In this document: one piece after another, positions 1 through 64,000 of the stretch
Layout: each line of letters begins with the position of its first letter
Position numbering within the stretch: the stretch's first letter is position 1
From: Thermoplasmatota archaeon
GTDB taxonomy: Archaea > Thermoplasmatota > Poseidoniia > Poseidoniales > Thalassarchaeaceae
Reading direction: 5' to 3'
Length of the DNA: 64,000 bases
Assembly: GCA_030828405.1 (NCBI GenBank)
Contig: JAURCP010000007.1
Location: 2,250-66,249 of the forward strand
Notes under the pieces: generated by a model
The model's database searches: none
What the model was told of the DNA's origin: nothing
Seen by the model: only the letters and a program-made list of their open reading frames with translations
Position numbers and translations under genes: made by a program

Positions 1-2
1 CA

Positions 3-239
3 ATGGTAGATAAATTGCTAAGGATTAATGGCTTTCGAGCAAGTAAAATATGGACTGTAGGTGACTCAGGCACGGATTTGTCTATGCAAATACCAGATTC
101 CAATTTCATAGGGTTCAATCCGGCTAGAGAAAGATCGATGAATGAATTTACCAAAGCAAATGTACCAGTAATCATAGAAAAAGATTTGACGAAAATTTGG
201 AACATTATTTTTTCAGAGGATTTTCCTAAAGATGATTAA
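3..239 (+). CDS. HAD-superfamily phosphatase (phosphoserine phosphatase-like), C-terminal part only
   Basis: HAD motif IV 'VGDSGTD' followed by 'IGFNP'; probably truncated by the window edge. Confidence 0.55.
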   Translation: MVDKLLRINGFRASKIWTVGDSGTDLSMQIPDSNFIGFNPARERSMNEFTKANVPVIIEKDLTKIWNIIFSEDFPKDD

Positions 240-1867
240 GCAAATGGTATTGATGCTGAAGCATGCGTATGTAAATTAATTACTGTCAATATACATGGTT
301 TAGGTTGGAAACCTAGCATTCTCTGATAATCAGTCTGATCTTGCCACGTAGAACTATGGACAATAGTGGTTCCTTTATGGTCCCCCACATATTGCCCATG
401 AACATGCCCAGTAACGAAAATATCAGGTATAGTTCCAATTACCATACTATCTTCGGGCTCAGGAGATAATGGGGTTTTCCCGCCCCAAGAGGGGGCCAGG
501 TGTCTCCTTTCAAGCATTGAACGCATTGCCATCTCAGGTTTAGCGTATGTTACAGATCTAAGACCCGCAACAAAGTCATCGATACTTTTTCCATGATATG
601 AAAGAATTCTTACTCCGTGAAGGCTGAAATCACAAGGATTACCCACGAAAACAGTGTCTGAATAGTCTTGTTGTACTTCAGGGTCAAGAGCAGGTTGAGG
701 TTCAGCAGGGCGTACTGCATCGTGATTCCCTGGAAGAATTATGACATCTACCCAATCTGGAAGGTCACTTAGAAGAGTTGCAAGAGCGCCATACTGTTTG
801 AATAAATCCGTGATTGCTAGATGCCTGTCTTGTCCAGGATATATACCTACACCATCAACACCGTCTCCACTTAAGACAAAATATTTGATAGTCTTAGCTA
901 ATGGATCTGTTTTGAACCAATTAATCATTTTCTCCCATTGAGGTTCGAGGAATGTCTTGCTACCTACATGAACATCAGAGAGAAAAGCCGCGGACACCGA
1001 TTCATCGATACTTGCAGTATTTTTAGCTCTACGAGGTAAAGGAGGGAAATGAATATTTGAAATAATGAATAAGTCTGTTCTATCGCCGATAAAAAATCCA
1101 CTTACTCCTACCACATCATCATTCATCAATCCATCAAGAGCTGCATGTAATGGGTTGGCGCCTGTTGGGGGTTTCAAGAGGCATTGTATCTGAGTGGTTT
1201 CATCTTCTAATAGAAACATCAGATTTCCAGATTTAGCCCAGCGAGGCTCACTAACTAATCCTACTATAGTAATCTCATATTCATTAGAAGAATAACGTTG
1301 ACGGTTTCTATAAGCCTCTGCATTGGAAATTGGCCGCCTCGGAAGTGAACGTCCCTCTATCATCAAATTGCGAATCTGACTTAATCTACTATTGAAAAAT
1401 GATTTGATATCTGATAATTTACCTTCGGTAACTGAATTACCAGTAATATCAAAATGTATTTCAATCTCTGAATCAATATCTTTAGCTAACATTGGAAAAT
1501 CTTCAAGGCTGTAATGGGATAAACCATGAGGTCTAGGTGCTGGAGAAATTTCATTAATAGAGATCGGTGCAATCACTCTACCAATTGGTGAAGGATTATC
1601 AGGAGTAGGGAGAGTGACTTGTGCCTTCTTTAAAATGTTTTGAGATTCTTCAGATTTAAGCTGATCAATTGAAACTAAAGATAATAATTGATCTATTGAT
1701 TGAGAGGTTAGAAGTTGAACATTGGATGCACGAGCAGCCTCAATTAAGGGGTTAATGTCAAGTAATTGTTCAATCTTGTCCTTAGCATCTAATCCCATAA
1801 CAAGAAGTCCTGCTGCACTCAACATTTTCTGTTGTTGCGCCCAATCACCGGATGCCATACAACTCAC
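236..1867 (-). CDS. polB: DNA polymerase D small subunit DP1 (3'-5' exonuclease)
   Basis: OB-fold region plus calcineurin-like phosphoesterase motifs SDVHVGS, GDGVDG, PGNHD, YHG, RHLAP, TGHVH, TWQDQT. Confidence 0.95.
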   Translation of the reverse strand: MSCMASGDWAQQQKMLSAAGLLVMGLDAKDKIEQLLDINPLIEAARASNVQLLTSQSIDQLLSLVSIDQLKSEESQNILKKAQVTLPTPDNPSPIGRVIAPISINEISPAPRPHGLSHYSLEDFPMLAKDIDSEIEIHFDITGNSVTEGKLSDIKSFFNSRLSQIRNLMIEGRSLPRRPISNAEAYRNRQRYSSNEYEITIVGLVSEPRWAKSGNLMFLLEDETTQIQCLLKPPTGANPLHAALDGLMNDDVVGVSGFFIGDRTDLFIISNIHFPPLPRRAKNTASIDESVSAAFLSDVHVGSKTFLEPQWEKMINWFKTDPLAKTIKYFVLSGDGVDGVGIYPGQDRHLAITDLFKQYGALATLLSDLPDWVDVIILPGNHDAVRPAEPQPALDPEVQQDYSDTVFVGNPCDFSLHGVRILSYHGKSIDDFVAGLRSVTYAKPEMAMRSMLERRHLAPSWGGKTPLSPEPEDSMVIGTIPDIFVTGHVHGQYVGDHKGTTIVHSSTWQDQTDYQRMLGFQPKPCILTVINLHTHASASIPFA

Positions 1868-1907
1868 GTCAGGTACGTACGCTCATGATAATATCGCTAC
1901 AACAGAG

Positions 1908-2591
1908 TCATTCATCCCAATCTGTTAGAGATGCTAAATCCACTTTCTGTATCTCTTCAGCTACAGTAGTATCTTCAACTTCCCACGTCATACTTCCTTC
2001 CCATTGTTCAGAAGCAGGATCCATCTGAGAAATATCGGATTCAGATTCATCAGTTTCATCTAAAATTTCTGTTTCTCCATCTTGTTCTTCTAACCTATCT
2101 AATGTTTCTAGAGCTAACCTTAGAGCAAAAACTGCAAAAGAACGCTTATTATCCAACCTGTCGTTTTCGCCAAAATCCATTCTTCTTACAAGAAAATAGT
2201 CTTGGGCTATAACTGCTACATGCACCCTACCAACCTCCTTGTCTGAGGTTGAGCCACCGGGACCCGCAATCCCTGTAATAGCAATAGCTACATCAGACCC
2301 CGATTGATACCTTGCACCTTTAGCCATTTGAACAGCGACTTCATGGGAAACTGCCCCCGCCTCGCCCTCATCAAATGCAGATTTTTGCACCCCTAATTCC
2401 CTCATTTTGGCTTCATTGGAATATACTACCCAACCCTGATTAAACCACTGAGTAGCACCCGAAATATCAGTAATCAATGAAGCGAGTAATCCGCCTGTGC
2501 ATGATTCTGCTGTGGAAACCGTCCAGCCCTTCTTTCTTAGGCGCCTAGTCATTCGAGATGCTAGTCCCGCGGTCTCTTCTACCACATACAT
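1908..2591 (-). CDS. pncC: CinA C-terminal domain protein / NMN deamidase PncC with acidic tail
   Basis: TAESCTGG, YSNEAK, GAVS, ITGIAGPGG motifs. Confidence 0.85.
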   Translation of the reverse strand: MYVVEETAGLASRMTRRLRKKGWTVSTAESCTGGLLASLITDISGATQWFNQGWVVYSNEAKMRELGVQKSAFDEGEAGAVSHEVAVQMAKGARYQSGSDVAIAITGIAGPGGSTSDKEVGRVHVAVIAQDYFLVRRMDFGENDRLDNKRSFAVFALRLALETLDRLEEQDGETEILDETDESESDISQMDPASEQWEGSMTWEVEDTTVAEEIQKVDLASLTDWDE

Positions 2592-2642
2592 CCCTAATGG
2601 TAATCCTTCTTGATTGTTTACACCTAATCTTGGAGATTAAAG

Positions 2643-2718
2643 TGGTGGGCCCGGCAGGAATTGAACCTGCGATCTTCGCTTTGTAAGAGCAACGTCATAA
2701 CCCCTAGACCACGGGCCC
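2643..2718 (-). tRNA. tRNA-Val (anticodon TAC), CCA encoded
   Basis: Reverse complement GGGCCCG...TTGCT-CT-TAC-AA-AGCGA...GGTTCAATTCC...CGGGCCC-A-CCA folds as a 76-nt cloverleaf. Confidence 0.95.
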
Positions 2719-2786
2719 CACATGAGAGTCGGGCAGCGTCGCATTCAAATGATTGGCGGTCGAAGCATCTGTTAGAGAGTGCTTGT

Positions 2787-3779
2787 TTGAAAGATATTGA
2801 GGGACTAATAATAAGTCTAGAAAAAAATGGTTTCCCAATGGGAAATTATCTGAAAAAAGCCTTAAAAAGTATAAAAATTGAAGATTTTATAACATCGGGT
2901 TATGAAGATTTTTACCGAGATAATCCAGTTGAATTTATGAAAACTAGTAAAGGAATTATAAAAAATATTTCTGCACCACATATGTTAGCAATTTTACTCC
3001 ATCATTTGGAAATAAAAAAGGGACAAAAAATTCTTCTAGTTGGAGCGAAAGGAGGTTATCTGGCGGCTATTTTAGATCAGGTTCTTGGTGAAGAAGGAAT
3101 TATTACAATAATTGAGCCTCATGATGAGATTCTTGAGCATACAAGAAGAACTTTAGAAAACTATGAATCAAGAGGAATTATTCGTGTTCTTTCGATCATT
3201 GATTTTGATTTCTATGAAGATTCGGGTAAGGAATTTGATCGAGTTTTGATTACTGGAGCAGTAAGAGAAATACCTGATTTTCTAAATTATAATTCACAAG
3301 AAGGTTCATTCATATTAGGGCCATTTGGAGGGAATATTCAGCAAAGACTTCTCAAAAAAGAAAAACAATCTGGAGAATGGTTAGATACAGACTTAGGAGG
3401 GGTGGTTTTTTCCCCTATGGATACAAGATTTTCTGAACGAAATCCATTAGACCCCATAGTTCTTGCAGAGGGGCTCGAAGATTCGTTTTCATTAATCTCT
3501 GAAATAATAGAAATTGATGAAGAAACATTTCAAGGAATTGAGCAATTAATTCAATCTCTAAGAGAGTTACCTAGAGATATCCCTTCTATTAGTGAAGACT
3601 CTTCAGATGAAGAGATAATGGAAAATCCAGTAATGGACTTAATGATGTCAGAAATGGAGAGATTAGCGCCTATTTGGCCTTTTATCGAACACTTTATGTC
3701 AATTGAAATAGTAGATATCTTCAACTCAGAAGATGATAATTCATTCACTAGTGGAGGACATGAAGACCTAGTCCCCTGA
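2787..3779 (+). CDS. Protein-L-isoaspartate O-methyltransferase-like protein with acidic C-terminal extension
   Basis: ISAPHM, GxGY-like SAM motif (VGAKGGY), FDRVLITGA, VVFSPM. Start moved to TTG 2787 because the ORF-track start overlaps the tRNA. Confidence 0.7.
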   Translation: MKDIEGLIISLEKNGFPMGNYLKKALKSIKIEDFITSGYEDFYRDNPVEFMKTSKGIIKNISAPHMLAILLHHLEIKKGQKILLVGAKGGYLAAILDQVLGEEGIITIIEPHDEILEHTRRTLENYESRGIIRVLSIIDFDFYEDSGKEFDRVLITGAVREIPDFLNYNSQEGSFILGPFGGNIQQRLLKKEKQSGEWLDTDLGGVVFSPMDTRFSERNPLDPIVLAEGLEDSFSLISEIIEIDEETFQGIEQLIQSLRELPRDIPSISEDSSDEEIMENPVMDLMMSEMERLAPIWPFIEHFMSIEIVDIFNSEDDNSFTSGGHEDLVP

Positions 3780-3798
3780 TAGGAGTATTCTTGCACTA

Positions 3799-4830
3799 AT
3801 GGCTAGTGGGAGTTATGTGCTGAAAGCGACTGTAAGGCAGTTGAACAATAAAGATGTTCGATTGAGGAGAAGGGCAGTAAGGAAGTTATTCGAACTTGAT
3901 GACCCAACAGCAATAGATGCTTTCATTCCTTTACTGAAAGACCCTGATGAATGGTTTAGAGGAAAGGCGCTAATGGCTATACAAAGATGGGCCTCAATGA
4001 AAGACCTAGATTTAGCAGAAGATCTTTCAGACTCAGAAAAATCTGAAGAGAGGATTTTGGCTTGTAGAATCGCACCTAAAGTTGGGAAATCAAGTGAGAG
4101 AATACTAAAAAAAATGTTGTACGATGAGGATAATCTAGTCAAACAAAATGCTTGGAAAAATATTCTTGATTTAAATGATGATTATGTTGAAGAGGCGATG
4201 AAGAATGTGGATGTAGGTATTCGAGTATTAGCTGTTGAAAAATTACAATTAATGAACGGGATTGATAATGATTTCATAAAAAAAATCTTTGATGATGAAT
4301 CAAGTAGAATAAGGAAAAAAGCAATTAATCTATTAAAATCTAAACCTGAATTATACTCTTCTGGAGAATTTGATAATGTAATAGTTAAAATTGCAGAGAA
4401 TGATAGTAATATCCAAATTGATGCATTAATAATGCTAATAGAATCAGGACAGAGAAATGAATTATTTAGTCAAAAGATACCTTTATGGTTAGAAAATGAT
4501 GATCCTAAAATGATTAAATTAATAGTAGAATCAATAGAGAATAAAGATTGGAAAGAAATTGATTGGCTGATTAATATAATCATGAGTTCGTCTAATGATA
4601 AGTTGATTTCTAGAGTCTTGAGGAGGAAAAAATCAATTGAGGCGGATAAATATCGAAAAGAAATTCTTCTTGATGGAGATAGAAACGCGATAGTTAGATC
4701 AAGAATTATAGAAGACTTATTCGGGAAAAAACAGGATGAAGAAATAACAAAAATTATCCAAGATTTGGAAAATAATCAAAATAAATCAATATCTGAAACT
4801 GCTAAGATGTACTGGAAAAGTATATCCTAA
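3799..4830 (+). CDS. HEAT-repeat (PBS lyase-like) protein
   Basis: Repeated 'L.D.D..VR..A' units (LKDPDEWFRGKA, LYDEDNLVKQNA, FDDESSRIRKKA). Confidence 0.75.
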   Translation: MASGSYVLKATVRQLNNKDVRLRRRAVRKLFELDDPTAIDAFIPLLKDPDEWFRGKALMAIQRWASMKDLDLAEDLSDSEKSEERILACRIAPKVGKSSERILKKMLYDEDNLVKQNAWKNILDLNDDYVEEAMKNVDVGIRVLAVEKLQLMNGIDNDFIKKIFDDESSRIRKKAINLLKSKPELYSSGEFDNVIVKIAENDSNIQIDALIMLIESGQRNELFSQKIPLWLENDDPKMIKLIVESIENKDWKEIDWLINIIMSSSNDKLISRVLRRKKSIEADKYRKEILLDGDRNAIVRSRIIEDLFGKKQDEEITKIIQDLENNQNKSISETAKMYWKSIS

Positions 4831-4837
4831 TTTATAT

Positions 4838-5245
4838 TTAAATTGCTGGAAGCATCAATCTTGAAAGTGGAACTGCTATAGGTGGAAGATGATCAGATAA
4901 ACGATGCCTGCTGGTTTTAGGAGAGAATAAATTACCAGACAATGCGGCATCTATTACTTCTTGTTTAGTAATAGAATCTCGGCCACAATTAGGCCAAACA
5001 TCTAATTCGATTAAATCATCTTCTAGATAATCGATAAACACACACGGTACACAACTTAATTCAAGCCTTTTGGCAACATGATATCTATGATGGCCATCTA
5101 GTATAGTCCCAGTAGACCTATCTAATAACAAGGGCTTCGTATAGGCATTCCATCTATGAGTCATTTTTTCAAGTTGATCTACTTTTTTTGGTAATATTTG
5201 CTCATGGGGTCTGAGAATCTCTAAAGGGACTAATTCGACCTTCAT
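4838..5245 (-). CDS. ParB/Sulfiredoxin-fold protein, minimal SerK/SbnI (free serine kinase)-like
   Basis: RPHE, ILDGHHR and C-terminal TKQEV...G.LFSPKTSRH. Confidence 0.7.
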   Translation of the reverse strand: MKVELVPLEILRPHEQILPKKVDQLEKMTHRWNAYTKPLLLDRSTGTILDGHHRYHVAKRLELSCVPCVFIDYLEDDLIELDVWPNCGRDSITKQEVIDAALSGNLFSPKTSRHRLSDHLPPIAVPLSRLMLPAI

Positions 5246-5318
5246 GAAAGTCCGAGAAGCACATTACTGTTAGTTTTGATGCCGAAGATATGATGTTTAG
5301 TTGCATTTACGGAGATAC

Positions 5319-6542
5319 ATGGTTGACACTAAGCTGTACCTCACTCCAGAGGATAATTTAGTGTTAAATCAACTAAGAAATCATGGTGATGCTTGGATTG
5401 TGGGCGGACGGGTAAGGGACATATTACTGATGGAGAAATCAAATAATGATCTTGATATTGCTACAACACTTTTACCAAGTCAAGTAATGGAAATATTTCC
5501 TAGAACAATACCAGTTGGTGAAGAATATGGAACAGTTATAGTGAGACTAGATGGCGATTCTGATAAAGAATGGGAAGTTACTACCCTACGTAAAGATGGG
5601 AGTTATGGAGATGGTAGGAGACCGGATAAGGTTTCTTTTAGCACAAACATAAATGATGATCTAGCACGCCGAGATTTTACAATCAATGCAATGGCAATTG
5701 GTAGAGAAGATGAACTAATAGATGATTTTGGAGGAGAAAAAGATCTACAACAGAATATTGTCAGAGCAGTTGGAGATGCTAATGAAAGAATTGCAGAAGA
5801 TGGATTAAGAATATTACGAGCTTTCAGATACTTAGACCTGGAAAAGAATAAACTTAGAACAATGGATAGTGAGCTAGAAAGTGCAATCCAGAAAAATATA
5901 CATATGTTAGAAAAAGTATCAAAAGAGCGTATTACTGATGAAGTCCGAAAAATTTTAGCTAGTAATAATCCATATGAAATATTTTCTAAAATGCATGTAT
6001 TGGGGGTTTTAGATAAAATCATAGATGGTTTATCCATAGATGTTGAGGACTATGGAAACGCAGAGCCGATGGTGATTTTTGCTAGATTCCTCAAAAATAA
6101 TAATTGTAATGGAGATGATTTGTCTAAGATTCTAAAAGAATCACTTAAATTATCGAAAAAAGAAATAAGATGTATTTCATTCCTACATGATAATAGAAAT
6201 TTACGATTTGAAAAAAGCATTGAAAGTATCAGGAGATTTCAAGTTTTACTATCCGAAGAACAAAAGCGTATAATTTTGCAATACCATATTGAAGAAGATA
6301 TTGTCCAAAAATACTATGATTTTGGAGAAGAAATTAATTTGAAACCAATTCTTGATGGGAACAAAATCTTTGAAATTACTGGTATAAAACCGGGTCCTAA
6401 GCTTGGTTCACTTAAAGATTGGATATTTAGGGTTCAGATTGAAAAAAATATTCATCATGAAGAGGAAATGATAAAAATTCTAAACGAAATAGACTGGAAT
6501 GACTCAGAATACGAGTCATGGCCAAAACTGTCATGGCCTTGA
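5319..6542 (+). CDS. cca: tRNA nucleotidyltransferase (CCA-adding enzyme), bacterial/class II type
   Basis: VGGRVRD..DLDIAT (motif A), RRDFTINAMA (motif B), EDGLRILRAFR (motif D), SKERI. Confidence 0.88.
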   Translation: MVDTKLYLTPEDNLVLNQLRNHGDAWIVGGRVRDILLMEKSNNDLDIATTLLPSQVMEIFPRTIPVGEEYGTVIVRLDGDSDKEWEVTTLRKDGSYGDGRRPDKVSFSTNINDDLARRDFTINAMAIGREDELIDDFGGEKDLQQNIVRAVGDANERIAEDGLRILRAFRYLDLEKNKLRTMDSELESAIQKNIHMLEKVSKERITDEVRKILASNNPYEIFSKMHVLGVLDKIIDGLSIDVEDYGNAEPMVIFARFLKNNNCNGDDLSKILKESLKLSKKEIRCISFLHDNRNLRFEKSIESIRRFQVLLSEEQKRIILQYHIEEDIVQKYYDFGEEINLKPILDGNKIFEITGIKPGPKLGSLKDWIFRVQIEKNIHHEEEMIKILNEIDWNDSEYESWPKLSWP

Positions 6543-7052
6543 TTAAAGTTCATTTAGATACTCGATGTACTCATTTTCATCTAAGTATTGATCTGCATCA
6601 TAGTCAAATGGTTGCACTATTAAGCACCATCCATCAGCATATGCATCGTCATTAACAAGATCGGGGTTATCTTCTACATCACCGTTCAATGAAACAATCT
6701 TACAAGGGAATGGAGCATTAATGAGCAATTTTTCATATTCTGTAGTAATTGTAATCAATAAATCTTCTAGACCTAATTCATCACCACTAGTCATTGGAGT
6801 TGCAGCATCATCATCTTGTGAAACCTCTCCTTCATCATCATCAGAATCCTCCATTTTAAACTCGGAATCATCTTCAGGTTTTGTTAAAATAACTCTGATA
6901 ATATCTCCATATTCTGCTCTCACAAATTCACTCAGACCTATCTTTACCTGAGAGTCGTCTTTCTTTTCATCTAATACTTGTAACCATAAATGTTCCAAAG
7001 TATACTTACGCCCTTGAGCTACACTAAATTCGACATAATCACTATCCGCCAT
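6543..7052 (-). CDS. Glycine cleavage H-like protein (atypical, acidic insertion)
   Basis: KYTLEHLW, IGLSEF..EYGDI, AP..CKIVSLN, PDLVNDDAYADGW, LDENEY. Start taken at MADSDY. Confidence 0.8.
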   Translation of the reverse strand: MADSDYVEFSVAQGRKYTLEHLWLQVLDEKKDDSQVKIGLSEFVRAEYGDIIRVILTKPEDDSEFKMEDSDDDEGEVSQDDDAATPMTSGDELGLEDLLITITTEYEKLLINAPFPCKIVSLNGDVEDNPDLVNDDAYADGWCLIVQPFDYDADQYLDENEYIEYLNEL

Positions 7053-7173
7053 ACTAATTCTCGACCTGCGCCCAACTGACAACCGTTTTGAATTGTTCGA
7101 TTCGAAGAAGTTGTTACATTTGTCATTACGAGACATTAACAATACCATTGTCTTCGCATGGTATGGTGAGATA

Positions 7174-8346
7174 ATGGAGTTCATGGAAACAGAAGAACAA
7201 AGTATGATTCGAGAGATGGTTCGTAGCTTTGCTGAAGAGGTGTTAGCACCTACTTGTTTAGAGAGAGATAGGGCTGCAAAACCGCCTCTAGATGAGTGGC
7301 AAAGATTTTGCGAATATGGCTTGCAGGGCATCACTATTCCAGAAAAATATGGAGGCAGTCCGGTAGATGACATATCAGAGTCAATTATCATTGAAGAATT
7401 AGCAAGAGTAGATCCTTCGTTTGCGGTAATGTATTGTGTTCATGTTGGGCTGTGTGCTAAAACAATAGAGATACATGGAAACGAGGAACAAAAACAAAAA
7501 TATCTCACAAGACTTGCCGGAAATGAAATCGGAGCGTATTCTCTTTCCGAGGCAGGAGCCGGGACGGATGCAGCCGCCATGGTTTGTAAAGCCAAGAAGT
7601 CAGATGATGGCAAACATTTCATTCTCAACGGAGAAAAAATGTGGGTGACAAATGGGAAGAGTGCGGATATTTATGTACTATTTGCTAAAGATGTTGATCA
7701 CCCAGATTTTGGTACAAAAAAACATGGAGGGACTACCGCATTTATCATCGATTCATCGATGGAAGGCTTCAGTGTTGGCAAGAAAGAAGAAAAATTAGGT
7801 ATTAGGTCTTCAGATACATGTGTATTACTACTTGAAAATTGCAAAGTCCCTATTGAAAATGTCTTGAAAGGAGTGGGTGAAGGTTTTCCTATCGCAATGA
7901 ATGCACTAGATAATTCTAGAATTGGAATTGCCGCGCAAGCATTGGGAATTGCACAAGGGGCTTTTGAATCTGCATTGAATTATTCTCATGAAAGGCAGTC
8001 ATTTGGCAAACCAATTGCACATCATCAAAGTATTGGAAATTATCTTGCAGATATGGCAACACAAATTGAAGCCGCTAGAATGATGGTTTACAAAGCAGCA
8101 TGGGCCAAACAAAGACATTACGAAGACGGAGGGAAAAGACACACCAAGGAAGCAAGTATGGCTAAACTATTCGCAGGAGATACAGCAATGTGGGTATCGG
8201 AAAGGGCGGTACAAATACTTGGAGGATATGGATATACTACCGACTTCCCTGTTGAAAGATTCTTCAGAGATGCAAAAATAACACAAATATATGAAGGAAC
8301 GCAAGAAGTTCAACGAATTGTAATTAATAGAGCAATCAAACCTTGA
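7174..8346 (+). CDS. Acyl-CoA dehydrogenase (short/branched-chain type)
   Basis: YSLSEAGAGTD, NGEKMWVTNG, RQSFGKPI, QILGGYGY, IYEGTQEVQR. GGTGAG SD-like sequence before ATG 7174. Confidence 0.92.
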   Translation: MEFMETEEQSMIREMVRSFAEEVLAPTCLERDRAAKPPLDEWQRFCEYGLQGITIPEKYGGSPVDDISESIIIEELARVDPSFAVMYCVHVGLCAKTIEIHGNEEQKQKYLTRLAGNEIGAYSLSEAGAGTDAAAMVCKAKKSDDGKHFILNGEKMWVTNGKSADIYVLFAKDVDHPDFGTKKHGGTTAFIIDSSMEGFSVGKKEEKLGIRSSDTCVLLLENCKVPIENVLKGVGEGFPIAMNALDNSRIGIAAQALGIAQGAFESALNYSHERQSFGKPIAHHQSIGNYLADMATQIEAARMMVYKAAWAKQRHYEDGGKRHTKEASMAKLFAGDTAMWVSERAVQILGGYGYTTDFPVERFFRDAKITQIYEGTQEVQRIVINRAIKP

Positions 8347-9900
8347 TTATTCTACCCATGAATATTTTCTTTGACCTTCTAGAACGTCATCTCCCCCTAT
8401 AGAGACCAAAGCGAACTCATTTTTCGGAGATAAGATAGATTTCTTAGCGGTTCCTCTATGGAGTGACTCATATATTTCTTTGTCAATAGAATGTCTTTCA
8501 CCAAGTCTTTCGAATAAATTGAATCTTTTTGCAATTTGTTTCCATTCTGGTTGGATTACGCCTTCGAATACTTTTGCCTTAGCACCTGAACCATAACCGC
8601 ACAAGCCAATATGCTCACCAATCATTTCTTCACTTTCCAAATGATCTGATTCAATTGTCGACATTAAAGCTAGGAAAATTGAACCAGTATATTGATTTCC
8701 AACAAGACTTGAGGCCCTTTGTGCTTTCTCAATTCTAGCATCAACGAAATCTTTGAACATAGAAGTTTTGGATATTAAACGGCGATACTGATCGTTTGCT
8801 TTCTCAAACTCTTCGTAACCTTCAACGGAATCTTCAAAATTTTCAGGTAAAGGCTCTTCGCCAATTTCTTCAATAATCTCATCCCACAATGGTAAATGTC
8901 TTCTGTCATGTCTGAAAACATCTGGAAACATCCGTTTCCCTTGGAATGCATATGGTAAATGGACAATTATTCTTTTCCATTGTTCAGTCAAAATATCATC
9001 ATTGTCAGGATTATACCTTCCTGAACGTATAGCTTCGATTCTGAAATTGATGAATGCTTGTTTCACTGACTCAGAATAACAACGATTTGAAAATTGTCCA
9101 TCGAAAACAGGTGTGTCTTTGTGGATTTTCAGAGTTTTAGATTCAAATAAAATATTATCTTTAAGTGAGGAAATTGGCAAAACATCTAGAATTTTTTCTA
9201 CTAAACCCGATTTTCTAGGTTTTTCGCCCGCTTCTTCGGCTAAATCTAAGACATTCTCAACTACTGTTTTCATATCAACCTCTCTTCTAGGTTTGAAAAA
9301 ATCATGAACAGGCATTGTTGAAACGCCCCAGTTATCTGGAATTACAATTAATCTAGGGTTGTGACGGATTAGAATTGCTCCTCCGCCTGCGCCTTGTGTA
9401 TATTCACCGGATGACTCAAGATCATACTTTGCATTATCTGCGAAAACAACGATTCCAATCCTATCTTGAGGCTCTCCACCTCTAGCAACCCAATCTAAGG
9501 TATTATGCATGGCATCAACCGCACCGATACAGGCAAAAGTCAAATCAACTACATCACAATGTCTGAAACAATCTTGTCCGTATTGTTTATGGTATCTTTG
9601 CTCTAACATATCCATGATGTAAGTAGCAGTTGGTTTAGCACCATCTAGGGCTGATTCCGTGCCAAGATAAATTCTCCCAATATTATTTGGATCTAGGTTG
9701 TTTCTATCTATCAATCGTGCACAGGCATTTGCGCCCATAGTTGCAGTATCTTCATGCACATCCGGGATTGCCATTGCTTCAAGGCCAAGTCCACGATTTA
9801 ATTTTCCAAAATCTGCACCACGGAATTCTGCAAAGTCTTCCATATCGAAGTATAATTTAGGGAAATGTATCGCTATATCGTCTATTCCTACCTCTGTCAT
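8347..9900 (-). CDS. mvaS: Hydroxymethylglutaryl-CoA synthase (long, bacterial-like)
   Basis: GIDDI, GTESALD, FACIGA (catalytic Cys), GEYTQGAG, HLPY, GNQYTGS, GYGSG. Confidence 0.9.
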   Translation of the reverse strand: MTEVGIDDIAIHFPKLYFDMEDFAEFRGADFGKLNRGLGLEAMAIPDVHEDTATMGANACARLIDRNNLDPNNIGRIYLGTESALDGAKPTATYIMDMLEQRYHKQYGQDCFRHCDVVDLTFACIGAVDAMHNTLDWVARGGEPQDRIGIVVFADNAKYDLESSGEYTQGAGGGAILIRHNPRLIVIPDNWGVSTMPVHDFFKPRREVDMKTVVENVLDLAEEAGEKPRKSGLVEKILDVLPISSLKDNILFESKTLKIHKDTPVFDGQFSNRCYSESVKQAFINFRIEAIRSGRYNPDNDDILTEQWKRIIVHLPYAFQGKRMFPDVFRHDRRHLPLWDEIIEEIGEEPLPENFEDSVEGYEEFEKANDQYRRLISKTSMFKDFVDARIEKAQRASSLVGNQYTGSIFLALMSTIESDHLESEEMIGEHIGLCGYGSGAKAKVFEGVIQPEWKQIAKRFNLFERLGERHSIDKEIYESLHRGTAKKSILSPKNEFALVSIGGDDVLEGQRKYSWVE

Positions 9901-9985
9901 AGCAATCCTTCCAAGTCTTGCGCAAAGCAATAGGGTTATGATATCTACTGTAGAATTAGGTTTAACTCGTCGATTATAAAACGCG

Positions 9986-11101
9986 TTACTGAGAGCCGGT
10001 GATTTTATTCATGTTATCTAATAACTCATTATTACTCGAAAAATACTCAGAAATAGGGTTCAATACCTGTGCTAATCCTCTAGCCACAGCCATTTTAGCA
10101 TCAAAAGGATGTACTTCACCCTTATTTATTGCGGAAATAAGATCGTCAATATTTTCCCAAGAGGAAGGTGAGCCAAATTCAGGTTTAGGTTCAATATTAA
10201 TTGTTCTAATTCGTGGGATTAGAACATAACGAGCTATTTCATAAACTGCGGAATTTTCGTTACCTATTTCTAGGAATGCTTTACGTAATTTTTTCTCTAG
10301 TTTCTTGGGGGTATCATGTAGTAATATAGCATTGTTAGGGTCGGATTTAGACATTTTATGATCATAGGAATCCATACGTCCACTAGCTCCTTTTAGACCT
10401 GATAACATTGGAGTATGGATACAAGTTGCTTTAATCCATTTATTTCTATCTGCAACTTCTCGCATGTACATATGAGCCTTTCTCTGATCCATTCCACCAA
10501 GTGCTATATCAATTTCTAATTCGAAGATATCTGCCGATTGCAGAGCAGGGTAGAAAAATGCGGACAAGTCATGATCAGAAGAATCTTCATCTCTACCCAT
10601 GATACTGAATGTTCTCCTAACTCGAGACAAACTCATATTTTTTGAACATCGTAATACTCTTTCCCAATATTTCCCAGAATCCATCATTTCAGATGCTCGA
10701 ATAAATCTCAATTGACCAGGGCCATCTCCTTCTTCAGGAAAATTTAATAGAACTCGGAAAACTTCAGACATGTAATCTGCAGCGAGAGAAATTTTCCCCA
10801 TATCTCTTGAAAATTTATCATTTACCCACGCGTGCCAATCTGCTAATAACACAGTAACATTTACTTTTTCAGCAAGTAAATTATCGATAGTTTCGGCTAA
10901 GATCATCCAACCAAGATGAGCTTTTCCACTAGGTTCTAAGCCAATATATGCATTCAATTGATTGCTTCCAGAATGGCTACTGCTACCTGAAATTACATTC
11001 GCGACATGCCCAATACCAACTATCTCTTCACAACCACCAAACATTCTGTTGATTTTTGAGCGCCCTTCATCATCGAGATTTGATAAAGGATCTGGGTTCA
11101 T
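9986..11101 (-). CDS. tyrS: Tyrosyl-tRNA synthetase (archaeal type)
   Basis: YIGLEPSG..HLG, ADWHA, YPALQSADI, GGMDQRKAH, KMSKS. Confidence 0.93.
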   Translation of the reverse strand: MNPDPLSNLDDEGRSKINRMFGGCEEIVGIGHVANVISGSSSHSGSNQLNAYIGLEPSGKAHLGWMILAETIDNLLAEKVNVTVLLADWHAWVNDKFSRDMGKISLAADYMSEVFRVLLNFPEEGDGPGQLRFIRASEMMDSGKYWERVLRCSKNMSLSRVRRTFSIMGRDEDSSDHDLSAFFYPALQSADIFELEIDIALGGMDQRKAHMYMREVADRNKWIKATCIHTPMLSGLKGASGRMDSYDHKMSKSDPNNAILLHDTPKKLEKKLRKAFLEIGNENSAVYEIARYVLIPRIRTINIEPKPEFGSPSSWENIDDLISAINKGEVHPFDAKMAVARGLAQVLNPISEYFSSNNELLDNMNKITGSQ

Positions 11102-11113
11102 TTAATCACCGAA

Positions 11114-11629
11114 TCATTTGAATAAATTGTTTAGTTTTTCACCACGGCCTGCTGCTCTTGTGTTTTCGCCTTCTTCTAAAGCGCTTTCAATTTCAGCAAT
11201 TAATGCCTCTGCTTGAGATTTCTTTTCATCTGATACATTTGTAGACATTTTCATAAAATGGCGTGCAGAACTAACTGCTGATTTAGCCTTAGATGACTTT
11301 TTCGCCCATTCCTTTGCTTTGTCACCACGCTGCTTTGAGTTATATCCTGTAGCTTCATCAAGAAATTGTGTCCATCTTTTACGACTATCCTGTGCAATTT
11401 TCATTGCTTCCGGGTCATCGAAATTAGGGGGAGAATTCTTTACGTCTATTACTAAAGCACCAGTATCTGAAAAATGTCCTTTAATGGAAGTCATAATATC
11501 GTGAGAACCAACAAATGAGCCATCATCATTACCCTCAACATTCTCAAAATATTTACCAGCCAATGCTGCTAAACCGCCATCTGCATTAATTTGTTTCATC
11601 AATCCTCGCTTAACGTCGAATCTCTCCAT
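11114..11629 (-). CDS. Conserved archaeal hypothetical protein (DUF5611-like) with helical C-terminal extension
   Basis: M..F.VKRG start and FLDEATGY..KQR motif. Confidence 0.55.
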   Translation of the reverse strand: MERFDVKRGLMKQINADGGLAALAGKYFENVEGNDDGSFVGSHDIMTSIKGHFSDTGALVIDVKNSPPNFDDPEAMKIAQDSRKRWTQFLDEATGYNSKQRGDKAKEWAKKSSKAKSAVSSARHFMKMSTNVSDEKKSQAEALIAEIESALEEGENTRAAGRGEKLNNLFK

Positions 11630-11723
11630 GAGCCTAGCGCGAAGTAATTGCTTATTCAATACTACGAGAGAAAGATAACCGAAGATGAGAAATAAACAGG
11701 GCTAAACCTACATCCGTTTTCGC

Positions 11724-12944
11724 ATGACCATGACTGCGTTAAGAGGGATAGTTATTGCCCTGATGACTACCCTAGTTTTCGCATCACCAATTGTTAGTGC
11801 AGAATCAGCTGTGGAACTTGATTCGATTATTCATCTGAGTGAAAATGATTTATCGATTAAAGGAATAGCAGAAAACCCTCAGGAAAATAAAATATTGATT
11901 TATGGAGAAGGAGGATATGCAAACATAATTTCTTCGAATAATCCTGATTCACAAGTATTACTTGCGGCAAGTGATAACCAAACTATGAGAGATGCTGACT
12001 GGCATCCAGGTGGAGGAACCGCCCTATTAGTTGGAGATGAGGGCATGATTCTTCGGTATGCGGCTGATGATTTTTCATTAACACAGGCTGGAGAAAAAAT
12101 GAATTTCGGACAAACCAATCTAAAATCGGTAGCATGGAATACTGCAGGAACATGGGCATATGTTGGAGGAGATGATGGGTGGCTATGGAGAGTTCGTGCT
12201 GAAGGAGATGGGGGATTAGAAACCCACCTTATCGAAGGGCGAGGAGAGGGAGATGTAACAGATATTGATTGTCATGACGATGTCATGCTCTGTGTGATAT
12301 CATCTGTTACTGATGGAATTGGAATTATCGATAGAAATCACATCTTAACTTGGATTGGAGGTAGTTTTTACCCATGGAATAGTGTAATTTGCCCTTCTAA
12401 CTATTACTTATCTTGTGTATCGGCATCTAGTAGTCAAGAAATTGGTATTATTCAATTACATTCTACAAATGCTGTAGAGAGTGAGTTATCGGTAAGTACT
12501 GTCAAAGGTATTGATGGACAATTTACCCATTTAAGTCACCAAGATGATGCAAGATCATTAATTGTCGTAGCACCATTTGCATTACTTGAGCACGATGTTA
12601 GCAAGAATGCTACATTTCCATGGCTAGATAATAAAGATGCTCAAGAATTCAATATTGAGATATCTGGTGAAAGAATAATTGGAACTTGGGGTATTGGTGA
12701 AAACAGCGGATGGCTAATCACAAGTCGTGGTACCTTGATAGAATTTCATTCTACAGAAAAGGCTAGTGAAATAGGAGTAATTCTTGGAGGAGTTGTTGGT
12801 TTCTTAATTCCATTAACTATTGGAATGTTGATACTAACTTTAGTCTACACAGCATCTCCAAAGCTTCAGTATTGGATGACAATGAAGTTTGGAAATAAAC
12901 AAGAAAAAAGAGATGCAAAAAGAAAAGGAACAGGGAAAAGATAG
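11724..12944 (+). CDS. Secreted, membrane-anchored beta-propeller protein
   Basis: Signal peptide, repeated W.P.G..ALLVG..G blades, C-terminal TM helix followed by a basic tail. Confidence 0.65.
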   Translation: MTMTALRGIVIALMTTLVFASPIVSAESAVELDSIIHLSENDLSIKGIAENPQENKILIYGEGGYANIISSNNPDSQVLLAASDNQTMRDADWHPGGGTALLVGDEGMILRYAADDFSLTQAGEKMNFGQTNLKSVAWNTAGTWAYVGGDDGWLWRVRAEGDGGLETHLIEGRGEGDVTDIDCHDDVMLCVISSVTDGIGIIDRNHILTWIGGSFYPWNSVICPSNYYLSCVSASSSQEIGIIQLHSTNAVESELSVSTVKGIDGQFTHLSHQDDARSLIVVAPFALLEHDVSKNATFPWLDNKDAQEFNIEISGERIIGTWGIGENSGWLITSRGTLIEFHSTEKASEIGVILGGVVGFLIPLTIGMLILTLVYTASPKLQYWMTMKFGNKQEKRDAKRKGTGKR

Positions 12945-13012
12945 GACTGGATTTTGACTAGGCCAATCAGGAACATTCATGTGGCCTCTATTATCGCCCA
13001 CAAATGAGAATT

Positions 13013-14185
13013 ATGGCATATGAGGCTCTAGACTTCTACGATGTTGACTCGTTATTGACTGAAGAAGAAAGAATGGTTCGAGACATGGTACGCGATTGGG
13101 TAGATGAGGAAGTCATTCCAAATATCGAAATTGCATGTAGAGATGGAGTATTTCCAGACGAGTGGAGAGTCGCTTTAGGAGAAATGGGAGTTCTAGGCGC
13201 ACCACTCAAAGGGTACGATTGCCCAGGTCTCTCCTACACAGCTTACGGAGTAATTTGCAGAGAATTAGAAAGAGGCGATAGTGGACTCAGATCATTTGCT
13301 AGCGTACAAGGATCTCTTGCAATGTATCCAATTTGGGACTTTGGAAGTGAAGAGCAAAAAAATTACTACTTACCAAAAATGGCTAGTGGTGAATGGATTG
13401 GTTGTTTTGGACTAACTGAACCAGACTATGGATCTAATCCTGGCGATATGATTACAAAAGCAGAAGATATGGGAGATCATTATCTTCTAAATGGTGCGAA
13501 AATGTGGATTACAAATGGCTCAATTGCTGAACTTGCAGTAGTTTGGGCGAAATTAGATGGAGTTATTCGAGGATTTATTGTTGAAAAGAATGACCCCGGA
13601 TTTTCAGCACCAGAGATGAAAGGAAAACATTCTTTGAAAGCTAGTGTAACCAGCGAATTAGTATTCCAAGATTGTAAAATTCCTAAAGATAGGATGCTTC
13701 CAGGTGTCAAAGGATTAAGAGGACCATTTTCTTGTCTAAATAATGCCAGATATGGAATTTCTTGGGGAGCGTTAGGCTCAGCGCAGGCATGTTTTGACTC
13801 AGCTAAAGAATATGCAATGAGTAGGATACAATTTAATCATCCAATTGCTTCATACCAATTAGTACAAAACAAACTATCTTGGATGCTTAGAGAAATTACA
13901 AAAGGGCAATTGTTAGCATATCACTTAGGACAGAAGAAAGATGCTGGAAATTGGATTCCTGAACATATCTCTTTAGCTAAAATGAATAATGTTGATATCG
14001 CTCTTGAAATAGCAAGAGTTGCAAGAGATATTCATGGCGCCAATGGAATACTTGACGAGTATCCAATCATGAGACATATGGCAAATTTAGAATCTGTAAA
14101 AACTTATGAAGGGACTCATGATATTCACAATCTAATAATCGGTAGACATATTACTGGAATTCAAGCATTCACTAGAGAAGCCTAA
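13013..14185 (+). CDS. gcdH: Glutaryl-CoA dehydrogenase-like acyl-CoA dehydrogenase
   Basis: ERGDSGLRS..SVQGSL, CFGLTEPDYGS, LNNARYGISWG, NLESVKTYEGTHDIH. Confidence 0.85.
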   Translation: MAYEALDFYDVDSLLTEEERMVRDMVRDWVDEEVIPNIEIACRDGVFPDEWRVALGEMGVLGAPLKGYDCPGLSYTAYGVICRELERGDSGLRSFASVQGSLAMYPIWDFGSEEQKNYYLPKMASGEWIGCFGLTEPDYGSNPGDMITKAEDMGDHYLLNGAKMWITNGSIAELAVVWAKLDGVIRGFIVEKNDPGFSAPEMKGKHSLKASVTSELVFQDCKIPKDRMLPGVKGLRGPFSCLNNARYGISWGALGSAQACFDSAKEYAMSRIQFNHPIASYQLVQNKLSWMLREITKGQLLAYHLGQKKDAGNWIPEHISLAKMNNVDIALEIARVARDIHGANGILDEYPIMRHMANLESVKTYEGTHDIHNLIIGRHITGIQAFTREA

Positions 14186-14217
14186 CAATTTGATCACAAA
14201 CAAAAAGAGGGGAAAAA

Positions 14218-14973
14218 ATGAATATAGCCGTACTACTAAAACAAGTGCCAGATACAACTGCGAAAATTACGATTTCAGAGGGGAAAGTTGATGAAAAATC
14301 AGTTAGTAAATGGTCAATGAGTCCATATGACGAATATGCTTTGGAGTCAGGGCTTCAATTAAAAGAGGCAACTGGAGGTAATTTAATCGCAATTACTTGC
14401 GGACCAGAAAGAGCGAAAAAAATGCTTACTGATACTGCTGCAGTAGGTGCAGATACTCTTGTTCATATCCCAGATGATGGTGTTAGTGATAGTACTCATG
14501 TTCAAAAATTACTTGCTGCTGCTGTAAAGAAATTTGACTCTCATGTTGTGCTATGTGGAAAACAAGCAGCAGATACTAATGGAGGTTCAACTGGACCGGG
14601 GGTTGCTGAACTACTCGATGCTGCATGTGTGACTTTGGTCTCAGAAGTAAATTTTTCAGAAGGTAGTTTTACTACGATTAGACCTAGTAATTCCGGTACA
14701 GAGAAAGTAATTGTCGATGGGCTCAGTGTTTTTGCATTTGATAAAGGTTCATCAGAACTTAGAAGACCTAATGTTAGGGGAATTATGATGGCAAAAAAGA
14801 AGCCTGTCGAGTCAGTTACGTCTAGTGATTTAGGAGTTAATTTAAATCCCTCTAATGTGAAAATGAATTCTCAAAATCCTCCTCCAGAGAAGCCTGCTGG
14901 ACAAAAATTTGAAGGCGCAGAGTATGTCAATGAAGTAGTGTCTAAGTTAAGGAATGAGGCAAACGTAATTTGA
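14218..14973 (+). CDS. etfB: Electron transfer flavoprotein beta subunit
   Basis: KQVPD, PYDEYALE, CGKQAAD, RRPNVRGIM. Confidence 0.93.
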   Translation: MNIAVLLKQVPDTTAKITISEGKVDEKSVSKWSMSPYDEYALESGLQLKEATGGNLIAITCGPERAKKMLTDTAAVGADTLVHIPDDGVSDSTHVQKLLAAAVKKFDSHVVLCGKQAADTNGGSTGPGVAELLDAACVTLVSEVNFSEGSFTTIRPSNSGTEKVIVDGLSVFAFDKGSSELRRPNVRGIMMAKKKPVESVTSSDLGVNLNPSNVKMNSQNPPPEKPAGQKFEGAEYVNEVVSKLRNEANVI

Positions 14974-14982
14974 GGTGAAAAA

Positions 14983-15903
14983 ATGGATTTTACAATAATA
15001 GCAGAAACTAATGGTGATTCACTTCACCCAACTACATACCAACTAATCGGAGCCGCGGCTAGTATGGGTTCTAATTCAACCGTAATTTGCCCGAATGGAG
15101 TAGGTTCTTTAGAGGCTGCTAAAATAAACGGAGTCGAGAAAGTAATTTCAGCAACTGGAGATTGTTTCAATATTTTCGATGGAGGAGCATGGGCCTCGGC
15201 ATTGTCTTCAATGTGTGGAGAAATGATTTTGATATCTGCATCTCCGAATGGGAGAGAGATTGGCTCTAGAATTGCTGCTAAAAAAGGCATTCCGATTATC
15301 CAGGACGTTGTTTCCATGACCGAAGGCATAACTGTTAGCAGGCCTATTTACTCTGGTAAAGCCATGGAATCATTGACAATTTCTGGGAGTGCAGTAGTCA
15401 CATTAAGACCTAATGCCTTTGAAGCAGCATTGGCAGAAAATGATGCCCCCATAAACGTCGTTAATCAATCAGCAGATGTAAGAATTGCAATACAAGAAGC
15501 TATCAATAAAGCTAGTGAGAGATTAGATGTTACGGAAGCAGATATAATTATTTCAGGTGGTCGAGGAATGGGGACAATTGAAAACTTTTCACATTTGGAA
15601 GAAATTGCAGACACTGTTGGTGCGGCAGTAGGAGCCAGTAGAGCTGTCGTAGACGAATGGGGTATGCCTCATAGAATGCAGGTAGGGCAAACAGGGAAAA
15701 CTGTGACTCCGTCACTGTATATCGCAGTAGGAATTTCAGGGGCCATACAACATTTGGCAGGTATGAGGTCTAGTAAATACATTTTAGCCATAAACAAAGA
15801 TCCGGATGCACCTATTTTTGGAGTTGCTGATTATGGTATTGTTGCAACATGGGAAGATGCAATCCCTGCACTAAAGTCAGCCCTTTCAGACCTTCAGTCT
15901 TAA
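14983..15903 (+). CDS. etfA: Electron transfer flavoprotein alpha subunit
   Basis: [42 protein letters not shown]. Confidence 0.95.
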
Positions 15904-15946
15904 TTCGTTGCAATGCGTTGAAATTAAGATGCCGTTTCGAAAGGCC

Positions 15947-16585
15947 ATGGACTCTAATGTATTCGAAGATAAGAAAGTCCGAATGGTGGTCGCTTCGACA
16001 CTAATTCTTGGAATATTAATAGGATTAAGTCTTGCGGATGTTGTTTTTGATGATTATCAAACTGGCCTAGGGGATAAAGACGGGGACAATGTTCCAGATA
16101 TTTCAGACCTAGAACCAGATGGAGATGCTGGAATAAGATTTACACTCGTAGAAATCATACATCAAGAACTTTCATCAGATACTAATATCACACTAGTTTT
16201 GGGTTACAATGACAATGGAGATAGCGAAGGGAAATTAAACGGACAGGTTTGTATTCTCAATCTAACTATAATGGAGAATACTACTGTAACCAGACCATCT
16301 CATAATTGCGTATTCCAGGTAGCAGATTATGCTCTTAGATCCGTATCATTCGAATATAGAATGTTTGAAGAGAAAGTTATTAATCATGAAACAATAAGAG
16401 AAAATTGGGATATATTTGCAGGAAATGATAATGAAAATCCATGGGGAACTAATACAACAGTTGATCCAGGATTTTTATCAGTTGGTAGCACTATACTGTT
16501 AGATGGGATGTCAGATAGTGATGATTGGGAAAAGAATGCAAGAGTAATTTGGTATACTAATAGTGTCGAAATCTTCGCAGATTAA
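15947..16585 (+). CDS. Hypothetical membrane-anchored protein with a Ca-binding DxDxD motif
   Basis: N-terminal TM helix, DKDGDNVPDISD repeat unit. Confidence 0.55.
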   Translation: MDSNVFEDKKVRMVVASTLILGILIGLSLADVVFDDYQTGLGDKDGDNVPDISDLEPDGDAGIRFTLVEIIHQELSSDTNITLVLGYNDNGDSEGKLNGQVCILNLTIMENTTVTRPSHNCVFQVADYALRSVSFEYRMFEEKVINHETIRENWDIFAGNDNENPWGTNTTVDPGFLSVGSTILLDGMSDSDDWEKNARVIWYTNSVEIFAD

Positions 16586-18075
16586 ATAACTTGAACAGTT
16601 AAAGTTGCTGTTGATGATGCGCCCCTATCGTCAACTATTGTAAGGTAAAAAACATGAACTCCCCTTGATAATTTAACTTTTACTTGGGGGCTATTTGAAA
16701 CTACTTTATCGGAATCATTTTCCCATGACCAAGTATTGATAGTACCATCAGGGTCGTAAGATTTACTTCCATCAAGTAACACTATGGCAGTACCATCTGA
16801 ATCAGATTTAACTGTCATATCTTCGCCAACATCCACAATTGGTGGTAGGTTTAATGATCTAGCAGATTGTGATAAATCTTCTAAAATATCAACCTCGACC
16901 ACAGGGGCAGAAAATTCCACTTCTAATTCTTCATCCAATGCTTCAAAGATTTCTGATGAATCAGGAGGCAACAAAGGTTTCATTGAAGATGCTTGTTCTT
17001 CTTCAACAGATAAAGCGCCAGAATATTCAGAATCAAAATTAAAATTTTCTTCTTCGAAATTATATTCGTTAGAGATTATTTCAGAGTCAGGGTTAATGAT
17101 GAATATTGGAGTAGGTGAATGTTGTTTCTTGTCATCACCTAAAATAGCAACTCTAGATTCACCTATGAAGGATATTTTCTCAACTATCCCAATGTGTTCA
17201 AGACTCCAAATTATTTCCCCATTAGGATTTACTCTAGTGATATCAAACCATGAACCTACCAGAATATCCTCCTTCCAAGGAAATATTTGCTTTATTGAAT
17301 AATCAAACTTAGATAATCGGTTATATCCCTTAGAATTTATATGTAATTCTAATAATTCACCATTAAAGCAACCCAAAAGTACTCCTTTAGGTGTAGGAGT
17401 AATACAATTGACTAAACTATCTACCTCGCAACTATGAATTTGACCTTTTTGAATACTCCAACACTCTATTCGATTTTCAGGCCTATCGTCAATAGCCATT
17501 CCAAGTGAATTACGTGAGACTACAAGAACATCAGATGAACGAAATATCATGGATGAAATTGTTTCGATATCATCAGATGCTGCCTGAGAGGTTCTAATTT
17601 CATCACCTGAATTGTTGACCATAATGAAATCGCCGTTTTCAAGAGCGATTGCTGAATAATTTCCTTCATCATTACTACAAATATGAGTCATCTGGCCAAG
17701 CTCTTTTTCCCATAATAATTCACCATTAGAATCAAATCTAAATAGAGTCCCTGAACTATCTGCCACTAAGAAATCAGGTCCAGATAAACAAATGATTTCA
17801 CACCCAGAATTTAACTCATGACTCCAAATTATTTCTTTAGAAAAACCACAAATTCCTGAAATACTAGACCCTACAATTAAGATGCCACCTATTTCGAATA
17901 AACCAATTATTTTCCCTTCTAATTCAAATGATTCTTTAACCATACCCTCAGGTGAAATTATAGTCACAATACCATCTTGATTACCGACAGCCAAATTTCC
18001 ATCAGACATTTCACTTGAAACGGTTGGAATGCCGCCAACTTCAACCGAATTGAGTACCTCAATAGTTGAATGCAC
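16582..18075 (-). CDS. PQQ-like beta-propeller protein with C-terminal PKD/Ig-like domain
   Basis: 'G..LW' blade motifs, acidic linker, NLPPIVD...LDGSKSYDPDG.I..WSW...LTIVDDRG. Confidence 0.7.
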   Translation of the reverse strand: MHSTIEVLNSVEVGGIPTVSSEMSDGNLAVGNQDGIVTIISPEGMVKESFELEGKIIGLFEIGGILIVGSSISGICGFSKEIIWSHELNSGCEIICLSGPDFLVADSSGTLFRFDSNGELLWEKELGQMTHICSNDEGNYSAIALENGDFIMVNNSGDEIRTSQAASDDIETISSMIFRSSDVLVVSRNSLGMAIDDRPENRIECWSIQKGQIHSCEVDSLVNCITPTPKGVLLGCFNGELLELHINSKGYNRLSKFDYSIKQIFPWKEDILVGSWFDITRVNPNGEIIWSLEHIGIVEKISFIGESRVAILGDDKKQHSPTPIFIINPDSEIISNEYNFEEENFNFDSEYSGALSVEEEQASSMKPLLPPDSSEIFEALDEELEVEFSAPVVEVDILEDLSQSARSLNLPPIVDVGEDMTVKSDSDGTAIVLLDGSKSYDPDGTINTWSWENDSDKVVSNSPQVKVKLSRGVHVFYLTIVDDRGASSTATLTVQVI

Positions 18076-18121
18076 AAATAATCTAAGCGCTAATGACCTA
18101 TCATTCTAACTGACGAATGTG

Positions 18122-19624
18122 TCAAGCAGGAGCCGATTTTTTCGCTTTATCATTTCTTGATTGTTCGATCTTGTTGAGATAATCTTCAGTAATTCCGCCA
18201 GTCACATAAATACCATCGAAACAAGAGCAATCGAATGTTGCAATATTATTTCCCCCTGGTCCTAAACAGGCCTCTACCAAGTCATCAAGCTCCTGATAAA
18301 TCATCCAATCTGCACCTATAGCAGTGCAAACTTCTGAACTTGTTCTATTGTGAGCCACATACTCATTCTTAGCAGGCATATCAATTCCATATACGTTAGG
18401 ATGTATGATTGGAGGTGCTGCAGACGCGAAAAATACTTTCTTTGCTCCTGCATCTCTAGCCATTTCGACTATTCTCTTTGAAGTATTTCCTCTGACAATA
18501 CTGTCATCAACAATCAAAACGGTTCTACCCGAAAATTCACTAGGTATCGTGTTAAGTTTTTTACGTACTGAATCTTTTCTAACTGACTGTCCTGGCATGA
18601 TAAAGGTACGACCAATATATCTATTTTTGACAAAACCTTCTCGGTAGGGAACTCCTAACTCTCTAGCTAATTCTAAAGCGGCGATACATCCACTATCGGG
18701 TACCGGAATAACAGCGTCAATACCATGATTAGGGTTCTTTTCTTTGATTCGGCGGGCTAACAAAGCCCCCATTCTAAGACGGGCAGAATGTACTGAAATT
18801 CCATCAATAATAGAATCAGGACGTGCAAAGTAAACATGTTCGAATATACATGGTCGATGTTGAGGCTCAGGGTGACATTGTCGCGAATAGAAAGACCCAT
18901 CACACCTCACAACTATTGCTTCTCCTGGCATTACGTCTCTTTCTAATTCGAAACCTAAAGCCATCAAAGCCGCACTTTCGGATGCGAATGCTCTTTCTTG
19001 GAATCCATTTACTTCCCTAACACCCATGCACAGTGGCCTGATTCCATTCGGGTCTCTGAATGCAATAAGGCCCCAGCCAGTAATTGAAGAAACGACGCTG
19101 TAACTGCCCTCGGCTCTCATGTGCGTCCTCTCAATAGCTCTGAAAACATCTTCTTGATCTAAAGCATCCATCCCTCCAGGACGTCCGTTGAGTGATCTTT
19201 GTATTTCTGCCGCCAATAAGTTCAGTAATGCCTCTGAATCGGAACTAGTGTTTATTCTCCTATGGTCGTACTCAAGTAAACTAGCAAGTATCTCCTCAGT
19301 ATTGTTGAGATTACCATTATGAGCTAAACTAACCCCAAATGGAGTATTTGTATAGAATGGCTGAGCTTCTGCTACTGACGAACTACCTGCGGTAGGATAC
19401 CTGACGTGTCCAATACCAACAGAGCCCTTCAAAGATTTCATATGCCTCTGTTTGAATATATCTCTAACATACCCATTTGCTCTTCTATGATACAAATTAT
19501 CATTATCGAAAGTAACGATACCTGCTGCGTCTTGCCCACGGTGTTGAAGGACTAACAATCCATCATAAATATCCGAAGCAACAGAATATTCAGGGCTGCC
19601 AACAATTCCAATAATTCCGCACAT
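18122..19624 (-). CDS. purF: Amidophosphoribosyltransferase
   Basis: MCGIIG, QHRGQD, HVRYPTAG, HNGNL, VDDSIVRGNT. Confidence 0.97.
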   Translation of the reverse strand: MCGIIGIVGSPEYSVASDIYDGLLVLQHRGQDAAGIVTFDNDNLYHRRANGYVRDIFKQRHMKSLKGSVGIGHVRYPTAGSSSVAEAQPFYTNTPFGVSLAHNGNLNNTEEILASLLEYDHRRINTSSDSEALLNLLAAEIQRSLNGRPGGMDALDQEDVFRAIERTHMRAEGSYSVVSSITGWGLIAFRDPNGIRPLCMGVREVNGFQERAFASESAALMALGFELERDVMPGEAIVVRCDGSFYSRQCHPEPQHRPCIFEHVYFARPDSIIDGISVHSARLRMGALLARRIKEKNPNHGIDAVIPVPDSGCIAALELARELGVPYREGFVKNRYIGRTFIMPGQSVRKDSVRKKLNTIPSEFSGRTVLIVDDSIVRGNTSKRIVEMARDAGAKKVFFASAAPPIIHPNVYGIDMPAKNEYVAHNRTSSEVCTAIGADWMIYQELDDLVEACLGPGGNNIATFDCSCFDGIYVTGGITEDYLNKIEQSRNDKAKKSAPA

Positions 19625-19681
19625 AAGAACAAACCTCGCTAAGTTGTAAGGGTCTTAGCACTTTGCTATTCAGAACTTGAT

Positions 19682-19864
19682 TTATTTGCTACCCATGGAA
19701 CGATTTCTTTTGCTCCATTGATACTTACGCATACGGGATGTTTTACCATAACCACAAGACGAACATATGCCTTTCTGTTTATGGTAAGAATGACGTCCAC
19801 ATCGACGACAACGAATGTGAGTCGACTTTTGTCGCTTACCCATGCTTGGAGTACCTTTTGACAT
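19682..19864 (-). CDS. rpl37e: 50S ribosomal protein L37e
   Basis: [22 protein letters not shown]...CSSCGYG. Confidence 0.97.
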
Positions 19865-19949
19865 GATAACACCTATTTGATAGCGCGGCGACTTACCGAC
19901 TTGTTATGAGAGTTACCCTTGAGGGGATTAGTCAGCATAGGCCTTATTT

Positions 19950-20291
19950 CTATTCAGGAGAATCTAATAAATCATCAAAAGGACGTCTTCTAAATGAGGC
20001 CCTCAATAAGAAATAAATGATTATAATGTACAAAAAGGGAATAATTATGAGGATTCCTAGAATACCTTCTACTAGGGAAAAACGGATAGCATCTACAATA
20101 GTTTCTACATCATCATTCAATGAGTTTATGATTAATGCAGAAATTAAAATCAAAAAACTTTGTACCGCTACTGGGATGGTTGGCTTACTGTAAGGATGTA
20201 GCGAGAATAGTTGGAAAATAATTAGAAAAAAATTCATCAACATAAAGCCACCTAATGTGTAGTAGAATATCTCTAATAATATAGAATTCAT
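19950..20291 (-). CDS. Hypothetical membrane protein (about 3 TM)
   Basis: Hydrophobic segments; overlaps the upstream ORF stop (ATGA coupling). Confidence 0.6.
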   Translation of the reverse strand: MNSILLEIFYYTLGGFMLMNFFLIIFQLFSLHPYSKPTIPVAVQSFLILISALIINSLNDDVETIVDAIRFSLVEGILGILIIIPFLYIIIIYFLLRASFRRRPFDDLLDSPE

Positions 20292-20824
20292 TTTTCCTCA
20301 ACCCCTATATTCATAGAAATTATTTTCTTAACAAAATCTTTTTCCTCTTCAGTTAATTCAGGTGCTGGATCTTCTAAAGGAATGCCATTTTCAACAAACC
20401 TAACTAATAAAATGAATAAGAATAATGATAATATTGCGCCTAATGAAGAAAATAATGCTACAAGTAAAAAATTATCTGGCAACTCATAGTATTCATAGAA
20501 TAGATAAAATGAAATTAAAATGATTATCCAACCAATAACTAACTGAGGATAACGTACTTTCCAATAAATTGGTGACCCCCGGAGTACTAGAAAACATCCT
20601 AATGAGCAAACAAAAAACCATGGAGCAAAACCATTTATAGAATCTAGTAAATTAGATTCTGGATTTTCAATAGGAGAATTGTTGAAAATTAAGAGTAAAA
20701 TCCCCACAAGGATAATTGGTAGAGAAAAATTGCTTCTTGAAAACGAAGGCCCCATTCTACCAAAAGAAATACCTATCATCAATAGTAAAATGGCTGACCA
20801 AAACAGTATGGAGCCGAGAATCAC
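20288..20824 (-). CDS. Hypothetical membrane protein (about 5 TM)
   Basis: Multiple hydrophobic segments, acidic C-terminal tail. Confidence 0.6.
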   Translation of the reverse strand: MILGSILFWSAILLLMIGISFGRMGPSFSRSNFSLPIILVGILLLIFNNSPIENPESNLLDSINGFAPWFFVCSLGCFLVLRGSPIYWKVRYPQLVIGWIIILISFYLFYEYYELPDNFLLVALFSSLGAILSLFLFILLVRFVENGIPLEDPAPELTEEEKDFVKKIISMNIGVEEK

Positions 20825-20968
20825 GCTAATCCCTAATAGTTCCTACTTCATCTATGTTTTTTAACAAAAATCACTAATTCATAGTTTCCATCTTCAAAGA
20901 TTGCGCGACAGAGTTCATATACGGGTCGTCAGTCGCCCGCATCGTCGTAAGACGCTGAGGTGCTAAAG

Positions 20969-21250
20969 ATGGTCAAGATGCCGCGTAAAGTAATGCGTTA
21001 CAGTCCTTCTGCTGGTAAGCACACAGAACACACTGTAGAGCGAGTTAAGAAAAGGCGGGCTAGTGAGTTGAAATGGGGTCAGAGAAGATTCCGTAAAGTT
21101 ACTTCTGGTTACAGAGGTTTCCCAAGACCTAAACCATCTGGTGAGAAACCAACAAAGCGTGTAAATCTAGTATTCAGATGCACTGAAACTGGTAAGGGTC
21201 ATTCCCCTGCTGGAAAGCGTGCAAAGAAATTCGAACTAATTGATAAATAA
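20969..21250 (+). CDS. rpl44e: 50S ribosomal protein L44e
   Basis: KMP..YSP...KHTEH, WGQRRF, KPTKRVNL; first gene of the conserved rpl44e-rps27e-aIF2a-nop10-PAC2 operon. Confidence 0.95.
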   Translation: MVKMPRKVMRYSPSAGKHTEHTVERVKKRRASELKWGQRRFRKVTSGYRGFPRPKPSGEKPTKRVNLVFRCTETGKGHSPAGKRAKKFELIDK

Positions 21251-21263
21251 TTGAGGGTTAATA

Positions 21264-21434
21264 ATGAGTGGAAAATTCCTACGTGTAAGTTGCACAGATT
21301 GTGGACATGAAACCATTCTATTCGACAGGGCGTCGACTTCAATCGCTTGTTCAATTTGCGGTGCTACATTAGCGAGACCCGCAGGTGGAAAGGCTGATCT
21401 TTCAGGAAGCACAGTTGTAGACGTCCTCGAATGA
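21264..21434 (+). CDS. rps27e: 30S ribosomal protein S27e (not in ORF track)
   Basis: Translated by hand: MSGKFLRVSCTDCGHETILFDRASTSIACSICGATLARPAGGKADLSGSTVVDVLE; expected synteny. Confidence 0.95.
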   Translation: MSGKFLRVSCTDCGHETILFDRASTSIACSICGATLARPAGGKADLSGSTVVDVLE

Positions 21435-21447
21435 AGGGGACAATAGA

Positions 21448-22236
21448 ATGAGTGAAGCCGAAGAAATATGGCCTGATGAAGGTGAACTCCTGGTTTGTAC
21501 TGTAAAGGGAGTCAAAGAAAACGGAGCATATCTGAATCTTGATGGATACGGAAACAAAGAAGGTTTCGTATTTATTGGAGAAGTTGCTTCTGGATGGGTA
21601 AAGAACATTAGAGCGCATTTGAGAGAAGGACAAAGAGTCGTCGCTAAAGTTGTCACAATCAAAAAGGATAGGGAGAGAGTCGATCTATCTATCAAGGCTG
21701 TATCAGCGGAAAGAAGGAAAGACACTCTACAAAAATGGAAAAATCAGCAAAGAGCAAGTCAAATTATGCGTGTTGCTGCCCAAAGGGTGGATTGGGATGA
21801 AGAGAAGACAGAAGTAATATCTGAAGAAATGATTGAAAAATTCGGATCATTATATGGAGCATTGGAAGAATGTGCAATTTCAGAAACAGCGTTATCTGAT
21901 TCGGGTTTCACTGGTAAATGGATGAAAGTAGTAACTGAATTAGCAGTTGAAAATATAGTTCCTCCGTTTGTAGAGATTAGAGGTATTTTTGATATTGAAG
22001 TTTGGGGTTCAGAAGGAGTTGGCGCAATAAGAGATGCTTTGTCTGCTGCAGAATTAGTTGTTGAAGATGAAGAAGAAGTTACTCTAACTTGCCATTATGA
22101 TGGAGCGCCACATTACAGAGTAGACATAAGAGCACCAGATTATTCATTGGCAGAATCTTCATGGGAAGCCGCAAAGAAAGCAGCTACGGAAAAAATCAAT
22201 TCCGTAGAGGGCTCAATCTCCATAGAAAGGCTATGA
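21448..22236 (+). CDS. eif2a: Translation initiation factor 2 alpha subunit
   Basis: S1 domain WPDEGELLV..GWVKNIR, GAPHYR; expected synteny. Confidence 0.95.
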   Translation: MSEAEEIWPDEGELLVCTVKGVKENGAYLNLDGYGNKEGFVFIGEVASGWVKNIRAHLREGQRVVAKVVTIKKDRERVDLSIKAVSAERRKDTLQKWKNQQRASQIMRVAAQRVDWDEEKTEVISEEMIEKFGSLYGALEECAISETALSDSGFTGKWMKVVTELAVENIVPPFVEIRGIFDIEVWGSEGVGAIRDALSAAELVVEDEEEVTLTCHYDGAPHYRVDIRAPDYSLAESSWEAAKKAATEKINSVEGSISIERL

Positions 22237-22299
22237 GTAAGGTTTTCTTAGGCATTAATTCATACACCCTCAAACATCAGGACAGCATGAGGAGTCACT

Positions 22300-22521
22300 A
22301 TGGTACGTACAAAATTACAACGATGTAATGATTGTGGAGAATACGGACTTGGAGAAATTTGTAAAAAATGTAATGGTAAAATGGAAGCTGTGGCACCGTT
22401 GAAGTATTCTCCTGAAGACTCACAAGGCGCTAGAAGAAGGCAAAGAGTTGATGCAGGTAGTGATGAATGGGTAGAATCATTACCTACTCCTCGAAAAGTG
22501 TTTGAGGATGAGGAAGAATGA
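22300..22521 (+). CDS. nop10: H/ACA RNP protein Nop10
   Basis: CxxC..Y.L...CxxC zinc ribbon, P.KYSPED. Confidence 0.9.
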   Translation: MVRTKLQRCNDCGEYGLGEICKKCNGKMEAVAPLKYSPEDSQGARRRQRVDAGSDEWVESLPTPRKVFEDEEE

Positions 22522-23279
22522 AAACAAAAATTCATTGGATTATTGGAAACGGTTTACCGGAACATTCAGCGATACTAGAAGCGGTACCTGGTGTAGGGAA
22601 TGTAGGTAAAATTGTGGTAGACGCATTAGTGGAAAAACACCCATCCAGAACTATTGGATGGATTTTACATCCTGATTTCCCACCTCATGCTACATTATCA
22701 AGTAATGGACTATTAGCACCCCCTAGGCTAGAAATTAATTCAGTACTTCTTCCAGATGGAAAAACAGTAATTACAATCGGAGGAGATTTACAACCTATGA
22801 CTGCAAACGGGCAGTATGAAGTCGCTGAAAGTATACTCGCAATGGCAAAGGAAAATAAAACTCCACAAATTCTAGTTTTAGCAGGTTTAGCAGCGGGTGC
22901 TGAAGACAGAAATATTCACGTAATATGTGCAGATTCAGGAGTTAAAAAATCATTGCAAGATATTGATATCAATGTTACTGACGAGCAGCCGGAATCTGGA
23001 ATGATAGGAATCGCAGGTTTACTTATCTCCCTCTCACCATTACATGATGTGCCTACAATTGGCCTGATAGCTGAAACAATAGGGGCGAGTGCTGACACAC
23101 TCGCTGCCGATAGATTGTCATCTTGGATCGAAGAAGGATTAGAATTACCTCTTGACCTAGATCTTGATTCAACAGAAAAGACTGCTAAAAAACTATTAGC
23201 GACTATGGAAGTTTCTGGAGATATTGATGAAATATTAAATGGGACTGAAAAACAAAATGATTCAAATTTTTACGCTTAG
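22518..23279 (+). CDS. Proteasome assembly chaperone (PAC2 family)
   Basis: PGVGNVGKI, DFPP, GDLQP, IGIAGLL; expected synteny. Confidence 0.88.
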   Translation: MKTKIHWIIGNGLPEHSAILEAVPGVGNVGKIVVDALVEKHPSRTIGWILHPDFPPHATLSSNGLLAPPRLEINSVLLPDGKTVITIGGDLQPMTANGQYEVAESILAMAKENKTPQILVLAGLAAGAEDRNIHVICADSGVKKSLQDIDINVTDEQPESGMIGIAGLLISLSPLHDVPTIGLIAETIGASADTLAADRLSSWIEEGLELPLDLDLDSTEKTAKKLLATMEVSGDIDEILNGTEKQNDSNFYA

Positions 23280-23287
23280 GTGATTTC

Positions 23288-24010
23288 ATGAAAATACTTC
23301 TTGGAAGTGGAGGAATAAGAACTGAAGAAAGAAGAAATCTTTTCTTTCATTTAATGAAGGAAAACTTTCAAGGCTGTAAGAAAGTGATATTCATACCTTA
23401 TGCCAGTGGAGATTATGTCGAGTATACAAATTCTGTAAAGGAAATGTTTAGTCATCTAGAATTTGAGATTATTGGTATACATGAGCTTGATAATCCGTCA
23501 GTAGAATTAGAAAAGATGGAAGGAATTTATGTTGGTGGCGGGAATACATTCTCATTGGTTAAAAAATTACATGAAAAAGAAATAATTGAAGTCATCAAGA
23601 GGAAAGTTCTCAATGAGGGAGTTCCATATGCAGGTGTCAGTGCAGGAGCAAATGTTGCTTGTCCAACAATGCAAACTACGAATGATATGCCTATTGATTT
23701 AGTTCCATCATTTGAAACATTTGGCATTGTACCGTTTCAAATCAATCCCCATTATCACCCAGGAGGAATCTGGTGGAAAGAGAATGATGAACTAAGAGAG
23801 CATTTCGGAGAGACTAGAAAAAGAAGAATCGAAGAATTTCATAATTTCAATGACACACCTGTAATCGGATTGTACGAAGGTTCTTTTCTAATTTGTAATG
23901 AAAATGGAATAGAACTACAAGGAAATAAAGCCGCTATAATTGTAAAGGGAACAGAAATAAAAACTATTTCTCCACATAAAAAAATGAATTATGACTTATC
24001 CACCAGATGA
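23288..24010 (+). CDS. pepE: Dipeptidase E (peptidase S51)
   Basis: FIPYA, VGGGNTF, GVSAGAN, TTNDMP, QINPHY, GETR. Confidence 0.93.
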   Translation: MKILLGSGGIRTEERRNLFFHLMKENFQGCKKVIFIPYASGDYVEYTNSVKEMFSHLEFEIIGIHELDNPSVELEKMEGIYVGGGNTFSLVKKLHEKEIIEVIKRKVLNEGVPYAGVSAGANVACPTMQTTNDMPIDLVPSFETFGIVPFQINPHYHPGGIWWKENDELREHFGETRKRRIEEFHNFNDTPVIGLYEGSFLICNENGIELQGNKAAIIVKGTEIKTISPHKKMNYDLSTR

Positions 24011-24196
24011 GACTACGATTAATTCTATCTTTATATCTTCACTAATTGTTGATGAGTGAGGAACAATTGTATCATTATACACTGCAAGAACTGTTGAAGA
24101 GGGAATATCTAATTCATTTAATATTGTAGAAATTGTTGTTGATACTTCAGACTCAAAAATTAAACTTTCATTTTCGTATACAACCTCTACACGCAT
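23996..24196 (-). CDS. Ubiquitin-like SAMP / MoaD-ThiS family protein
   Basis: 66-aa beta-grasp pattern ending in di-glycine (VSSGG). Confidence 0.85.
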   Translation of the reverse strand: MRVEVVYENESLIFESEVSTTISTILNELDIPSSTVLAVYNDTIVPHSSTISEDIKIELIVVSSGG

Positions 24197-24248
24197 GTTA
24201 CTTCGAAACGGGTCACACTTATGACCAATACGTATCTAGGAATATTTA

Positions 24249-24334
24249 GCCGAGATCGCATAGCCCGGTATTGCGATGGATTCGAAATCCATTGTCCATT
24301 GGACGCGGGGGTTCAAATCCCTCTCTCGGCGCCA
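24249..24334 (+). tRNA. tRNA-Ser (anticodon CGA), long variable arm, CCA encoded
   Basis: GCCGAGA...ATGGA-TT-CGA-AA-TCCAT, variable hairpin GTCCATTGGAC, GGTTCAAATCC, TCTCGGC-G-CCA. Confidence 0.95.
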
Positions 24335-24381
24335 CTGAGAAAATAAATCATATTCATAAGCAGAACTATTCTAGGATAGTC

Positions 24382-25074
24382 ATGCCTCAATATGAGATTA
24401 TAGATAGTGAAGAATTAAGAATGGTAAAAGTAACATTGAATGGAGATACAGTCCGTGGAGAATCAGGCGCACTTCACTATATGATTGGAAATATAGAGAT
24501 GGTAACTAAAGCTCCAAGCGTAGGAGGTTTTCTAAAGTCAATGGTATCAGGAGAATCAGTATTTAGACCAACATATACCGGTAATGGAGAAGTATATTTT
24601 GGACCACCTACATTTGGAGAATATCATATTCTAGAGTTAGATGGTAATTCAATGGTTCTAGATTCAGGAGCATATGTTTGCTCAGATGAAGGAATAGAAG
24701 TTGGTATTGTTAGAAATAAAGGCATTTCAATGTTCAGTGGAGAAGGGATATGGCAAACTACTGTTTCAGGAACTGGAACTTTGGTATATTATTCGGAGGG
24801 ACCTATTCAAGAAATTAATCTTTCAAATAGTACTCTTACAGTAGATGGTAACTTTGCTGTTGCTAGAGATGCGTCATTAAATTATCAGACAAGGATGTTA
24901 GGAAAAGGAGTTATGTCAAAAATGGCAGGTGGAGAAGGATTTGTCAATATCATATCTGGAACAGGGAAAGTATACCTTTCACCAGTTCCAAGTCGTTTCA
25001 ACAATCTTGCTGGAAGAGTGATTAATGATACCGTTACTAGAATGATTCCATTCTTTAATAGAAATAGTAATTAA
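24382..25074 (+). CDS. AIM24 family protein
   Basis: ESGAL, SGESVF, GEG repeats, GGEGFV..SGTGKV. Start moved past the tRNA. Confidence 0.85.
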   Translation: MPQYEIIDSEELRMVKVTLNGDTVRGESGALHYMIGNIEMVTKAPSVGGFLKSMVSGESVFRPTYTGNGEVYFGPPTFGEYHILELDGNSMVLDSGAYVCSDEGIEVGIVRNKGISMFSGEGIWQTTVSGTGTLVYYSEGPIQEINLSNSTLTVDGNFAVARDASLNYQTRMLGKGVMSKMAGGEGFVNIISGTGKVYLSPVPSRFNNLAGRVINDTVTRMIPFFNRNSN

Positions 25075-25077
25075 GCT

Positions 25078-26931
25078 CTAAAATGGCTTCAAATCTTCTG
25101 AACTTTTCAGAAGAACTACTCGAGCACCTGGACCAAGACGAACCTGTTTTTGGCTAGCGAATTCACCAATTTCACCATTTAAGATTGCTATTTCGTCACC
25201 TCTTGATAATCCTGCTGCGATAACAGGAATAAATTGCTTGAATGCTACAACACCAACAGAACCGCTACTGTCAACCATAGTAATCGCCCAACGAGATACT
25301 CCTTTACCATCGGGAAAGGCATTAATTGACCATATTCTACCAACTACGTTCACTCTAGTTTCTATATCAATCATTTCTGAAATCTCTTCTTCTTCAGCAA
25401 TTGTAATACTCGATTCTGAATCTAAATCTATAACTAATTCACTCCTCCAAATTGAAGTTAGTGCATTTTCAATCTTAATTCTTGCATCATTTTGAATATA
25501 TCTTGACACATTCTTTAACCCACCTTGACGATGTGTTCTTACCTTAGCTCTCTCATATCCATCAACCAATCGGAATGTTAAGTCAATACTACCATCTGAT
25601 TTGAGCGTTGGTCCATTTAACTCTCGAACTTCCCCTATTACTGTGTGACGTGTTTTGATTTCAGCCATAGAGGTAATAGGCCAAGCATGAGAAAATTTCT
25701 CAAGTCTCTTTTCCGAAGGTAATATTAATTCATAGTTACTATTTTCACATACTCCTCTAAGCTCACACCGATTACATCGCGCCTTTGGATCCGGATCAAC
25801 AGCAACTTCGGAAGGTATACCTCCCTCATCAAAATATCTTAATGGAGAAGGTTTTGCAGGAAAATCGGAGATATTTATTGTATCATTTTTGTGTAAATTT
25901 TGATATAAAATCTCTAAATCGACATTAAATTCAGACATTTCTTTTTCACTTGGTAAAGGTACTTGTTTTATCGTACCAGGACCTAAGTACCAGATCTCAA
26001 GACCCTCTACTTCGTTATTTCTAGAATGAGTTTCCCACCATAACCAAGAATAGAGTCTTAATTGTTCGATATAACCTCCTGAACGATCTCCCCGCCCTAC
26101 AGAGGCCTTCAAATCAATAATTCTGATTTTGCCGTTCCAACGATAAACTAGGTCATATTCTCCCTGGAACCAGTCATCCGGATGACAAGTAGTCTCTGAG
26201 AAACTTGAGGCATCAGGATCTACAAACCAAGGACGAGAGAGTTCCCACGCTTCAACCCATGAAATAGGTGACCCACTTTTCTGAGCACATGGATGAGGTG
26301 ATTCCCAATTCTTAGGGAAGCCATCGGGAGAAGGCCATTCAGGACGATATTGCCCACTTCTCCAAGACTCAAGGTATGGACCTCCTTGTTGATTCAAACA
26401 TTGTTCAACTTGATCTAAATGTAACTTAATACCGGCCTCAATCATTTGCATACCTTCTTCGGTTTCAATATCTTCAGATTTACCTATACGATTTGGACTT
26501 GATTCCCAATCAGAAATAGCATTTTGCCAACAATAATCAAAATGTGCCTTGACCCTAGATAAGGCCCATTCTTCTAATTCAGATCTATTTTTAGGCCAAA
26601 ACTTAGAGTCTCTGGGTTCTAATTTAGGGCCTATCCAACCTGAATCCGAATCATAAGATACAGAGCCATCCTCATTTAGTGGCGAAATAATCAAATTTCC
26701 ATCTTCAGGAGAAATTAATACTGGAGATTCACGAAGAACTCTGGAAACACAGTCTTCTACTGCGTTTCCTCGTAAAATTTGAGGAGGTAATGGACTTTTT
26801 AATTTAGGGATATAAGAATAATACCAAAGTCTAGGACAGTTATTCCAAGTAATAACTTGAGAAGCAGATAAACGCCTGTAAGGGTCCACTCCGGTTACCT
26901 CAGGATTGGCTCGCCTAACTGGCATGACCAA
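25078..26931 (-). CDS. PD-(D/E)xK nuclease (Cas4/AddB-like, 4-Cys Fe-S) fused to C-terminal OB folds
   Basis: LSASQ...CPR, GEYDLV..IIDLK, QLRLY, CNRCELRGVC; C-terminal VNVVGRIWS..ITMVDSSGSVGVVAF. Confidence 0.8.
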   Translation of the reverse strand: MVMPVRRANPEVTGVDPYRRLSASQVITWNNCPRLWYYSYIPKLKSPLPPQILRGNAVEDCVSRVLRESPVLISPEDGNLIISPLNEDGSVSYDSDSGWIGPKLEPRDSKFWPKNRSELEEWALSRVKAHFDYCWQNAISDWESSPNRIGKSEDIETEEGMQMIEAGIKLHLDQVEQCLNQQGGPYLESWRSGQYRPEWPSPDGFPKNWESPHPCAQKSGSPISWVEAWELSRPWFVDPDASSFSETTCHPDDWFQGEYDLVYRWNGKIRIIDLKASVGRGDRSGGYIEQLRLYSWLWWETHSRNNEVEGLEIWYLGPGTIKQVPLPSEKEMSEFNVDLEILYQNLHKNDTINISDFPAKPSPLRYFDEGGIPSEVAVDPDPKARCNRCELRGVCENSNYELILPSEKRLEKFSHAWPITSMAEIKTRHTVIGEVRELNGPTLKSDGSIDLTFRLVDGYERAKVRTHRQGGLKNVSRYIQNDARIKIENALTSIWRSELVIDLDSESSITIAEEEEISEMIDIETRVNVVGRIWSINAFPDGKGVSRWAITMVDSSGSVGVVAFKQFIPVIAAGLSRGDEIAILNGEIGEFASQKQVRLGPGARVVLLKSSEDLKPF

Positions 26932-26985
26932 TGACTAAAGTCAGGGGTAAATGAACTCAACGTGTAAATTGAAGAAAATGAACTA

Positions 26986-28131
26986 TCATTCTTTAGAATT
27001 TAATATTACTACAGTTAATTCCATTCTTTCAAAAGTAGGTGTGACTTCAATCATTGATACTTCTGATTCTACCATCTCCGCGATATCTTCTGCTACAACT
27101 AGAGGCATTTCTATTCGAGAATTTTTATCATCCCAATAAAGGAATCTTGAAGGCAGACCTGTTTCTTTAGTAATCTCATCTATCCAATCAGATTGTTCAG
27201 AAGGGCTACAATTTACTGCGCCGAATATCAATGTACCATCGTCAGTTAAAGTTTCATGAGGGGCGATTGTGTGCTCACCTCGACGAATAAATCGCCTTCT
27301 CAATTGCCCAGAATCTTTGTAAGTTGCAGTACAGAACTTAAGATGGAAACCGTATGGTTCTCTAGTTATACCATCCAATGGGTCTGGAATTCCAAATTGG
27401 GCCGCCATTACTCTGTCTCTCATTGATATTGATAATTCGGCAGAACCAGCAGCACCTGCAGTGATTTCAGTAGAAAGATTGAATCCTCTAAGTTCCATAT
27501 TATCATGATTTCCAACAGTAATTTCAAGTTCATTTAGATTCAGGAAATCCACATCCATTTCTCTTAAATCTTCTAATAAATTCATTAATTCTTTTTCTTT
27601 ATCTGGCTCACAAGGTAACTCAACACCGGTCAACATACCTGACTTACTACACGCAGTAATGGTTTCTCTATACTTTTCAGATTCAAGATTCAAAAAATGA
27701 AAACGGATTTCATCTAGGCCTGCTGATGCAAAATCTATAGCCCATTCAGATTTGAATGGGATACTAGTGTACATATGTAAATGAAAATCATCGCCAAACT
27801 CCTTTTTCAAAACTTTAATTCCTTCTAAAACACGTTCTCTAGCCATAACTGGATCACCTCCGGTAATTCCAGCACCGGTGGCATTCATTGCCCTAGCTTC
27901 TTCAATAACTGCGTTCCAATCGCCGATATCGACTCTTCTTTCATTAGCATACATGAAATCAATCTCTCTTCTGGTTTCAGAAAGAGGGCAATAATCACAC
28001 ATCCAATGGCAATGTCCTGTGATGAATAATACTAATTTACTACCCATTTGACACTGAATACAGCCTTCAGAATCCATTTCATTAGCCACATCCGAAGAGT
28101 TTAGATTTTGATTATTCATTACTACGGTCAT
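26986..28131 (-). CDS. Radical SAM protein (archaeal family)
   Basis: GCIQCQMG.KLVLFITG, CHWMCDYC, ITGGDP, GLDEIRFH, NLNELE; ATGA overlap with the pdxT stop. Confidence 0.88.
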   Translation of the reverse strand: MTVVMNNQNLNSSDVANEMDSEGCIQCQMGSKLVLFITGHCHWMCDYCPLSETRREIDFMYANERRVDIGDWNAVIEEARAMNATGAGITGGDPVMARERVLEGIKVLKKEFGDDFHLHMYTSIPFKSEWAIDFASAGLDEIRFHFLNLESEKYRETITACSKSGMLTGVELPCEPDKEKELMNLLEDLREMDVDFLNLNELEITVGNHDNMELRGFNLSTEITAGAAGSAELSISMRDRVMAAQFGIPDPLDGITREPYGFHLKFCTATYKDSGQLRRRFIRRGEHTIAPHETLTDDGTLIFGAVNCSPSEQSDWIDEITKETGLPSRFLYWDDKNSRIEMPLVVAEDIAEMVESEVSMIEVTPTFERMELTVVILNSKE

Positions 28132-28730
28132 GAGGACACCTCTAATGCTTCGGTAAGCAACCATTTATGAAATCCAAAGTCGCTAGACAATTCAGGATGG
28201 AAAGTTAGTGCAACTCTATTATTGGTTCTGACACCCACTACTTCTTCACCAAGTAATGCTACTGGAGTAGATTTCTCTCCTAAATTCATAAACCTTGGTG
28301 CTCGAATAAATACTCCGGGGAAATCTCTAGAAAGAAGAGATGTGGTGATGATAGATTGAAATGAATTAGACTGATTACCAAAAGCATTCCTAGAAATATT
28401 TGCGTCGACTATTTTCTCACCATCATCTTGAGGATCTGAAAGTAAAATAGCACCGGCACAAGTCCCTAAAACTGGTAAATTGGGATTTTTTCTAATCCAT
28501 TCAAATAATGTAGGGAATAATTGAGAATTAAGACTATTTCCTACAAGTCTCATTGTAGTAGATTCTCCACCGGGTAGTATAATTGCATGTGGTTTACATT
28601 GAATTAAATCATTCTTATTTCTTAGCTCAAATATTTCAATTTCTAATTGAAGTTCCTCAGCCACAGTATTTAGTGCTTTGAGATGAGCATGTCGAGCACC
28701 CTGGAGCATCACTAGCCCGATACGCAACAT
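28128..28730 (-). CDS. pdxT: PLP synthase glutaminase subunit
   Basis: LQG, LPGGESTT, GTCAG, RNAFG.Q, FIRAP, FHPEL. Confidence 0.93.
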   Translation of the reverse strand: MLRIGLVMLQGARHAHLKALNTVAEELQLEIEIFELRNKNDLIQCKPHAIILPGGESTTMRLVGNSLNSQLFPTLFEWIRKNPNLPVLGTCAGAILLSDPQDDGEKIVDANISRNAFGNQSNSFQSIITTSLLSRDFPGVFIRAPRFMNLGEKSTPVALLGEEVVGVRTNNRVALTFHPELSSDFGFHKWLLTEALEVSS

Positions 28731-28820
28731 ATACTGTCGTCCAGACACTCTAACATGAACCCAACCCTTGAACAATAGAGCAGCCGATGCCATCAAAGAC
28801 TTGTACCCATACCGACATAT

Positions 28821-29915
28821 GTGACCATAACAGGACGGATACACAACTTCGGAGCAGGCCCCGCAGTATTGCCATTAGAGGTAGTTGAAGAATGTCGAAA
28901 ATCATTACCTAATTTGGATAATAGTGGTTTTGGATTGATAGAAATCAGCCATAGAAGTAAAACATTTCAGAATATTGTAGACAGTTCAATGGAGAAATTA
29001 AGAAGAATACTGTCAATACCTGATGATTATACTGTTCTTTATCTTCAAGGCGGAGCATCTTTACAATTCTATATGTCGGCTCTTAATTTACTAAGAGAGG
29101 ATGAAAAAGTAGATTTTTTAGTTACAGGAGTATGGTCTCAAAAAGCATTGAAAGAAGCTAGTAGAATAGGAGATGCTTCAGCAAGATGGGACGATTCTGA
29201 AAATGGATTTAGAACAATTCCTAGAAATGGAGATTATTCTGTAAGGGATGATTCATTGTACCTACATTATACATCCAATAACACATTATTTGGTACACAA
29301 TTCCATCATCTACCTGAAAGTAATGGGAAACCGAGAGTATTAGACGCTAGTTCTGATATAATGGGAGTTCCATTAGATGTAAGTTCTCATGACTTAATCT
29401 ATGCAGGTGCACAGAAAAATCTAGGTCCGAGTGGAGTTACTGTAGTTATTCTATCTCCTTGGGCTATGCAAAGAGTTCCTAGTGACCTACCAACAATGCT
29501 AGACTATTCAGTACATTCATCTAAAGGTTCATTGTTTAATACACCAAATACATTCGGAATATTTGTTTTAGATAAAGTATTTTCATGGATAGAAAATAAT
29601 GGAGGTTTAGAGGGTGCTATTGCTAGAAACAAAGCAAAATCAAACCTACTTTATCAAGAGTTAGATAGAACTAATTTTTGGTCACCACATGCAAATAAAG
29701 AGTGTCGTTCAGTCATGAATGTAACTTGGAGACTCCCAAGTGTTGAATTGGAAGAAAAATTCTTGAAAGAATCATTTGATGCTGGCCTGGGAGGTCTGAA
29801 AGGACATAGGAGTGTAGGTGGAATTAGAGCCAGTTTGTACAACGGATGCTCGATTGAAAGTGTCGAAGCACTGGTTACCTTCATGAAAGATTTTGAAAAA
29901 TCTAACAATAGGTGA
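28821..29915 (+). CDS. serC: Phosphoserine aminotransferase
   Basis: NFGAGPA, EISHRS, QGGASLQF, AGAQKNLGPSG, FNTP, GHRSVGGIRAS. Confidence 0.96.
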   Translation: MTITGRIHNFGAGPAVLPLEVVEECRKSLPNLDNSGFGLIEISHRSKTFQNIVDSSMEKLRRILSIPDDYTVLYLQGGASLQFYMSALNLLREDEKVDFLVTGVWSQKALKEASRIGDASARWDDSENGFRTIPRNGDYSVRDDSLYLHYTSNNTLFGTQFHHLPESNGKPRVLDASSDIMGVPLDVSSHDLIYAGAQKNLGPSGVTVVILSPWAMQRVPSDLPTMLDYSVHSSKGSLFNTPNTFGIFVLDKVFSWIENNGGLEGAIARNKAKSNLLYQELDRTNFWSPHANKECRSVMNVTWRLPSVELEEKFLKESFDAGLGGLKGHRSVGGIRASLYNGCSIESVEALVTFMKDFEKSNNR

Positions 29916-30627
29916 TTTTTTGGAAAATGATGAAATCATTGGATTAATCGATTTCACTCTACTAAAGCATAAAAAGAAAGATGATGAATTGGAAAGTTTT
30001 CTGCTAAAAGCAAAGAAAATACGTCCTAAAGCAATATGTATTTTCCCTGAGGACATCCCTAGCGCGAAAGAAATCTTAGGCTCGAGCGTACCAATTGCTG
30101 CAGTAGTTGGAGGATTTCCTAAAGGAAGTAGTAATTGTGAAGAGATAGTCAAAGAAATCAGATCCGCTATCGAATTAGGTGCAGATGAAATAGATATAGT
30201 TTTAGAACCGCGTGAAGAAGATGATTACCCTAATGAATTAGAATTAGAGAAATTAGTAGCAATGAGAGAGGCATCAGAAGGTAAGATTTTGAAGGTGATT
30301 ATTGAAACGCCTTTACTTACAGAAAGAAAAATTAGGGCTGTAACTAGAATGTCTTTAGCTGTAGGAGTAGATTTTGTAAAAACATGTACTGGGAAAAGAG
30401 GTGAATGTAAAGAGAGTGATGTTGATATTTTATCTTACGAATTAATGAGACATGAGTTAACATTCAGGGAATATTTTGGAATGAAAATTTCTGGCGGTAT
30501 TGTCGATAAGGTGAAATTAATGCGGTTTATTGAATTAATTAGAAAAAATGATCCAGAAATTATTAATGGAAAAAGGTTGAGAGTTGGTTCTTCTTCGTTA
30601 ATTGAAAATCTGATAGCAATAGAATAA
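29893..30627 (+). CDS. deoC: Deoxyribose-phosphate aldolase
   Basis: IDFTLL, GFPKG, GADEID, LKVIIET, FVKTCTG, MKISGG. Confidence 0.85.
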   Translation: MKNLTIGDFLENDEIIGLIDFTLLKHKKKDDELESFLLKAKKIRPKAICIFPEDIPSAKEILGSSVPIAAVVGGFPKGSSNCEEIVKEIRSAIELGADEIDIVLEPREEDDYPNELELEKLVAMREASEGKILKVIIETPLLTERKIRAVTRMSLAVGVDFVKTCTGKRGECKESDVDILSYELMRHELTFREYFGMKISGGIVDKVKLMRFIELIRKNDPEIINGKRLRVGSSSLIENLIAIE

Positions 30628-30694
30628 TGTAAGAAATTACTACTGTTCATGCTAAATAGGGACGGCAGTGCGACTTGAATAGAAGGTAGTAGTT

Positions 30695-32083
30695 GTGGTA
30701 TCATTTTCAGACTTGGGAATAGGTCCCGCTATTGTTAAAGAATTAAACAAGCAAGGTATTACTGAACCCTTCGAAGTTCAGAAAGAAAGTATCCCTGATT
30801 CTCTACTAGGAAGAGATGTGTGTTGCAGAGCGCCTACTGGATCAGGTAAGACACTAGCATTTGGACTTCCATTGATTGCCAGAACTAAGAGAGCTAACCC
30901 AAAAAGGCCTACTGGATTGATATTAACCCCTACTCGAGAATTGGCCGAACAAATAAATTCGGTACTGAGGCCTATCGCATTAGCAGTAGATAGAGATGTT
31001 GTCTCGATATATGGAGGAGTCTCCTACAAGAAGCAATACAATGCTTTGAATAAAGGAGTGGATATATTAGTAGCATGTCCTGGTAGATTAATCGATTTAT
31101 TGGACAGACGTGCTCTAAAGTTAGACGATGTAGAAACTATAGTACTAGATGAAGCAGATAGAATGGCAGATATGGGCTTCATGGATCCAGTTTGTGAAAT
31201 CTTGGATAAATGTTCTAATGAAAGGCAAACGATTCTTTTCAGTGCAACATTAGATGACGATGTTGCTGACTTAGTTAAAAATTATCAAAATGATCCTGTG
31301 ACAATTGAAGTAGGTCCTAAAGAGGTTAGCATAGAAAATATGCAGCATCTATTCTGGACAATGAAACCACACCAAAAATTAGGGGTTACCTCTGAAATAC
31401 TTGCAAAGTGCGGAAAAACTATGATTTTCTGTAAAACTAGAAGAGGAGTAGATAGATTAGGGAATGAAATGTATGATTCGGAAATGAATGTTTCAACATT
31501 ACATGGAGGTCTGAATCAAAGACAAAGAGATAGGGCATTAAAGCGATTCACCAAAGGTGGAGCTATCGCTTTAGTTGCAACAGATGTTGCTGCAAGAGGA
31601 ATTGATATTCAAGGAGTCAATTGTGTAATTCATTATGACCCGCCGGAAAATGGTAAAGCATACAAACATCGCAGTGGAAGAACTGCTAGAGCAGGAGCAG
31701 AAGGCGTAGTGATTTCATATGTACAAAGATCACAGCAAAGAACATACAATAAGATACAGAATGAGGTTGGGATAAAAAGAAGGTTTCAACCACCTAATGT
31801 AGATAATCTTACAGAATATCCTATGGAATATGTTGAAGAGGTGTTCGAAGAAGAAGTTAGAAGACCTCCTTCTGATAATAAAAAACGAAGAAAGAATAGG
31901 AGGCAAAGGGGACCTCCACAGAAATCAAGAAGCTCTTCAGAGAGGCAAAGAAAAAGGTCTCATAAATCTAAGCGTAGTAATAATAATGATTCAAAAGATG
32001 GGAAAAAATTTAATCCCAACCATAAGAAAAAGAGAAGAAACAATAGGAATAAACCGAAAAAAGGGAATAAAAGCGACAAATGA
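30695..32083 (+). CDS. DEAD-box RNA helicase with basic low-complexity tail
   Basis: APTGSGKT, PTRELA, DEAD, SAT, ARGID, HRSGRTAR. Confidence 0.95.
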   Translation: MVSFSDLGIGPAIVKELNKQGITEPFEVQKESIPDSLLGRDVCCRAPTGSGKTLAFGLPLIARTKRANPKRPTGLILTPTRELAEQINSVLRPIALAVDRDVVSIYGGVSYKKQYNALNKGVDILVACPGRLIDLLDRRALKLDDVETIVLDEADRMADMGFMDPVCEILDKCSNERQTILFSATLDDDVADLVKNYQNDPVTIEVGPKEVSIENMQHLFWTMKPHQKLGVTSEILAKCGKTMIFCKTRRGVDRLGNEMYDSEMNVSTLHGGLNQRQRDRALKRFTKGGAIALVATDVAARGIDIQGVNCVIHYDPPENGKAYKHRSGRTARAGAEGVVISYVQRSQQRTYNKIQNEVGIKRRFQPPNVDNLTEYPMEYVEEVFEEEVRRPPSDNKKRRKNRRQRGPPQKSRSSSERQRKRSHKSKRSNNNDSKDGKKFNPNHKKKRRNNRNKPKKGNKSDK

Positions 32084-32158
32084 ATAATTATTTTACCGTA
32101 AAGCAGAAACTCATTACATGAAAATGATTAAAACCCTTACTAATCCGCCGCTGGAATC

Positions 32159-32371
32159 ATGAGCATGTGGATTAAAGCAATGACTGACTTAGGGCCTACA
32201 AGAATTCGTGTACAATCAATCTGTGCATACCAATTTATCAAAGAAGAGGGTGGAGAAGGAGAAGTACTCTTAATTTACACCGCAGATAATACATTATTTG
32301 AGGTTCATGAAAATGTATCTGGAGTTCTAGAACTCCTAGATAATCACTTTGAAAACGATTTCATGAATTGA
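32159..32371 (+). CDS. Small hypothetical protein
   Basis: 70-aa ORF filling the intergenic gap, plausible beta-rich composition. Confidence 0.55.
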   Translation: MSMWIKAMTDLGPTRIRVQSICAYQFIKEEGGEGEVLLIYTADNTLFEVHENVSGVLELLDNHFENDFMN

Positions 32372-32373
32372 TT

Positions 32374-33159
32374 TCAAGACCAAGGATCTATCGCTACGAT
32401 ATGTTCGATTTTGATTGAGTTAGAGTTTTCATAATCTGCTTTGTCAGATGCTGATTTCAAGATTCTCCTCATCCATCCGAGCATCATCAGTTTCTCATAT
32501 TTCTCTAATGAATTTTTAATGGAAGATAAGTCACCTTGCTGAATATTCTTTTGAAGATTATATTCTAAATCGGATGCATAATCATAGTAGAGAAGTAATA
32601 ATTCTTCTACTGCATCATTATCTAATTTCTTACCTGATAATTGTTTCATGAGATTCTTGATATTTATAGGAGATAATGATTCTATTTTTTTAACATTTGA
32701 GACACTTACATTTTCAGAACTTTCATTTAATGATGTTTCAGTTTGTTGAATATTACCCGAAGAAGTCGTTTTTGAGGACATATGCCTAATTTTTATTGTA
32801 CCTACTCTCTCATTATCAGCTTCTTCAGCAGCCAAAAGAAGAGAGTTTTTGAGATAGTTTTCAAGTATCTCATTTGCATTTACTACTGCTGCGGAACTTA
32901 CTGATTCTACATTTTCAATCTCTTCTATCATTAGGCCTCTGGTTCGGCTAAATCCAAGTCTAGTTCTATTTGGATCTGATAGGGTTTTCTTACCCGGCTC
33001 ATTTAGCAAAGTTTCTTCTTCCATTTCTCGAGTGATTTGCTTAAGCCTTAGATGTAACATCTCAACTAACTTCTCCTTTACTTCACCACTTATCCGGTGA
33101 TCGATCCCCAAGCCTTTAGCAACTTCTGATACGTGACTGGGTGCCCACGGTTTAGCCAT
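32374..33159 (-). CDS. Multi-histone-fold protein (tandem histone triplet or quadruplet)
   Basis: Segments align by eye to HMf/NF-YC folds: HRISGEVKEKL...GKKTL; SRTRGLM..VESVSSAA...RVGTIKIRH; INIKNLMK..KLDNDAVEEL...SNSIKIEHI. Confidence 0.7.
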   Translation of the reverse strand: MAKPWAPSHVSEVAKGLGIDHRISGEVKEKLVEMLHLRLKQITREMEEETLLNEPGKKTLSDPNRTRLGFSRTRGLMIEEIENVESVSSAAVVNANEILENYLKNSLLLAAEEADNERVGTIKIRHMSSKTTSSGNIQQTETSLNESSENVSVSNVKKIESLSPINIKNLMKQLSGKKLDNDAVEELLLLYYDYASDLEYNLQKNIQQGDLSSIKNSLEKYEKLMMLGWMRRILKSASDKADYENSNSIKIEHIVAIDPWS

Positions 33160-33360
33160 AATTCACTTGAGTGTAGTAAAGGACTTGAATTATCAGTATA
33201 GGCAATTACGAATTTCGCTTGAAAATTGAATTATTATTATCTATAATACGCCGGTATGAAAAACTATCACGCCCTAGGATAGTTGATGGTTGTAGGTCGA
33301 TTGTATATTTTTGCTCTCAATTCCCTTTCTCTTCTTCTTTCTTGGCGACGTTGTTTTCGT

Positions 33361-34824
33361 ATGATTCAAAGAACAATCAATGCTTTGGACTTTAGCGTTC
33401 TCAAAAAGCAAGAGACTTGGAAAGCTTTCTTGATTGGTATAGTACTATTTTGTATCATTGGCTTTGCATCTCTGACACTTTTTGGTTTATCTTCATCAAT
33501 ATATGGTGTTTCAGATGATATTGAGACTGTTCCAGATTTTGTAGCACCAACCATGAACAGGACTGGAATAGATGATTCTCACAATATCGAAAATGGCACT
33601 CTACAACTATCCGATCTAAGAGGAAATGTAGTAATCTTAGATTTCATGGCAGTTGATTGTGCTAATTGTCACTATGTTCAGGAACATATAGAACAAAATA
33701 TCGACGATTGGAGAGAACTTGAGGGCGAATATCCCGTAATTGTTGTTTCAGTAGGAACTTGGTATAGTCTGGAAACATTCGAACAAATTAATACCACTTT
33801 TGGCGATTCAGATTCGGATAAATTCATGAATTGGGTCGTAGTAAATGGTGGTTCTGAAACAGTGATTCTAGAAAATGGGACAATGGGTGATCTTGTAGAA
33901 TATTACTCTGCTCAACTAATACCATTAGCTCTGGTAATTGACCATGAAGGATATGTAGTAGCAAAAGAAAATACTGGGACGCCTTTAGATCGATGGAAGT
34001 CTTTCGATAATGCTATTGAGAAAGCAAATAATGGAGAAGCATCAGATTTAAGATTTGGAATCGAGAAAACAGATAGATCGACTTATGGAGTATTCATAAT
34101 AGGTTTATTCCTAGGATTCTTAGTATACTTTAGTCCATGTGCCTTCCCGGTTTTACCTTCATACATTACTTACACTCTAAGTTTAGGGATGAGAGAAGAG
34201 GAACTCAGAAATAATGGTAAAATTGTAGGTAATATGCCTGGACCATTAGCAATTGGTGGATATGCTGCCTTAGGGCAATTGACATTCTTTGCAATAGTTG
34301 GAATAATCATTTTTGGTCTATCTGAAATCTTTAATTTATCTGGTTATCTACATAAAATTGCTATTGCTATCGCCGTCCTATTAATTATTTTAGGCGCACT
34401 AATGCTTCTTGGTTGGACATCACATTTACTTTCAAAAGTACAGGATATTATTGATAAGTATCAAACAAATGAAAATAGTGATGAAGTATTCACTCCTAGA
34501 AGAAATATGTACCTCTGGGGAATAGGTTACTCTGCAGCATCTGTGGATTGTACAGCGGCTGCAGTTTTCCCATTCATTGGTTGGTTAGCGGTAGTAGGAA
34601 GAACTGAGTTCATTTTCGGACTTGTTGGGTTAATGATTTCTGTAAGTTTCCTAATGATTGCAGTTACTGCTCTAGTCAGTTTCGGACGTCAAGCGATGAT
34701 TGGATATCTAAGAAGCTCTACAGGATTGATTAAAGCAATCGGTTCATGGATGATGATGTTTGCAGGAATTGGATTATTTATCTACCTAACAGAACCAGAA
34801 ATGGTTTCAACAATAGTTTTCTAG
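33361..34824 (+). CDS. Thioredoxin-like domain plus CcdA/DsbD transmembrane redox fusion
   Basis: LSDLRG.VVILDFMAVDCANC, then TM region with FSPCAFPVLP and ASVDCTAA. Confidence 0.8.
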   Translation: MIQRTINALDFSVLKKQETWKAFLIGIVLFCIIGFASLTLFGLSSSIYGVSDDIETVPDFVAPTMNRTGIDDSHNIENGTLQLSDLRGNVVILDFMAVDCANCHYVQEHIEQNIDDWRELEGEYPVIVVSVGTWYSLETFEQINTTFGDSDSDKFMNWVVVNGGSETVILENGTMGDLVEYYSAQLIPLALVIDHEGYVVAKENTGTPLDRWKSFDNAIEKANNGEASDLRFGIEKTDRSTYGVFIIGLFLGFLVYFSPCAFPVLPSYITYTLSLGMREEELRNNGKIVGNMPGPLAIGGYAALGQLTFFAIVGIIIFGLSEIFNLSGYLHKIAIAIAVLLIILGALMLLGWTSHLLSKVQDIIDKYQTNENSDEVFTPRRNMYLWGIGYSAASVDCTAAAVFPFIGWLAVVGRTEFIFGLVGLMISVSFLMIAVTALVSFGRQAMIGYLRSSTGLIKAIGSWMMMFAGIGLFIYLTEPEMVSTIVF

Positions 34825-34827
34825 AAA

Positions 34828-35325
34828 TTACTGGAAGATAATTTCTTGTTTTCTTTTTTTATCTCTGCGATTTAGTAAGAGAATACCAATAAAAATACCA
34901 ATAATACCTGAACAACAAACAGGTAGTGAGCATAAAGTGGTGAAAATAATACTTGCATCTGCAAGATCATTTACAATAATTATTTCATTATTTGATTCAA
35001 CCTGTAAATTTTTTGATACATCTGGATTAAGATAACCAATGTATCTCCAATCCCCATCTACATAACTAGAATCACAATCCTCAAAGAAATATTCCCATTC
35101 ATCATCATGGATACTCACTGCAGTTTCAGAACAACTGTAAGTATCACTGACATAAACCGAATATGTGTCATGATATCGTACGAATACCTCGCCGCTATCT
35201 CCTCTGAATATTGATTCTTCAGATATGTCTCTATCTAAAATTAAACTTCCAGCTATAAAAATGATAAATGAGAGAATAATCAAGAAAGTAGAAACTGCAA
35301 TCGTTAAGATCGCTCCCTTCTTCAT
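34828..35325 (-). CDS. Hypothetical membrane protein (2 TM)
   Basis: N- and C-terminal hydrophobic helices flanking an acidic loop. Confidence 0.55.
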   Translation of the reverse strand: MKKGAILTIAVSTFLIILSFIIFIAGSLILDRDISEESIFRGDSGEVFVRYHDTYSVYVSDTYSCSETAVSIHDDEWEYFFEDCDSSYVDGDWRYIGYLNPDVSKNLQVESNNEIIIVNDLADASIIFTTLCSLPVCCSGIIGIFIGILLLNRRDKKRKQEIIFQ

Positions 35326-35375
35326 GATACTTGTTTCAAGACTTTACTTAGTAAGTTATTCAGTAGATGATAGAT

Positions 35376-36422
35376 TTACAGTTGAACTTCCACGGAATCT
35401 CTATGAGTTTGTATATTCATTAAAATTTCAGCCATATTAATCGAATAAGCACATATTCTTCTGAGAGATTCGGATACTCGATCTAAGAATAAAGCATCTT
35501 TAATAGCAATATCGCTAGCTCTTAGTTCTTCTTCGTATTGAATAAGTTCTTTTTGAGCTAAGATTAAATTTGATTTTGCAATATGTACTTCAGAAATATC
35601 TCTCTTTTTGATATTAGAAACTAATAATTTCATTGATTGTTGCCAAATTGGAATTAAGGAAACTGGCATTGATGACAAATTCAAAGACTCGGGGATTGTA
35701 TGATTTTGGGCTAGGTCGCATAATGCATAACTATGATCACCCATTCTTTCCAATGTCCTAACCAACTTACATAATTCGGACGCCTCCCATCTTGAAGTTC
35801 CGAGAGAATCTTCTATGCTAGCAGATTCGAGAATTTGACCTACTTGCCTCTCAAGTAACAGCCTTAATGCATCTACTTCATTCTCTCTGTCGCTAGAGTC
35901 ATCAAGAATTTCTAGATTATCACCGGTAAGTACCTCTGAAAAGTCTCTTACTTGTTTCGATATAAGTAAATACATCCGGTTAATACTAGAATGTAATGGC
36001 ATTTCTGAAGGATTTAGTAAACTAATCATTTCGAGCATGTTGCCTTGATCATTAGTAATCTCAAGGCCACGAGTAGAACGAACAAAATCACGAAAAACTT
36101 TGCTTTGAATACGGGAAAAATCATTATTTGAGGATATTTTGATTTTATCAGCACCAGATAAATATGCAGCAATAAGATGATCAAAAATCATATGATCAGG
36201 TATAATCTCACAATCAATCTTTACTTCCCTTTTTCTAAGTAAGTTTGAGGTGTCGGCAATTACTCTAAGGGCTCCTGAGGGTCTCCATTCAATCCTAATC
36301 TCATCTTTAGCTTCTAAACCATGCTCTACAATCCATTTTTTAGGAAGACTAACGGTATATGTTGAACCTCCAGTTAGTTGAATTTTCCTAACTTCAGAAC
36401 TCTTGTCTGTCTTTGAATACAT
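35376..36422 (-). CDS. phoU: Phosphate uptake regulator (AbrB DNA-binding domain plus PhoU domains)
   Basis: RKIQLTGGSTYTVSLPKKW (AbrB), AAYLSG, EVDAL, LERMGDH. Confidence 0.9.
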   Translation of the reverse strand: MYSKTDKSSEVRKIQLTGGSTYTVSLPKKWIVEHGLEAKDEIRIEWRPSGALRVIADTSNLLRKREVKIDCEIIPDHMIFDHLIAAYLSGADKIKISSNNDFSRIQSKVFRDFVRSTRGLEITNDQGNMLEMISLLNPSEMPLHSSINRMYLLISKQVRDFSEVLTGDNLEILDDSSDRENEVDALRLLLERQVGQILESASIEDSLGTSRWEASELCKLVRTLERMGDHSYALCDLAQNHTIPESLNLSSMPVSLIPIWQQSMKLLVSNIKKRDISEVHIAKSNLILAQKELIQYEEELRASDIAIKDALFLDRVSESLRRICAYSINMAEILMNIQTHRDSVEVQL

Positions 36423-36441
36423 AATATGACGACTCAATAGA

Positions 36442-36510
36442 ACTATATATAATTATAGATAGTCCGCAGTAATGCTTTTTTATTACTAACTATATAGATT
36501 ATATAATCTA
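36442..36510. promoter_or_regulatory. Divergent promoter with two AT-rich palindromes (candidate AbrB-PhoU operators)
   Basis: ACTATATATAA/TTATAGATAGT (36442-36463, one mismatched pair) and perfect TAGATTAT/ATAATCTA (36495-36510). Confidence 0.55.
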
Positions 36511-36543
36511 AAATTGATAAACCAAGTATTAGTCGGAAATGAC

Positions 36544-38673
36544 ATGGAACCGATTATGACCGTCGTCCTTATGCTAGCAATTGTTGTTTGTGCCTACATG
36601 GCATGGAACATAGGTGCCAATGATGTTGCCAATGCAATGGGGACCTCTGTAGGTTCCAGAGCCTTGACATTGAGACAGGCAGTTATTATTGCTGCTGTGT
36701 TCGAATTCTGCGGAGCTTTCTTTGCAGGTGATGCAGTTACAGATACTGTCAGAAAGGGTATTCTAAATATCGACCTCGCAGATGAAACTCTAGTTACAGA
36801 TGCATTTGCTAATGATTTGATGTTCGGATTCATTGCGGCAATGATGGCAGCAGCAGTTTGGTTGACAATTGCGACTCGATTCGGATTGCCAGTTTCAACA
36901 ACGCATTCAATAATTGGTGGAATAGTTGGTGTAGGATTAGTTCTGGAAGTACAACATAATGCTTCACTAATAGATTGGGAAGTTGTGAGAAAAGTAGTCA
37001 TGTCATGGGTAGCAAGCCCACTAATGGGTGGTATTCTTGCATTCATCACATTCTTCATTGTCCGTGCGAGTATTCTTGAAGCAGATGACCCAATTGCGAG
37101 ATCTAGATGGTTAGCGCCGATTCTTGCCTTGCCTACATTCTTCACATTAGGTCTAGCATTACAATTTAAGGCACTAAAAGGATTCATTTCAAGAGCAGCT
37201 TCAGAAGGATGGATTGATGATAAGAACGACTGGTTGCCAGTGAAAGAGAATGGAGTTTTCGACCCATTCGCAGAAAATGCTTGGTTCCCTATAAATTCTC
37301 TAATTGTAGCATTTATCATTGGATGTATTGCATCTATGATACTTTGGTATGTTCTGAGAGACTATGATTTCAAGAAGCAAGGAGAAGGGTTCCAAGGTGT
37401 AGAGAAAATTTTCGTTTGGCTACAGATAATCACTGCAGCATATGTTGCATTCGCTCATGGTGCTAATGACAGATCTAATGCGATTGGACCGATGGCTGCC
37501 GTTTACGACATCCTATCTAGTGGTGGGGATTTAGCAGCTAAGGTAGATGTTCCACTTTGGTTGGTGCTACTTGGTTCCGTAGGTATTGCTGTTGGTGTAG
37601 TAACATGGGGATGGAGAGTAATGGAAACAATTGGTACGAAAATTACCGATATTACACCAACAAGAGGATTCGCTGCAGAGTTTGGAGCGGCAACTACAAT
37701 CCTGATTTTCTCAATGCCATTCCTGGCAGTGCCTGTATCAACTACTCACACACTGGTTGGGTCGGTAGTAGGAGTCGGTTTGGCTGGAGGTGCAAAGAAT
37801 GTGGATTTCAAAGTGTTTGGTAAGATTGCAGCATCATGGGTAGCAAGCCTCCCAGCAGCAGGTTTTGGTTCAGTAACACTCTATGTTGCCATGGGCTCAG
37901 ATCCATTGAAATTAATTGTAGTACTTCCTATCTCATTCTTATTAGTAGGATATGTCATGTGGAAAACTAGTGGCGATGAAATATTTGTTGAAGATGCATT
38001 AGCAGATGCTGGTGCAGACGGTGGAAAATATGACCCTACAGTTTTCGAATTATTCCACACTCATGCTGAGGCTGTAGAGGAAACCGTTGACCACATGTTA
38101 AATGCTGTGAAAAAGAGCGCAGCAGGAGAAGATGCATCTGAAGAAATCAATGCGACAATTGAGGCTGAGCTAAGAGCCGATGATATCAAGAATGCATTGA
38201 GAGAGAAGGTTAGCAGTAAAGGCTGGAAGCTATTAATCGACAGTGATGAGTTCCTATACATGCTCGGGAGGCAAGATAGGATAGCAGATTATGCACAAAA
38301 TGTTGCTGAACAACTGTCTTTCAGAGAACTTTACAATAATGAAGAAGCAAGAAAAATGATAATCGAGATGGCTGAGGCAGTAAAAAAGACTGCAGCAGTT
38401 TACGAAGATACCGTTTTACACCTAAGAGATCTAACACTTTCTGGAAATACCAAGAAGGGAAGAACTGAGTTAAGAGAACTGATTCATCAAGTAAACCTTG
38501 CAGAACATGAGGCAGACTTAGTTGAAAGTCGTGCAGCAGGATTTGTATTTAGAGAGGGAGTTGATGATCCTCTTGCAGCGGTACATATGTACAGAGTATT
38601 GCAGAGACTTGATGATGTTGCTAACTCTTGTGAAGATGCAGCTAATGCATTCTTACCAATAGTTTACAATTAG
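36544..38673 (+). CDS. Inorganic phosphate transporter (PiT) fused to a DUF47/PhoU-like domain
   Basis: GANDVANAMGTSVGS, PVSTTH twice, HGAND; C-terminal IEAELRADDIK...QDRIAD...EHEAD. Confidence 0.92.
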   Translation: MEPIMTVVLMLAIVVCAYMAWNIGANDVANAMGTSVGSRALTLRQAVIIAAVFEFCGAFFAGDAVTDTVRKGILNIDLADETLVTDAFANDLMFGFIAAMMAAAVWLTIATRFGLPVSTTHSIIGGIVGVGLVLEVQHNASLIDWEVVRKVVMSWVASPLMGGILAFITFFIVRASILEADDPIARSRWLAPILALPTFFTLGLALQFKALKGFISRAASEGWIDDKNDWLPVKENGVFDPFAENAWFPINSLIVAFIIGCIASMILWYVLRDYDFKKQGEGFQGVEKIFVWLQIITAAYVAFAHGANDRSNAIGPMAAVYDILSSGGDLAAKVDVPLWLVLLGSVGIAVGVVTWGWRVMETIGTKITDITPTRGFAAEFGAATTILIFSMPFLAVPVSTTHTLVGSVVGVGLAGGAKNVDFKVFGKIAASWVASLPAAGFGSVTLYVAMGSDPLKLIVVLPISFLLVGYVMWKTSGDEIFVEDALADAGADGGKYDPTVFELFHTHAEAVEETVDHMLNAVKKSAAGEDASEEINATIEAELRADDIKNALREKVSSKGWKLLIDSDEFLYMLGRQDRIADYAQNVAEQLSFRELYNNEEARKMIIEMAEAVKKTAAVYEDTVLHLRDLTLSGNTKKGRTELRELIHQVNLAEHEADLVESRAAGFVFREGVDDPLAAVHMYRVLQRLDDVANSCEDAANAFLPIVYN

Positions 38674-39458
38674 TTAGACCAACCAACTTCTTCCAGTATA
38701 GAATCGGCATCACTAGATCGTATTTTATCGAGTGTAGGTTGGAAAAATCTCCAAGCGAAATATCCTACGAACATACCAGAAAACAAATCGAACATATAGT
38801 GTTGTTTGGTTGTGAGTATACTAATACACAGTAGGACCCATTCAACCCACAAAAGTATCTTGAATGGTTTCGCCCAATTAGTTTCTGAATAGTTGTGATT
38901 TAACCAATGAGTAATCATTCTTGCAAGGCAATATGAGTGAACAATATGGAGACTTGGCCACGCATTCCAAGGCTTGTCAGAAGTATGTATAAACTCAAAG
39001 AGAATTGTCTCTAGACCATTCATAGAATCCCAATCAATTTGATTTCTCATGTCAACTTCTGCTGGAAATAATAAGAAAATCATTACACAAAATAGGGTGG
39101 CTAGAATTAGCATTTGCATTGCTGATATTAACTCCAAACGACCTTTGTCGTCCTTAGGAGTCAGAATCAAAGTTGTAGGATAAAATAAGTACAATGCAGC
39201 GTACGGAATTATCATCCAATTAATCACAGGAACAGAACGATCGTATGAAATCTCGGGAAATACTGAGAATGCGTCTTCAAGATAGAAATGTGCGATATTA
39301 TTAGAGCCAAAGTATGGCACTGCAATGAATATTAGGCCGAAAACAAATACTTCGAGAGGGAACCAATTGCCATTGAGTACTTCTCTTCGCTCCCAAGAAC
39401 CTCTCCAGAATCTTTTCCAAGGCATTGTTAATCTAGATATGATTGAATCATTATCCAT
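38670..39458 (-). CDS. PAP2 / inositol-phosphorylceramide synthase-like membrane protein
   Basis: D.PWNAWPSLH and TTKQHY..D motifs, multiple TM helices. Confidence 0.8.
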   Translation of the reverse strand: MDNDSIISRLTMPWKRFWRGSWERREVLNGNWFPLEVFVFGLIFIAVPYFGSNNIAHFYLEDAFSVFPEISYDRSVPVINWMIIPYAALYLFYPTTLILTPKDDKGRLELISAMQMLILATLFCVMIFLLFPAEVDMRNQIDWDSMNGLETILFEFIHTSDKPWNAWPSLHIVHSYCLARMITHWLNHNYSETNWAKPFKILLWVEWVLLCISILTTKQHYMFDLFSGMFVGYFAWRFFQPTLDKIRSSDADSILEEVGWSN

Positions 39459-39514
39459 GTAGATTACTCGTCAGGTAAAGCATTTGAAGTTAACACTGGA
39501 CAAGTATTGAGAAA

Positions 39515-40966
39515 TTATTCTTCATCAGGCATAATATAAGATACTAAAATAGTCACTAAAGAGGATCCTAGTAATGCACTTAAGAAAACTTCCAGATTAG
39601 CTAAACCAGCATCATTAGTAGGTGAAAAAAGATAATCGATTCCTGCTGAAAAGTCTTCAGTCAATGTACCATATATCACGACTGAGAGGAGCCCAGAAAA
39701 TGCACCAAATAGAGACCCCTTTGATGAAACTCTATCCCAAAGAGTCAGTAAAACTGGCCCCACGGTTGCAGCAGCATACAAATCGGCTCTTAGGAAAATC
39801 TCGAAAACACCGCCACTATCTAGTGTAAAACCAGCAATTGTAGGCCCTGTTGCCAGATAAATAGCTAATGGAATCATGGCGACTGTTAGATATTTAGCCG
39901 CATTAAGACTAATTTTGTCATCACATATGTCTCTAGATATTGAAGCAATAATTGCGTTTTGCAAAGTATCAGCACTAGAACATACCAATGCAATAGATAG
40001 TATTACGAATGCTACCACAAAAAACAAGCCTATTTCTTCAATCAAATAAAAGAAAGAGACGGAAGGGTCACTGACAGCACCCTGTCCTGCAACAGAAGTT
40101 CCAAGGAAACCCATTATGAATATCAATGGGAACACTATCAGAGAAGCAGTTATAGCCGCTTTTTTCAACGATTTTTCATCTTCACTAGCCCAAGCTCTTT
40201 GCCAGTTACCTTGAGAAAACATTTCTGCAGCCGTAATTGCTACAACAAGTGCCAACCCAGATTTAAAAGTTGAAGTATCACTAATACTACCATGATACCA
40301 ATCCCATTCTATATCTTCTGGAGTATACGATTTAGCATCGGAAATTAAACTGTTAATATCTCCAATAAATAGTATTACTAGTAAAGAAGATATCAAAAAC
40401 ATGATTGCCCATGCTTGGATTTTATCGGTTTCAAGAGAGGCAGGAAGACCCCCGTAAGCAGTATATCCCGCAGTGACCACACCAACTGCAACCATTGGTA
40501 CTAAAGGATCCATACCGACTAAGATTTCCATGACTTTACCAATAGCAGTGAATTCCGCAAAAAGAAAAGTAAACATATACAGTATAGAAATTAAACCAAC
40601 ATAAATCTGCATAGGTCTACCTGCACGAGATTTAGCATAATCAGCAAGAGTGACCCCCTCGGGTAATCTCTCTCTAACCATAGGTCCGACATATGCAAGT
40701 AAAAGGAAAGGAGTTGATGCAGAAAGAGCATACCCAAAAACGTCCCAAAAGCCACCATAATAACCAACCTCAGAAGGGGCTAATAGAACCCAAATACCCA
40801 TTCCCGAAGCAAAAAGACTCAGAGTAATACTAAGAGTATTTTGAGTACCTCTGGCAGATAGATAATCATCACTATTAATTTCTTTATTGGCTACCGAATG
40901 ATATGCAATATATCCAAAAAATCCTAGAGTAGCAAGCATCAATCCGTAAGCAATATTGTTATCCAT
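39515..40966 (-). CDS. Sodium:solute symporter, probable thiamine or thiamine-precursor transporter
   Basis: About 13 TM; YTAYGGL.AS..TD.IQ, WQRAWA, SSADT; TPP riboswitch immediately upstream. Confidence 0.85.
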   Translation of the reverse strand: MDNNIAYGLMLATLGFFGYIAYHSVANKEINSDDYLSARGTQNTLSITLSLFASGMGIWVLLAPSEVGYYGGFWDVFGYALSASTPFLLLAYVGPMVRERLPEGVTLADYAKSRAGRPMQIYVGLISILYMFTFLFAEFTAIGKVMEILVGMDPLVPMVAVGVVTAGYTAYGGLPASLETDKIQAWAIMFLISSLLVILFIGDINSLISDAKSYTPEDIEWDWYHGSISDTSTFKSGLALVVAITAAEMFSQGNWQRAWASEDEKSLKKAAITASLIVFPLIFIMGFLGTSVAGQGAVSDPSVSFFYLIEEIGLFFVVAFVILSIALVCSSADTLQNAIIASISRDICDDKISLNAAKYLTVAMIPLAIYLATGPTIAGFTLDSGGVFEIFLRADLYAAATVGPVLLTLWDRVSSKGSLFGAFSGLLSVVIYGTLTEDFSAGIDYLFSPTNDAGLANLEVFLSALLGSSLVTILVSYIMPDEE

Positions 40967-40971
40967 TTTTT

Positions 40972-41048
40972 ATTCCTCCGCTGGTATTATCCAGATCAGG
41001 TCAAAGGGTCGTTACTTTCGTAACCTCTCAGCAAAAGCTCCCCATCAT
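40972..41048 (-). ncRNA. TPP riboswitch
   Basis: Minus strand GGGGAGC-TTTT-GCTGAGAG-GTTAC-GAAA-GTAAC-GACCCTTTGACCTGATCTGGATAATACCAGCGGAGGAA matches the conserved UGAGA, ACCUGAU and UAAUaCCAGCGnAGG core. Confidence 0.92.
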
Positions 41049-41081
41049 GAGGACTGAGATGAGGCTATTGAATATATTCCC

Positions 41082-42701
41082 TCAGTTATCAGGTTGCATG
41101 AATTGGTAATCCCAATTTTGTGGAGGCTCGAATGTTCTTTTTACTGAACGAGGACTAATCCACCTTAACAAATTCAATGGTCCGCCAGCTTTGTCATTGG
41201 TACCACTAGCTCTAGCGCCACCGAATGGTTGTTGAGCGACTACAGCACCTGTTGGTTTATCATTGATATAGAAATTTCCTGCTGTAAATCTAAGAGCATT
41301 GAATGCTTTCTGTACATCAGATTCATCATTGGCGAAGATTGACCCAGTAAGAGCATATGGAGAAGATTCATCACATAGAGTTAGTACTTCATCGAACTTA
41401 TCGTCATCATATAGATAGACGGTTAGTACTGGGCCAAATATCTCATCTATCATTGTCTCTGATTTAGGATTTGATGTTACGATAATTGTTGGTTCAATGA
41501 ACCATCCTACTGAATCATCATAATTCCCGCCAACAATTACTTCACACGAGTCATCAGCCTTGGCTCTATCAATATAGCCAGTTATCTTGTCGAAAGATCT
41601 TTGATCAATCACAGCAGTCATAAAGTTGGTAAAATCCATAGCATCTCCCATCTTTATTTTCCTAATTTCATCACATAATTCATCACTGATTGATGACCAA
41701 ACTGATTGAGGCACATATGCTCTACTAGCAGCAGAACACTTCTGACCTTGGAACTCAAATGAGCCTCTCAGTAATGCTACTAACAAACCACGCTCATTGC
41801 AATTAGGATGAGCTACAACAAAGTCTTTACCGCCTGTTTCACCAACAATTCGAGGGTATGAACGGAGATTGGGTAAAGCTAAACCAATTTCCTGCCAAAG
41901 ACCTTGGAAAGTTGCAGTTGAGCCGGTGAAATGTAAACCAGCAAAGTCAGGATTTGCTAGAGCAACCTCCGTTATTTCTGCACCAGAACCTGGCAAGAAA
42001 TTTATCACGCCATCTGGCAATCCGGCTTCCATCATTAACTGCATAAGAATGTAGTTAGATAAGTATGAATTCCTACTCGGCTTCCAAACAGATGTACATC
42101 CAACAATTGCAGGAGCGCTGGGGAGATTAGCCGCGATACTGGTGAAATTAAACGGTGTTATTGAAAGAACAAAACCTTCCAAAGGACGTATTTCAGTGGA
42201 GTTTTTAACCCCTGGAGGTGAAACTAATGGTTGGAAATCATCATGAAAATTTCTTGCATAGAAGCAATTAAAGCGCCAGAAATCAATTAATTCACACGCA
42301 GAATCTATTTCTGCCTGGAAAACTGTTTTTGATTGATTAAGCATGGTAGAGGCATTTACTTTCATCCTCCATTCTCCTGCTAATAAATCAGCACACTTCT
42401 CAAAAATTTCGCATCTAGATTCTAAACCAATATCGATCCAATTTTGTTGCGCATTAACTGCTGCCTTGCAAGCATTTTCCATCTCATCTTTACCTGCCAA
42501 GTGAACTCTTGCGATAATTTGATTATGGTTATGAGGAATTACCTGAGTTGCAATATTTCCAGTAAATACTTCTTTACCATTTATGATACAAGGGATTTCA
42601 ATTATCTCATTCATTTGCCTATCAAGTTCTGCTTTGATTTCAATTCTCTCTTTACTACCCGGAGAATAGCCGAGGATAGGCTCGTTAACTGGATGACTCA
42701 T
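41082..42701 (-). CDS. pruA: L-glutamate gamma-semialdehyde (P5C) dehydrogenase
   Basis: PVNEP, PFNFT, FTGST, GETGGKDF, FQGQKCSA, FYINDKPTGAVV, SGTNDKAG. Confidence 0.93.
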   Translation of the reverse strand: MSHPVNEPILGYSPGSKERIEIKAELDRQMNEIIEIPCIINGKEVFTGNIATQVIPHNHNQIIARVHLAGKDEMENACKAAVNAQQNWIDIGLESRCEIFEKCADLLAGEWRMKVNASTMLNQSKTVFQAEIDSACELIDFWRFNCFYARNFHDDFQPLVSPPGVKNSTEIRPLEGFVLSITPFNFTSIAANLPSAPAIVGCTSVWKPSRNSYLSNYILMQLMMEAGLPDGVINFLPGSGAEITEVALANPDFAGLHFTGSTATFQGLWQEIGLALPNLRSYPRIVGETGGKDFVVAHPNCNERGLLVALLRGSFEFQGQKCSAASRAYVPQSVWSSISDELCDEIRKIKMGDAMDFTNFMTAVIDQRSFDKITGYIDRAKADDSCEVIVGGNYDDSVGWFIEPTIIVTSNPKSETMIDEIFGPVLTVYLYDDDKFDEVLTLCDESSPYALTGSIFANDESDVQKAFNALRFTAGNFYINDKPTGAVVAQQPFGGARASGTNDKAGGPLNLLRWISPRSVKRTFEPPQNWDYQFMQPDN

Positions 42702-42756
42702 ATTACGGCGCTACTAGATAATGCATTTTATCATTACTAGAAGAAATACTAGAAGT

Positions 42757-43044
42757 TTAACCCCATTCATTAGGATCGTCTTTCTTCGACTTTTTCCACT
42801 CTCGATAACATGACTTACAAACGGTGACTCTCCTAGAGTTCCCTAAAAGACCGTCTTCTCCCCAAACATCAGCTGCTCTATCAAATGCTAATTTACGACC
42901 ACCTATTTTTTTGTCAGCCCAATTTCCACATCCGGCAACATCACAACGAATATCACCTGAATATTCTTCTTTCTCTTTCTTAGATGGACCTTTCGCCGCT
43001 GAAGCTAATTGTTGTTTTTTCTTAGCTCTGGATTTGAATCCCAT
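42757..43044 (-). CDS. Small basic zinc-finger hypothetical protein
   Basis: CDVAGC...VCKSCY; Lys-rich N-terminus. Confidence 0.65.
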   Translation of the reverse strand: MGFKSRAKKKQQLASAAKGPSKKEKEEYSGDIRCDVAGCGNWADKKIGGRKLAFDRAADVWGEDGLLGNSRRVTVCKSCYREWKKSKKDDPNEWG

Positions 43045-43067
43045 AGTACTTCGAAAAGACACCTGAA

Positions 43068-44414
43068 TTAGAACGTTGCCTCTTCGGCAGGTACATCAAA
43101 TGGACCTCCTACCTTCGCTATCGATGCCTTTCTATCTGGTCCAACGCCTACACTAACCACAGGAATTCCTGATAATTCTTCTATTCTCTCTACAATATGT
43201 CTAACTTTCTCTGGCATTGCACCATAACCAATCCCTTCCGAACGAGATCTATCTGCCATAGAGATCCATTCCTCATCTGATAATGCAGGAAATCCTTCAT
43301 GAGTCTCGTAAATTGGCTTACATCTTGCTACTTCTTCAGAAGTTGTAGGGAAATATTTTATGACTTTGCCATCAAAATCATAACCAATACAAATTTTAAT
43401 CTCGTCCAGTCCTCCCAAAACATCTAATTTCGTGACTACTAAACCAGTATATCCATTGAACCTGTGAGCGTCTTTCAAAGCCACCATATCTAGCCATCCA
43501 GTCCTTCTTGGACGTCCGGTTGTAGTACCAAACTCATGACCTACTTGTGCCATATGATGGCCAGGTCCTTCGTCAAGAGATAATTCTGAGGGGAATGGCC
43601 CATTCCCAACTCTTGTCGTATATGCTTTTGTTATACCGAAGCATTGCTCAATATGTCCTGGATGAATACCCGCGCCATGAGTTGCATTCGCACGACTCGT
43701 TACTGAAGATGTAACAAAAGGATATGTTCCTTGATCTATATCTAACATTGCTCCTTGAGCGCCTTCAAGAAGAATTCTTTCACCATTTTGTAATGCGAAA
43801 TCAATCATTAATCCTGTTGGCCTGATTGCATCAGAATATCTTTCTAGTATCCATCTCAAGTCTGATGTTAAAGATTCATGAGTAATTCTTTCTGAGACGT
43901 TGACTGAATCTAATTGCTTATTCATTCTAGAAACTATTTCTGAAATTTTATCGCCGTCTGCAATTACATTGTTGATGTCGCAAAATCGAATTCCTACTCG
44001 TTCTATTCTATCGCGATAAGCAGGTCCAATTCCTCTTCCTGTGGTACCAACTACTTTGTCAGCAGAATCGTATAATCTATGGAACGGTAAAATTACAGAT
44101 GCTCTCTCACTAATGAATAAACGCTTACCTTCTGGCCTTTCCTTCGTCAGGGAATGCCATCTATCAAGCTCTTCTTCGAGAACCCAAGGGTCTATCACCA
44201 TTCCATCTCCAAGAACTAAGTTACAACCCATTGACGTTACACCAGAAGGAATTTGATGAAGTTTCAAAGTTGTATCTCCTAGAACTATTGTATGTCCAGC
44301 ATTGTTCCCCCCTTGAAATCTGACAGCCCAAGTAGAGTTGGGCGCTAGCTGATCAATCGCCTTACCTTTTCCTTCATCTCCCCACTGGGCCCCTAACACA
44401 ATATTCGCTGGCAC
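43068..44414 (-). CDS. purA: Adenylosuccinate synthetase
   Basis: GAQWGDEGKG, GGNNAGHT, GTTGRGIGPAY, EGAQG, GTTTGRPRR. Confidence 0.97.
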   Translation of the reverse strand: MPANIVLGAQWGDEGKGKAIDQLAPNSTWAVRFQGGNNAGHTIVLGDTTLKLHQIPSGVTSMGCNLVLGDGMVIDPWVLEEELDRWHSLTKERPEGKRLFISERASVILPFHRLYDSADKVVGTTGRGIGPAYRDRIERVGIRFCDINNVIADGDKISEIVSRMNKQLDSVNVSERITHESLTSDLRWILERYSDAIRPTGLMIDFALQNGERILLEGAQGAMLDIDQGTYPFVTSSVTSRANATHGAGIHPGHIEQCFGITKAYTTRVGNGPFPSELSLDEGPGHHMAQVGHEFGTTTGRPRRTGWLDMVALKDAHRFNGYTGLVVTKLDVLGGLDEIKICIGYDFDGKVIKYFPTTSEEVARCKPIYETHEGFPALSDEEWISMADRSRSEGIGYGAMPEKVRHIVERIEELSGIPVVSVGVGPDRKASIAKVGGPFDVPAEEATF

Positions 44415-44535
44415 AAGGTCTCGGCTTAGCCGAAGGCGAATGAATAGTTCGGTCCAAGAATCTTGGAAAAATGATAAAAAAAATTAGAATACCTAGCAAA
44501 GCGATTATGAAGGGTAGGCATTTCGGAGGCTTTGT

Positions 44536-44691
44536 ATGGCCCAACGTCACAGTATAGCAGAAGCACGTCTTCTCAAAAAGTGGATATGTATGAAATGCTC
44601 TGCAACTCATCGTGGTAGTAAACCTAGATCATGCCGAAAGTGTGGTTACACTAACCTAAGGCCTAAAGCCACTGAACGCCGAAGTAGTTAA
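44536..44691 (+). CDS. rpl40e: 50S ribosomal protein L40e (not in ORF track)
   Basis: Translated by hand: [51 protein letters not shown]; GGAGG SD upstream. Confidence 0.92.
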
Positions 44692-44749
44692 TTGATTCTC
44701 TTTCAATTGAGTTTAATCACAATAGTAGATTAAGAGTTTAAACTAGAAG

Positions 44750-45025
44750 TTATTGTCGACGTGCTTCTGCTAGAAGAGTTTCTAGTGCGGTCTGGATTTG
44801 AAGACATAAGGGGCCAAAATGAAGAGGTAGATTTGGATCATTGAAAATATCATCAAGCATCGATGCAGTCATCCCAAGTCTCAAATCCATTTCTTTATTT
44901 TTATTCAATAGCCACTTATCTACTGATTCTTTTGCAGTAGTACGTATATTCCTAGGTACTTGCGAATCATCAAGTTGACTTAGTACAGATGCAATCTGTT
45001 GGATGCGGGATTCGATGTCTGACAC
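44750..45025 (-). CDS. UPF0147 family protein
   Basis: D..VPRNIR..A, LDDIFNDPNLP.H. Confidence 0.85.
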   Translation of the reverse strand: MSDIESRIQQIASVLSQLDDSQVPRNIRTTAKESVDKWLLNKNKEMDLRLGMTASMLDDIFNDPNLPLHFGPLCLQIQTALETLLAEARRQ

Positions 45026-45084
45026 ATTACCACCGAGTCGCCGACAAATGACATGTCCTTAAGCGCATCCCTAGATTAGTATGG

Positions 45085-45906
45085 TTATTGAGAAGATTCT
45101 TGTTCCCATGTAGCCCATGGCATATCAGTATTAGAAACACCTAAACCCCGCCCTGAAGGACCTAATGCGATTAGTCCAACAGAATGCTCTGGTGATATCA
45201 ATGTATCAATGCCCCAATTCATAGATTCTTCCAAAGAAAAAGTTTTGTTCTTTATTTTTTCATATACCTTGTTACTTAGAAGTGCTCTAGTGATAGCCTC
45301 GCCAATTCCTGTGGCAGCAACCGCTAGCCCTTCTTCTGCCCAAAACCCAGAACCGGGCAATGGTACGTCTCCAACTCTTCCAGGAGGTCGGAAACTGCAA
45401 CCTCCAGTACTTGTCGCGACTACAATCATTCCAGTTCTATCTCTAGCAATAACACCTACTGTATCTCCAGTCATCTCCCTTTCAGAATCGCCAATTTGAC
45501 CTTTCGGAGACACACCTACAACTTTTTTCTTCATATGTCCTTTTTCGTCCGCCCATTTTCTAGCACCTTGGGAAGTCAAGCCATTGATTTCTTCATCTAA
45601 CAAATCTGCGGCAACTAAAATTGGATTGGGAGTCTCTTCCATAGCAATAACAAAACCTATTTTCCCATCACCTGTCTGTATTGAAGCATCTGTTAACACT
45701 GATCCATCTGTGCGCATTACACTACCTGTCCCTGCATTAAAAACCGGATCATTTTCTAGAATTACACAAGCCTGAACTGCAGCATCTAATGCGGTTCCCC
45801 CTGCAGTAAGAATTTCAGCAGCCTTGTTTATTGCAACCTGAAGATTATCTTGACGGTCTGGCCCCGGACCTGCACCACCATGGGCTATTACTGCTGGAAT
45901 TGTCAT
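45085..45906 (-). CDS. Isoaspartyl peptidase / L-asparaginase (Ntn hydrolase)
   Basis: HGGAG, FNAGTGS, GD-TVG, ATSTGG, GRVGD, TGIGE. Confidence 0.9.
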   Translation of the reverse strand: MTIPAVIAHGGAGPGPDRQDNLQVAINKAAEILTAGGTALDAAVQACVILENDPVFNAGTGSVMRTDGSVLTDASIQTGDGKIGFVIAMEETPNPILVAADLLDEEINGLTSQGARKWADEKGHMKKKVVGVSPKGQIGDSEREMTGDTVGVIARDRTGMIVVATSTGGCSFRPPGRVGDVPLPGSGFWAEEGLAVAATGIGEAITRALLSNKVYEKIKNKTFSLEESMNWGIDTLISPEHSVGLIALGPSGRGLGVSNTDMPWATWEQESSQ

Positions 45907-45908
45907 GT

Positions 45909-47264
45909 TTATGTACTCCCTTTCAGTTGTGAACTTACTCCAATCTTCAATTGTAATATTAAAGCAAGGATAAAAATTATTCCCGCCACTCTAAAACAGG
46001 TATGGTAAGTCCATAAACCAATCCCCTCAACTGTCTCAGACCAAATATAGGCAGCTAATAGTGGCCCAATTATTCTGGCTAATGCGCTATATCCTTCTTG
46101 AGCCCCCATCACTGCACCCAGTTCATGACCTGAGTTGTTAGTTGCGAAGGTGAGCAATGATGATTGTGTAGGCGAAAAGAGTGCGTTGCCAATAGCTAAT
46201 GCAGCAGAGCTAAAGAAAACAATCCAACTAGCACTTGCGGGCACATAGGGTAAACTAGCAATTCCTAATCCACAAAGTAGAGTTCCAAAAATCATTAGGT
46301 TTTTCATGCTAAATCTATCGGTTAATTTACCAATAAGACCACCTTGGATGATTACTCCTATCACACCAATAAACGCGAAAATCCATCCATTTTGCATTTC
46401 GCTGAAACCAAGGCCGCCATTTTCAATTTCCATAGCAGTAAATAGTATGAAAGTACCGTGCATCATACTAAATCCAAACATAAATAAGAAATTAGCAGAA
46501 ATTAAAGTAGATATTTGAGGGAACTTCATAACATTAATTAGATTTTCAAAAATACTCCTAATTTCTTTCACAGGAGACTCTAACTGATTTTTTCTAGATT
46601 TTTTAGGGAGGCTCTCAGGAAGCCAAATTATTGCTAATAACAAAGAAATCAGTGAAAGAATACTTGAAAAAATACATGGTAACAAATAAGGATATTTTGA
46701 CCAAAATGTTGTATCAAAAATACCTCCAATACTTGTTGCTGGATCTGACAACAAACCCCCAATAAAAGGACCAATCATGAACCCGAGACCGAAAGCAGCA
46801 CCTATCATGCCCATTCTTCTGGATATATCACTAGGCTGACTTATATCACCGATATACGCCCTTGCAACTGCAATGTTCCCATTACCCGCACCAGCCAAGA
46901 AACGAGCGATAAGTGCCATACTGAGGCTTTGCGAGAGGCCGAAAACTATGAAAAATATTGAATTAGAAATCAGGCCAAGAATAATAACCGGACGCCTTCC
47001 ATAATTATCACTGAGTGATCCAAGAATCGGAGTGAAAATAAACTGTGCTAGAGAATAACAAGATATCACAACGCCGACCCACAAGTCTCTTCTTCCAATA
47101 TCCATTATTCCTTCAGCAAAAGCCAAGTCCTGAATAAAATAAGTTAGAAATGGGATAACTATGGTGAATCCTAACATATCAATTAGGACTACAAGAAATA
47201 AAATTCCCATCGGAGAACTCTTTGTCCCGTTATCTCCCATAAACAAACCGTGCGGGTTGGACAC
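45909..47264 (-). CDS. MFS transporter (TetA/DHA1-like)
   Basis: D.LGF.IVIP, G.LSD.YGRRPV, GAAFGLGFMIGP, LPES. Confidence 0.88.
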   Translation of the reverse strand: MSNPHGLFMGDNGTKSSPMGILFLVVLIDMLGFTIVIPFLTYFIQDLAFAEGIMDIGRRDLWVGVVISCYSLAQFIFTPILGSLSDNYGRRPVIILGLISNSIFFIVFGLSQSLSMALIARFLAGAGNGNIAVARAYIGDISQPSDISRRMGMIGAAFGLGFMIGPFIGGLLSDPATSIGGIFDTTFWSKYPYLLPCIFSSILSLISLLLAIIWLPESLPKKSRKNQLESPVKEIRSIFENLINVMKFPQISTLISANFLFMFGFSMMHGTFILFTAMEIENGGLGFSEMQNGWIFAFIGVIGVIIQGGLIGKLTDRFSMKNLMIFGTLLCGLGIASLPYVPASASWIVFFSSAALAIGNALFSPTQSSLLTFATNNSGHELGAVMGAQEGYSALARIIGPLLAAYIWSETVEGIGLWTYHTCFRVAGIIFILALILQLKIGVSSQLKGST

Positions 47265-47281
47265 TTAGTATTGAGGGAGTA

Positions 47282-49324
47282 TCAGGCTGAGGGTTGAGTA
47301 TCTGCGGTATTAGAAATAGTATCAATCACTAATGCTAACCTTTCAACCAATGAAACTTTATCATCTGAGCCAACAAGGGCATATTTCAGAACCTCATCTA
47401 GGGAATCGACAGGAATTACAGTAACCATAGACTCGTATTGTTCATCAATTAATACATCTTGCATATTAGAACGAGGGATAATAATAGTTTCAATTCCTGA
47501 TTTAGCTGCTGCTTCAATCTTGGCGGAAACTCCGCCTATAGGGAGTACTTCACCTCTGATGGATAGAGAACCGGTCATTGCAAGATTCTGTTCAATAGGC
47601 AATCCTTCAAATGCACTTATGATGGCAGTAGCCATAGTTATCGAAGCACTATCTCCGTCAACATTATGGGTCCCAGGGAATTGAACATGTACATCGAAGT
47701 CTTTGATATCATTTCCAGTTAGTTTTTTCACTACTGCACTAATATTTGTTACTGATTCTTTAGCTAAATCTGAAAGTCCACCAGTGGCTATGACCTGACC
47801 TGATCTGCCATGTGCTGCTGTCACCATAGCTTCTACTGGCAATACTACGCCTGAATAATCTGAAAGTCCTGAGTCTGCACCTAACACTGCTAATCCGTTA
47901 ACTCTTCCAATCCTTTCACCTTTATTCACAATCATAGAGTAATCTGCTTGTCTTTCCAAATACCTGTCTGCAACTTGTTGCTCAAGCGGTTTTGCAATAG
48001 CTCTGGCTCTGATGATATGTGATGCAGTAGTAATATCTGCATTTTCTTCAACTGCTAAATCGCCTGCAATCCGTATTAAACCTCCGAGTTCACGCAATCT
48101 AAGCGATAAACGGCCTCTACGGCCACTACGTCTTTGTGCTTCTTTCAAAATTAACCCAATAGATTCAAGATCAAAATGAGGAATAGGTTTTCCAGAGGTT
48201 TTCTTCCTTTCATTGACCACTTCCTGAGATACGAAACGGATCAGTCGACGACGATTTCTTTCTGTATCGGGCATATCTGTGTTAACATATACTTCATACC
48301 CGTATCCTCTGATTCTACTTCTAAGAGCAGGATGCATGTTCTGTATACTATCAAGATTCCCTGCTGCAATTAAAATAAAATCAGTAGGTACTGGCTCTGA
48401 TTTAGTCAAGGCTCCAGAAGAACGTTCAGAACGACCTGATATTGAAAGAGCCTTTTCTTGCATGGCAACTAACAAAGCTTGCTGTTCTTCCATCCTGAGC
48501 ATTCTAATCTCATCGATGTAAAGTACACCTTTGTTTGCTCTATGAACAGCACCTGGCTCAACTCTTTCATGAGCAGGTGTGGCCAAGTCCGCACCTGACT
48601 GGAACGGATCATGTCTAACATCACCCAGTAAAGCCCCAGCAAGAGTTCCGGTAGCATCAATGAATGGAGGTTCTTCATTTCGTTCATGCTTCACAAGAAG
48701 TTTGGGGATATTACCTTCATCTCCAGCAGTAAGCCTTCCTCTGAGGAAGAAATAACCGAATATCAATAAGAATGAACCGAAAATTAAAGTTAATATTTCC
48801 CCACTAGAAAGTGTTGCTAGAACTAATGCGGCACCAACTATTAGGACAATGAACAAGAGTGTTCGATTTGTTCTTTCTCTCTGTTGTCTAATCAAAGCTT
48901 TACGCTCAGAAATTATCCTCGAGCCTCTACCGGCAGGAACTGTCCGCACCTTAGGTTCATTCTCATCGTCTTGATTTCGATAAACTAGTATATCTTCTAA
49001 TTGTTCTTTTGGAAGAAATTCTGTCATTGAACGTGCTAACATTGACTTCCCAGTACCAGGTTCACCGACCATAATTACATGTCTTCTCTGCTCTGCGGCT
49101 TTTCTGACAACTATTGATGCAGCTTCTTGACCGATTACCTGGTCAACTAATTTTTCAGGTATAGGGACGTCAGCAGTTGAAGTGATTTGAACTTTCTTAA
49201 TCCATTCTTCAACAGGTATTTTACATACAGGATCTTTATCTTTAGCAACACCAAAAGCAGAACCATCATCCCAACTTTCGAGAGGGTTTTCTTTAACTAA
49301 TGATTCATCTGTTTCGTCTGACAA
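47282..49324 (-). CDS. lonB: Archaeal membrane-bound Lon protease
   Basis: DQVIGQ, GEPGTGKS, TM insertion, GDVRHDPFQSG, DGDSAS, GGVSAK. Confidence 0.96.
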   Translation of the reverse strand: MSDETDESLVKENPLESWDDGSAFGVAKDKDPVCKIPVEEWIKKVQITSTADVPIPEKLVDQVIGQEAASIVVRKAAEQRRHVIMVGEPGTGKSMLARSMTEFLPKEQLEDILVYRNQDDENEPKVRTVPAGRGSRIISERKALIRQQRERTNRTLLFIVLIVGAALVLATLSSGEILTLIFGSFLLIFGYFFLRGRLTAGDEGNIPKLLVKHERNEEPPFIDATGTLAGALLGDVRHDPFQSGADLATPAHERVEPGAVHRANKGVLYIDEIRMLRMEEQQALLVAMQEKALSISGRSERSSGALTKSEPVPTDFILIAAGNLDSIQNMHPALRSRIRGYGYEVYVNTDMPDTERNRRRLIRFVSQEVVNERKKTSGKPIPHFDLESIGLILKEAQRRSGRRGRLSLRLRELGGLIRIAGDLAVEENADITTASHIIRARAIAKPLEQQVADRYLERQADYSMIVNKGERIGRVNGLAVLGADSGLSDYSGVVLPVEAMVTAAHGRSGQVIATGGLSDLAKESVTNISAVVKKLTGNDIKDFDVHVQFPGTHNVDGDSASITMATAIISAFEGLPIEQNLAMTGSLSIRGEVLPIGGVSAKIEAAAKSGIETIIIPRSNMQDVLIDEQYESMVTVIPVDSLDEVLKYALVGSDDKVSLVERLALVIDTISNTADTQPSA

Positions 49325-49396
49325 GTGACTCCCTCGGGGTTAGTCCTGTAAGTCTGACCTTCTTGAAGGTGCGTCATAGAAGCATTAGCAAAAAAA

Positions 49397-52300
49397 TTAC
49401 TTTTGACGTCGAATATACTCTTCTCCATAGTGATGCCACTGTTCCATTGACCAACCATCTGGAAGACCATTCTTAGGTAATTTAGGCATCATTGGAGGAG
49501 GCGGAGGTAACTTTGACAAGCTCTTTGGAAATTTTACATTATCCGTTAGTTCAATTGGGGCTTGTGTAATATACCGGGATTCTTCAATCGCATTCTTTTT
49601 CCTTCTCATAATTGCAACAGTTGAGAGAGATGTTAGCAACACAGATAGGACGACTAAACTTAAAATTCCAACCACCATTAATGGGGAAAATGTAGAACTA
49701 GATGATGCATCATTCGAATTAGGATTTTCATCTTCGATAACTAACTCAGGCAATGTTGCATGAATTTTATAAGTTTCTTCTGTAACTCTATCCATTCCAT
49801 TTTGATCAACTGCTCGTATTGTGAATGTCATATAATCTCCAACACCCAACCCACTGCCACTAATGTGATTTACAATAAACGGACCTAGAGTATGAGATAT
49901 GCCGGAGGTGTGGCAGATTCCAGTTACTGAATTACAAATACCCCAAAATACAGATATCTCTGATAATTCAAGAACTCCTACGTTGGTAATTAGAACTGAA
50001 GGATTAGTGTAATAGTCAGTTGTATCGATAGAAATTATAAAGTCACCAATTGAACCATATTTCCAGATTAAAGGCAAATCATCGACTACATTAACAGTGA
50101 TTACTGAATAGGATGAGAAACCATGCCTGTCTTCAGCAGTGACATTAACCATCTGTGTCCCAGAATCTTGCCATGACATAATCAAGTCACCAGTTATAGG
50201 ATTCCACTGAGTTGCTCCAGGAACTTCATTTTCTACAACTACCCAAATTTCCTCATCGGAATTATCGATATCAGAAATTCTTTCCAGTAAATTAATCGAA
50301 TAAATATCCCCGGTTTGGAGGTCAATATGTTCTATGTCGGTTAAATTAATTCTGGGAGCATCATTAACATTGAGAACATGGAACGTAACAACTGTATCTG
50401 AGAATTTAATACCGTCACTAGCCCTAATTAAAATATCAACAATTCCAAAGCCATCTTCACTCAAAGAAACTACAGACAATGAATGACCATTTAAATTCGC
50501 TTCGACTAGATTTTCATCAGAAACATCAATTATTGACAATGTGAGATCAGCTACTGGTGCTGTATTTCCTGCATCGTTAGTATCTGAAAGATAATTTGTA
50601 AGTGTAATGCTCCCATAACCCCCCTCATTGAATGATTGCGTATTAATCGGTGACCAACGTGGGGCACCATTCTCTATAACATTGAATAAAATTAGTCCAG
50701 AATTGATATCATCACCGTCGTTAACACTCATGTAAATTCCTTGTGGTAGGGCATTTCCGTGACTATCTCTAACTACTTGTGTAAATTTGACTGTTAATTC
50801 CAGGTTTACAGGATCCCATGACAGGAATTCATCGTCTGTACTAAATATATCTAGGAGTTGGAGAGGAGTTTCTGCATCGCTGATTAGGCCAATTATGGAT
50901 ACCTTTTCTTCAGTATCAACTTTAACAGTAGGCATTCCAGAATATTGATTATCACTACTTGAATAAATTGAAGGGAGAGCGTTTTGAAGAATAAAGGCAT
51001 CTTCGGAAATTAACCATTCACTATCTTGTCCACCTGCATCTGTCCACATTACTCTGAGATCATATTCACCTACTTGTGAAGTTAATTCGGTATTTATAGA
51101 AAATAAGTATCTAGCATTACCACCGCTTCCAATCATTTCGGGCCCTTCAATCCATGTGTCATCCCAAGAACCTGAACCTGCCTCCGAATAATGTAATGTA
51201 GGGTACATAGATTCAATCGTATCTACTAAGTCATTTGATATTGCAGTTACTTCGAATTGAATAGAACTACCCCTGTTAACATTAGGGGAAGAAACAGAAG
51301 TGGGGGTAATTGGCACTGGAGGTAAATCATGTAGACCTGCTACATCCTGAAAATTATTACTTGGGATTCTATCACCTTCCAGATTAGAAAGCCTCGCCCT
51401 AAATATGGAGGTACCAGAGGGTGACATTTCAATTGAAGAAGTATCGAAAACTGTTGTCAATATTTGAGTAGAGCTAGATGCAATATTGTTATTTAATGAA
51501 GCGCTAGAAATTAACTGTTCTTCCGACCCATCCAGATAGTAGATACTGATTTGGCCACCTTCCGAGTATGTTTCAACACCATTATTTCTAATAGTGGTTT
51601 CTAAGATTATTTCATCTCCTTGAACGAATCCAGAATCACCTTGAATAGTGAAATCAGATATCCCAATATCAACTAAGGGAGCCATGTCTAGATCAACCGC
51701 GGCATAGAAATTGTTGTAGGTTGTATGGGGGCCGTCCATTAGTGCAACTACAGGCCAAAAATTCTCAAACTGAGTATTACCTCCTGCAGCCCTAACAGTG
51801 CTCAAAGGTTTATCCCAAGAAAGTTGGGCATTAGAACTAGGAGAAAGAACTACTTGTTCAAAACCACTTTGGCTACTATCTAGTAGCCAAGATCTCCAAA
51901 CATGATGTGGTTTGTATCCATCATCATAGTTCTCAGCGCCGGATTGTTCAGTAATGGCAGCATATACATAAACTGAAACCGAAGGTATGGAACCTAAATA
52001 TGAGATAGTCAAATCAGTAGTAACAGTATCTCCTGAAGGATTCAGGGAAGTCGATAATTCCATTGAAAAATCTGTAGAAGATGGTGCCATACATCCACCT
52101 GCGGTAAAATCATTATCATAGTAACTTGAACCACCAGCGCCCACTTTGTAGCAAGAACCTGCTTGTTCATCTGCAAAAGAGAAGGTAGGATATCCGCTGG
52201 ATGCAGCCATAACATGATCTCTTCTAGTTCCTGAACTACCGATTGAATCCGAAGGCCATCCTGTTCCAGAGCCTTGGAAAAATGAAACATAAGTAAAATC

Positions 52301-52561
52301 TTCGGGATTAGATGTTTTCAAATTGTGAAGAGAAGGAGATGCACTACTCATACAAGGCCCACACCAATGAGCACCTACATATTCACCAAATACTGTATGA
52401 CCGGGGCTTGAGGCATAAAGTGGTAATTCCTCTTTTTCCAGTTCACTAAGTTGATTGAAATTTTGTTCTTCATAATCAAAAATCCCCCCAAGAGTCATTA
52501 TTACCATCAATGACATCATGGTAACGGCTAAGACTGAACTGTACAATTCGTTTCTCATCAC
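49397..52561 (-). CDS. Large surface protein: thioredoxin-like CxxC (Omp28-like) plus CARDB/cadherin-like Ig repeats, C-terminal TM and conserved tail
   Basis: N-terminal TM, AHWCGPC, TIRNNG, VNDAP repeats, TM, poly-Pro, GLPDGWSMEQWHHYGEEY. Confidence 0.7.
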   Translation of the reverse strand: MMRNELYSSVLAVTMMSLMVIMTLGGIFDYEEQNFNQLSELEKEELPLYASSPGHTVFGEYVGAHWCGPCMSSASPSLHNLKTSNPEDFTYVSFFQGSGTGWPSDSIGSSGTRRDHVMAASSGYPTFSFADEQAGSCYKVGAGGSSYYDNDFTAGGCMAPSSTDFSMELSTSLNPSGDTVTTDLTISYLGSIPSVSVYVYAAITEQSGAENYDDGYKPHHVWRSWLLDSSQSGFEQVVLSPSSNAQLSWDKPLSTVRAAGGNTQFENFWPVVALMDGPHTTYNNFYAAVDLDMAPLVDIGISDFTIQGDSGFVQGDEIILETTIRNNGVETYSEGGQISIYYLDGSEEQLISSASLNNNIASSSTQILTTVFDTSSIEMSPSGTSIFRARLSNLEGDRIPSNNFQDVAGLHDLPPVPITPTSVSSPNVNRGSSIQFEVTAISNDLVDTIESMYPTLHYSEAGSGSWDDTWIEGPEMIGSGGNARYLFSINTELTSQVGEYDLRVMWTDAGGQDSEWLISEDAFILQNALPSIYSSSDNQYSGMPTVKVDTEEKVSIIGLISDAETPLQLLDIFSTDDEFLSWDPVNLELTVKFTQVVRDSHGNALPQGIYMSVNDGDDINSGLILFNVIENGAPRWSPINTQSFNEGGYGSITLTNYLSDTNDAGNTAPVADLTLSIIDVSDENLVEANLNGHSLSVVSLSEDGFGIVDILIRASDGIKFSDTVVTFHVLNVNDAPRINLTDIEHIDLQTGDIYSINLLERISDIDNSDEEIWVVVENEVPGATQWNPITGDLIMSWQDSGTQMVNVTAEDRHGFSSYSVITVNVVDDLPLIWKYGSIGDFIISIDTTDYYTNPSVLITNVGVLELSEISVFWGICNSVTGICHTSGISHTLGPFIVNHISGSGLGVGDYMTFTIRAVDQNGMDRVTEETYKIHATLPELVIEDENPNSNDASSSSTFSPLMVVGILSLVVLSVLLTSLSTVAIMRRKKNAIEESRYITQAPIELTDNVKFPKSLSKLPPPPPMMPKLPKNGLPDGWSMEQWHHYGEEYIRRQK

Positions 52562-52682
52562 TGTTCAAACGCTTACACTGTTGGGTATAACGTTATCGAG
52601 CATTTGCTTATGATGATAAATCAAATTAAAACTAACTTCTCAATCAAATGACTTGATATCATGGAACCTTTTCGTAGAATCA

Positions 52683-53495
52683 ATGACCGGAATCAATGAC
52701 CTAGATTGGGTGGCTCTCAGAGAAGATGATGGTAGAGCCTATTTATTACAAAAAAAGTCAGGAGAGGTTAAGATAAAGGGATTAGGTAGATTTGATTCAG
52801 GACAACTACTAGATGGATGCTCAATAGGTGAAAGGATACAAGTTGGGCAAAAATCTCTAACTATAGTCAAAGCAACTCTTCCTGAAGCGCGTCGCAACAT
52901 GGTTAGAAGAGCTCAAACTATTGGTATCAAAGATTCTGGTTTCCTGATTTCATGGCTAGGAATTGGTGTAGGTAGCCGAGTTTTAGAAGGAGGTCATGGT
53001 TCGGCAGGACTCGCCATGAATATAGCTAATGTGTTAGGAAATAGTGGAACGCTAATTTCAGTCGAAGTTAGAGATGAACATGCATCGGTAGGAAAACAAA
53101 ACATGGATAGGCTAGAAGAAATTCTTCCCGAATTCCCAAATTGGCACTTAGTTGTTGATGATTTATCCAATATTACTAATCGAGTAAAAGAAATTTGTAT
53201 TGAAATTGATTCTGCAATTATTGATGTTGCAGAGCCTTGGAATGTTTTGAAATCAGTAGTCCCTTGTCTTCGAGTAGGAGGAAGAATTGCATGCTATTGC
53301 CCTACTTCATCACAATTAGAAAAGTCTTGGAATGCTTGTGAAGATGAAAATTTGAATATAGAATGGGCCGGAGAAATTATCGAAAGAAAATGGAGTAAAG
53401 CGAGTAAAGGAGGAGTCAGACCGGGGAATCAACCAATGGGACATACAGCATTTTTACTGATTGCTACTAAATTAGCATCTGAGGAAGAAGAATAG
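52683..53495 (+). CDS. trmI: tRNA (adenine-N1)-methyltransferase TrmI/GCD14
   Basis: RRAQTI..KD, RVLEGGHGSA, DVAEPW, YCP, GHTAFL. Confidence 0.85.
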   Translation: MTGINDLDWVALREDDGRAYLLQKKSGEVKIKGLGRFDSGQLLDGCSIGERIQVGQKSLTIVKATLPEARRNMVRRAQTIGIKDSGFLISWLGIGVGSRVLEGGHGSAGLAMNIANVLGNSGTLISVEVRDEHASVGKQNMDRLEEILPEFPNWHLVVDDLSNITNRVKEICIEIDSAIIDVAEPWNVLKSVVPCLRVGGRIACYCPTSSQLEKSWNACEDENLNIEWAGEIIERKWSKASKGGVRPGNQPMGHTAFLLIATKLASEEEE

Positions 53496-53530
53496 ATTTG
53501 ATTCATAACCAAGTATTCCTCCGCCAAACC

Positions 53531-54940
53531 ATGAGAGACAGTAGCCAATGGGAACCTACATCTTACCGAACACATACCATAGGTCAAATTGTAAGCGAAG
53601 GTGCAACATTAGTAGGTGAAGAGGTTAGTATCGCAGGATATGCAGAAACTATACGCGGCAGAGGAGCTATCTGCTTCCTAATGCTAAGAGATGGAACCGG
53701 ACATATTCAGGCATTTTTGAAAAAGGATAATATGAACCAAGAAACTTTCGATTTAATTCAATCTTCCACTAGAGAATCAACTGTTCAAGTAACTGGCTTA
53801 GTTGCGCAAAAAAGACCTCCGAAGGTGGCAGAAGGGGAACCTTTACCTCCACCAGAATATGAGGTTAATGTGACATCAGGACAGGTATTAGCAGAAGCAG
53901 CAACACCATTACCAGTTGGGATTATTGACGAAGTCAAAATTGGATTAGATATTAGATTAGACAATAGGCATTTAGACTTGAGAAGATCTCATGTAAATGC
54001 AATGTTCCAATTAAGAAGCAAAGTTCTACAGTACGGCAGAGAACACTTAATCAAAGAAGGGTTTATGGAAATGAATAGCCCTAAAATTATTGCTAGCGCA
54101 TCCGAAGGAGGGACCAACTTATTCCCTATGATGTACTTCGATACACCTGCTTTTCTGAGCCAATCTCCTCAACTTTACAAACAATTAGCAGTTCTTGGTG
54201 GATTGGAAAGAGTTTTTGAGATAGGACCTGCATTTAGAGCAGAAAAACATGATACTTACAGACATTTGAATGAATTTATTTCTTTTGATATTGAAGGCGC
54301 GTGGATGAACGATGAAGATGTAATGGGAGTTCAAGAAAGAATGATTCATTATATCTGGTCATCTGTATCTGAAAATGACCAAAAATTAATTCAAACTATT
54401 AACGACTACAAAGTCAGTCAAGGTGAGGAAAAAATCAGTGTCGAAGTCCCTGAACTACCATTCCCAAGAATACCATATTCTGAAGCGATAGAAATTGTGA
54501 AGAATGGGGGTGGAGAGATAGAATGGGGTGACGATATAGAGAGCCATCATTGTGACTTAATTGCAGCAATATATCCCGGATTTCATTTCCTTCCTAGATG
54601 GCCAATGGCAATGAAACCATTCTACATTTATCATAACAAAGATGAAAAAAGTGATTCTGGAGGACAATTAAGTCGAGGGTTCGACTTAAATTATGGACGC
54701 GATGAAATGACTAGCGGAGGCCAAAGAGAACATAGGGTAGATGTACTTGAACAGAATCTCAGAGACATGGATCTGAATCCTGAAGATTTTACCTTCTACA
54801 CAGATGGTTTTCGTTATGGAGCACCTCCACACGCAGGCTGGGGATTAGGAGTTGCAAGATTATTGATGGTACTTACTGGAGCAGGAAATGTTCGTGAAGT
54901 GGTATTATTCCCTAGAGATAGAACGAGAGTTACCCCCTAA
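53531..54940 (+). CDS. aspS: Aspartyl-tRNA synthetase (archaeal type)
   Basis: [45 protein letters not shown]. Confidence 0.95.
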
Positions 54941-54958
54941 TCAAAATGAGAGATTAAT

Positions 54959-55129
54959 ATGCTTCCTCAACTAAAGATGATTTATGATATTATCAATGCA
55001 TCAGACGATGGTTTCGGACTTCCAATAAAGGGTATAATTTCTAAATTAAAAAAAATAATACTTTTAGGTGTAATACTTTCTATTTCAGTAGGAGTAGGTA
55101 TTGGTTACCTGATTTTTGAAGTTTTATGA
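54959..55129 (+). CDS. Small single-TM protein (not in ORF track)
   Basis: Translated by hand: MLPQLKMIYDIINASDDGFGLPIKGIISKLKKIILLGVILSISVGVGIGYLIFEVL (56 aa); fills the gap. Confidence 0.5.
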   Translation: MLPQLKMIYDIINASDDGFGLPIKGIISKLKKIILLGVILSISVGVGIGYLIFEVL

Positions 55130-55185
55130 GTTAAATTAGAAATATCCACACCGAAAAGAACGGGTATCAGTAACCTCTGCGACGA

Positions 55186-55932
55186 ATGAGAAATATGTCC
55201 AAGCCGAACTTTGCTTATCTACTTCTAAAAGAGCACCCGTATGGTAGAGAAATGCTAAAACAGTTAATTTCGGAAGGTTTCATTCCAAAAATTATCATTA
55301 CAGAAGATTCTGAAATTGCGGATGAAGAGAGAGAAAAATTCCTAAAAAGAATAGAAGGGAATCAAATAGCAGAAAGAATCGAATTACAACTTGAAAAATT
55401 GTCAGAAAAAGGCATCAATGTTGAGCATATCGAAGTACCTATTCACAATTCGGAAGAAGTGATGCCATATATTAGAGAATTAGAACTAGATATCATAGTT
55501 TTTGGTGGTACGAGGATTATTCGTGGAGAAATTTTAGATCATCCTAAAGACGGAGTAGTAAATAGCCACCCAGGATTGTTACCTGAATGTAGAGGTTCAG
55601 CATCTCCTGCTTGGAGTGTATACCACGATATACCAATTGGTTCATCAACTCATTTCTGCGATAATGGAGTAGATACAGGGCACTTACTCTTGCGAAGAGA
55701 AGTCCCAGTAAAAAGAGGAATGAAATATGAAGATTTATGTTATGAAACTCTTGTATTAGCAGGGATTTTGATGAAGGAAGCATTGATGGCATATGAACAG
55801 GGAAGGTGGGACGAAATGAGACAACCCCAAGGTGAAAGCCCTCACCCCACATTTAGGAACGCCTCTGAAGAGATATTACAAATTGTAAACCAAAAATTAG
55901 AGGAAGAAACGTATGCTCATTATATTGATTAG
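55186..55932 (+). CDS. Formyltransferase (Fmt/PurN-like N-terminal domain)
   Basis: NSHPGLLP..RG, STHF.DNGVDTG. Confidence 0.85.
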   Translation: MRNMSKPNFAYLLLKEHPYGREMLKQLISEGFIPKIIITEDSEIADEEREKFLKRIEGNQIAERIELQLEKLSEKGINVEHIEVPIHNSEEVMPYIRELELDIIVFGGTRIIRGEILDHPKDGVVNSHPGLLPECRGSASPAWSVYHDIPIGSSTHFCDNGVDTGHLLLRREVPVKRGMKYEDLCYETLVLAGILMKEALMAYEQGRWDEMRQPQGESPHPTFRNASEEILQIVNQKLEEETYAHYID

Positions 55933-55940
55933 GTGATGAA

Positions 55941-56747
55941 ATGGATAAAATGTTAGGACCAGAATTTCCTTATGCAGACGGAATACTAAACGGTAAAAAT
56001 GCTCTTGTATGTGGTGCATCAAAAGGTATAGGCAGAGCCACTTCGTTGATGCTTGCAAGAGCGGGGGCAAACGTTGTTGTGTGTGCTAGATCTTCGGACA
56101 AATTAGATGATTTACTTGAGGAAATGTATGGTAGTGGACATTCAAAATTAATACTTGACTTAGAAGATACTTCGGCTTTAGAAATTAAAATTAATAGATT
56201 AATTAAAAATCAGAATATACATATTTTAGTTAACAATGCAGGAGGCCCACCTGGTGGTCCGTTGTTATCAAATTCAATAGATGATTTTGACGCTCCATTC
56301 AAGAGACATCTACATGCAGCACATACTATCACTAAGATTCTTGCTCCAATTATGGAAAGTGAAGGTTATGGTAGAATTGTAAATATCATTTCTACATCTG
56401 TAAGAGAACCAATAGATAATATAGGACTTTCAAACACTTTGAGAGGAGCTATGGGGTCATGGGCGAAATCTCTTTCAAGAGAGTTAAGTCCTTGTATTAC
56501 AATAAATAATATCCTTCCAGGGTTCACAGATACAGATAGGCTGGGATCTCTTGCCAAGTCTATTTCTGATAGAACCGGTAACTCAATAGAATCAGTTCAA
56601 GATAAATGGATGGATTCAGTACCAATTCAGAGACTAATTGATCCATTAGAAACAGGAGCAGCAGTTACATGGCTTTGTTTACCAAGCAGTGGTTCGATTA
56701 GAGGGATTAGCTTAGCAGTAGATGGCGGAAGAATGCGTTCGATTTGA
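55941..56747 (+). CDS. Short-chain dehydrogenase/reductase
   Basis: GASKGIG, VNNAGGPPGG, STSVREP..LGLSNTLR, LPGFT.T.R. Confidence 0.9.
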   Translation: MDKMLGPEFPYADGILNGKNALVCGASKGIGRATSLMLARAGANVVVCARSSDKLDDLLEEMYGSGHSKLILDLEDTSALEIKINRLIKNQNIHILVNNAGGPPGGPLLSNSIDDFDAPFKRHLHAAHTITKILAPIMESEGYGRIVNIISTSVREPIDNIGLSNTLRGAMGSWAKSLSRELSPCITINNILPGFTDTDRLGSLAKSISDRTGNSIESVQDKWMDSVPIQRLIDPLETGAAVTWLCLPSSGSIRGISLAVDGGRMRSI

Positions 56748-56754
56748 GTGTGGA

Positions 56755-57999
56755 ATGATGTTATTCGATATATTCTTTTCAATTTCTCAGACACCTGATA
56801 CCTCTGGATATATCCCTTCTGAAAAGGAAATGTTCTCTAATTTCTTTGAACAGGTCGAGTTAGCTGATGAATTAGGATTCGGAGTAGGTTGGGTTGCTCA
56901 AGCACATTTATCAACTGAAATTCAAAAAAGAAATAATACACCTGTAGTTCCGCATTATCCGGGAGAAGTCGGACTTTGTACTGACTTCTTTCAAATCGCT
57001 CAAAAAATGTTTTCCAGAACTAAAAGGATGGAAGTAGGTAGTGCTGTTTTGTCAATTTTAGCATCCGGAGGACCGATTGCAATAGCTGAACGTGTTGGAG
57101 CATTTCTAGCATTACACGGAATGGATGGAATGGAAGACAGAAAATTGCATATCGGATTTTCAGCAGGAAGATTTGAATTTATGGCAAGGCCATATGGAAT
57201 AATTCCTAGGAATATGGTTGAAGAGGCCGCCTGGCCAGCTCTTAGAGGGCAAATATTTGCCGAGGCATCAGAGATTTTTCTAAGGCTACTAAATGGAGAG
57301 GTCATTTCTTCAAGTATGATCAGAGAAACTATTCTTACTAGAGAAAATTTCCGTTCAGATGAAGATTGGAGGAAAGTTCAAGATGCAGCAAAAGAGTTTT
57401 TCGATTTAACAGAATTAAGCGAAACAGTCGAAATACCAAATAGATATGATTTTGAAGAGATAAAGACAATCCCACAAAATTGGAGAAGAGATTTACTAAA
57501 TCTTGTGCTTGGAAGTCATGATCCAAAGTTACAGATTGAAGTCAATAAGTGGAGACCAGTTCAAGTATTCAATCTAAGCATCACTCCCCCGCATATCATT
57601 GAAGAGACTCATGAAAGAATGGCTGGAAATTATCATTTAGATGGTGGCAAATGGAATAGAGGTATGATGCCTCGAACGATTATGGTTTTTGTAAATAATG
57701 AAGAAGGGCTTTCATCAGAAGAGCAAAGTATTGCTGCTAAAGAAGAAGCAAAAGCCGCATTGAATACTTATTGGAGTGCCTTAGAAGGGACAATTGATCC
57801 ATCGAAAGTTGAAAGAGCAACTGATAACGCAGTAATTGGAAATGTTGAAGAAGTAGCTCAACAAATAATCCAAAGATTTGATAAAAATGATAAATTGATG
57901 TGTTGGTTTGATTTCTTTAATCACGATAGTGAAAGAGTTCAAAGAAATATGAAGGCTTTTATGGATGAAGTCGCACCTATTGTTAATGGAGAGGAATAA
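56755..57999 (+). CDS. Luciferase-like (LLM) flavin-dependent oxidoreductase
   Basis: LADELGF..GWVAQAH, RTKRMEVGSAV, P..IAE, NAVIGNVEEVA, MKAFMDEVAP. Confidence 0.8.
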   Translation: MMLFDIFFSISQTPDTSGYIPSEKEMFSNFFEQVELADELGFGVGWVAQAHLSTEIQKRNNTPVVPHYPGEVGLCTDFFQIAQKMFSRTKRMEVGSAVLSILASGGPIAIAERVGAFLALHGMDGMEDRKLHIGFSAGRFEFMARPYGIIPRNMVEEAAWPALRGQIFAEASEIFLRLLNGEVISSSMIRETILTRENFRSDEDWRKVQDAAKEFFDLTELSETVEIPNRYDFEEIKTIPQNWRRDLLNLVLGSHDPKLQIEVNKWRPVQVFNLSITPPHIIEETHERMAGNYHLDGGKWNRGMMPRTIMVFVNNEEGLSSEEQSIAAKEEAKAALNTYWSALEGTIDPSKVERATDNAVIGNVEEVAQQIIQRFDKNDKLMCWFDFFNHDSERVQRNMKAFMDEVAPIVNGEE

Positions 58000-58000
58000 A

Positions 58001-59173
58001 ATGACAGAAGAAAAAAATTCTAGACCTTCATCAGTATCACCAGGTAGGCCCGGATCTACGTTATTTCCAACCAATCCTCTTGGAGAGATGCATGAAGGTA
58101 TTGCAACGGGTAGGGACGTAGAATGGGAACCATTAGTAGACTTTAGAAGAATGGATGTATCTGAAAATACTATCCACGGAGCTGTTGCATGGGCCCATGG
58201 AAATGAAATTATACACTCCTTTGGAGGAAATGTATTGATTTATGGAAGATCTATGATGAAACCATTAATGATGAAGCCCTTTGCAAAAGTGCTAGAAGAT
58301 GAATTAACCTGGGAACAAAAGGCAATCTCTTGCTCGTCCCACAATGGAGATACAGAACATGTTGCTGCTGCACAATCCATACTAACAGAATCTGAATGGG
58401 GATTAATGCAATGTCCTTTGGACGTGCCATTAATACAGTTTGGAAGACAGGTAAGAAGGCCGAGGAGATGGTTTCATACATGCTCTGGGGAACATGCTGC
58501 TTTGTTGAAAGGGATGCGGAAGATGGGAATGAGCAGAGCTGGTTATACACTACCTAGCACACCTTGGTTCCCATTGTTTTTAGACGTTCTAAGAGAATAT
58601 ATGAACAATCCAGACTGGAAACCTAAAAGAGTTGCTAAAGATGGTTGTGGACTGCCTACTGTATCGAACACGGTTGATGAGCTTGCGGTAATGTTCGCTG
58701 GATTAGTTTCGAAGAAAGACGATGACTGGATTTGGGAGGCTATGAATAAGAATCCGGATTTGATAGGTGGATTTAATCGACTAGATTCAACATGTCTAAA
58801 AGCAGGAAATGGAAAATTAATTGCTAAAGAGGGTGCAGATGGATTACTAGGGCTATCCATAGAACATCCAGATTGGCCTAAGGGTTTGGGGATTGTAATT
58901 AAAATCGCCCACGGATGGAATTCGCAAGCAACATGGTATGTTGCAAGAGCCGTTTTAGGAGTATTAGGTATAGAACTCAGAAATCCTTACCCATTACATA
59001 GACAAAAAGCGTTTATTGTTCCAGGAATTGTACCAGAGATTTATCAAGAAAAGTTAGAAAAAGTTGTCACTTGGGATGAGTGGGACCCTGATCAGGATAG
59101 ATTCAATTTAGACTGGAACGAATACTCTGCTGCAATGACACGTAAAGATCCATTTTCAAATGAAGGTATATGA
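58001..59173 (+). CDS. Class 3 (Rhizobium etli-type) asparaginase-fold amidohydrolase, variant
   Basis: RSMMKP, SSHNGD..H, TCSGEH, DGCGLP, AKEGADG. Confidence 0.8.
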   Translation: MTEEKNSRPSSVSPGRPGSTLFPTNPLGEMHEGIATGRDVEWEPLVDFRRMDVSENTIHGAVAWAHGNEIIHSFGGNVLIYGRSMMKPLMMKPFAKVLEDELTWEQKAISCSSHNGDTEHVAAAQSILTESEWGLMQCPLDVPLIQFGRQVRRPRRWFHTCSGEHAALLKGMRKMGMSRAGYTLPSTPWFPLFLDVLREYMNNPDWKPKRVAKDGCGLPTVSNTVDELAVMFAGLVSKKDDDWIWEAMNKNPDLIGGFNRLDSTCLKAGNGKLIAKEGADGLLGLSIEHPDWPKGLGIVIKIAHGWNSQATWYVARAVLGVLGIELRNPYPLHRQKAFIVPGIVPEIYQEKLEKVVTWDEWDPDQDRFNLDWNEYSAAMTRKDPFSNEGI

Positions 59174-59186
59174 GGGAGATGATGAA

Positions 59187-60623
59187 TTGAATCTCCGGAA
59201 TTATATATCAGGAGAATTTATTGAGCCAGAAACTGGAGAATGGTTAGAAAATTTCTCACCTGCTACCGGAGAAATAATCGCATTAGTACCAAAATCTGGT
59301 CAAAATGACATAAATATGGCAGTAGAATCTGCAAAACAGGCTTTACCTTCTTGGTCTGCACTAACAAATATAGATAGGGCAAATTGGCTAGATAAAATAG
59401 CAGATAAATTAGAAACTAAATATGAAGAAATTGCGAGATTAGAGAGTAAAGACACGGGGAAACCAATTAGTTTAGCAAGAGAGGTAGATGCTTATCGTTC
59501 AGTTAAAAACTTTAGATTTTTTGCGAATATGATTAGAAATCTAAATGAGGAATCATATGAAATGGAGGATGCCACTAATAGGGTAATATACAAACCAGTT
59601 GGAGTAGGGGCCCTAATTACTCCATGGAACTTACCACTCTACTTACTATCATGGAAAGTTGCTCCTGCCATAGGAATGGGTAATACTGTAGTTTGTAAAC
59701 CAAGCGAAATGACTCCACTTACCGCAGATTTACTCATGAAAACTATAGATGAAATCGGGTTACCAAAAGGAGTAGTTAATCTAGTTCATGGAGATGGGAT
59801 GGGTGCTGGCTCACCACTAGTTTCGCATGAAAAAGTATCCTTAGTATCATTCACAGGAGGAACTTCAACTGGTTCAATAGTTGCCAAATCTGCTGCAAGT
59901 TCTTTCAAAAAATTGAGTCTAGAGTTAGGTGGTAAAAACGCAAGTGTAATTTTTGATGACTGCGATCTGGAATATACTGTCAAAGGAGTAGTTAGATCTG
60001 GTTTTCTGAACCAAGGACAGGTTTGTCTTTGTGGAAGTAGAATCCTGGTACAAGAAAAAATATATGATGAATTTGTAAAGAAATTTGTTTCAGAGGTTCA
60101 AAATATGAAAATTGGGGACCCCTCTGACGAAAATACAAAATTAGGTGCCTTGATATCTCCCGAACACCTTTCAAAGGTTGAAGAATATATTGAAATCGCC
60201 AAAGACGAAGGAGGAACAGTACTTACTGGAGGTTATCCAAATCTTCCTGAAGAATTTAAGAATGGGAATTGGATATCTCCAACAGTAATTGCCGATTTGG
60301 ATGTAAATTCTCGTTGTTCGACTGAAGAGATATTTGGGCCAGTAGTTACTATTCATAAATTTAGTAATGAAAACGAGGCCATTGAAATTGCTAATAATAC
60401 CAGATATGGACTAGCAGGAAGTATATGGACTAATGACCTTGAAAAAGCTAATAGAGTTGCGGAATCAATACATACCGGTATGATTTGGATAAATACGTGG
60501 CTACATAGAGATTTAAGAGTACCATTCGGAGGAGTTAAAGATTCAGGAGTGGGCAGGGAAGGAGGGAAATGGAGTTTGAGTTTCTTCTCTGAAGTAATGA
60601 ATATTTGTATAAAACACAAATAA
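59187..60623 (+). CDS. Aldehyde dehydrogenase, 2-aminomuconate/2-hydroxymuconate semialdehyde (ALDH8-like) type
   Basis: ITPWNLPLYLLSWK, FTGGT, LELGGKN, NQGQVCLCGSR, EEIFGPV, W..RDLRVPFGG. Confidence 0.85.
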   Translation: MNLRNYISGEFIEPETGEWLENFSPATGEIIALVPKSGQNDINMAVESAKQALPSWSALTNIDRANWLDKIADKLETKYEEIARLESKDTGKPISLAREVDAYRSVKNFRFFANMIRNLNEESYEMEDATNRVIYKPVGVGALITPWNLPLYLLSWKVAPAIGMGNTVVCKPSEMTPLTADLLMKTIDEIGLPKGVVNLVHGDGMGAGSPLVSHEKVSLVSFTGGTSTGSIVAKSAASSFKKLSLELGGKNASVIFDDCDLEYTVKGVVRSGFLNQGQVCLCGSRILVQEKIYDEFVKKFVSEVQNMKIGDPSDENTKLGALISPEHLSKVEEYIEIAKDEGGTVLTGGYPNLPEEFKNGNWISPTVIADLDVNSRCSTEEIFGPVVTIHKFSNENEAIEIANNTRYGLAGSIWTNDLEKANRVAESIHTGMIWINTWLHRDLRVPFGGVKDSGVGREGGKWSLSFFSEVMNICIKHK

Positions 60624-61985
60624 TCATCGACGGCCCTTTCTGCCTTTACCTCTTTTAGATTTACCAGAATTATATTCCCAATTTCTTCCTGGTTTATTAG
60701 ACCATGAACTAGCATCAAAATTCGAGTCACTATTTTTTTGTAACTTCTTTCTTAAACCTCTAGGGAGCTCTTGTACAGAATTAACATCTAATTTCAAGCC
60801 TAAATCTTGTTCAAGTTTACGAATTCCTTCTCCACCGGGTCCAATCATAGAGCCTATTGCAGAATCATCAATGTAAATTACGGCAGCAGAGTCAGTGATC
60901 AATTTTGCATGTTTAACTGTAATTCCAGTTAGCCTTGTAGCCTCTCTCTTGAGTTCTTCTGCAGCTAATTTCCAAGCAGGACTCCCTCCATCTTCGTTAG
61001 AATCAGTGACGGGAACTACTGCAATTTCAGAACCAAATGCAAACATTTCATGAGTCAAACGATTGGAGGGGAACTCACGAATTTCAATAACAGGGCGACT
61101 CAAATCAGATTCCATCCCTGATGGTGCTCTGACTACCATCTTTAATTCTAATACTTGATTTATTTTTCCTTTTTCAATATGAATGACTGTATCTAGAACT
61201 TGAGAAATTAAACCTAACTCAACTTTTCCGACTAATCTTTGTATCGCTTGTAATCCACTATTAGCGTGAGTGACTCCAAGAAGTCCAACTCCTGCTAAAC
61301 GTACGTCGCCAAATATCTCAAAATCTCTAGCACGACGAACTTCGTCAAAGATTACAAAGTCGGGTCTTAGTAAGAAAATAATCTCTGCGGTTTTTTCTAA
61401 GTCACCTTCTAAAGGAGCATATTGAGTCACTCTTTGAGGTACTTGTAAGTCTCTAGGAGATTCCATAGTCTTCACCATTGCTCCCATTTCTGAATCTAAA
61501 TATGAGGCTATCGCCTGTGCGAAAGTGGTCTTACCGGAACCTGGTTTACCTACTACGAATACACCACGATGATGGTTGGATAATCTGTTCACAAGTTCGT
61601 CATCTAATTTGTAATCTGATAATTGTAAATTCGCTACTGGTCTGACAACAGTTATTTCCCAAGCATCTGAGAAAGGCGGCCAAGCACAACTTACACGTAG
61701 ATCTCCGATTTGCATAACTTTACAGCCTTCACGTTCAATCTCGATGAAACAATCAGAACGATTAGGATTCTGTTCAATAATTAATGAAAGATCTTCTGAA
61801 AGAGTCAATAAATTTGGCTTATCCCAAACTTCTAAGTCTAATTCATTTAAACTCAAAGAAGATATGTGCCCACTCTTTACTCGGGGTTTACATTCAGCTT
61901 TCAGAAAGATTGTTGATACGGACTCGTCTAACAAAATAGATTCTAATGAATCGGGTAGTAAAGGATGGTCTCCAAATGACGCCAT
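60624..61985 (-). CDS. PINA-family (PilT/VirB11-like) ATPase with KH domain, lacking the N-terminal PIN domain
   Basis: PPFSDAWEITVVRP, GKPGSGKTT, KTMESPRDL, LLRPD..FDEVR, IGPGG KH loop. Confidence 0.85.
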   Translation of the reverse strand: MASFGDHPLLPDSLESILLDESVSTIFLKAECKPRVKSGHISSLSLNELDLEVWDKPNLLTLSEDLSLIIEQNPNRSDCFIEIEREGCKVMQIGDLRVSCAWPPFSDAWEITVVRPVANLQLSDYKLDDELVNRLSNHHRGVFVVGKPGSGKTTFAQAIASYLDSEMGAMVKTMESPRDLQVPQRVTQYAPLEGDLEKTAEIIFLLRPDFVIFDEVRRARDFEIFGDVRLAGVGLLGVTHANSGLQAIQRLVGKVELGLISQVLDTVIHIEKGKINQVLELKMVVRAPSGMESDLSRPVIEIREFPSNRLTHEMFAFGSEIAVVPVTDSNEDGGSPAWKLAAEELKREATRLTGITVKHAKLITDSAAVIYIDDSAIGSMIGPGGEGIRKLEQDLGLKLDVNSVQELPRGLRKKLQKNSDSNFDASSWSNKPGRNWEYNSGKSKRGKGRKGRR

Positions 61986-62117
61986 GCATGTATGAAACGC
62001 TCTTTAGATTTCATGTTTGGCTTAGTTGCGGTGTTAATGCTCGGATAAACTAATACTACTTTTCTAGTATAATATAGGGTAAGACTGAAAGTATAGTTAT
62101 CACGCATAGAGTAGAAT

Positions 62118-63098
62118 ATGGCATCAGTTGGCATTATTGGATTAGGGGCATATGTACCACCAAATGAAATGAGTAATGAAGACTGGATGGAATATGTTGA
62201 AACAAGTGATGAATGGATTACTACGAAAACAGGTATGAAAAAAAGAAGAATAGCCAGTTCCAATGTATGTACTTCGGATTTGGCAGTAGAAGCTTCTAAA
62301 CAGGCCTTAGATGATGCTAAATTAAAACCCGAAGATATCGATCTAATCATTCTGGCAACCTCATCTCCTGATGTGCCACTATCTTCTACTGCAGGAATAA
62401 TTCAACATAAATTAGGCTGCACTGATTGTGCAGCTTTTGATATCAATGCAGTATGTGCTGGATGGGTGCATGCATTGGATATAGGGAGTCGATATGTAGG
62501 TACAAATGGTTATCAAAATGTCCTCGTTGTTGGTTCAGAAATCTACTCACGTATATTGAACTGGAAAGATAGAGCCACCTGTGTATTATTTGGAGATGGG
62601 GCAGGAGCGGCAGTCTTATCTGAAGTTAAGGAAGGAAAAGGGATCATTAGTTCATGGCTAATGTCTGATGGTTCTGGTTCATCTGTAATTGAAATACCAT
62701 CTGGAGGAGTGAGGACACCATTTGATTCAGATGAATTTGTAGAAGGTTCACAATATTTCCATATGGATGGGAGAGCGGTTTGGAATTTCGCTATAGAGGC
62801 TTTTCCACAAGCAGTTAATGAGTCATTACGAAAAGCAGGGAAAAACATCGAAGATGTTGATTTGGTGATTCCTCATCAAGCAAATATTAATATTATCAAG
62901 ACAGGAATGGAAAAATTAGGTCTCGGAATGGAAAAAACCTATACTAATTTACATAAATATGGGAATACAGCGGGTGCAAGTGTCCCTATTGCAATGAAAG
63001 AAGCAATGGAAAAGGGGTTAATCAATGAGGGGGATTTAGTGGTTACAGCGGCTTTCGGTGGCGGTTTAGCATGGGGTGCTAACGTTATACAATTCTAA
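62118..63098 (+). CDS. fabH: 3-oxoacyl-ACP synthase III (bacterial type)
   Basis: TSDEWI, AVCAG, LFGDGAGA, MDGRAV, PHQAN, GNTAGAS, FGGGL.WG. Confidence 0.92.
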   Translation: MASVGIIGLGAYVPPNEMSNEDWMEYVETSDEWITTKTGMKKRRIASSNVCTSDLAVEASKQALDDAKLKPEDIDLIILATSSPDVPLSSTAGIIQHKLGCTDCAAFDINAVCAGWVHALDIGSRYVGTNGYQNVLVVGSEIYSRILNWKDRATCVLFGDGAGAAVLSEVKEGKGIISSWLMSDGSGSSVIEIPSGGVRTPFDSDEFVEGSQYFHMDGRAVWNFAIEAFPQAVNESLRKAGKNIEDVDLVIPHQANINIIKTGMEKLGLGMEKTYTNLHKYGNTAGASVPIAMKEAMEKGLINEGDLVVTAAFGGGLAWGANVIQF

Positions 63099-64000
63099 TA
63101 TTGGTTATGATATTGAATCCATCCGCCAGTAGCTGCATCATGCCTTAATATCGACCCATCAGAATTTACACACCAAACTTGACCCGTTTCATCTGCCCAT
63201 ACCTTTTGCCCATATTCATTCACAGGTGTCCCTTCAGGTGGCGATATAATCTGAGGCTTTGGAGGAGTTGGTAACTCATTAAGCAAGGCATCTATGTGAG
63301 AAGTATCTTTGATAACTTCGGTTTCTTTTTTGGAAGATTCCTCTACTGAATCATTATTCTCCGAAATACCAATTGGGTCATTATTCTCTAATTCAGCACT
63401 AGGCTTAGACATTCCTTCATGAGGATAATCGACTTCAATTACTTCATTTTCTTCAGATTTTGATTCACTGACATTTTCAGATTTCCTGCGCAAGGTAATG
63501 ACTCCTAGATACCCAATAATAGCTAGTACTATTATCCCACCAGAAACTGCCAAAATAAATTGTAGATTGGTTTGAAAATATTTGATACCTGGGTGAGAAT
63601 CAGAGTTATCTCCCACTCCATCATTGTCTGAATCAATCCATTCAGAAATGTCATTAGGGAACTCGTCATCAGCATCATTGATACCATCTGCATCTGTATC
63701 AGGGAGGAGAGGATTGGTGCCTTCTTCAATTTCTTTAGTATCTGACCATCCATCATTATCATCATCACTGTCTGCATTATTACCAATACCATCTCCGTCG
63801 GTATCAAGCCACTCATTAGCATCTAATGGAGCCCAATCACTTACATCCAATTCACCATCTCCATCGTCATCTGAATCTACTAGATCGCATTCACCATCAG
63901 AATCTGTGTCAAGAGGTACGGCCTGAGCGATTAATGAATCGGTTTCACAAGTTGATTCTTGCATATCTGACCAGCCATCTCCATCATCATCTGTATCTTG
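63095..64000 (-). CDS. Thrombospondin type 3 (Ca-binding) repeat surface protein, C-terminal part
   Basis: Repeated DTDGDGIG/DSDDDGDG units, TM helix, cytoplasmic tail; runs off the window end. Confidence 0.8.
   Translation of the reverse strand, partial: QDTDDDGDGWSDMQESTCETDSLIAQAVPLDTDSDGECDLVDSDDDGDGELDVSDWAPLDANEWLDTDGDGIGNNADSDDDNDGWSDTKEIEEGTNPLLPDTDADGINDADDEFPNDISEWIDSDNDGVGDNSDSHPGIKYFQTNLQFILAVSGGIIVLAIIGYLGVITLRRKSENVSESKSEENEVIEVDYPHEGMSKPSAELENNDPIGISENNDSVEESSKKETEVIKDTSHIDALLNELPTPPKPQIISPPEGTPVNEYGQKVWADETGQVWCVNSDGSILRHDAATGGWIQYHNQY

Follow-up and report, generated by a model that had tools for sequence, protein, structure and literature searches.

The Poseidoniales (Marine Group II), which to our knowledge have no cultured member, rank with the most abundant archaea of the plankton. 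The available text of PMC7613761 describes their lineage as long counted among the histone-free ones. A class of acidic quadruplet histones from this order, cluster 5, has already been published (PMC13260811, Nat Commun 2026; preprint 10.1101/2025.06.26.661778), and the available text of that study reports that no nucleosome-like structure emerged when cluster 5 was modelled with DNA in AlphaFold3, and its authors suggest that the members might not bind DNA. Other known systems close to it are the HMfB-type histones, which are basic singlets of about 70 aa, and the doublets in which an H2B-like fold is followed by an H2A-like fold, such as HMk of Methanopyrus kandleri (1f1e), Melbournevirus H2B-H2A (7n8n, 9cvt) and the engineered scH2B-H2A. 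According to the available text of PMC1847821, the histone fold itself arose from the AAA+ helical domain through a 3D domain swap.

The window analysed here, a stretch of 64,000 nucleotides from a genome of the Thalassarchaeaceae (GCA_030828405.1, contig JAURCP010000007.1), encodes an intact 261-aa ORF, as read from the ORF list and its translation (Table 1). Its product is a member of the Poseidoniales acidic quadruplet family and thus belongs to a known class. It resembles cluster 5 in length and charge (261 aa against a published median of 262; pI 5.56 against 5.2; PMC13260811), in its origin from Thalassarchaeaceae/Poseidoniales and in being encoded by the sole histone gene of its genome, and less clearly in the number of histone-fold motifs predicted on one chain (four in the cluster, three or four here); nothing speaks against its membership. 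The initial annotation had proposed tandem histone folds in a single polypeptide and had added that the family might already figure in published surveys; the first proposal is borne out by the intact reading frame and by matches to the gene in 127 of the 201 genomes of the order, and the second was correct.

Table 1. Features of the quadruplet histone gene in the window (residues are those of the protein)
Feature	Position in window	Strand	Structural elements (residues)	Basis
Quadruplet histone gene, whole	32374..33159	(-)	261 codons and stop (32374-32376)	
Fold 1, residues 1-62	32974..33159	(-)	alpha1 7-17; L1 with invariant R22; alpha2 25-53; L2 with K57-K58-T59; no alpha3	AF2 secondary structure; hhalign against canonical singlets
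Arg-rich inter-fold loop, residues 63-70	32950..32973	(-)		pLDDT <50 at 63-69; conservation
Fold 2, residues 71-128	32776..32949	(-)		PF00808; PDB profile matches; hhalign
Disordered linker, residues 129-162	32674..32775	(-)		pLDDT 27-31
Fold 3, residues 163-209	32533..32673	(-)	alpha1 164-175; L1 176-180; alpha2 181-208; no L2, no alpha3	AF2 models; hhalign; NCBIfam
Degenerate fold 4, residues 210-261	32377..32532	(-)	helix 211-223; shortened alpha2 226-243; L2 244-250; short alpha3 251-255	AF2 models; hhalign against fold 2

A protein database search detected 122 homologues of the window protein, and the close ones carry the NCBI name Thalassarchaeaceae. The alignment shows strong conservation across the family and the gene tree groups the families largely in line with taxonomy; inheritance has been within the order, and the gene is held under constraint. 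PF00808 misses the quadruplet family when it serves to probe genomes in six frames (E 0.189 in G000; 0 of 42 genomes of family f3 positive), and absences of the gene were therefore judged with P0001 and the A1 profile instead. By this measure the gene is present in 95 of the 99 genomes of family f3 and was found in none of 59 genomes from six genera of its own family; the profile search likewise gave no match in five out of five genomes that are each at least 93% complete and represent, one per genus, five of those six genera. Most genera of the Thalassarchaeaceae can thus dispense with the gene. We also found it in 5 of 306 Thermoplasmatota genomes sampled outside families f1 and f3, distributed over two other families. 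Both the homologues in these two other families and the missing gene in most Thalassarchaeaceae genera differ from the available text of PMC13260811. The losses in Thalassarchaeaceae and the related genome outside the order may, however, already be included in the sequence list and Fig. 3b of that study.

In the genome of the window (80.8% complete), PF00808 matched the histone locus alone and revealed no other histone. Histone-less genomes gave PF00808 matches below the cut-off in ORFs of about 750 aa; these cover profile positions 28-65 only and were rejected as histones and taken as AAA+ lid-like. A search for shorter forms returned 16 matches, all 65-96% identical and on short contigs, which we read as gene fragments rather than split genes, and longer or fused forms were absent among 4338 candidates (weak evidence). 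Its neighbours, which comprise a DEAD-box helicase, a 513-aa membrane/AhpC-like ORF and an ORF of 70 aa, are kept within the genus only, and 23 loci of other genera showed no conserved partner gene. Parts of the gene are covered by metatranscriptome contigs from all four runs examined, out of 24 listed, which indicates presence in RNA libraries only, as transcript level and strand are not readable from such contigs and DNA carry-over is possible. The sigma-70/terminator scan is not applicable to archaeal promoters and no promoter was identified.

The N half of the protein comprises residues 1-128. Fold 1 (residues ~4-60) lies in register with a profile of nine canonical archaeal singlet histones over 57 columns spanning alpha1-L1-alpha2-L2 (hhalign probability 85.5%, E 5.7e-6). 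The match ends at L2 and the AF2 model has no helix in residues 54-70, so that alpha3 of fold 1 is missing; it is replaced by the Arg-rich loop, in which R65 and R67 are each 98% conserved and which runs into alpha1 of fold 2. The L2 motif (R/K)KTL occurs in 56/56 Poseidoniales sequences, and the five out-group homologues have Asn instead of R22. Fold 2 (residues ~68-128) is a complete H2A/NC2alpha-like histone fold, with R72-T73-R74 at alpha1 and T121-I122-K123-x-R125-H126 at L2/alpha3; its L1 position holds an invariant Ser (S86), not Arg, and its L2 reads TIK. It matches Pfam PF00808 over residues 78-128 (24.5 bits, gathering cut-off 21.4) and aligns with the canonical singlet profile over 62 columns (hhalign 81.4%, E 1.2e-5). 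PF00808 was found in 33 of the 36 aligned family members and PF00125 in 32. Using the family profile, we detected H2A and NC2alpha chains in PDB (best E 6.6e-6); phmmer with the single protein gave chance-level PDB matches only (sortase, E 0.12).

The AF2 model places the N-half helices at residues 7-17, 25-53, 71-80 and 89-116 and bridges at 22-23, 59-60, 86-87 and 121-122, so that the predicted structure fits the alpha1-L1-alpha2-L2-alpha3 handshake architecture save for the missing alpha3 of fold 1. The best superposition is on 7dlx_B, an H2A-H2B dimer entry (Z 13.5, rmsd 2.4 Å, 126 residues, 21% identity), and the doublets named above superpose with Z 11.5-13.5, the HMk doublet 1f1e at Z 11.5. 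The predicted fold of the N half is thus that of an H2B-H2A dimer in a single chain, with the order of an H2B-like and then an H2A-like fold common to both. Unlike the doublets, the window protein has a fold 1 without alpha3, a second, degenerate pseudo-dimer after an acidic linker and an acidic net charge, and its sequence identity to them is just 18-23%. These results uphold the initial annotation, which had recognised an HMf pattern without helix 3 at residues ~4-60 and an H2A/NF-YC/NC2-type fold at ~68-127 and had named a histone-fold profile match and handshake pairs as its check. Its picture of a pre-linked multimer of unlike folds likewise agrees with the profile comparisons, two AF2 models and the structure searches.

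As to function, the initial annotation had named an alternative chromatin particle and an NC2/NF-Y-like cofactor, both as mere possibilities. The H2A/NC2alpha-like character of fold 2 would also suit a transcription cofactor resembling NC2 or NF-Y, in which the N half sits on promoter DNA with TBP or TFB and the C half on the transcription machinery. The family profile matches NC2alpha (1jfi_A, E 8.7e-4), PF00808 represents the CBF/NF-Y/HMf family, an H2B-like fold precedes an H2A-like one, and fold 1 alone has a weak TAF match (PF02969, E 0.048, below cut-off). The H2A matches outscore the one to NC2alpha, however, and the likeness holds only at the level of a general H2A-type fold, with no NC2- or NF-Y-specific feature identified; moreover, the folds are fused here rather than heterodimeric as in NC2alpha/beta and NF-YB/C, and the context is archaeal. 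We consider this role highly improbable.

The two halves differ in their conserved basic residues. The protein as a whole is acidic, as are its relatives (median pI of 56 relatives, 5.23), and even the N half comes out close to neutral (median net charge -1). Among 56 sequences of the order, 12 N-half positions hold K or R in at least 90% (3, 22, 28, 57, 58, 65, 67, 72, 74, 118, 123 and 125), compared with two in the C half (172 and 231). The N-half sites fall in L1 and L2 of fold 1, in the loop and alpha1 of fold 2 and in L2/alpha3 of fold 2, which, as judged from the sequences, correspond to the canonical DNA-contact loops of histone dimers. The good conservation of both N-half folds, together with their canonical basic loop residues, differs from the available text of PMC13260811. 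As in HMfB-type histones, fold 1 keeps an L1 Arg together with an (R/K)KT L2, and folds 1-3 are in register with canonical singlets. L1 Arg and the RKT motif occur together in fold 1 only, and the HMfB-type set of both in each fold of a basic protein is absent from the window protein, as is an HMfB-type alpha3 in every fold, given that no helix follows L2 of fold 1 or alpha2 of fold 3. The window protein thus departs from the HMfB type in being acidic, 261 aa long and without alpha3 in two of its four folds. The acidity of the whole protein, the near neutrality of its N half, S86 at L1 of fold 2 and the Asn that replaces R22 in the out-group homologues count against a DNA-binding role.

A histone-fold scaffold without DNA binding, co-opted for protein-protein contacts as in TAFs or the SOS histone domain, has been suggested by the authors of PMC13260811 in its available text. 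The acidic pI agrees with this, and so do matches of the N half to double histone folds with no chromatin role, in SOS (Z 10.5) and SAGA (Z 10.3), as do the dispensability of the gene in many sister genera and the availability of MC1 as a nucleoid protein. The conserved basic residues would then serve another ligand, for example RNA or an acidic partner. Against such a scaffold, the 12 conserved K/R positions lie exactly at the sites where histone dimers contact DNA, the (R/K)KTL L2 is accompanied by TIKxRH in fold 2, and no conserved neighbour gene indicates a partner. We regard this scaffold role as rather unlikely.

The two halves are joined by a linker of ~34 aa in the window protein, which is predicted to be disordered (pLDDT below 50), poorly conserved (mean top-residue frequency 0.38) and, across the family, acidic (median net charge -7) and 31-51 aa long (median 38 aa). 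Behind it, residues 160-204 align with alpha1-L1-alpha2 of the canonical singlet profile over 45 columns (hhalign 81.6%, E 1.1e-5), and a weak NCBIfam archaea_histone match lies at residues 167-195 (17.4 bits, below cut-off). Residues 229-254 of fold 4 align with alpha2C-L2-alpha3 of fold 2 (hhalign 70%, E 4e-5), and fold 4 alone gave 5% and E 0.0079 against canonical singlets. Fold 4 ends in a conserved C-terminal D-P-W motif, and at its L2 the out-group genomes have RGKKTI, those of family f3 RGYKRI and the window protein NSNSIK. The initial annotation had placed the C-terminal part in register with HMf, followed by an insertion or a degenerate fourth fold, and had seen the RKT loops as partly lost; the alignment of fold 3 with the singlets, followed by a stretch of 35 aa, agrees with the former, and the latter is true in that fold 1 retains the loop, which in the genus of the window has degenerated in fold 4. 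Taken alone, folds 1, 3 and 4 had no Pfam histone match above cut-off in segments of 3 to 5 members, and the weak rows for isolated segments were TAF, TFIID-18kDa, TIP49 lid and Cdc6 lid.

Modelled alone, the C half (residues 163-261) gave a confident AF2 structure (pLDDT 91.7, pTM 0.79); the prediction is of a compact domain of helix-strand-helix units with histone ancestry. Two architectures come into question for this C-terminal domain of ~100 aa, a second pseudo-dimer that has degenerated and a single histone fold into which 35 aa are inserted. In the latter case the protein would have three folds, and the last, its alpha2 broken by the insertion, would be folded back on itself, or un-swapped, with its own L1 and L2 paired as in an AAA+ lid, an architecture compatible with any of the functions considered here. 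The whole C half indeed aligns with one canonical fold across a gap of 35 residues (hhalign 62.7%, E 7.2e-5), weak Cdc6_lid matches occur in 5 of 36 members, and AAA+ lids are the top VIA matches in structure, with the best rmsd (Z 8.2-8.5, 2.2-2.4 Å, 70-71 residues). More broadly, the C half superposes on the lids of MCM, RuvBL and clamp loaders (Z 7.3-8.5, rmsd 2.0-2.4 Å), a likeness that the kinship of lid and histone fold described in the available text of PMC1847821 would lead one to expect, and from that text an un-swapped histone fold also draws support. Unlike AAA+ proteins, the 261-aa chain has no ATPase domain, and the lids cover 64-78 of 102 residues.

Histone doublets reach Z 7.5-8.2 on the same domain and cover all of its 96-101 residues. 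They are also the top Foldseek matches (1f1e, E 0.029, query-normalised TM-score 0.61; scH2B-H2A, 0.62-0.71), compared with about 0.38 for AAA+ lids, and the internal similarity of fold 1 to fold 3 and of fold 2 to fold 4 fits duplication of a doublet. The three-fold architecture is therefore a possibility that we hold to be somewhat doubtful, and because of the structural tie between lids and doublets the classification of the C half as two folds is not settled.

For the protein as a whole, the proposal that it is an accessory nucleoid protein, whose N half binds and bends DNA and whose C half is a capping or partner module that does not bind DNA, has in our judgement about an even chance of being right. 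The polypeptide would consist of two histone-fold pseudo-dimers on one chain with the disordered acidic linker between them. Its N half would be the working DNA-binding module, contacting and bending roughly 30 bp by way of the Arg-rich region at alpha1 of fold 2 and a pair of L1-L2 sites. The C half, which has presumably lost almost all of its conserved basic residues as well as one of its L1-L2 sites, may serve in capping, oligomerisation or partner binding, and the linker may tune or compete with DNA binding. Folds 2 and 4 alone would offer a four-helix-bundle face. As two folds lack alpha3, a repeating four-helix-bundle interface could not form at both ends, and with folds 1 and 3 affected the largest assembly would be a small closed particle; from the models, open-ended hypernucleosome stacking looks unlikely.

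As an accessory protein the quadruplet histone would act beside MC1 (PF05854), which we detected in its own genome and in 5/5 other genomes tested. An accessory role also fits the failure to find the histone gene in the 59 genomes from six genera of its own family. HU (PF00216) was found in none of six genomes tested and Alba (PF01918) in two of six, and we rejected HU or Alba as an explanation of the patchy histone distribution.

Alternatively, the protein might be the main DNA-wrapping chromatin particle, a single-chain tetramer on ~60 bp held together by an intramolecular four-helix bundle of folds 2 and 4. The alpha2C-L2-alpha3 elements common to these two folds agree with this, the linker would be long enough, no other histone was found in the genome of the window, and the gene is nearly universal in family f3. 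Yet the C half has just two conserved basic positions and one L1-L2 site, the packing of the halves is undefined in the full-length AF2 model (pTM 0.45), and the AlphaFold3 result in the available text of PMC13260811 was negative; furthermore, MC1 is present in 6/6 genomes tested, and searches of most genera in the family of the window did not find the histone gene. We think a main particle improbable. Equally improbable in our estimate is a self-limiting single-chain chromatin particle in which an un-swapped, AAA+-lid-shaped C domain caps via the fold 2-fold 4 bundle while the N pseudo-dimer binds DNA. If true, its capping domain would represent a living intermediate that links the histone fold with the AAA+ helical domain, and a built-in capstone against hypernucleosome growth.

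The window adds one more member to a published class and is not a discovery in itself. The N half alone is the candidate DNA binder, and biochemical work might well turn to the distant homologues outside the order, whose fold 4 has the canonical loop RGKKTI. An acidic, fused four-fold histone with two alpha3 helices missing, which coexists with MC1, raises the question whether it is a chromatin protein at all and how small a histone-based particle can be.

A database search for proteins of 143-457 aa recovered 122 homologues of the quadruplet histone at E <= 1e-3, and among the matches listed most are 259-280 aa long and cover 99-100% of the query; the gene is real and conserved. Close homologues carry the NCBI name 'Candidatus Thalassarchaeaceae archaeon', and several bear the JGI label 'histone H3/H4'. 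The family is in print: PMC13260811 (Nat Commun 2026, with a June 2025 preprint) sorts 6473 archaeal histones into clusters, of which cluster 5 ('acidic quadruplets') comprises 130 sequences with a median of 262 aa, a pI of 5.2 and four predicted histone-fold motifs, in every case the genome's sole histone gene, and, one closely related genome aside, is confined to Poseidoniales, where both families have it. The window protein is a member of this family. PMC11390915, a catalogue of prokaryotic histone families from 2024, has neither 'Poseidoni' nor 'Thermoplasmatota' in its main text. No paper came up in a literature search on the histone fold in Marine Group II archaea; the wider topic of histones in that group gave papers, PMC7613761 among them.

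The window protein (P0001) was compared with 201 whole genomes of the order (E <= 1e-5) and matched in 127, always in open frames without internal stops. Without the window's own genome, matches are present in 29/99 genomes of its family Thalassarchaeaceae (f1) and in 2/2 and 95/99 genomes of the other families f2 and f3. Six Thalassarchaeaceae genera (g3, g4, g5, g6, g7 and g9) gave no P0001 match in 59 genomes, which include ones 91-97% complete and some of one or five contigs. A profile (A1) of 36 aligned members, picked from 120 listed homologues, found nothing at E <= 1 in five of five genomes from these genera, and PF00808 gave only sub-cut-off matches in the histone-less genomes, inside ORFs of ~750 aa. 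These matches score 15-19 bits at profile positions 28-65, and we assume that they are AAA+ lid-like segments. Phylum-wide, A1 matched 69/401 genomes: 6/36 in f1, 57/58 in f3 and, outside these families, 5/306 (four in f36, one in f46). The five out-group genomes measure 3.1-4.4 Mb, and their ORFs (E 5e-13 to 3e-28) have the same four-part layout as the window protein. In a midpoint-rooted maximum-likelihood tree of 37 proteins, which has two long branches, the 32 Poseidoniales proteins and the five out-group proteins form separate clades, each at 100/100; within the former, f1 is largely separate from f3 and f2. Distribution and tree are compatible with a gene inherited within the order and lost later within Thalassarchaeaceae.

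The initial annotation had described three, possibly four, tandem histone folds. In the window protein, the sole Pfam histone fold above cut-off is PF00808 at residues 78-128 (24.5 bits vs 21.4); among the 36 aligned members, 33 match PF00808 and 32 match PF00125. Segments of a 57-sequence family alignment were compared with a canonical profile of nine singlet histones from other genomes of the phylum. Fold 1 (residues 5-64) matches over alpha1-L1-alpha2-L2 and ends there (probability 85.5%, E 5.7e-6, 57 columns), as expected from the first fold without helix 3 that had been proposed. Fold 2 is complete (81.4%, E 1.2e-5, 62 columns), and its proposed H2A/NC2-type character agrees with the A1 search of PDB, which matched H2A and H2B parts (best E 6.6e-6, profile positions 84-136 on H2A) and NC2alpha (1jfi_A, E 8.7e-4), as well as with the PF00808 match. 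As a role for the protein, an NC2-like cofactor is very improbable. Fold 3 (residues 160-204) matches over alpha1-L1-alpha2 (81.6%, E 1.1e-5, 45 columns), and fold 4 alone has alpha2-L2-alpha3 in register (5%, E 0.0079, 44 columns). Internally, residues 102-127 of fold 2 resemble residues 229-254 of fold 4 (70%, E 4e-5), and folds 1 and 3 are weakly alike over 48 columns (E 0.022). The entire C half also aligns with one canonical fold, with a 35-residue gap within alpha2 (62.7%, E 7.2e-5). Every element in the annotation is therefore present, including its ambiguity between an insertion and a degenerate fourth fold, and the observation is confirmed.

Predicted structures support the annotation's structural interpretation. 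The full-length AF2 model, from the 36-sequence alignment (mean pLDDT 73.3, pTM 0.45), has short bridges at the expected loop positions. In VIA alignments residues 3-136 superpose on single-chain or paired H2B-H2A dimers, and the N half models as an H2B-H2A-like pseudo-dimer (best match 7dlx_B: Z 13.5, rmsd 2.4 A, 126 residues, 21% identity); this half also resembles the doublets of M. kandleri (Z 11.5) and Melbournevirus (Z 11.7-11.9) and the SOS histone domain (Z 10.5). Modelled alone from 28 sequences (window and genome loci), the C half gives a compact domain with high confidence (pLDDT 91.7, pTM 0.79). Foldseek ranks histone doublets first (1f1e E 0.029, TMq 0.61; scH2B-H2A TMq 0.62-0.71), with no match at E <= 0.001. 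In an exhaustive VIA search, AAA+ lid domains (Z 7.3-8.5, rmsd 2.0-2.4 A, 64-72 residues) and histone doublets (Z 7.5-8.2, rmsd 3.7-4.7 A, 96-101 residues) tie as likenesses of the modelled C half, with Z values that count as middling among helical domains. A tie is to be expected because, according to the abstract of PMC1847821, the histone fold derived from the AAA+ helical domain via 3D domain swap. Given the tie, we regard a single histone fold in the C half, and so three folds rather than four, as the less probable reading but a serious one.

Coordinates of features in the window, the protein and other genomes (G, genome, G000 being the window's own; C, contig; L, locus)
Feature	Coordinates	Strand	Remark
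Quadruplet histone ORF	32374..33159	-	intact, ATG start, 261 codons
Protein termini	window 33145-33153 and 32380-32388	-	compared with loci L020-L039
70-aa ORF, without Pfam family	window 32159-32371	+	ends 2 nt from histone stop codon, runs towards histone gene
DEAD-box helicase	window 30695-32083	+	tail at 31800-32083
5' part of 513-aa ORF	window 33266-33386		ORF listed from TTG at 33283
N-half helices (AF2)	residues 7-17, 25-53, 71-80, 89-116		short one 123-125
Disordered segment (AF2)	residues 129-162		pLDDT 27-31
C-half helices (AF2)	residues 164-175, 181-208, 211-223, 226-243, 251-255
Sub-cut-off PF00808 matches (L014-L017)	G013:C70:8493-8606; G009:C32:60228-60314; G007:C5:61132-61236; G005:C27:18898-18984
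MC1 (L067)	G000:C24:910-1167		outside window
Two-fold ORF (L045)	G214:C66, ~locus 1501-2463		321 aa
Frames with two PF00808 matches each	G203:C19:74384-74749; G224:C185:7825-8184		327-328 aa

Conservation was examined in 56 sequences (the 36 of A1 and 20 from genome loci of f1, f2 and f3). The mean top-residue frequency is 0.67 in folds 1 and 2, 0.75 in the inter-fold loop, 0.38 in the linker and 0.55-0.56 in folds 3 and 4. The N half holds nearly every position conserved in at least 95% of sequences (K3, P4, R22, K28, K58, T59, L60, R65, R67, R72, T73, R74, S86, T121, I122, K123, R125, H126 and others), and the C half only G228 and A241; 12 positions of the N half, against 2 of the C half, have K/R in 90% or more of the sequences. 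By alignment with singlets, the conserved N-half K/R sites are the fold 1 L1 Arg and RKT-type L2, the start of fold 2 alpha1 and fold 2 L2/alpha3; the TIKPRHL motif of the latter is similar to the segment of H2A matched in the PDB search. All 56 sequences have (R/K)KTL at the fold 1 L2 and Ser at the fold 2 L1 position. The window protein has NSNSIK at the fold 4 L2, where 3/5 out-group proteins have RGKKTI, most of f3 RGYKRI and much of f1 GS(R/K). Median net charge is -7 for the acidic linker (31-51 aa), -1 for the near-neutral N half and -3 for the mildly acidic C half, and the median pI of the whole protein is 5.23. The termini co-vary between families: f1 has K-P-W at the N terminus and D-P-W at the C terminus, most of f3 K-P-Y and D-P-F.

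These patterns and the models suggest that the N half may be a DNA binder. The authors of PMC13260811 lean the opposite way on DNA binding. They describe the cluster 5 sequences as not well conserved and, outside the first fold, as lacking classic signatures, report that no nucleosome-like structure came out of AlphaFold3, and raise the possibility that these proteins do not bind DNA. A scaffold without DNA binding seems unlikely to us, and a wrapping single-chain tetramer distinctly more so.

In the window's own genome (1.41 Mb, 69 contigs, 80.8% complete) PF00808 matches at the quadruplet locus only, HU and Alba were not found, and MC1 (PF05854) scores 85 bits. In five other Poseidoniales genomes, four without the quadruplet histone, MC1 was found in 5/5, Alba in 2/5 and HU in none. 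According to PMC7613761, MC1 is encoded by most MG-II archaea, and histone loss is placed at the root of Diaforarchaea. In another Thermoplasmatota genome, an ORF (L045) joins a tandem pair of canonical histone folds to a C-terminal domain of ~170 aa, and two further genomes have frames of similar kind.

The histone gene region has a G+C (34-37%) like that of the remaining window. Around the gene are genes for a DeoC-type aldolase, a DEAD-box helicase and a PhoU-domain protein, together with two ORFs, one of 70 aa and one AhpC-like/membrane. Eight loci of the genus keep the order helicase-orf70-histone-membrane ORF, and none of the 23 loci examined outside the genus has it; the histone gene therefore stands alone. 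The 70-aa ORF is 80-97% identical in the 8 genus loci and 54% in one locus of another genus, and the helicase has a ~90-aa K/R/S/N-rich tail past its Helicase_C domain. Contigs of 4/4 metatranscriptome libraries examined cover parts of the histone gene, which denotes presence in RNA libraries only. Contigs of two RNA libraries (X2 and X5) have 18-32 other letters in place of window 33266-33386, the 5' part of a 513-aa ORF; this part varies between strains and may be non-coding, so the true start may be further downstream.

From the conservation patterns and predicted structures, we consider it about an even prospect that the parts act jointly: the N half would bind DNA, the degenerate C half would be a cap or partner module, the acidic linker would be a modulator, and the quadruplet histone would have an accessory role beside MC1.
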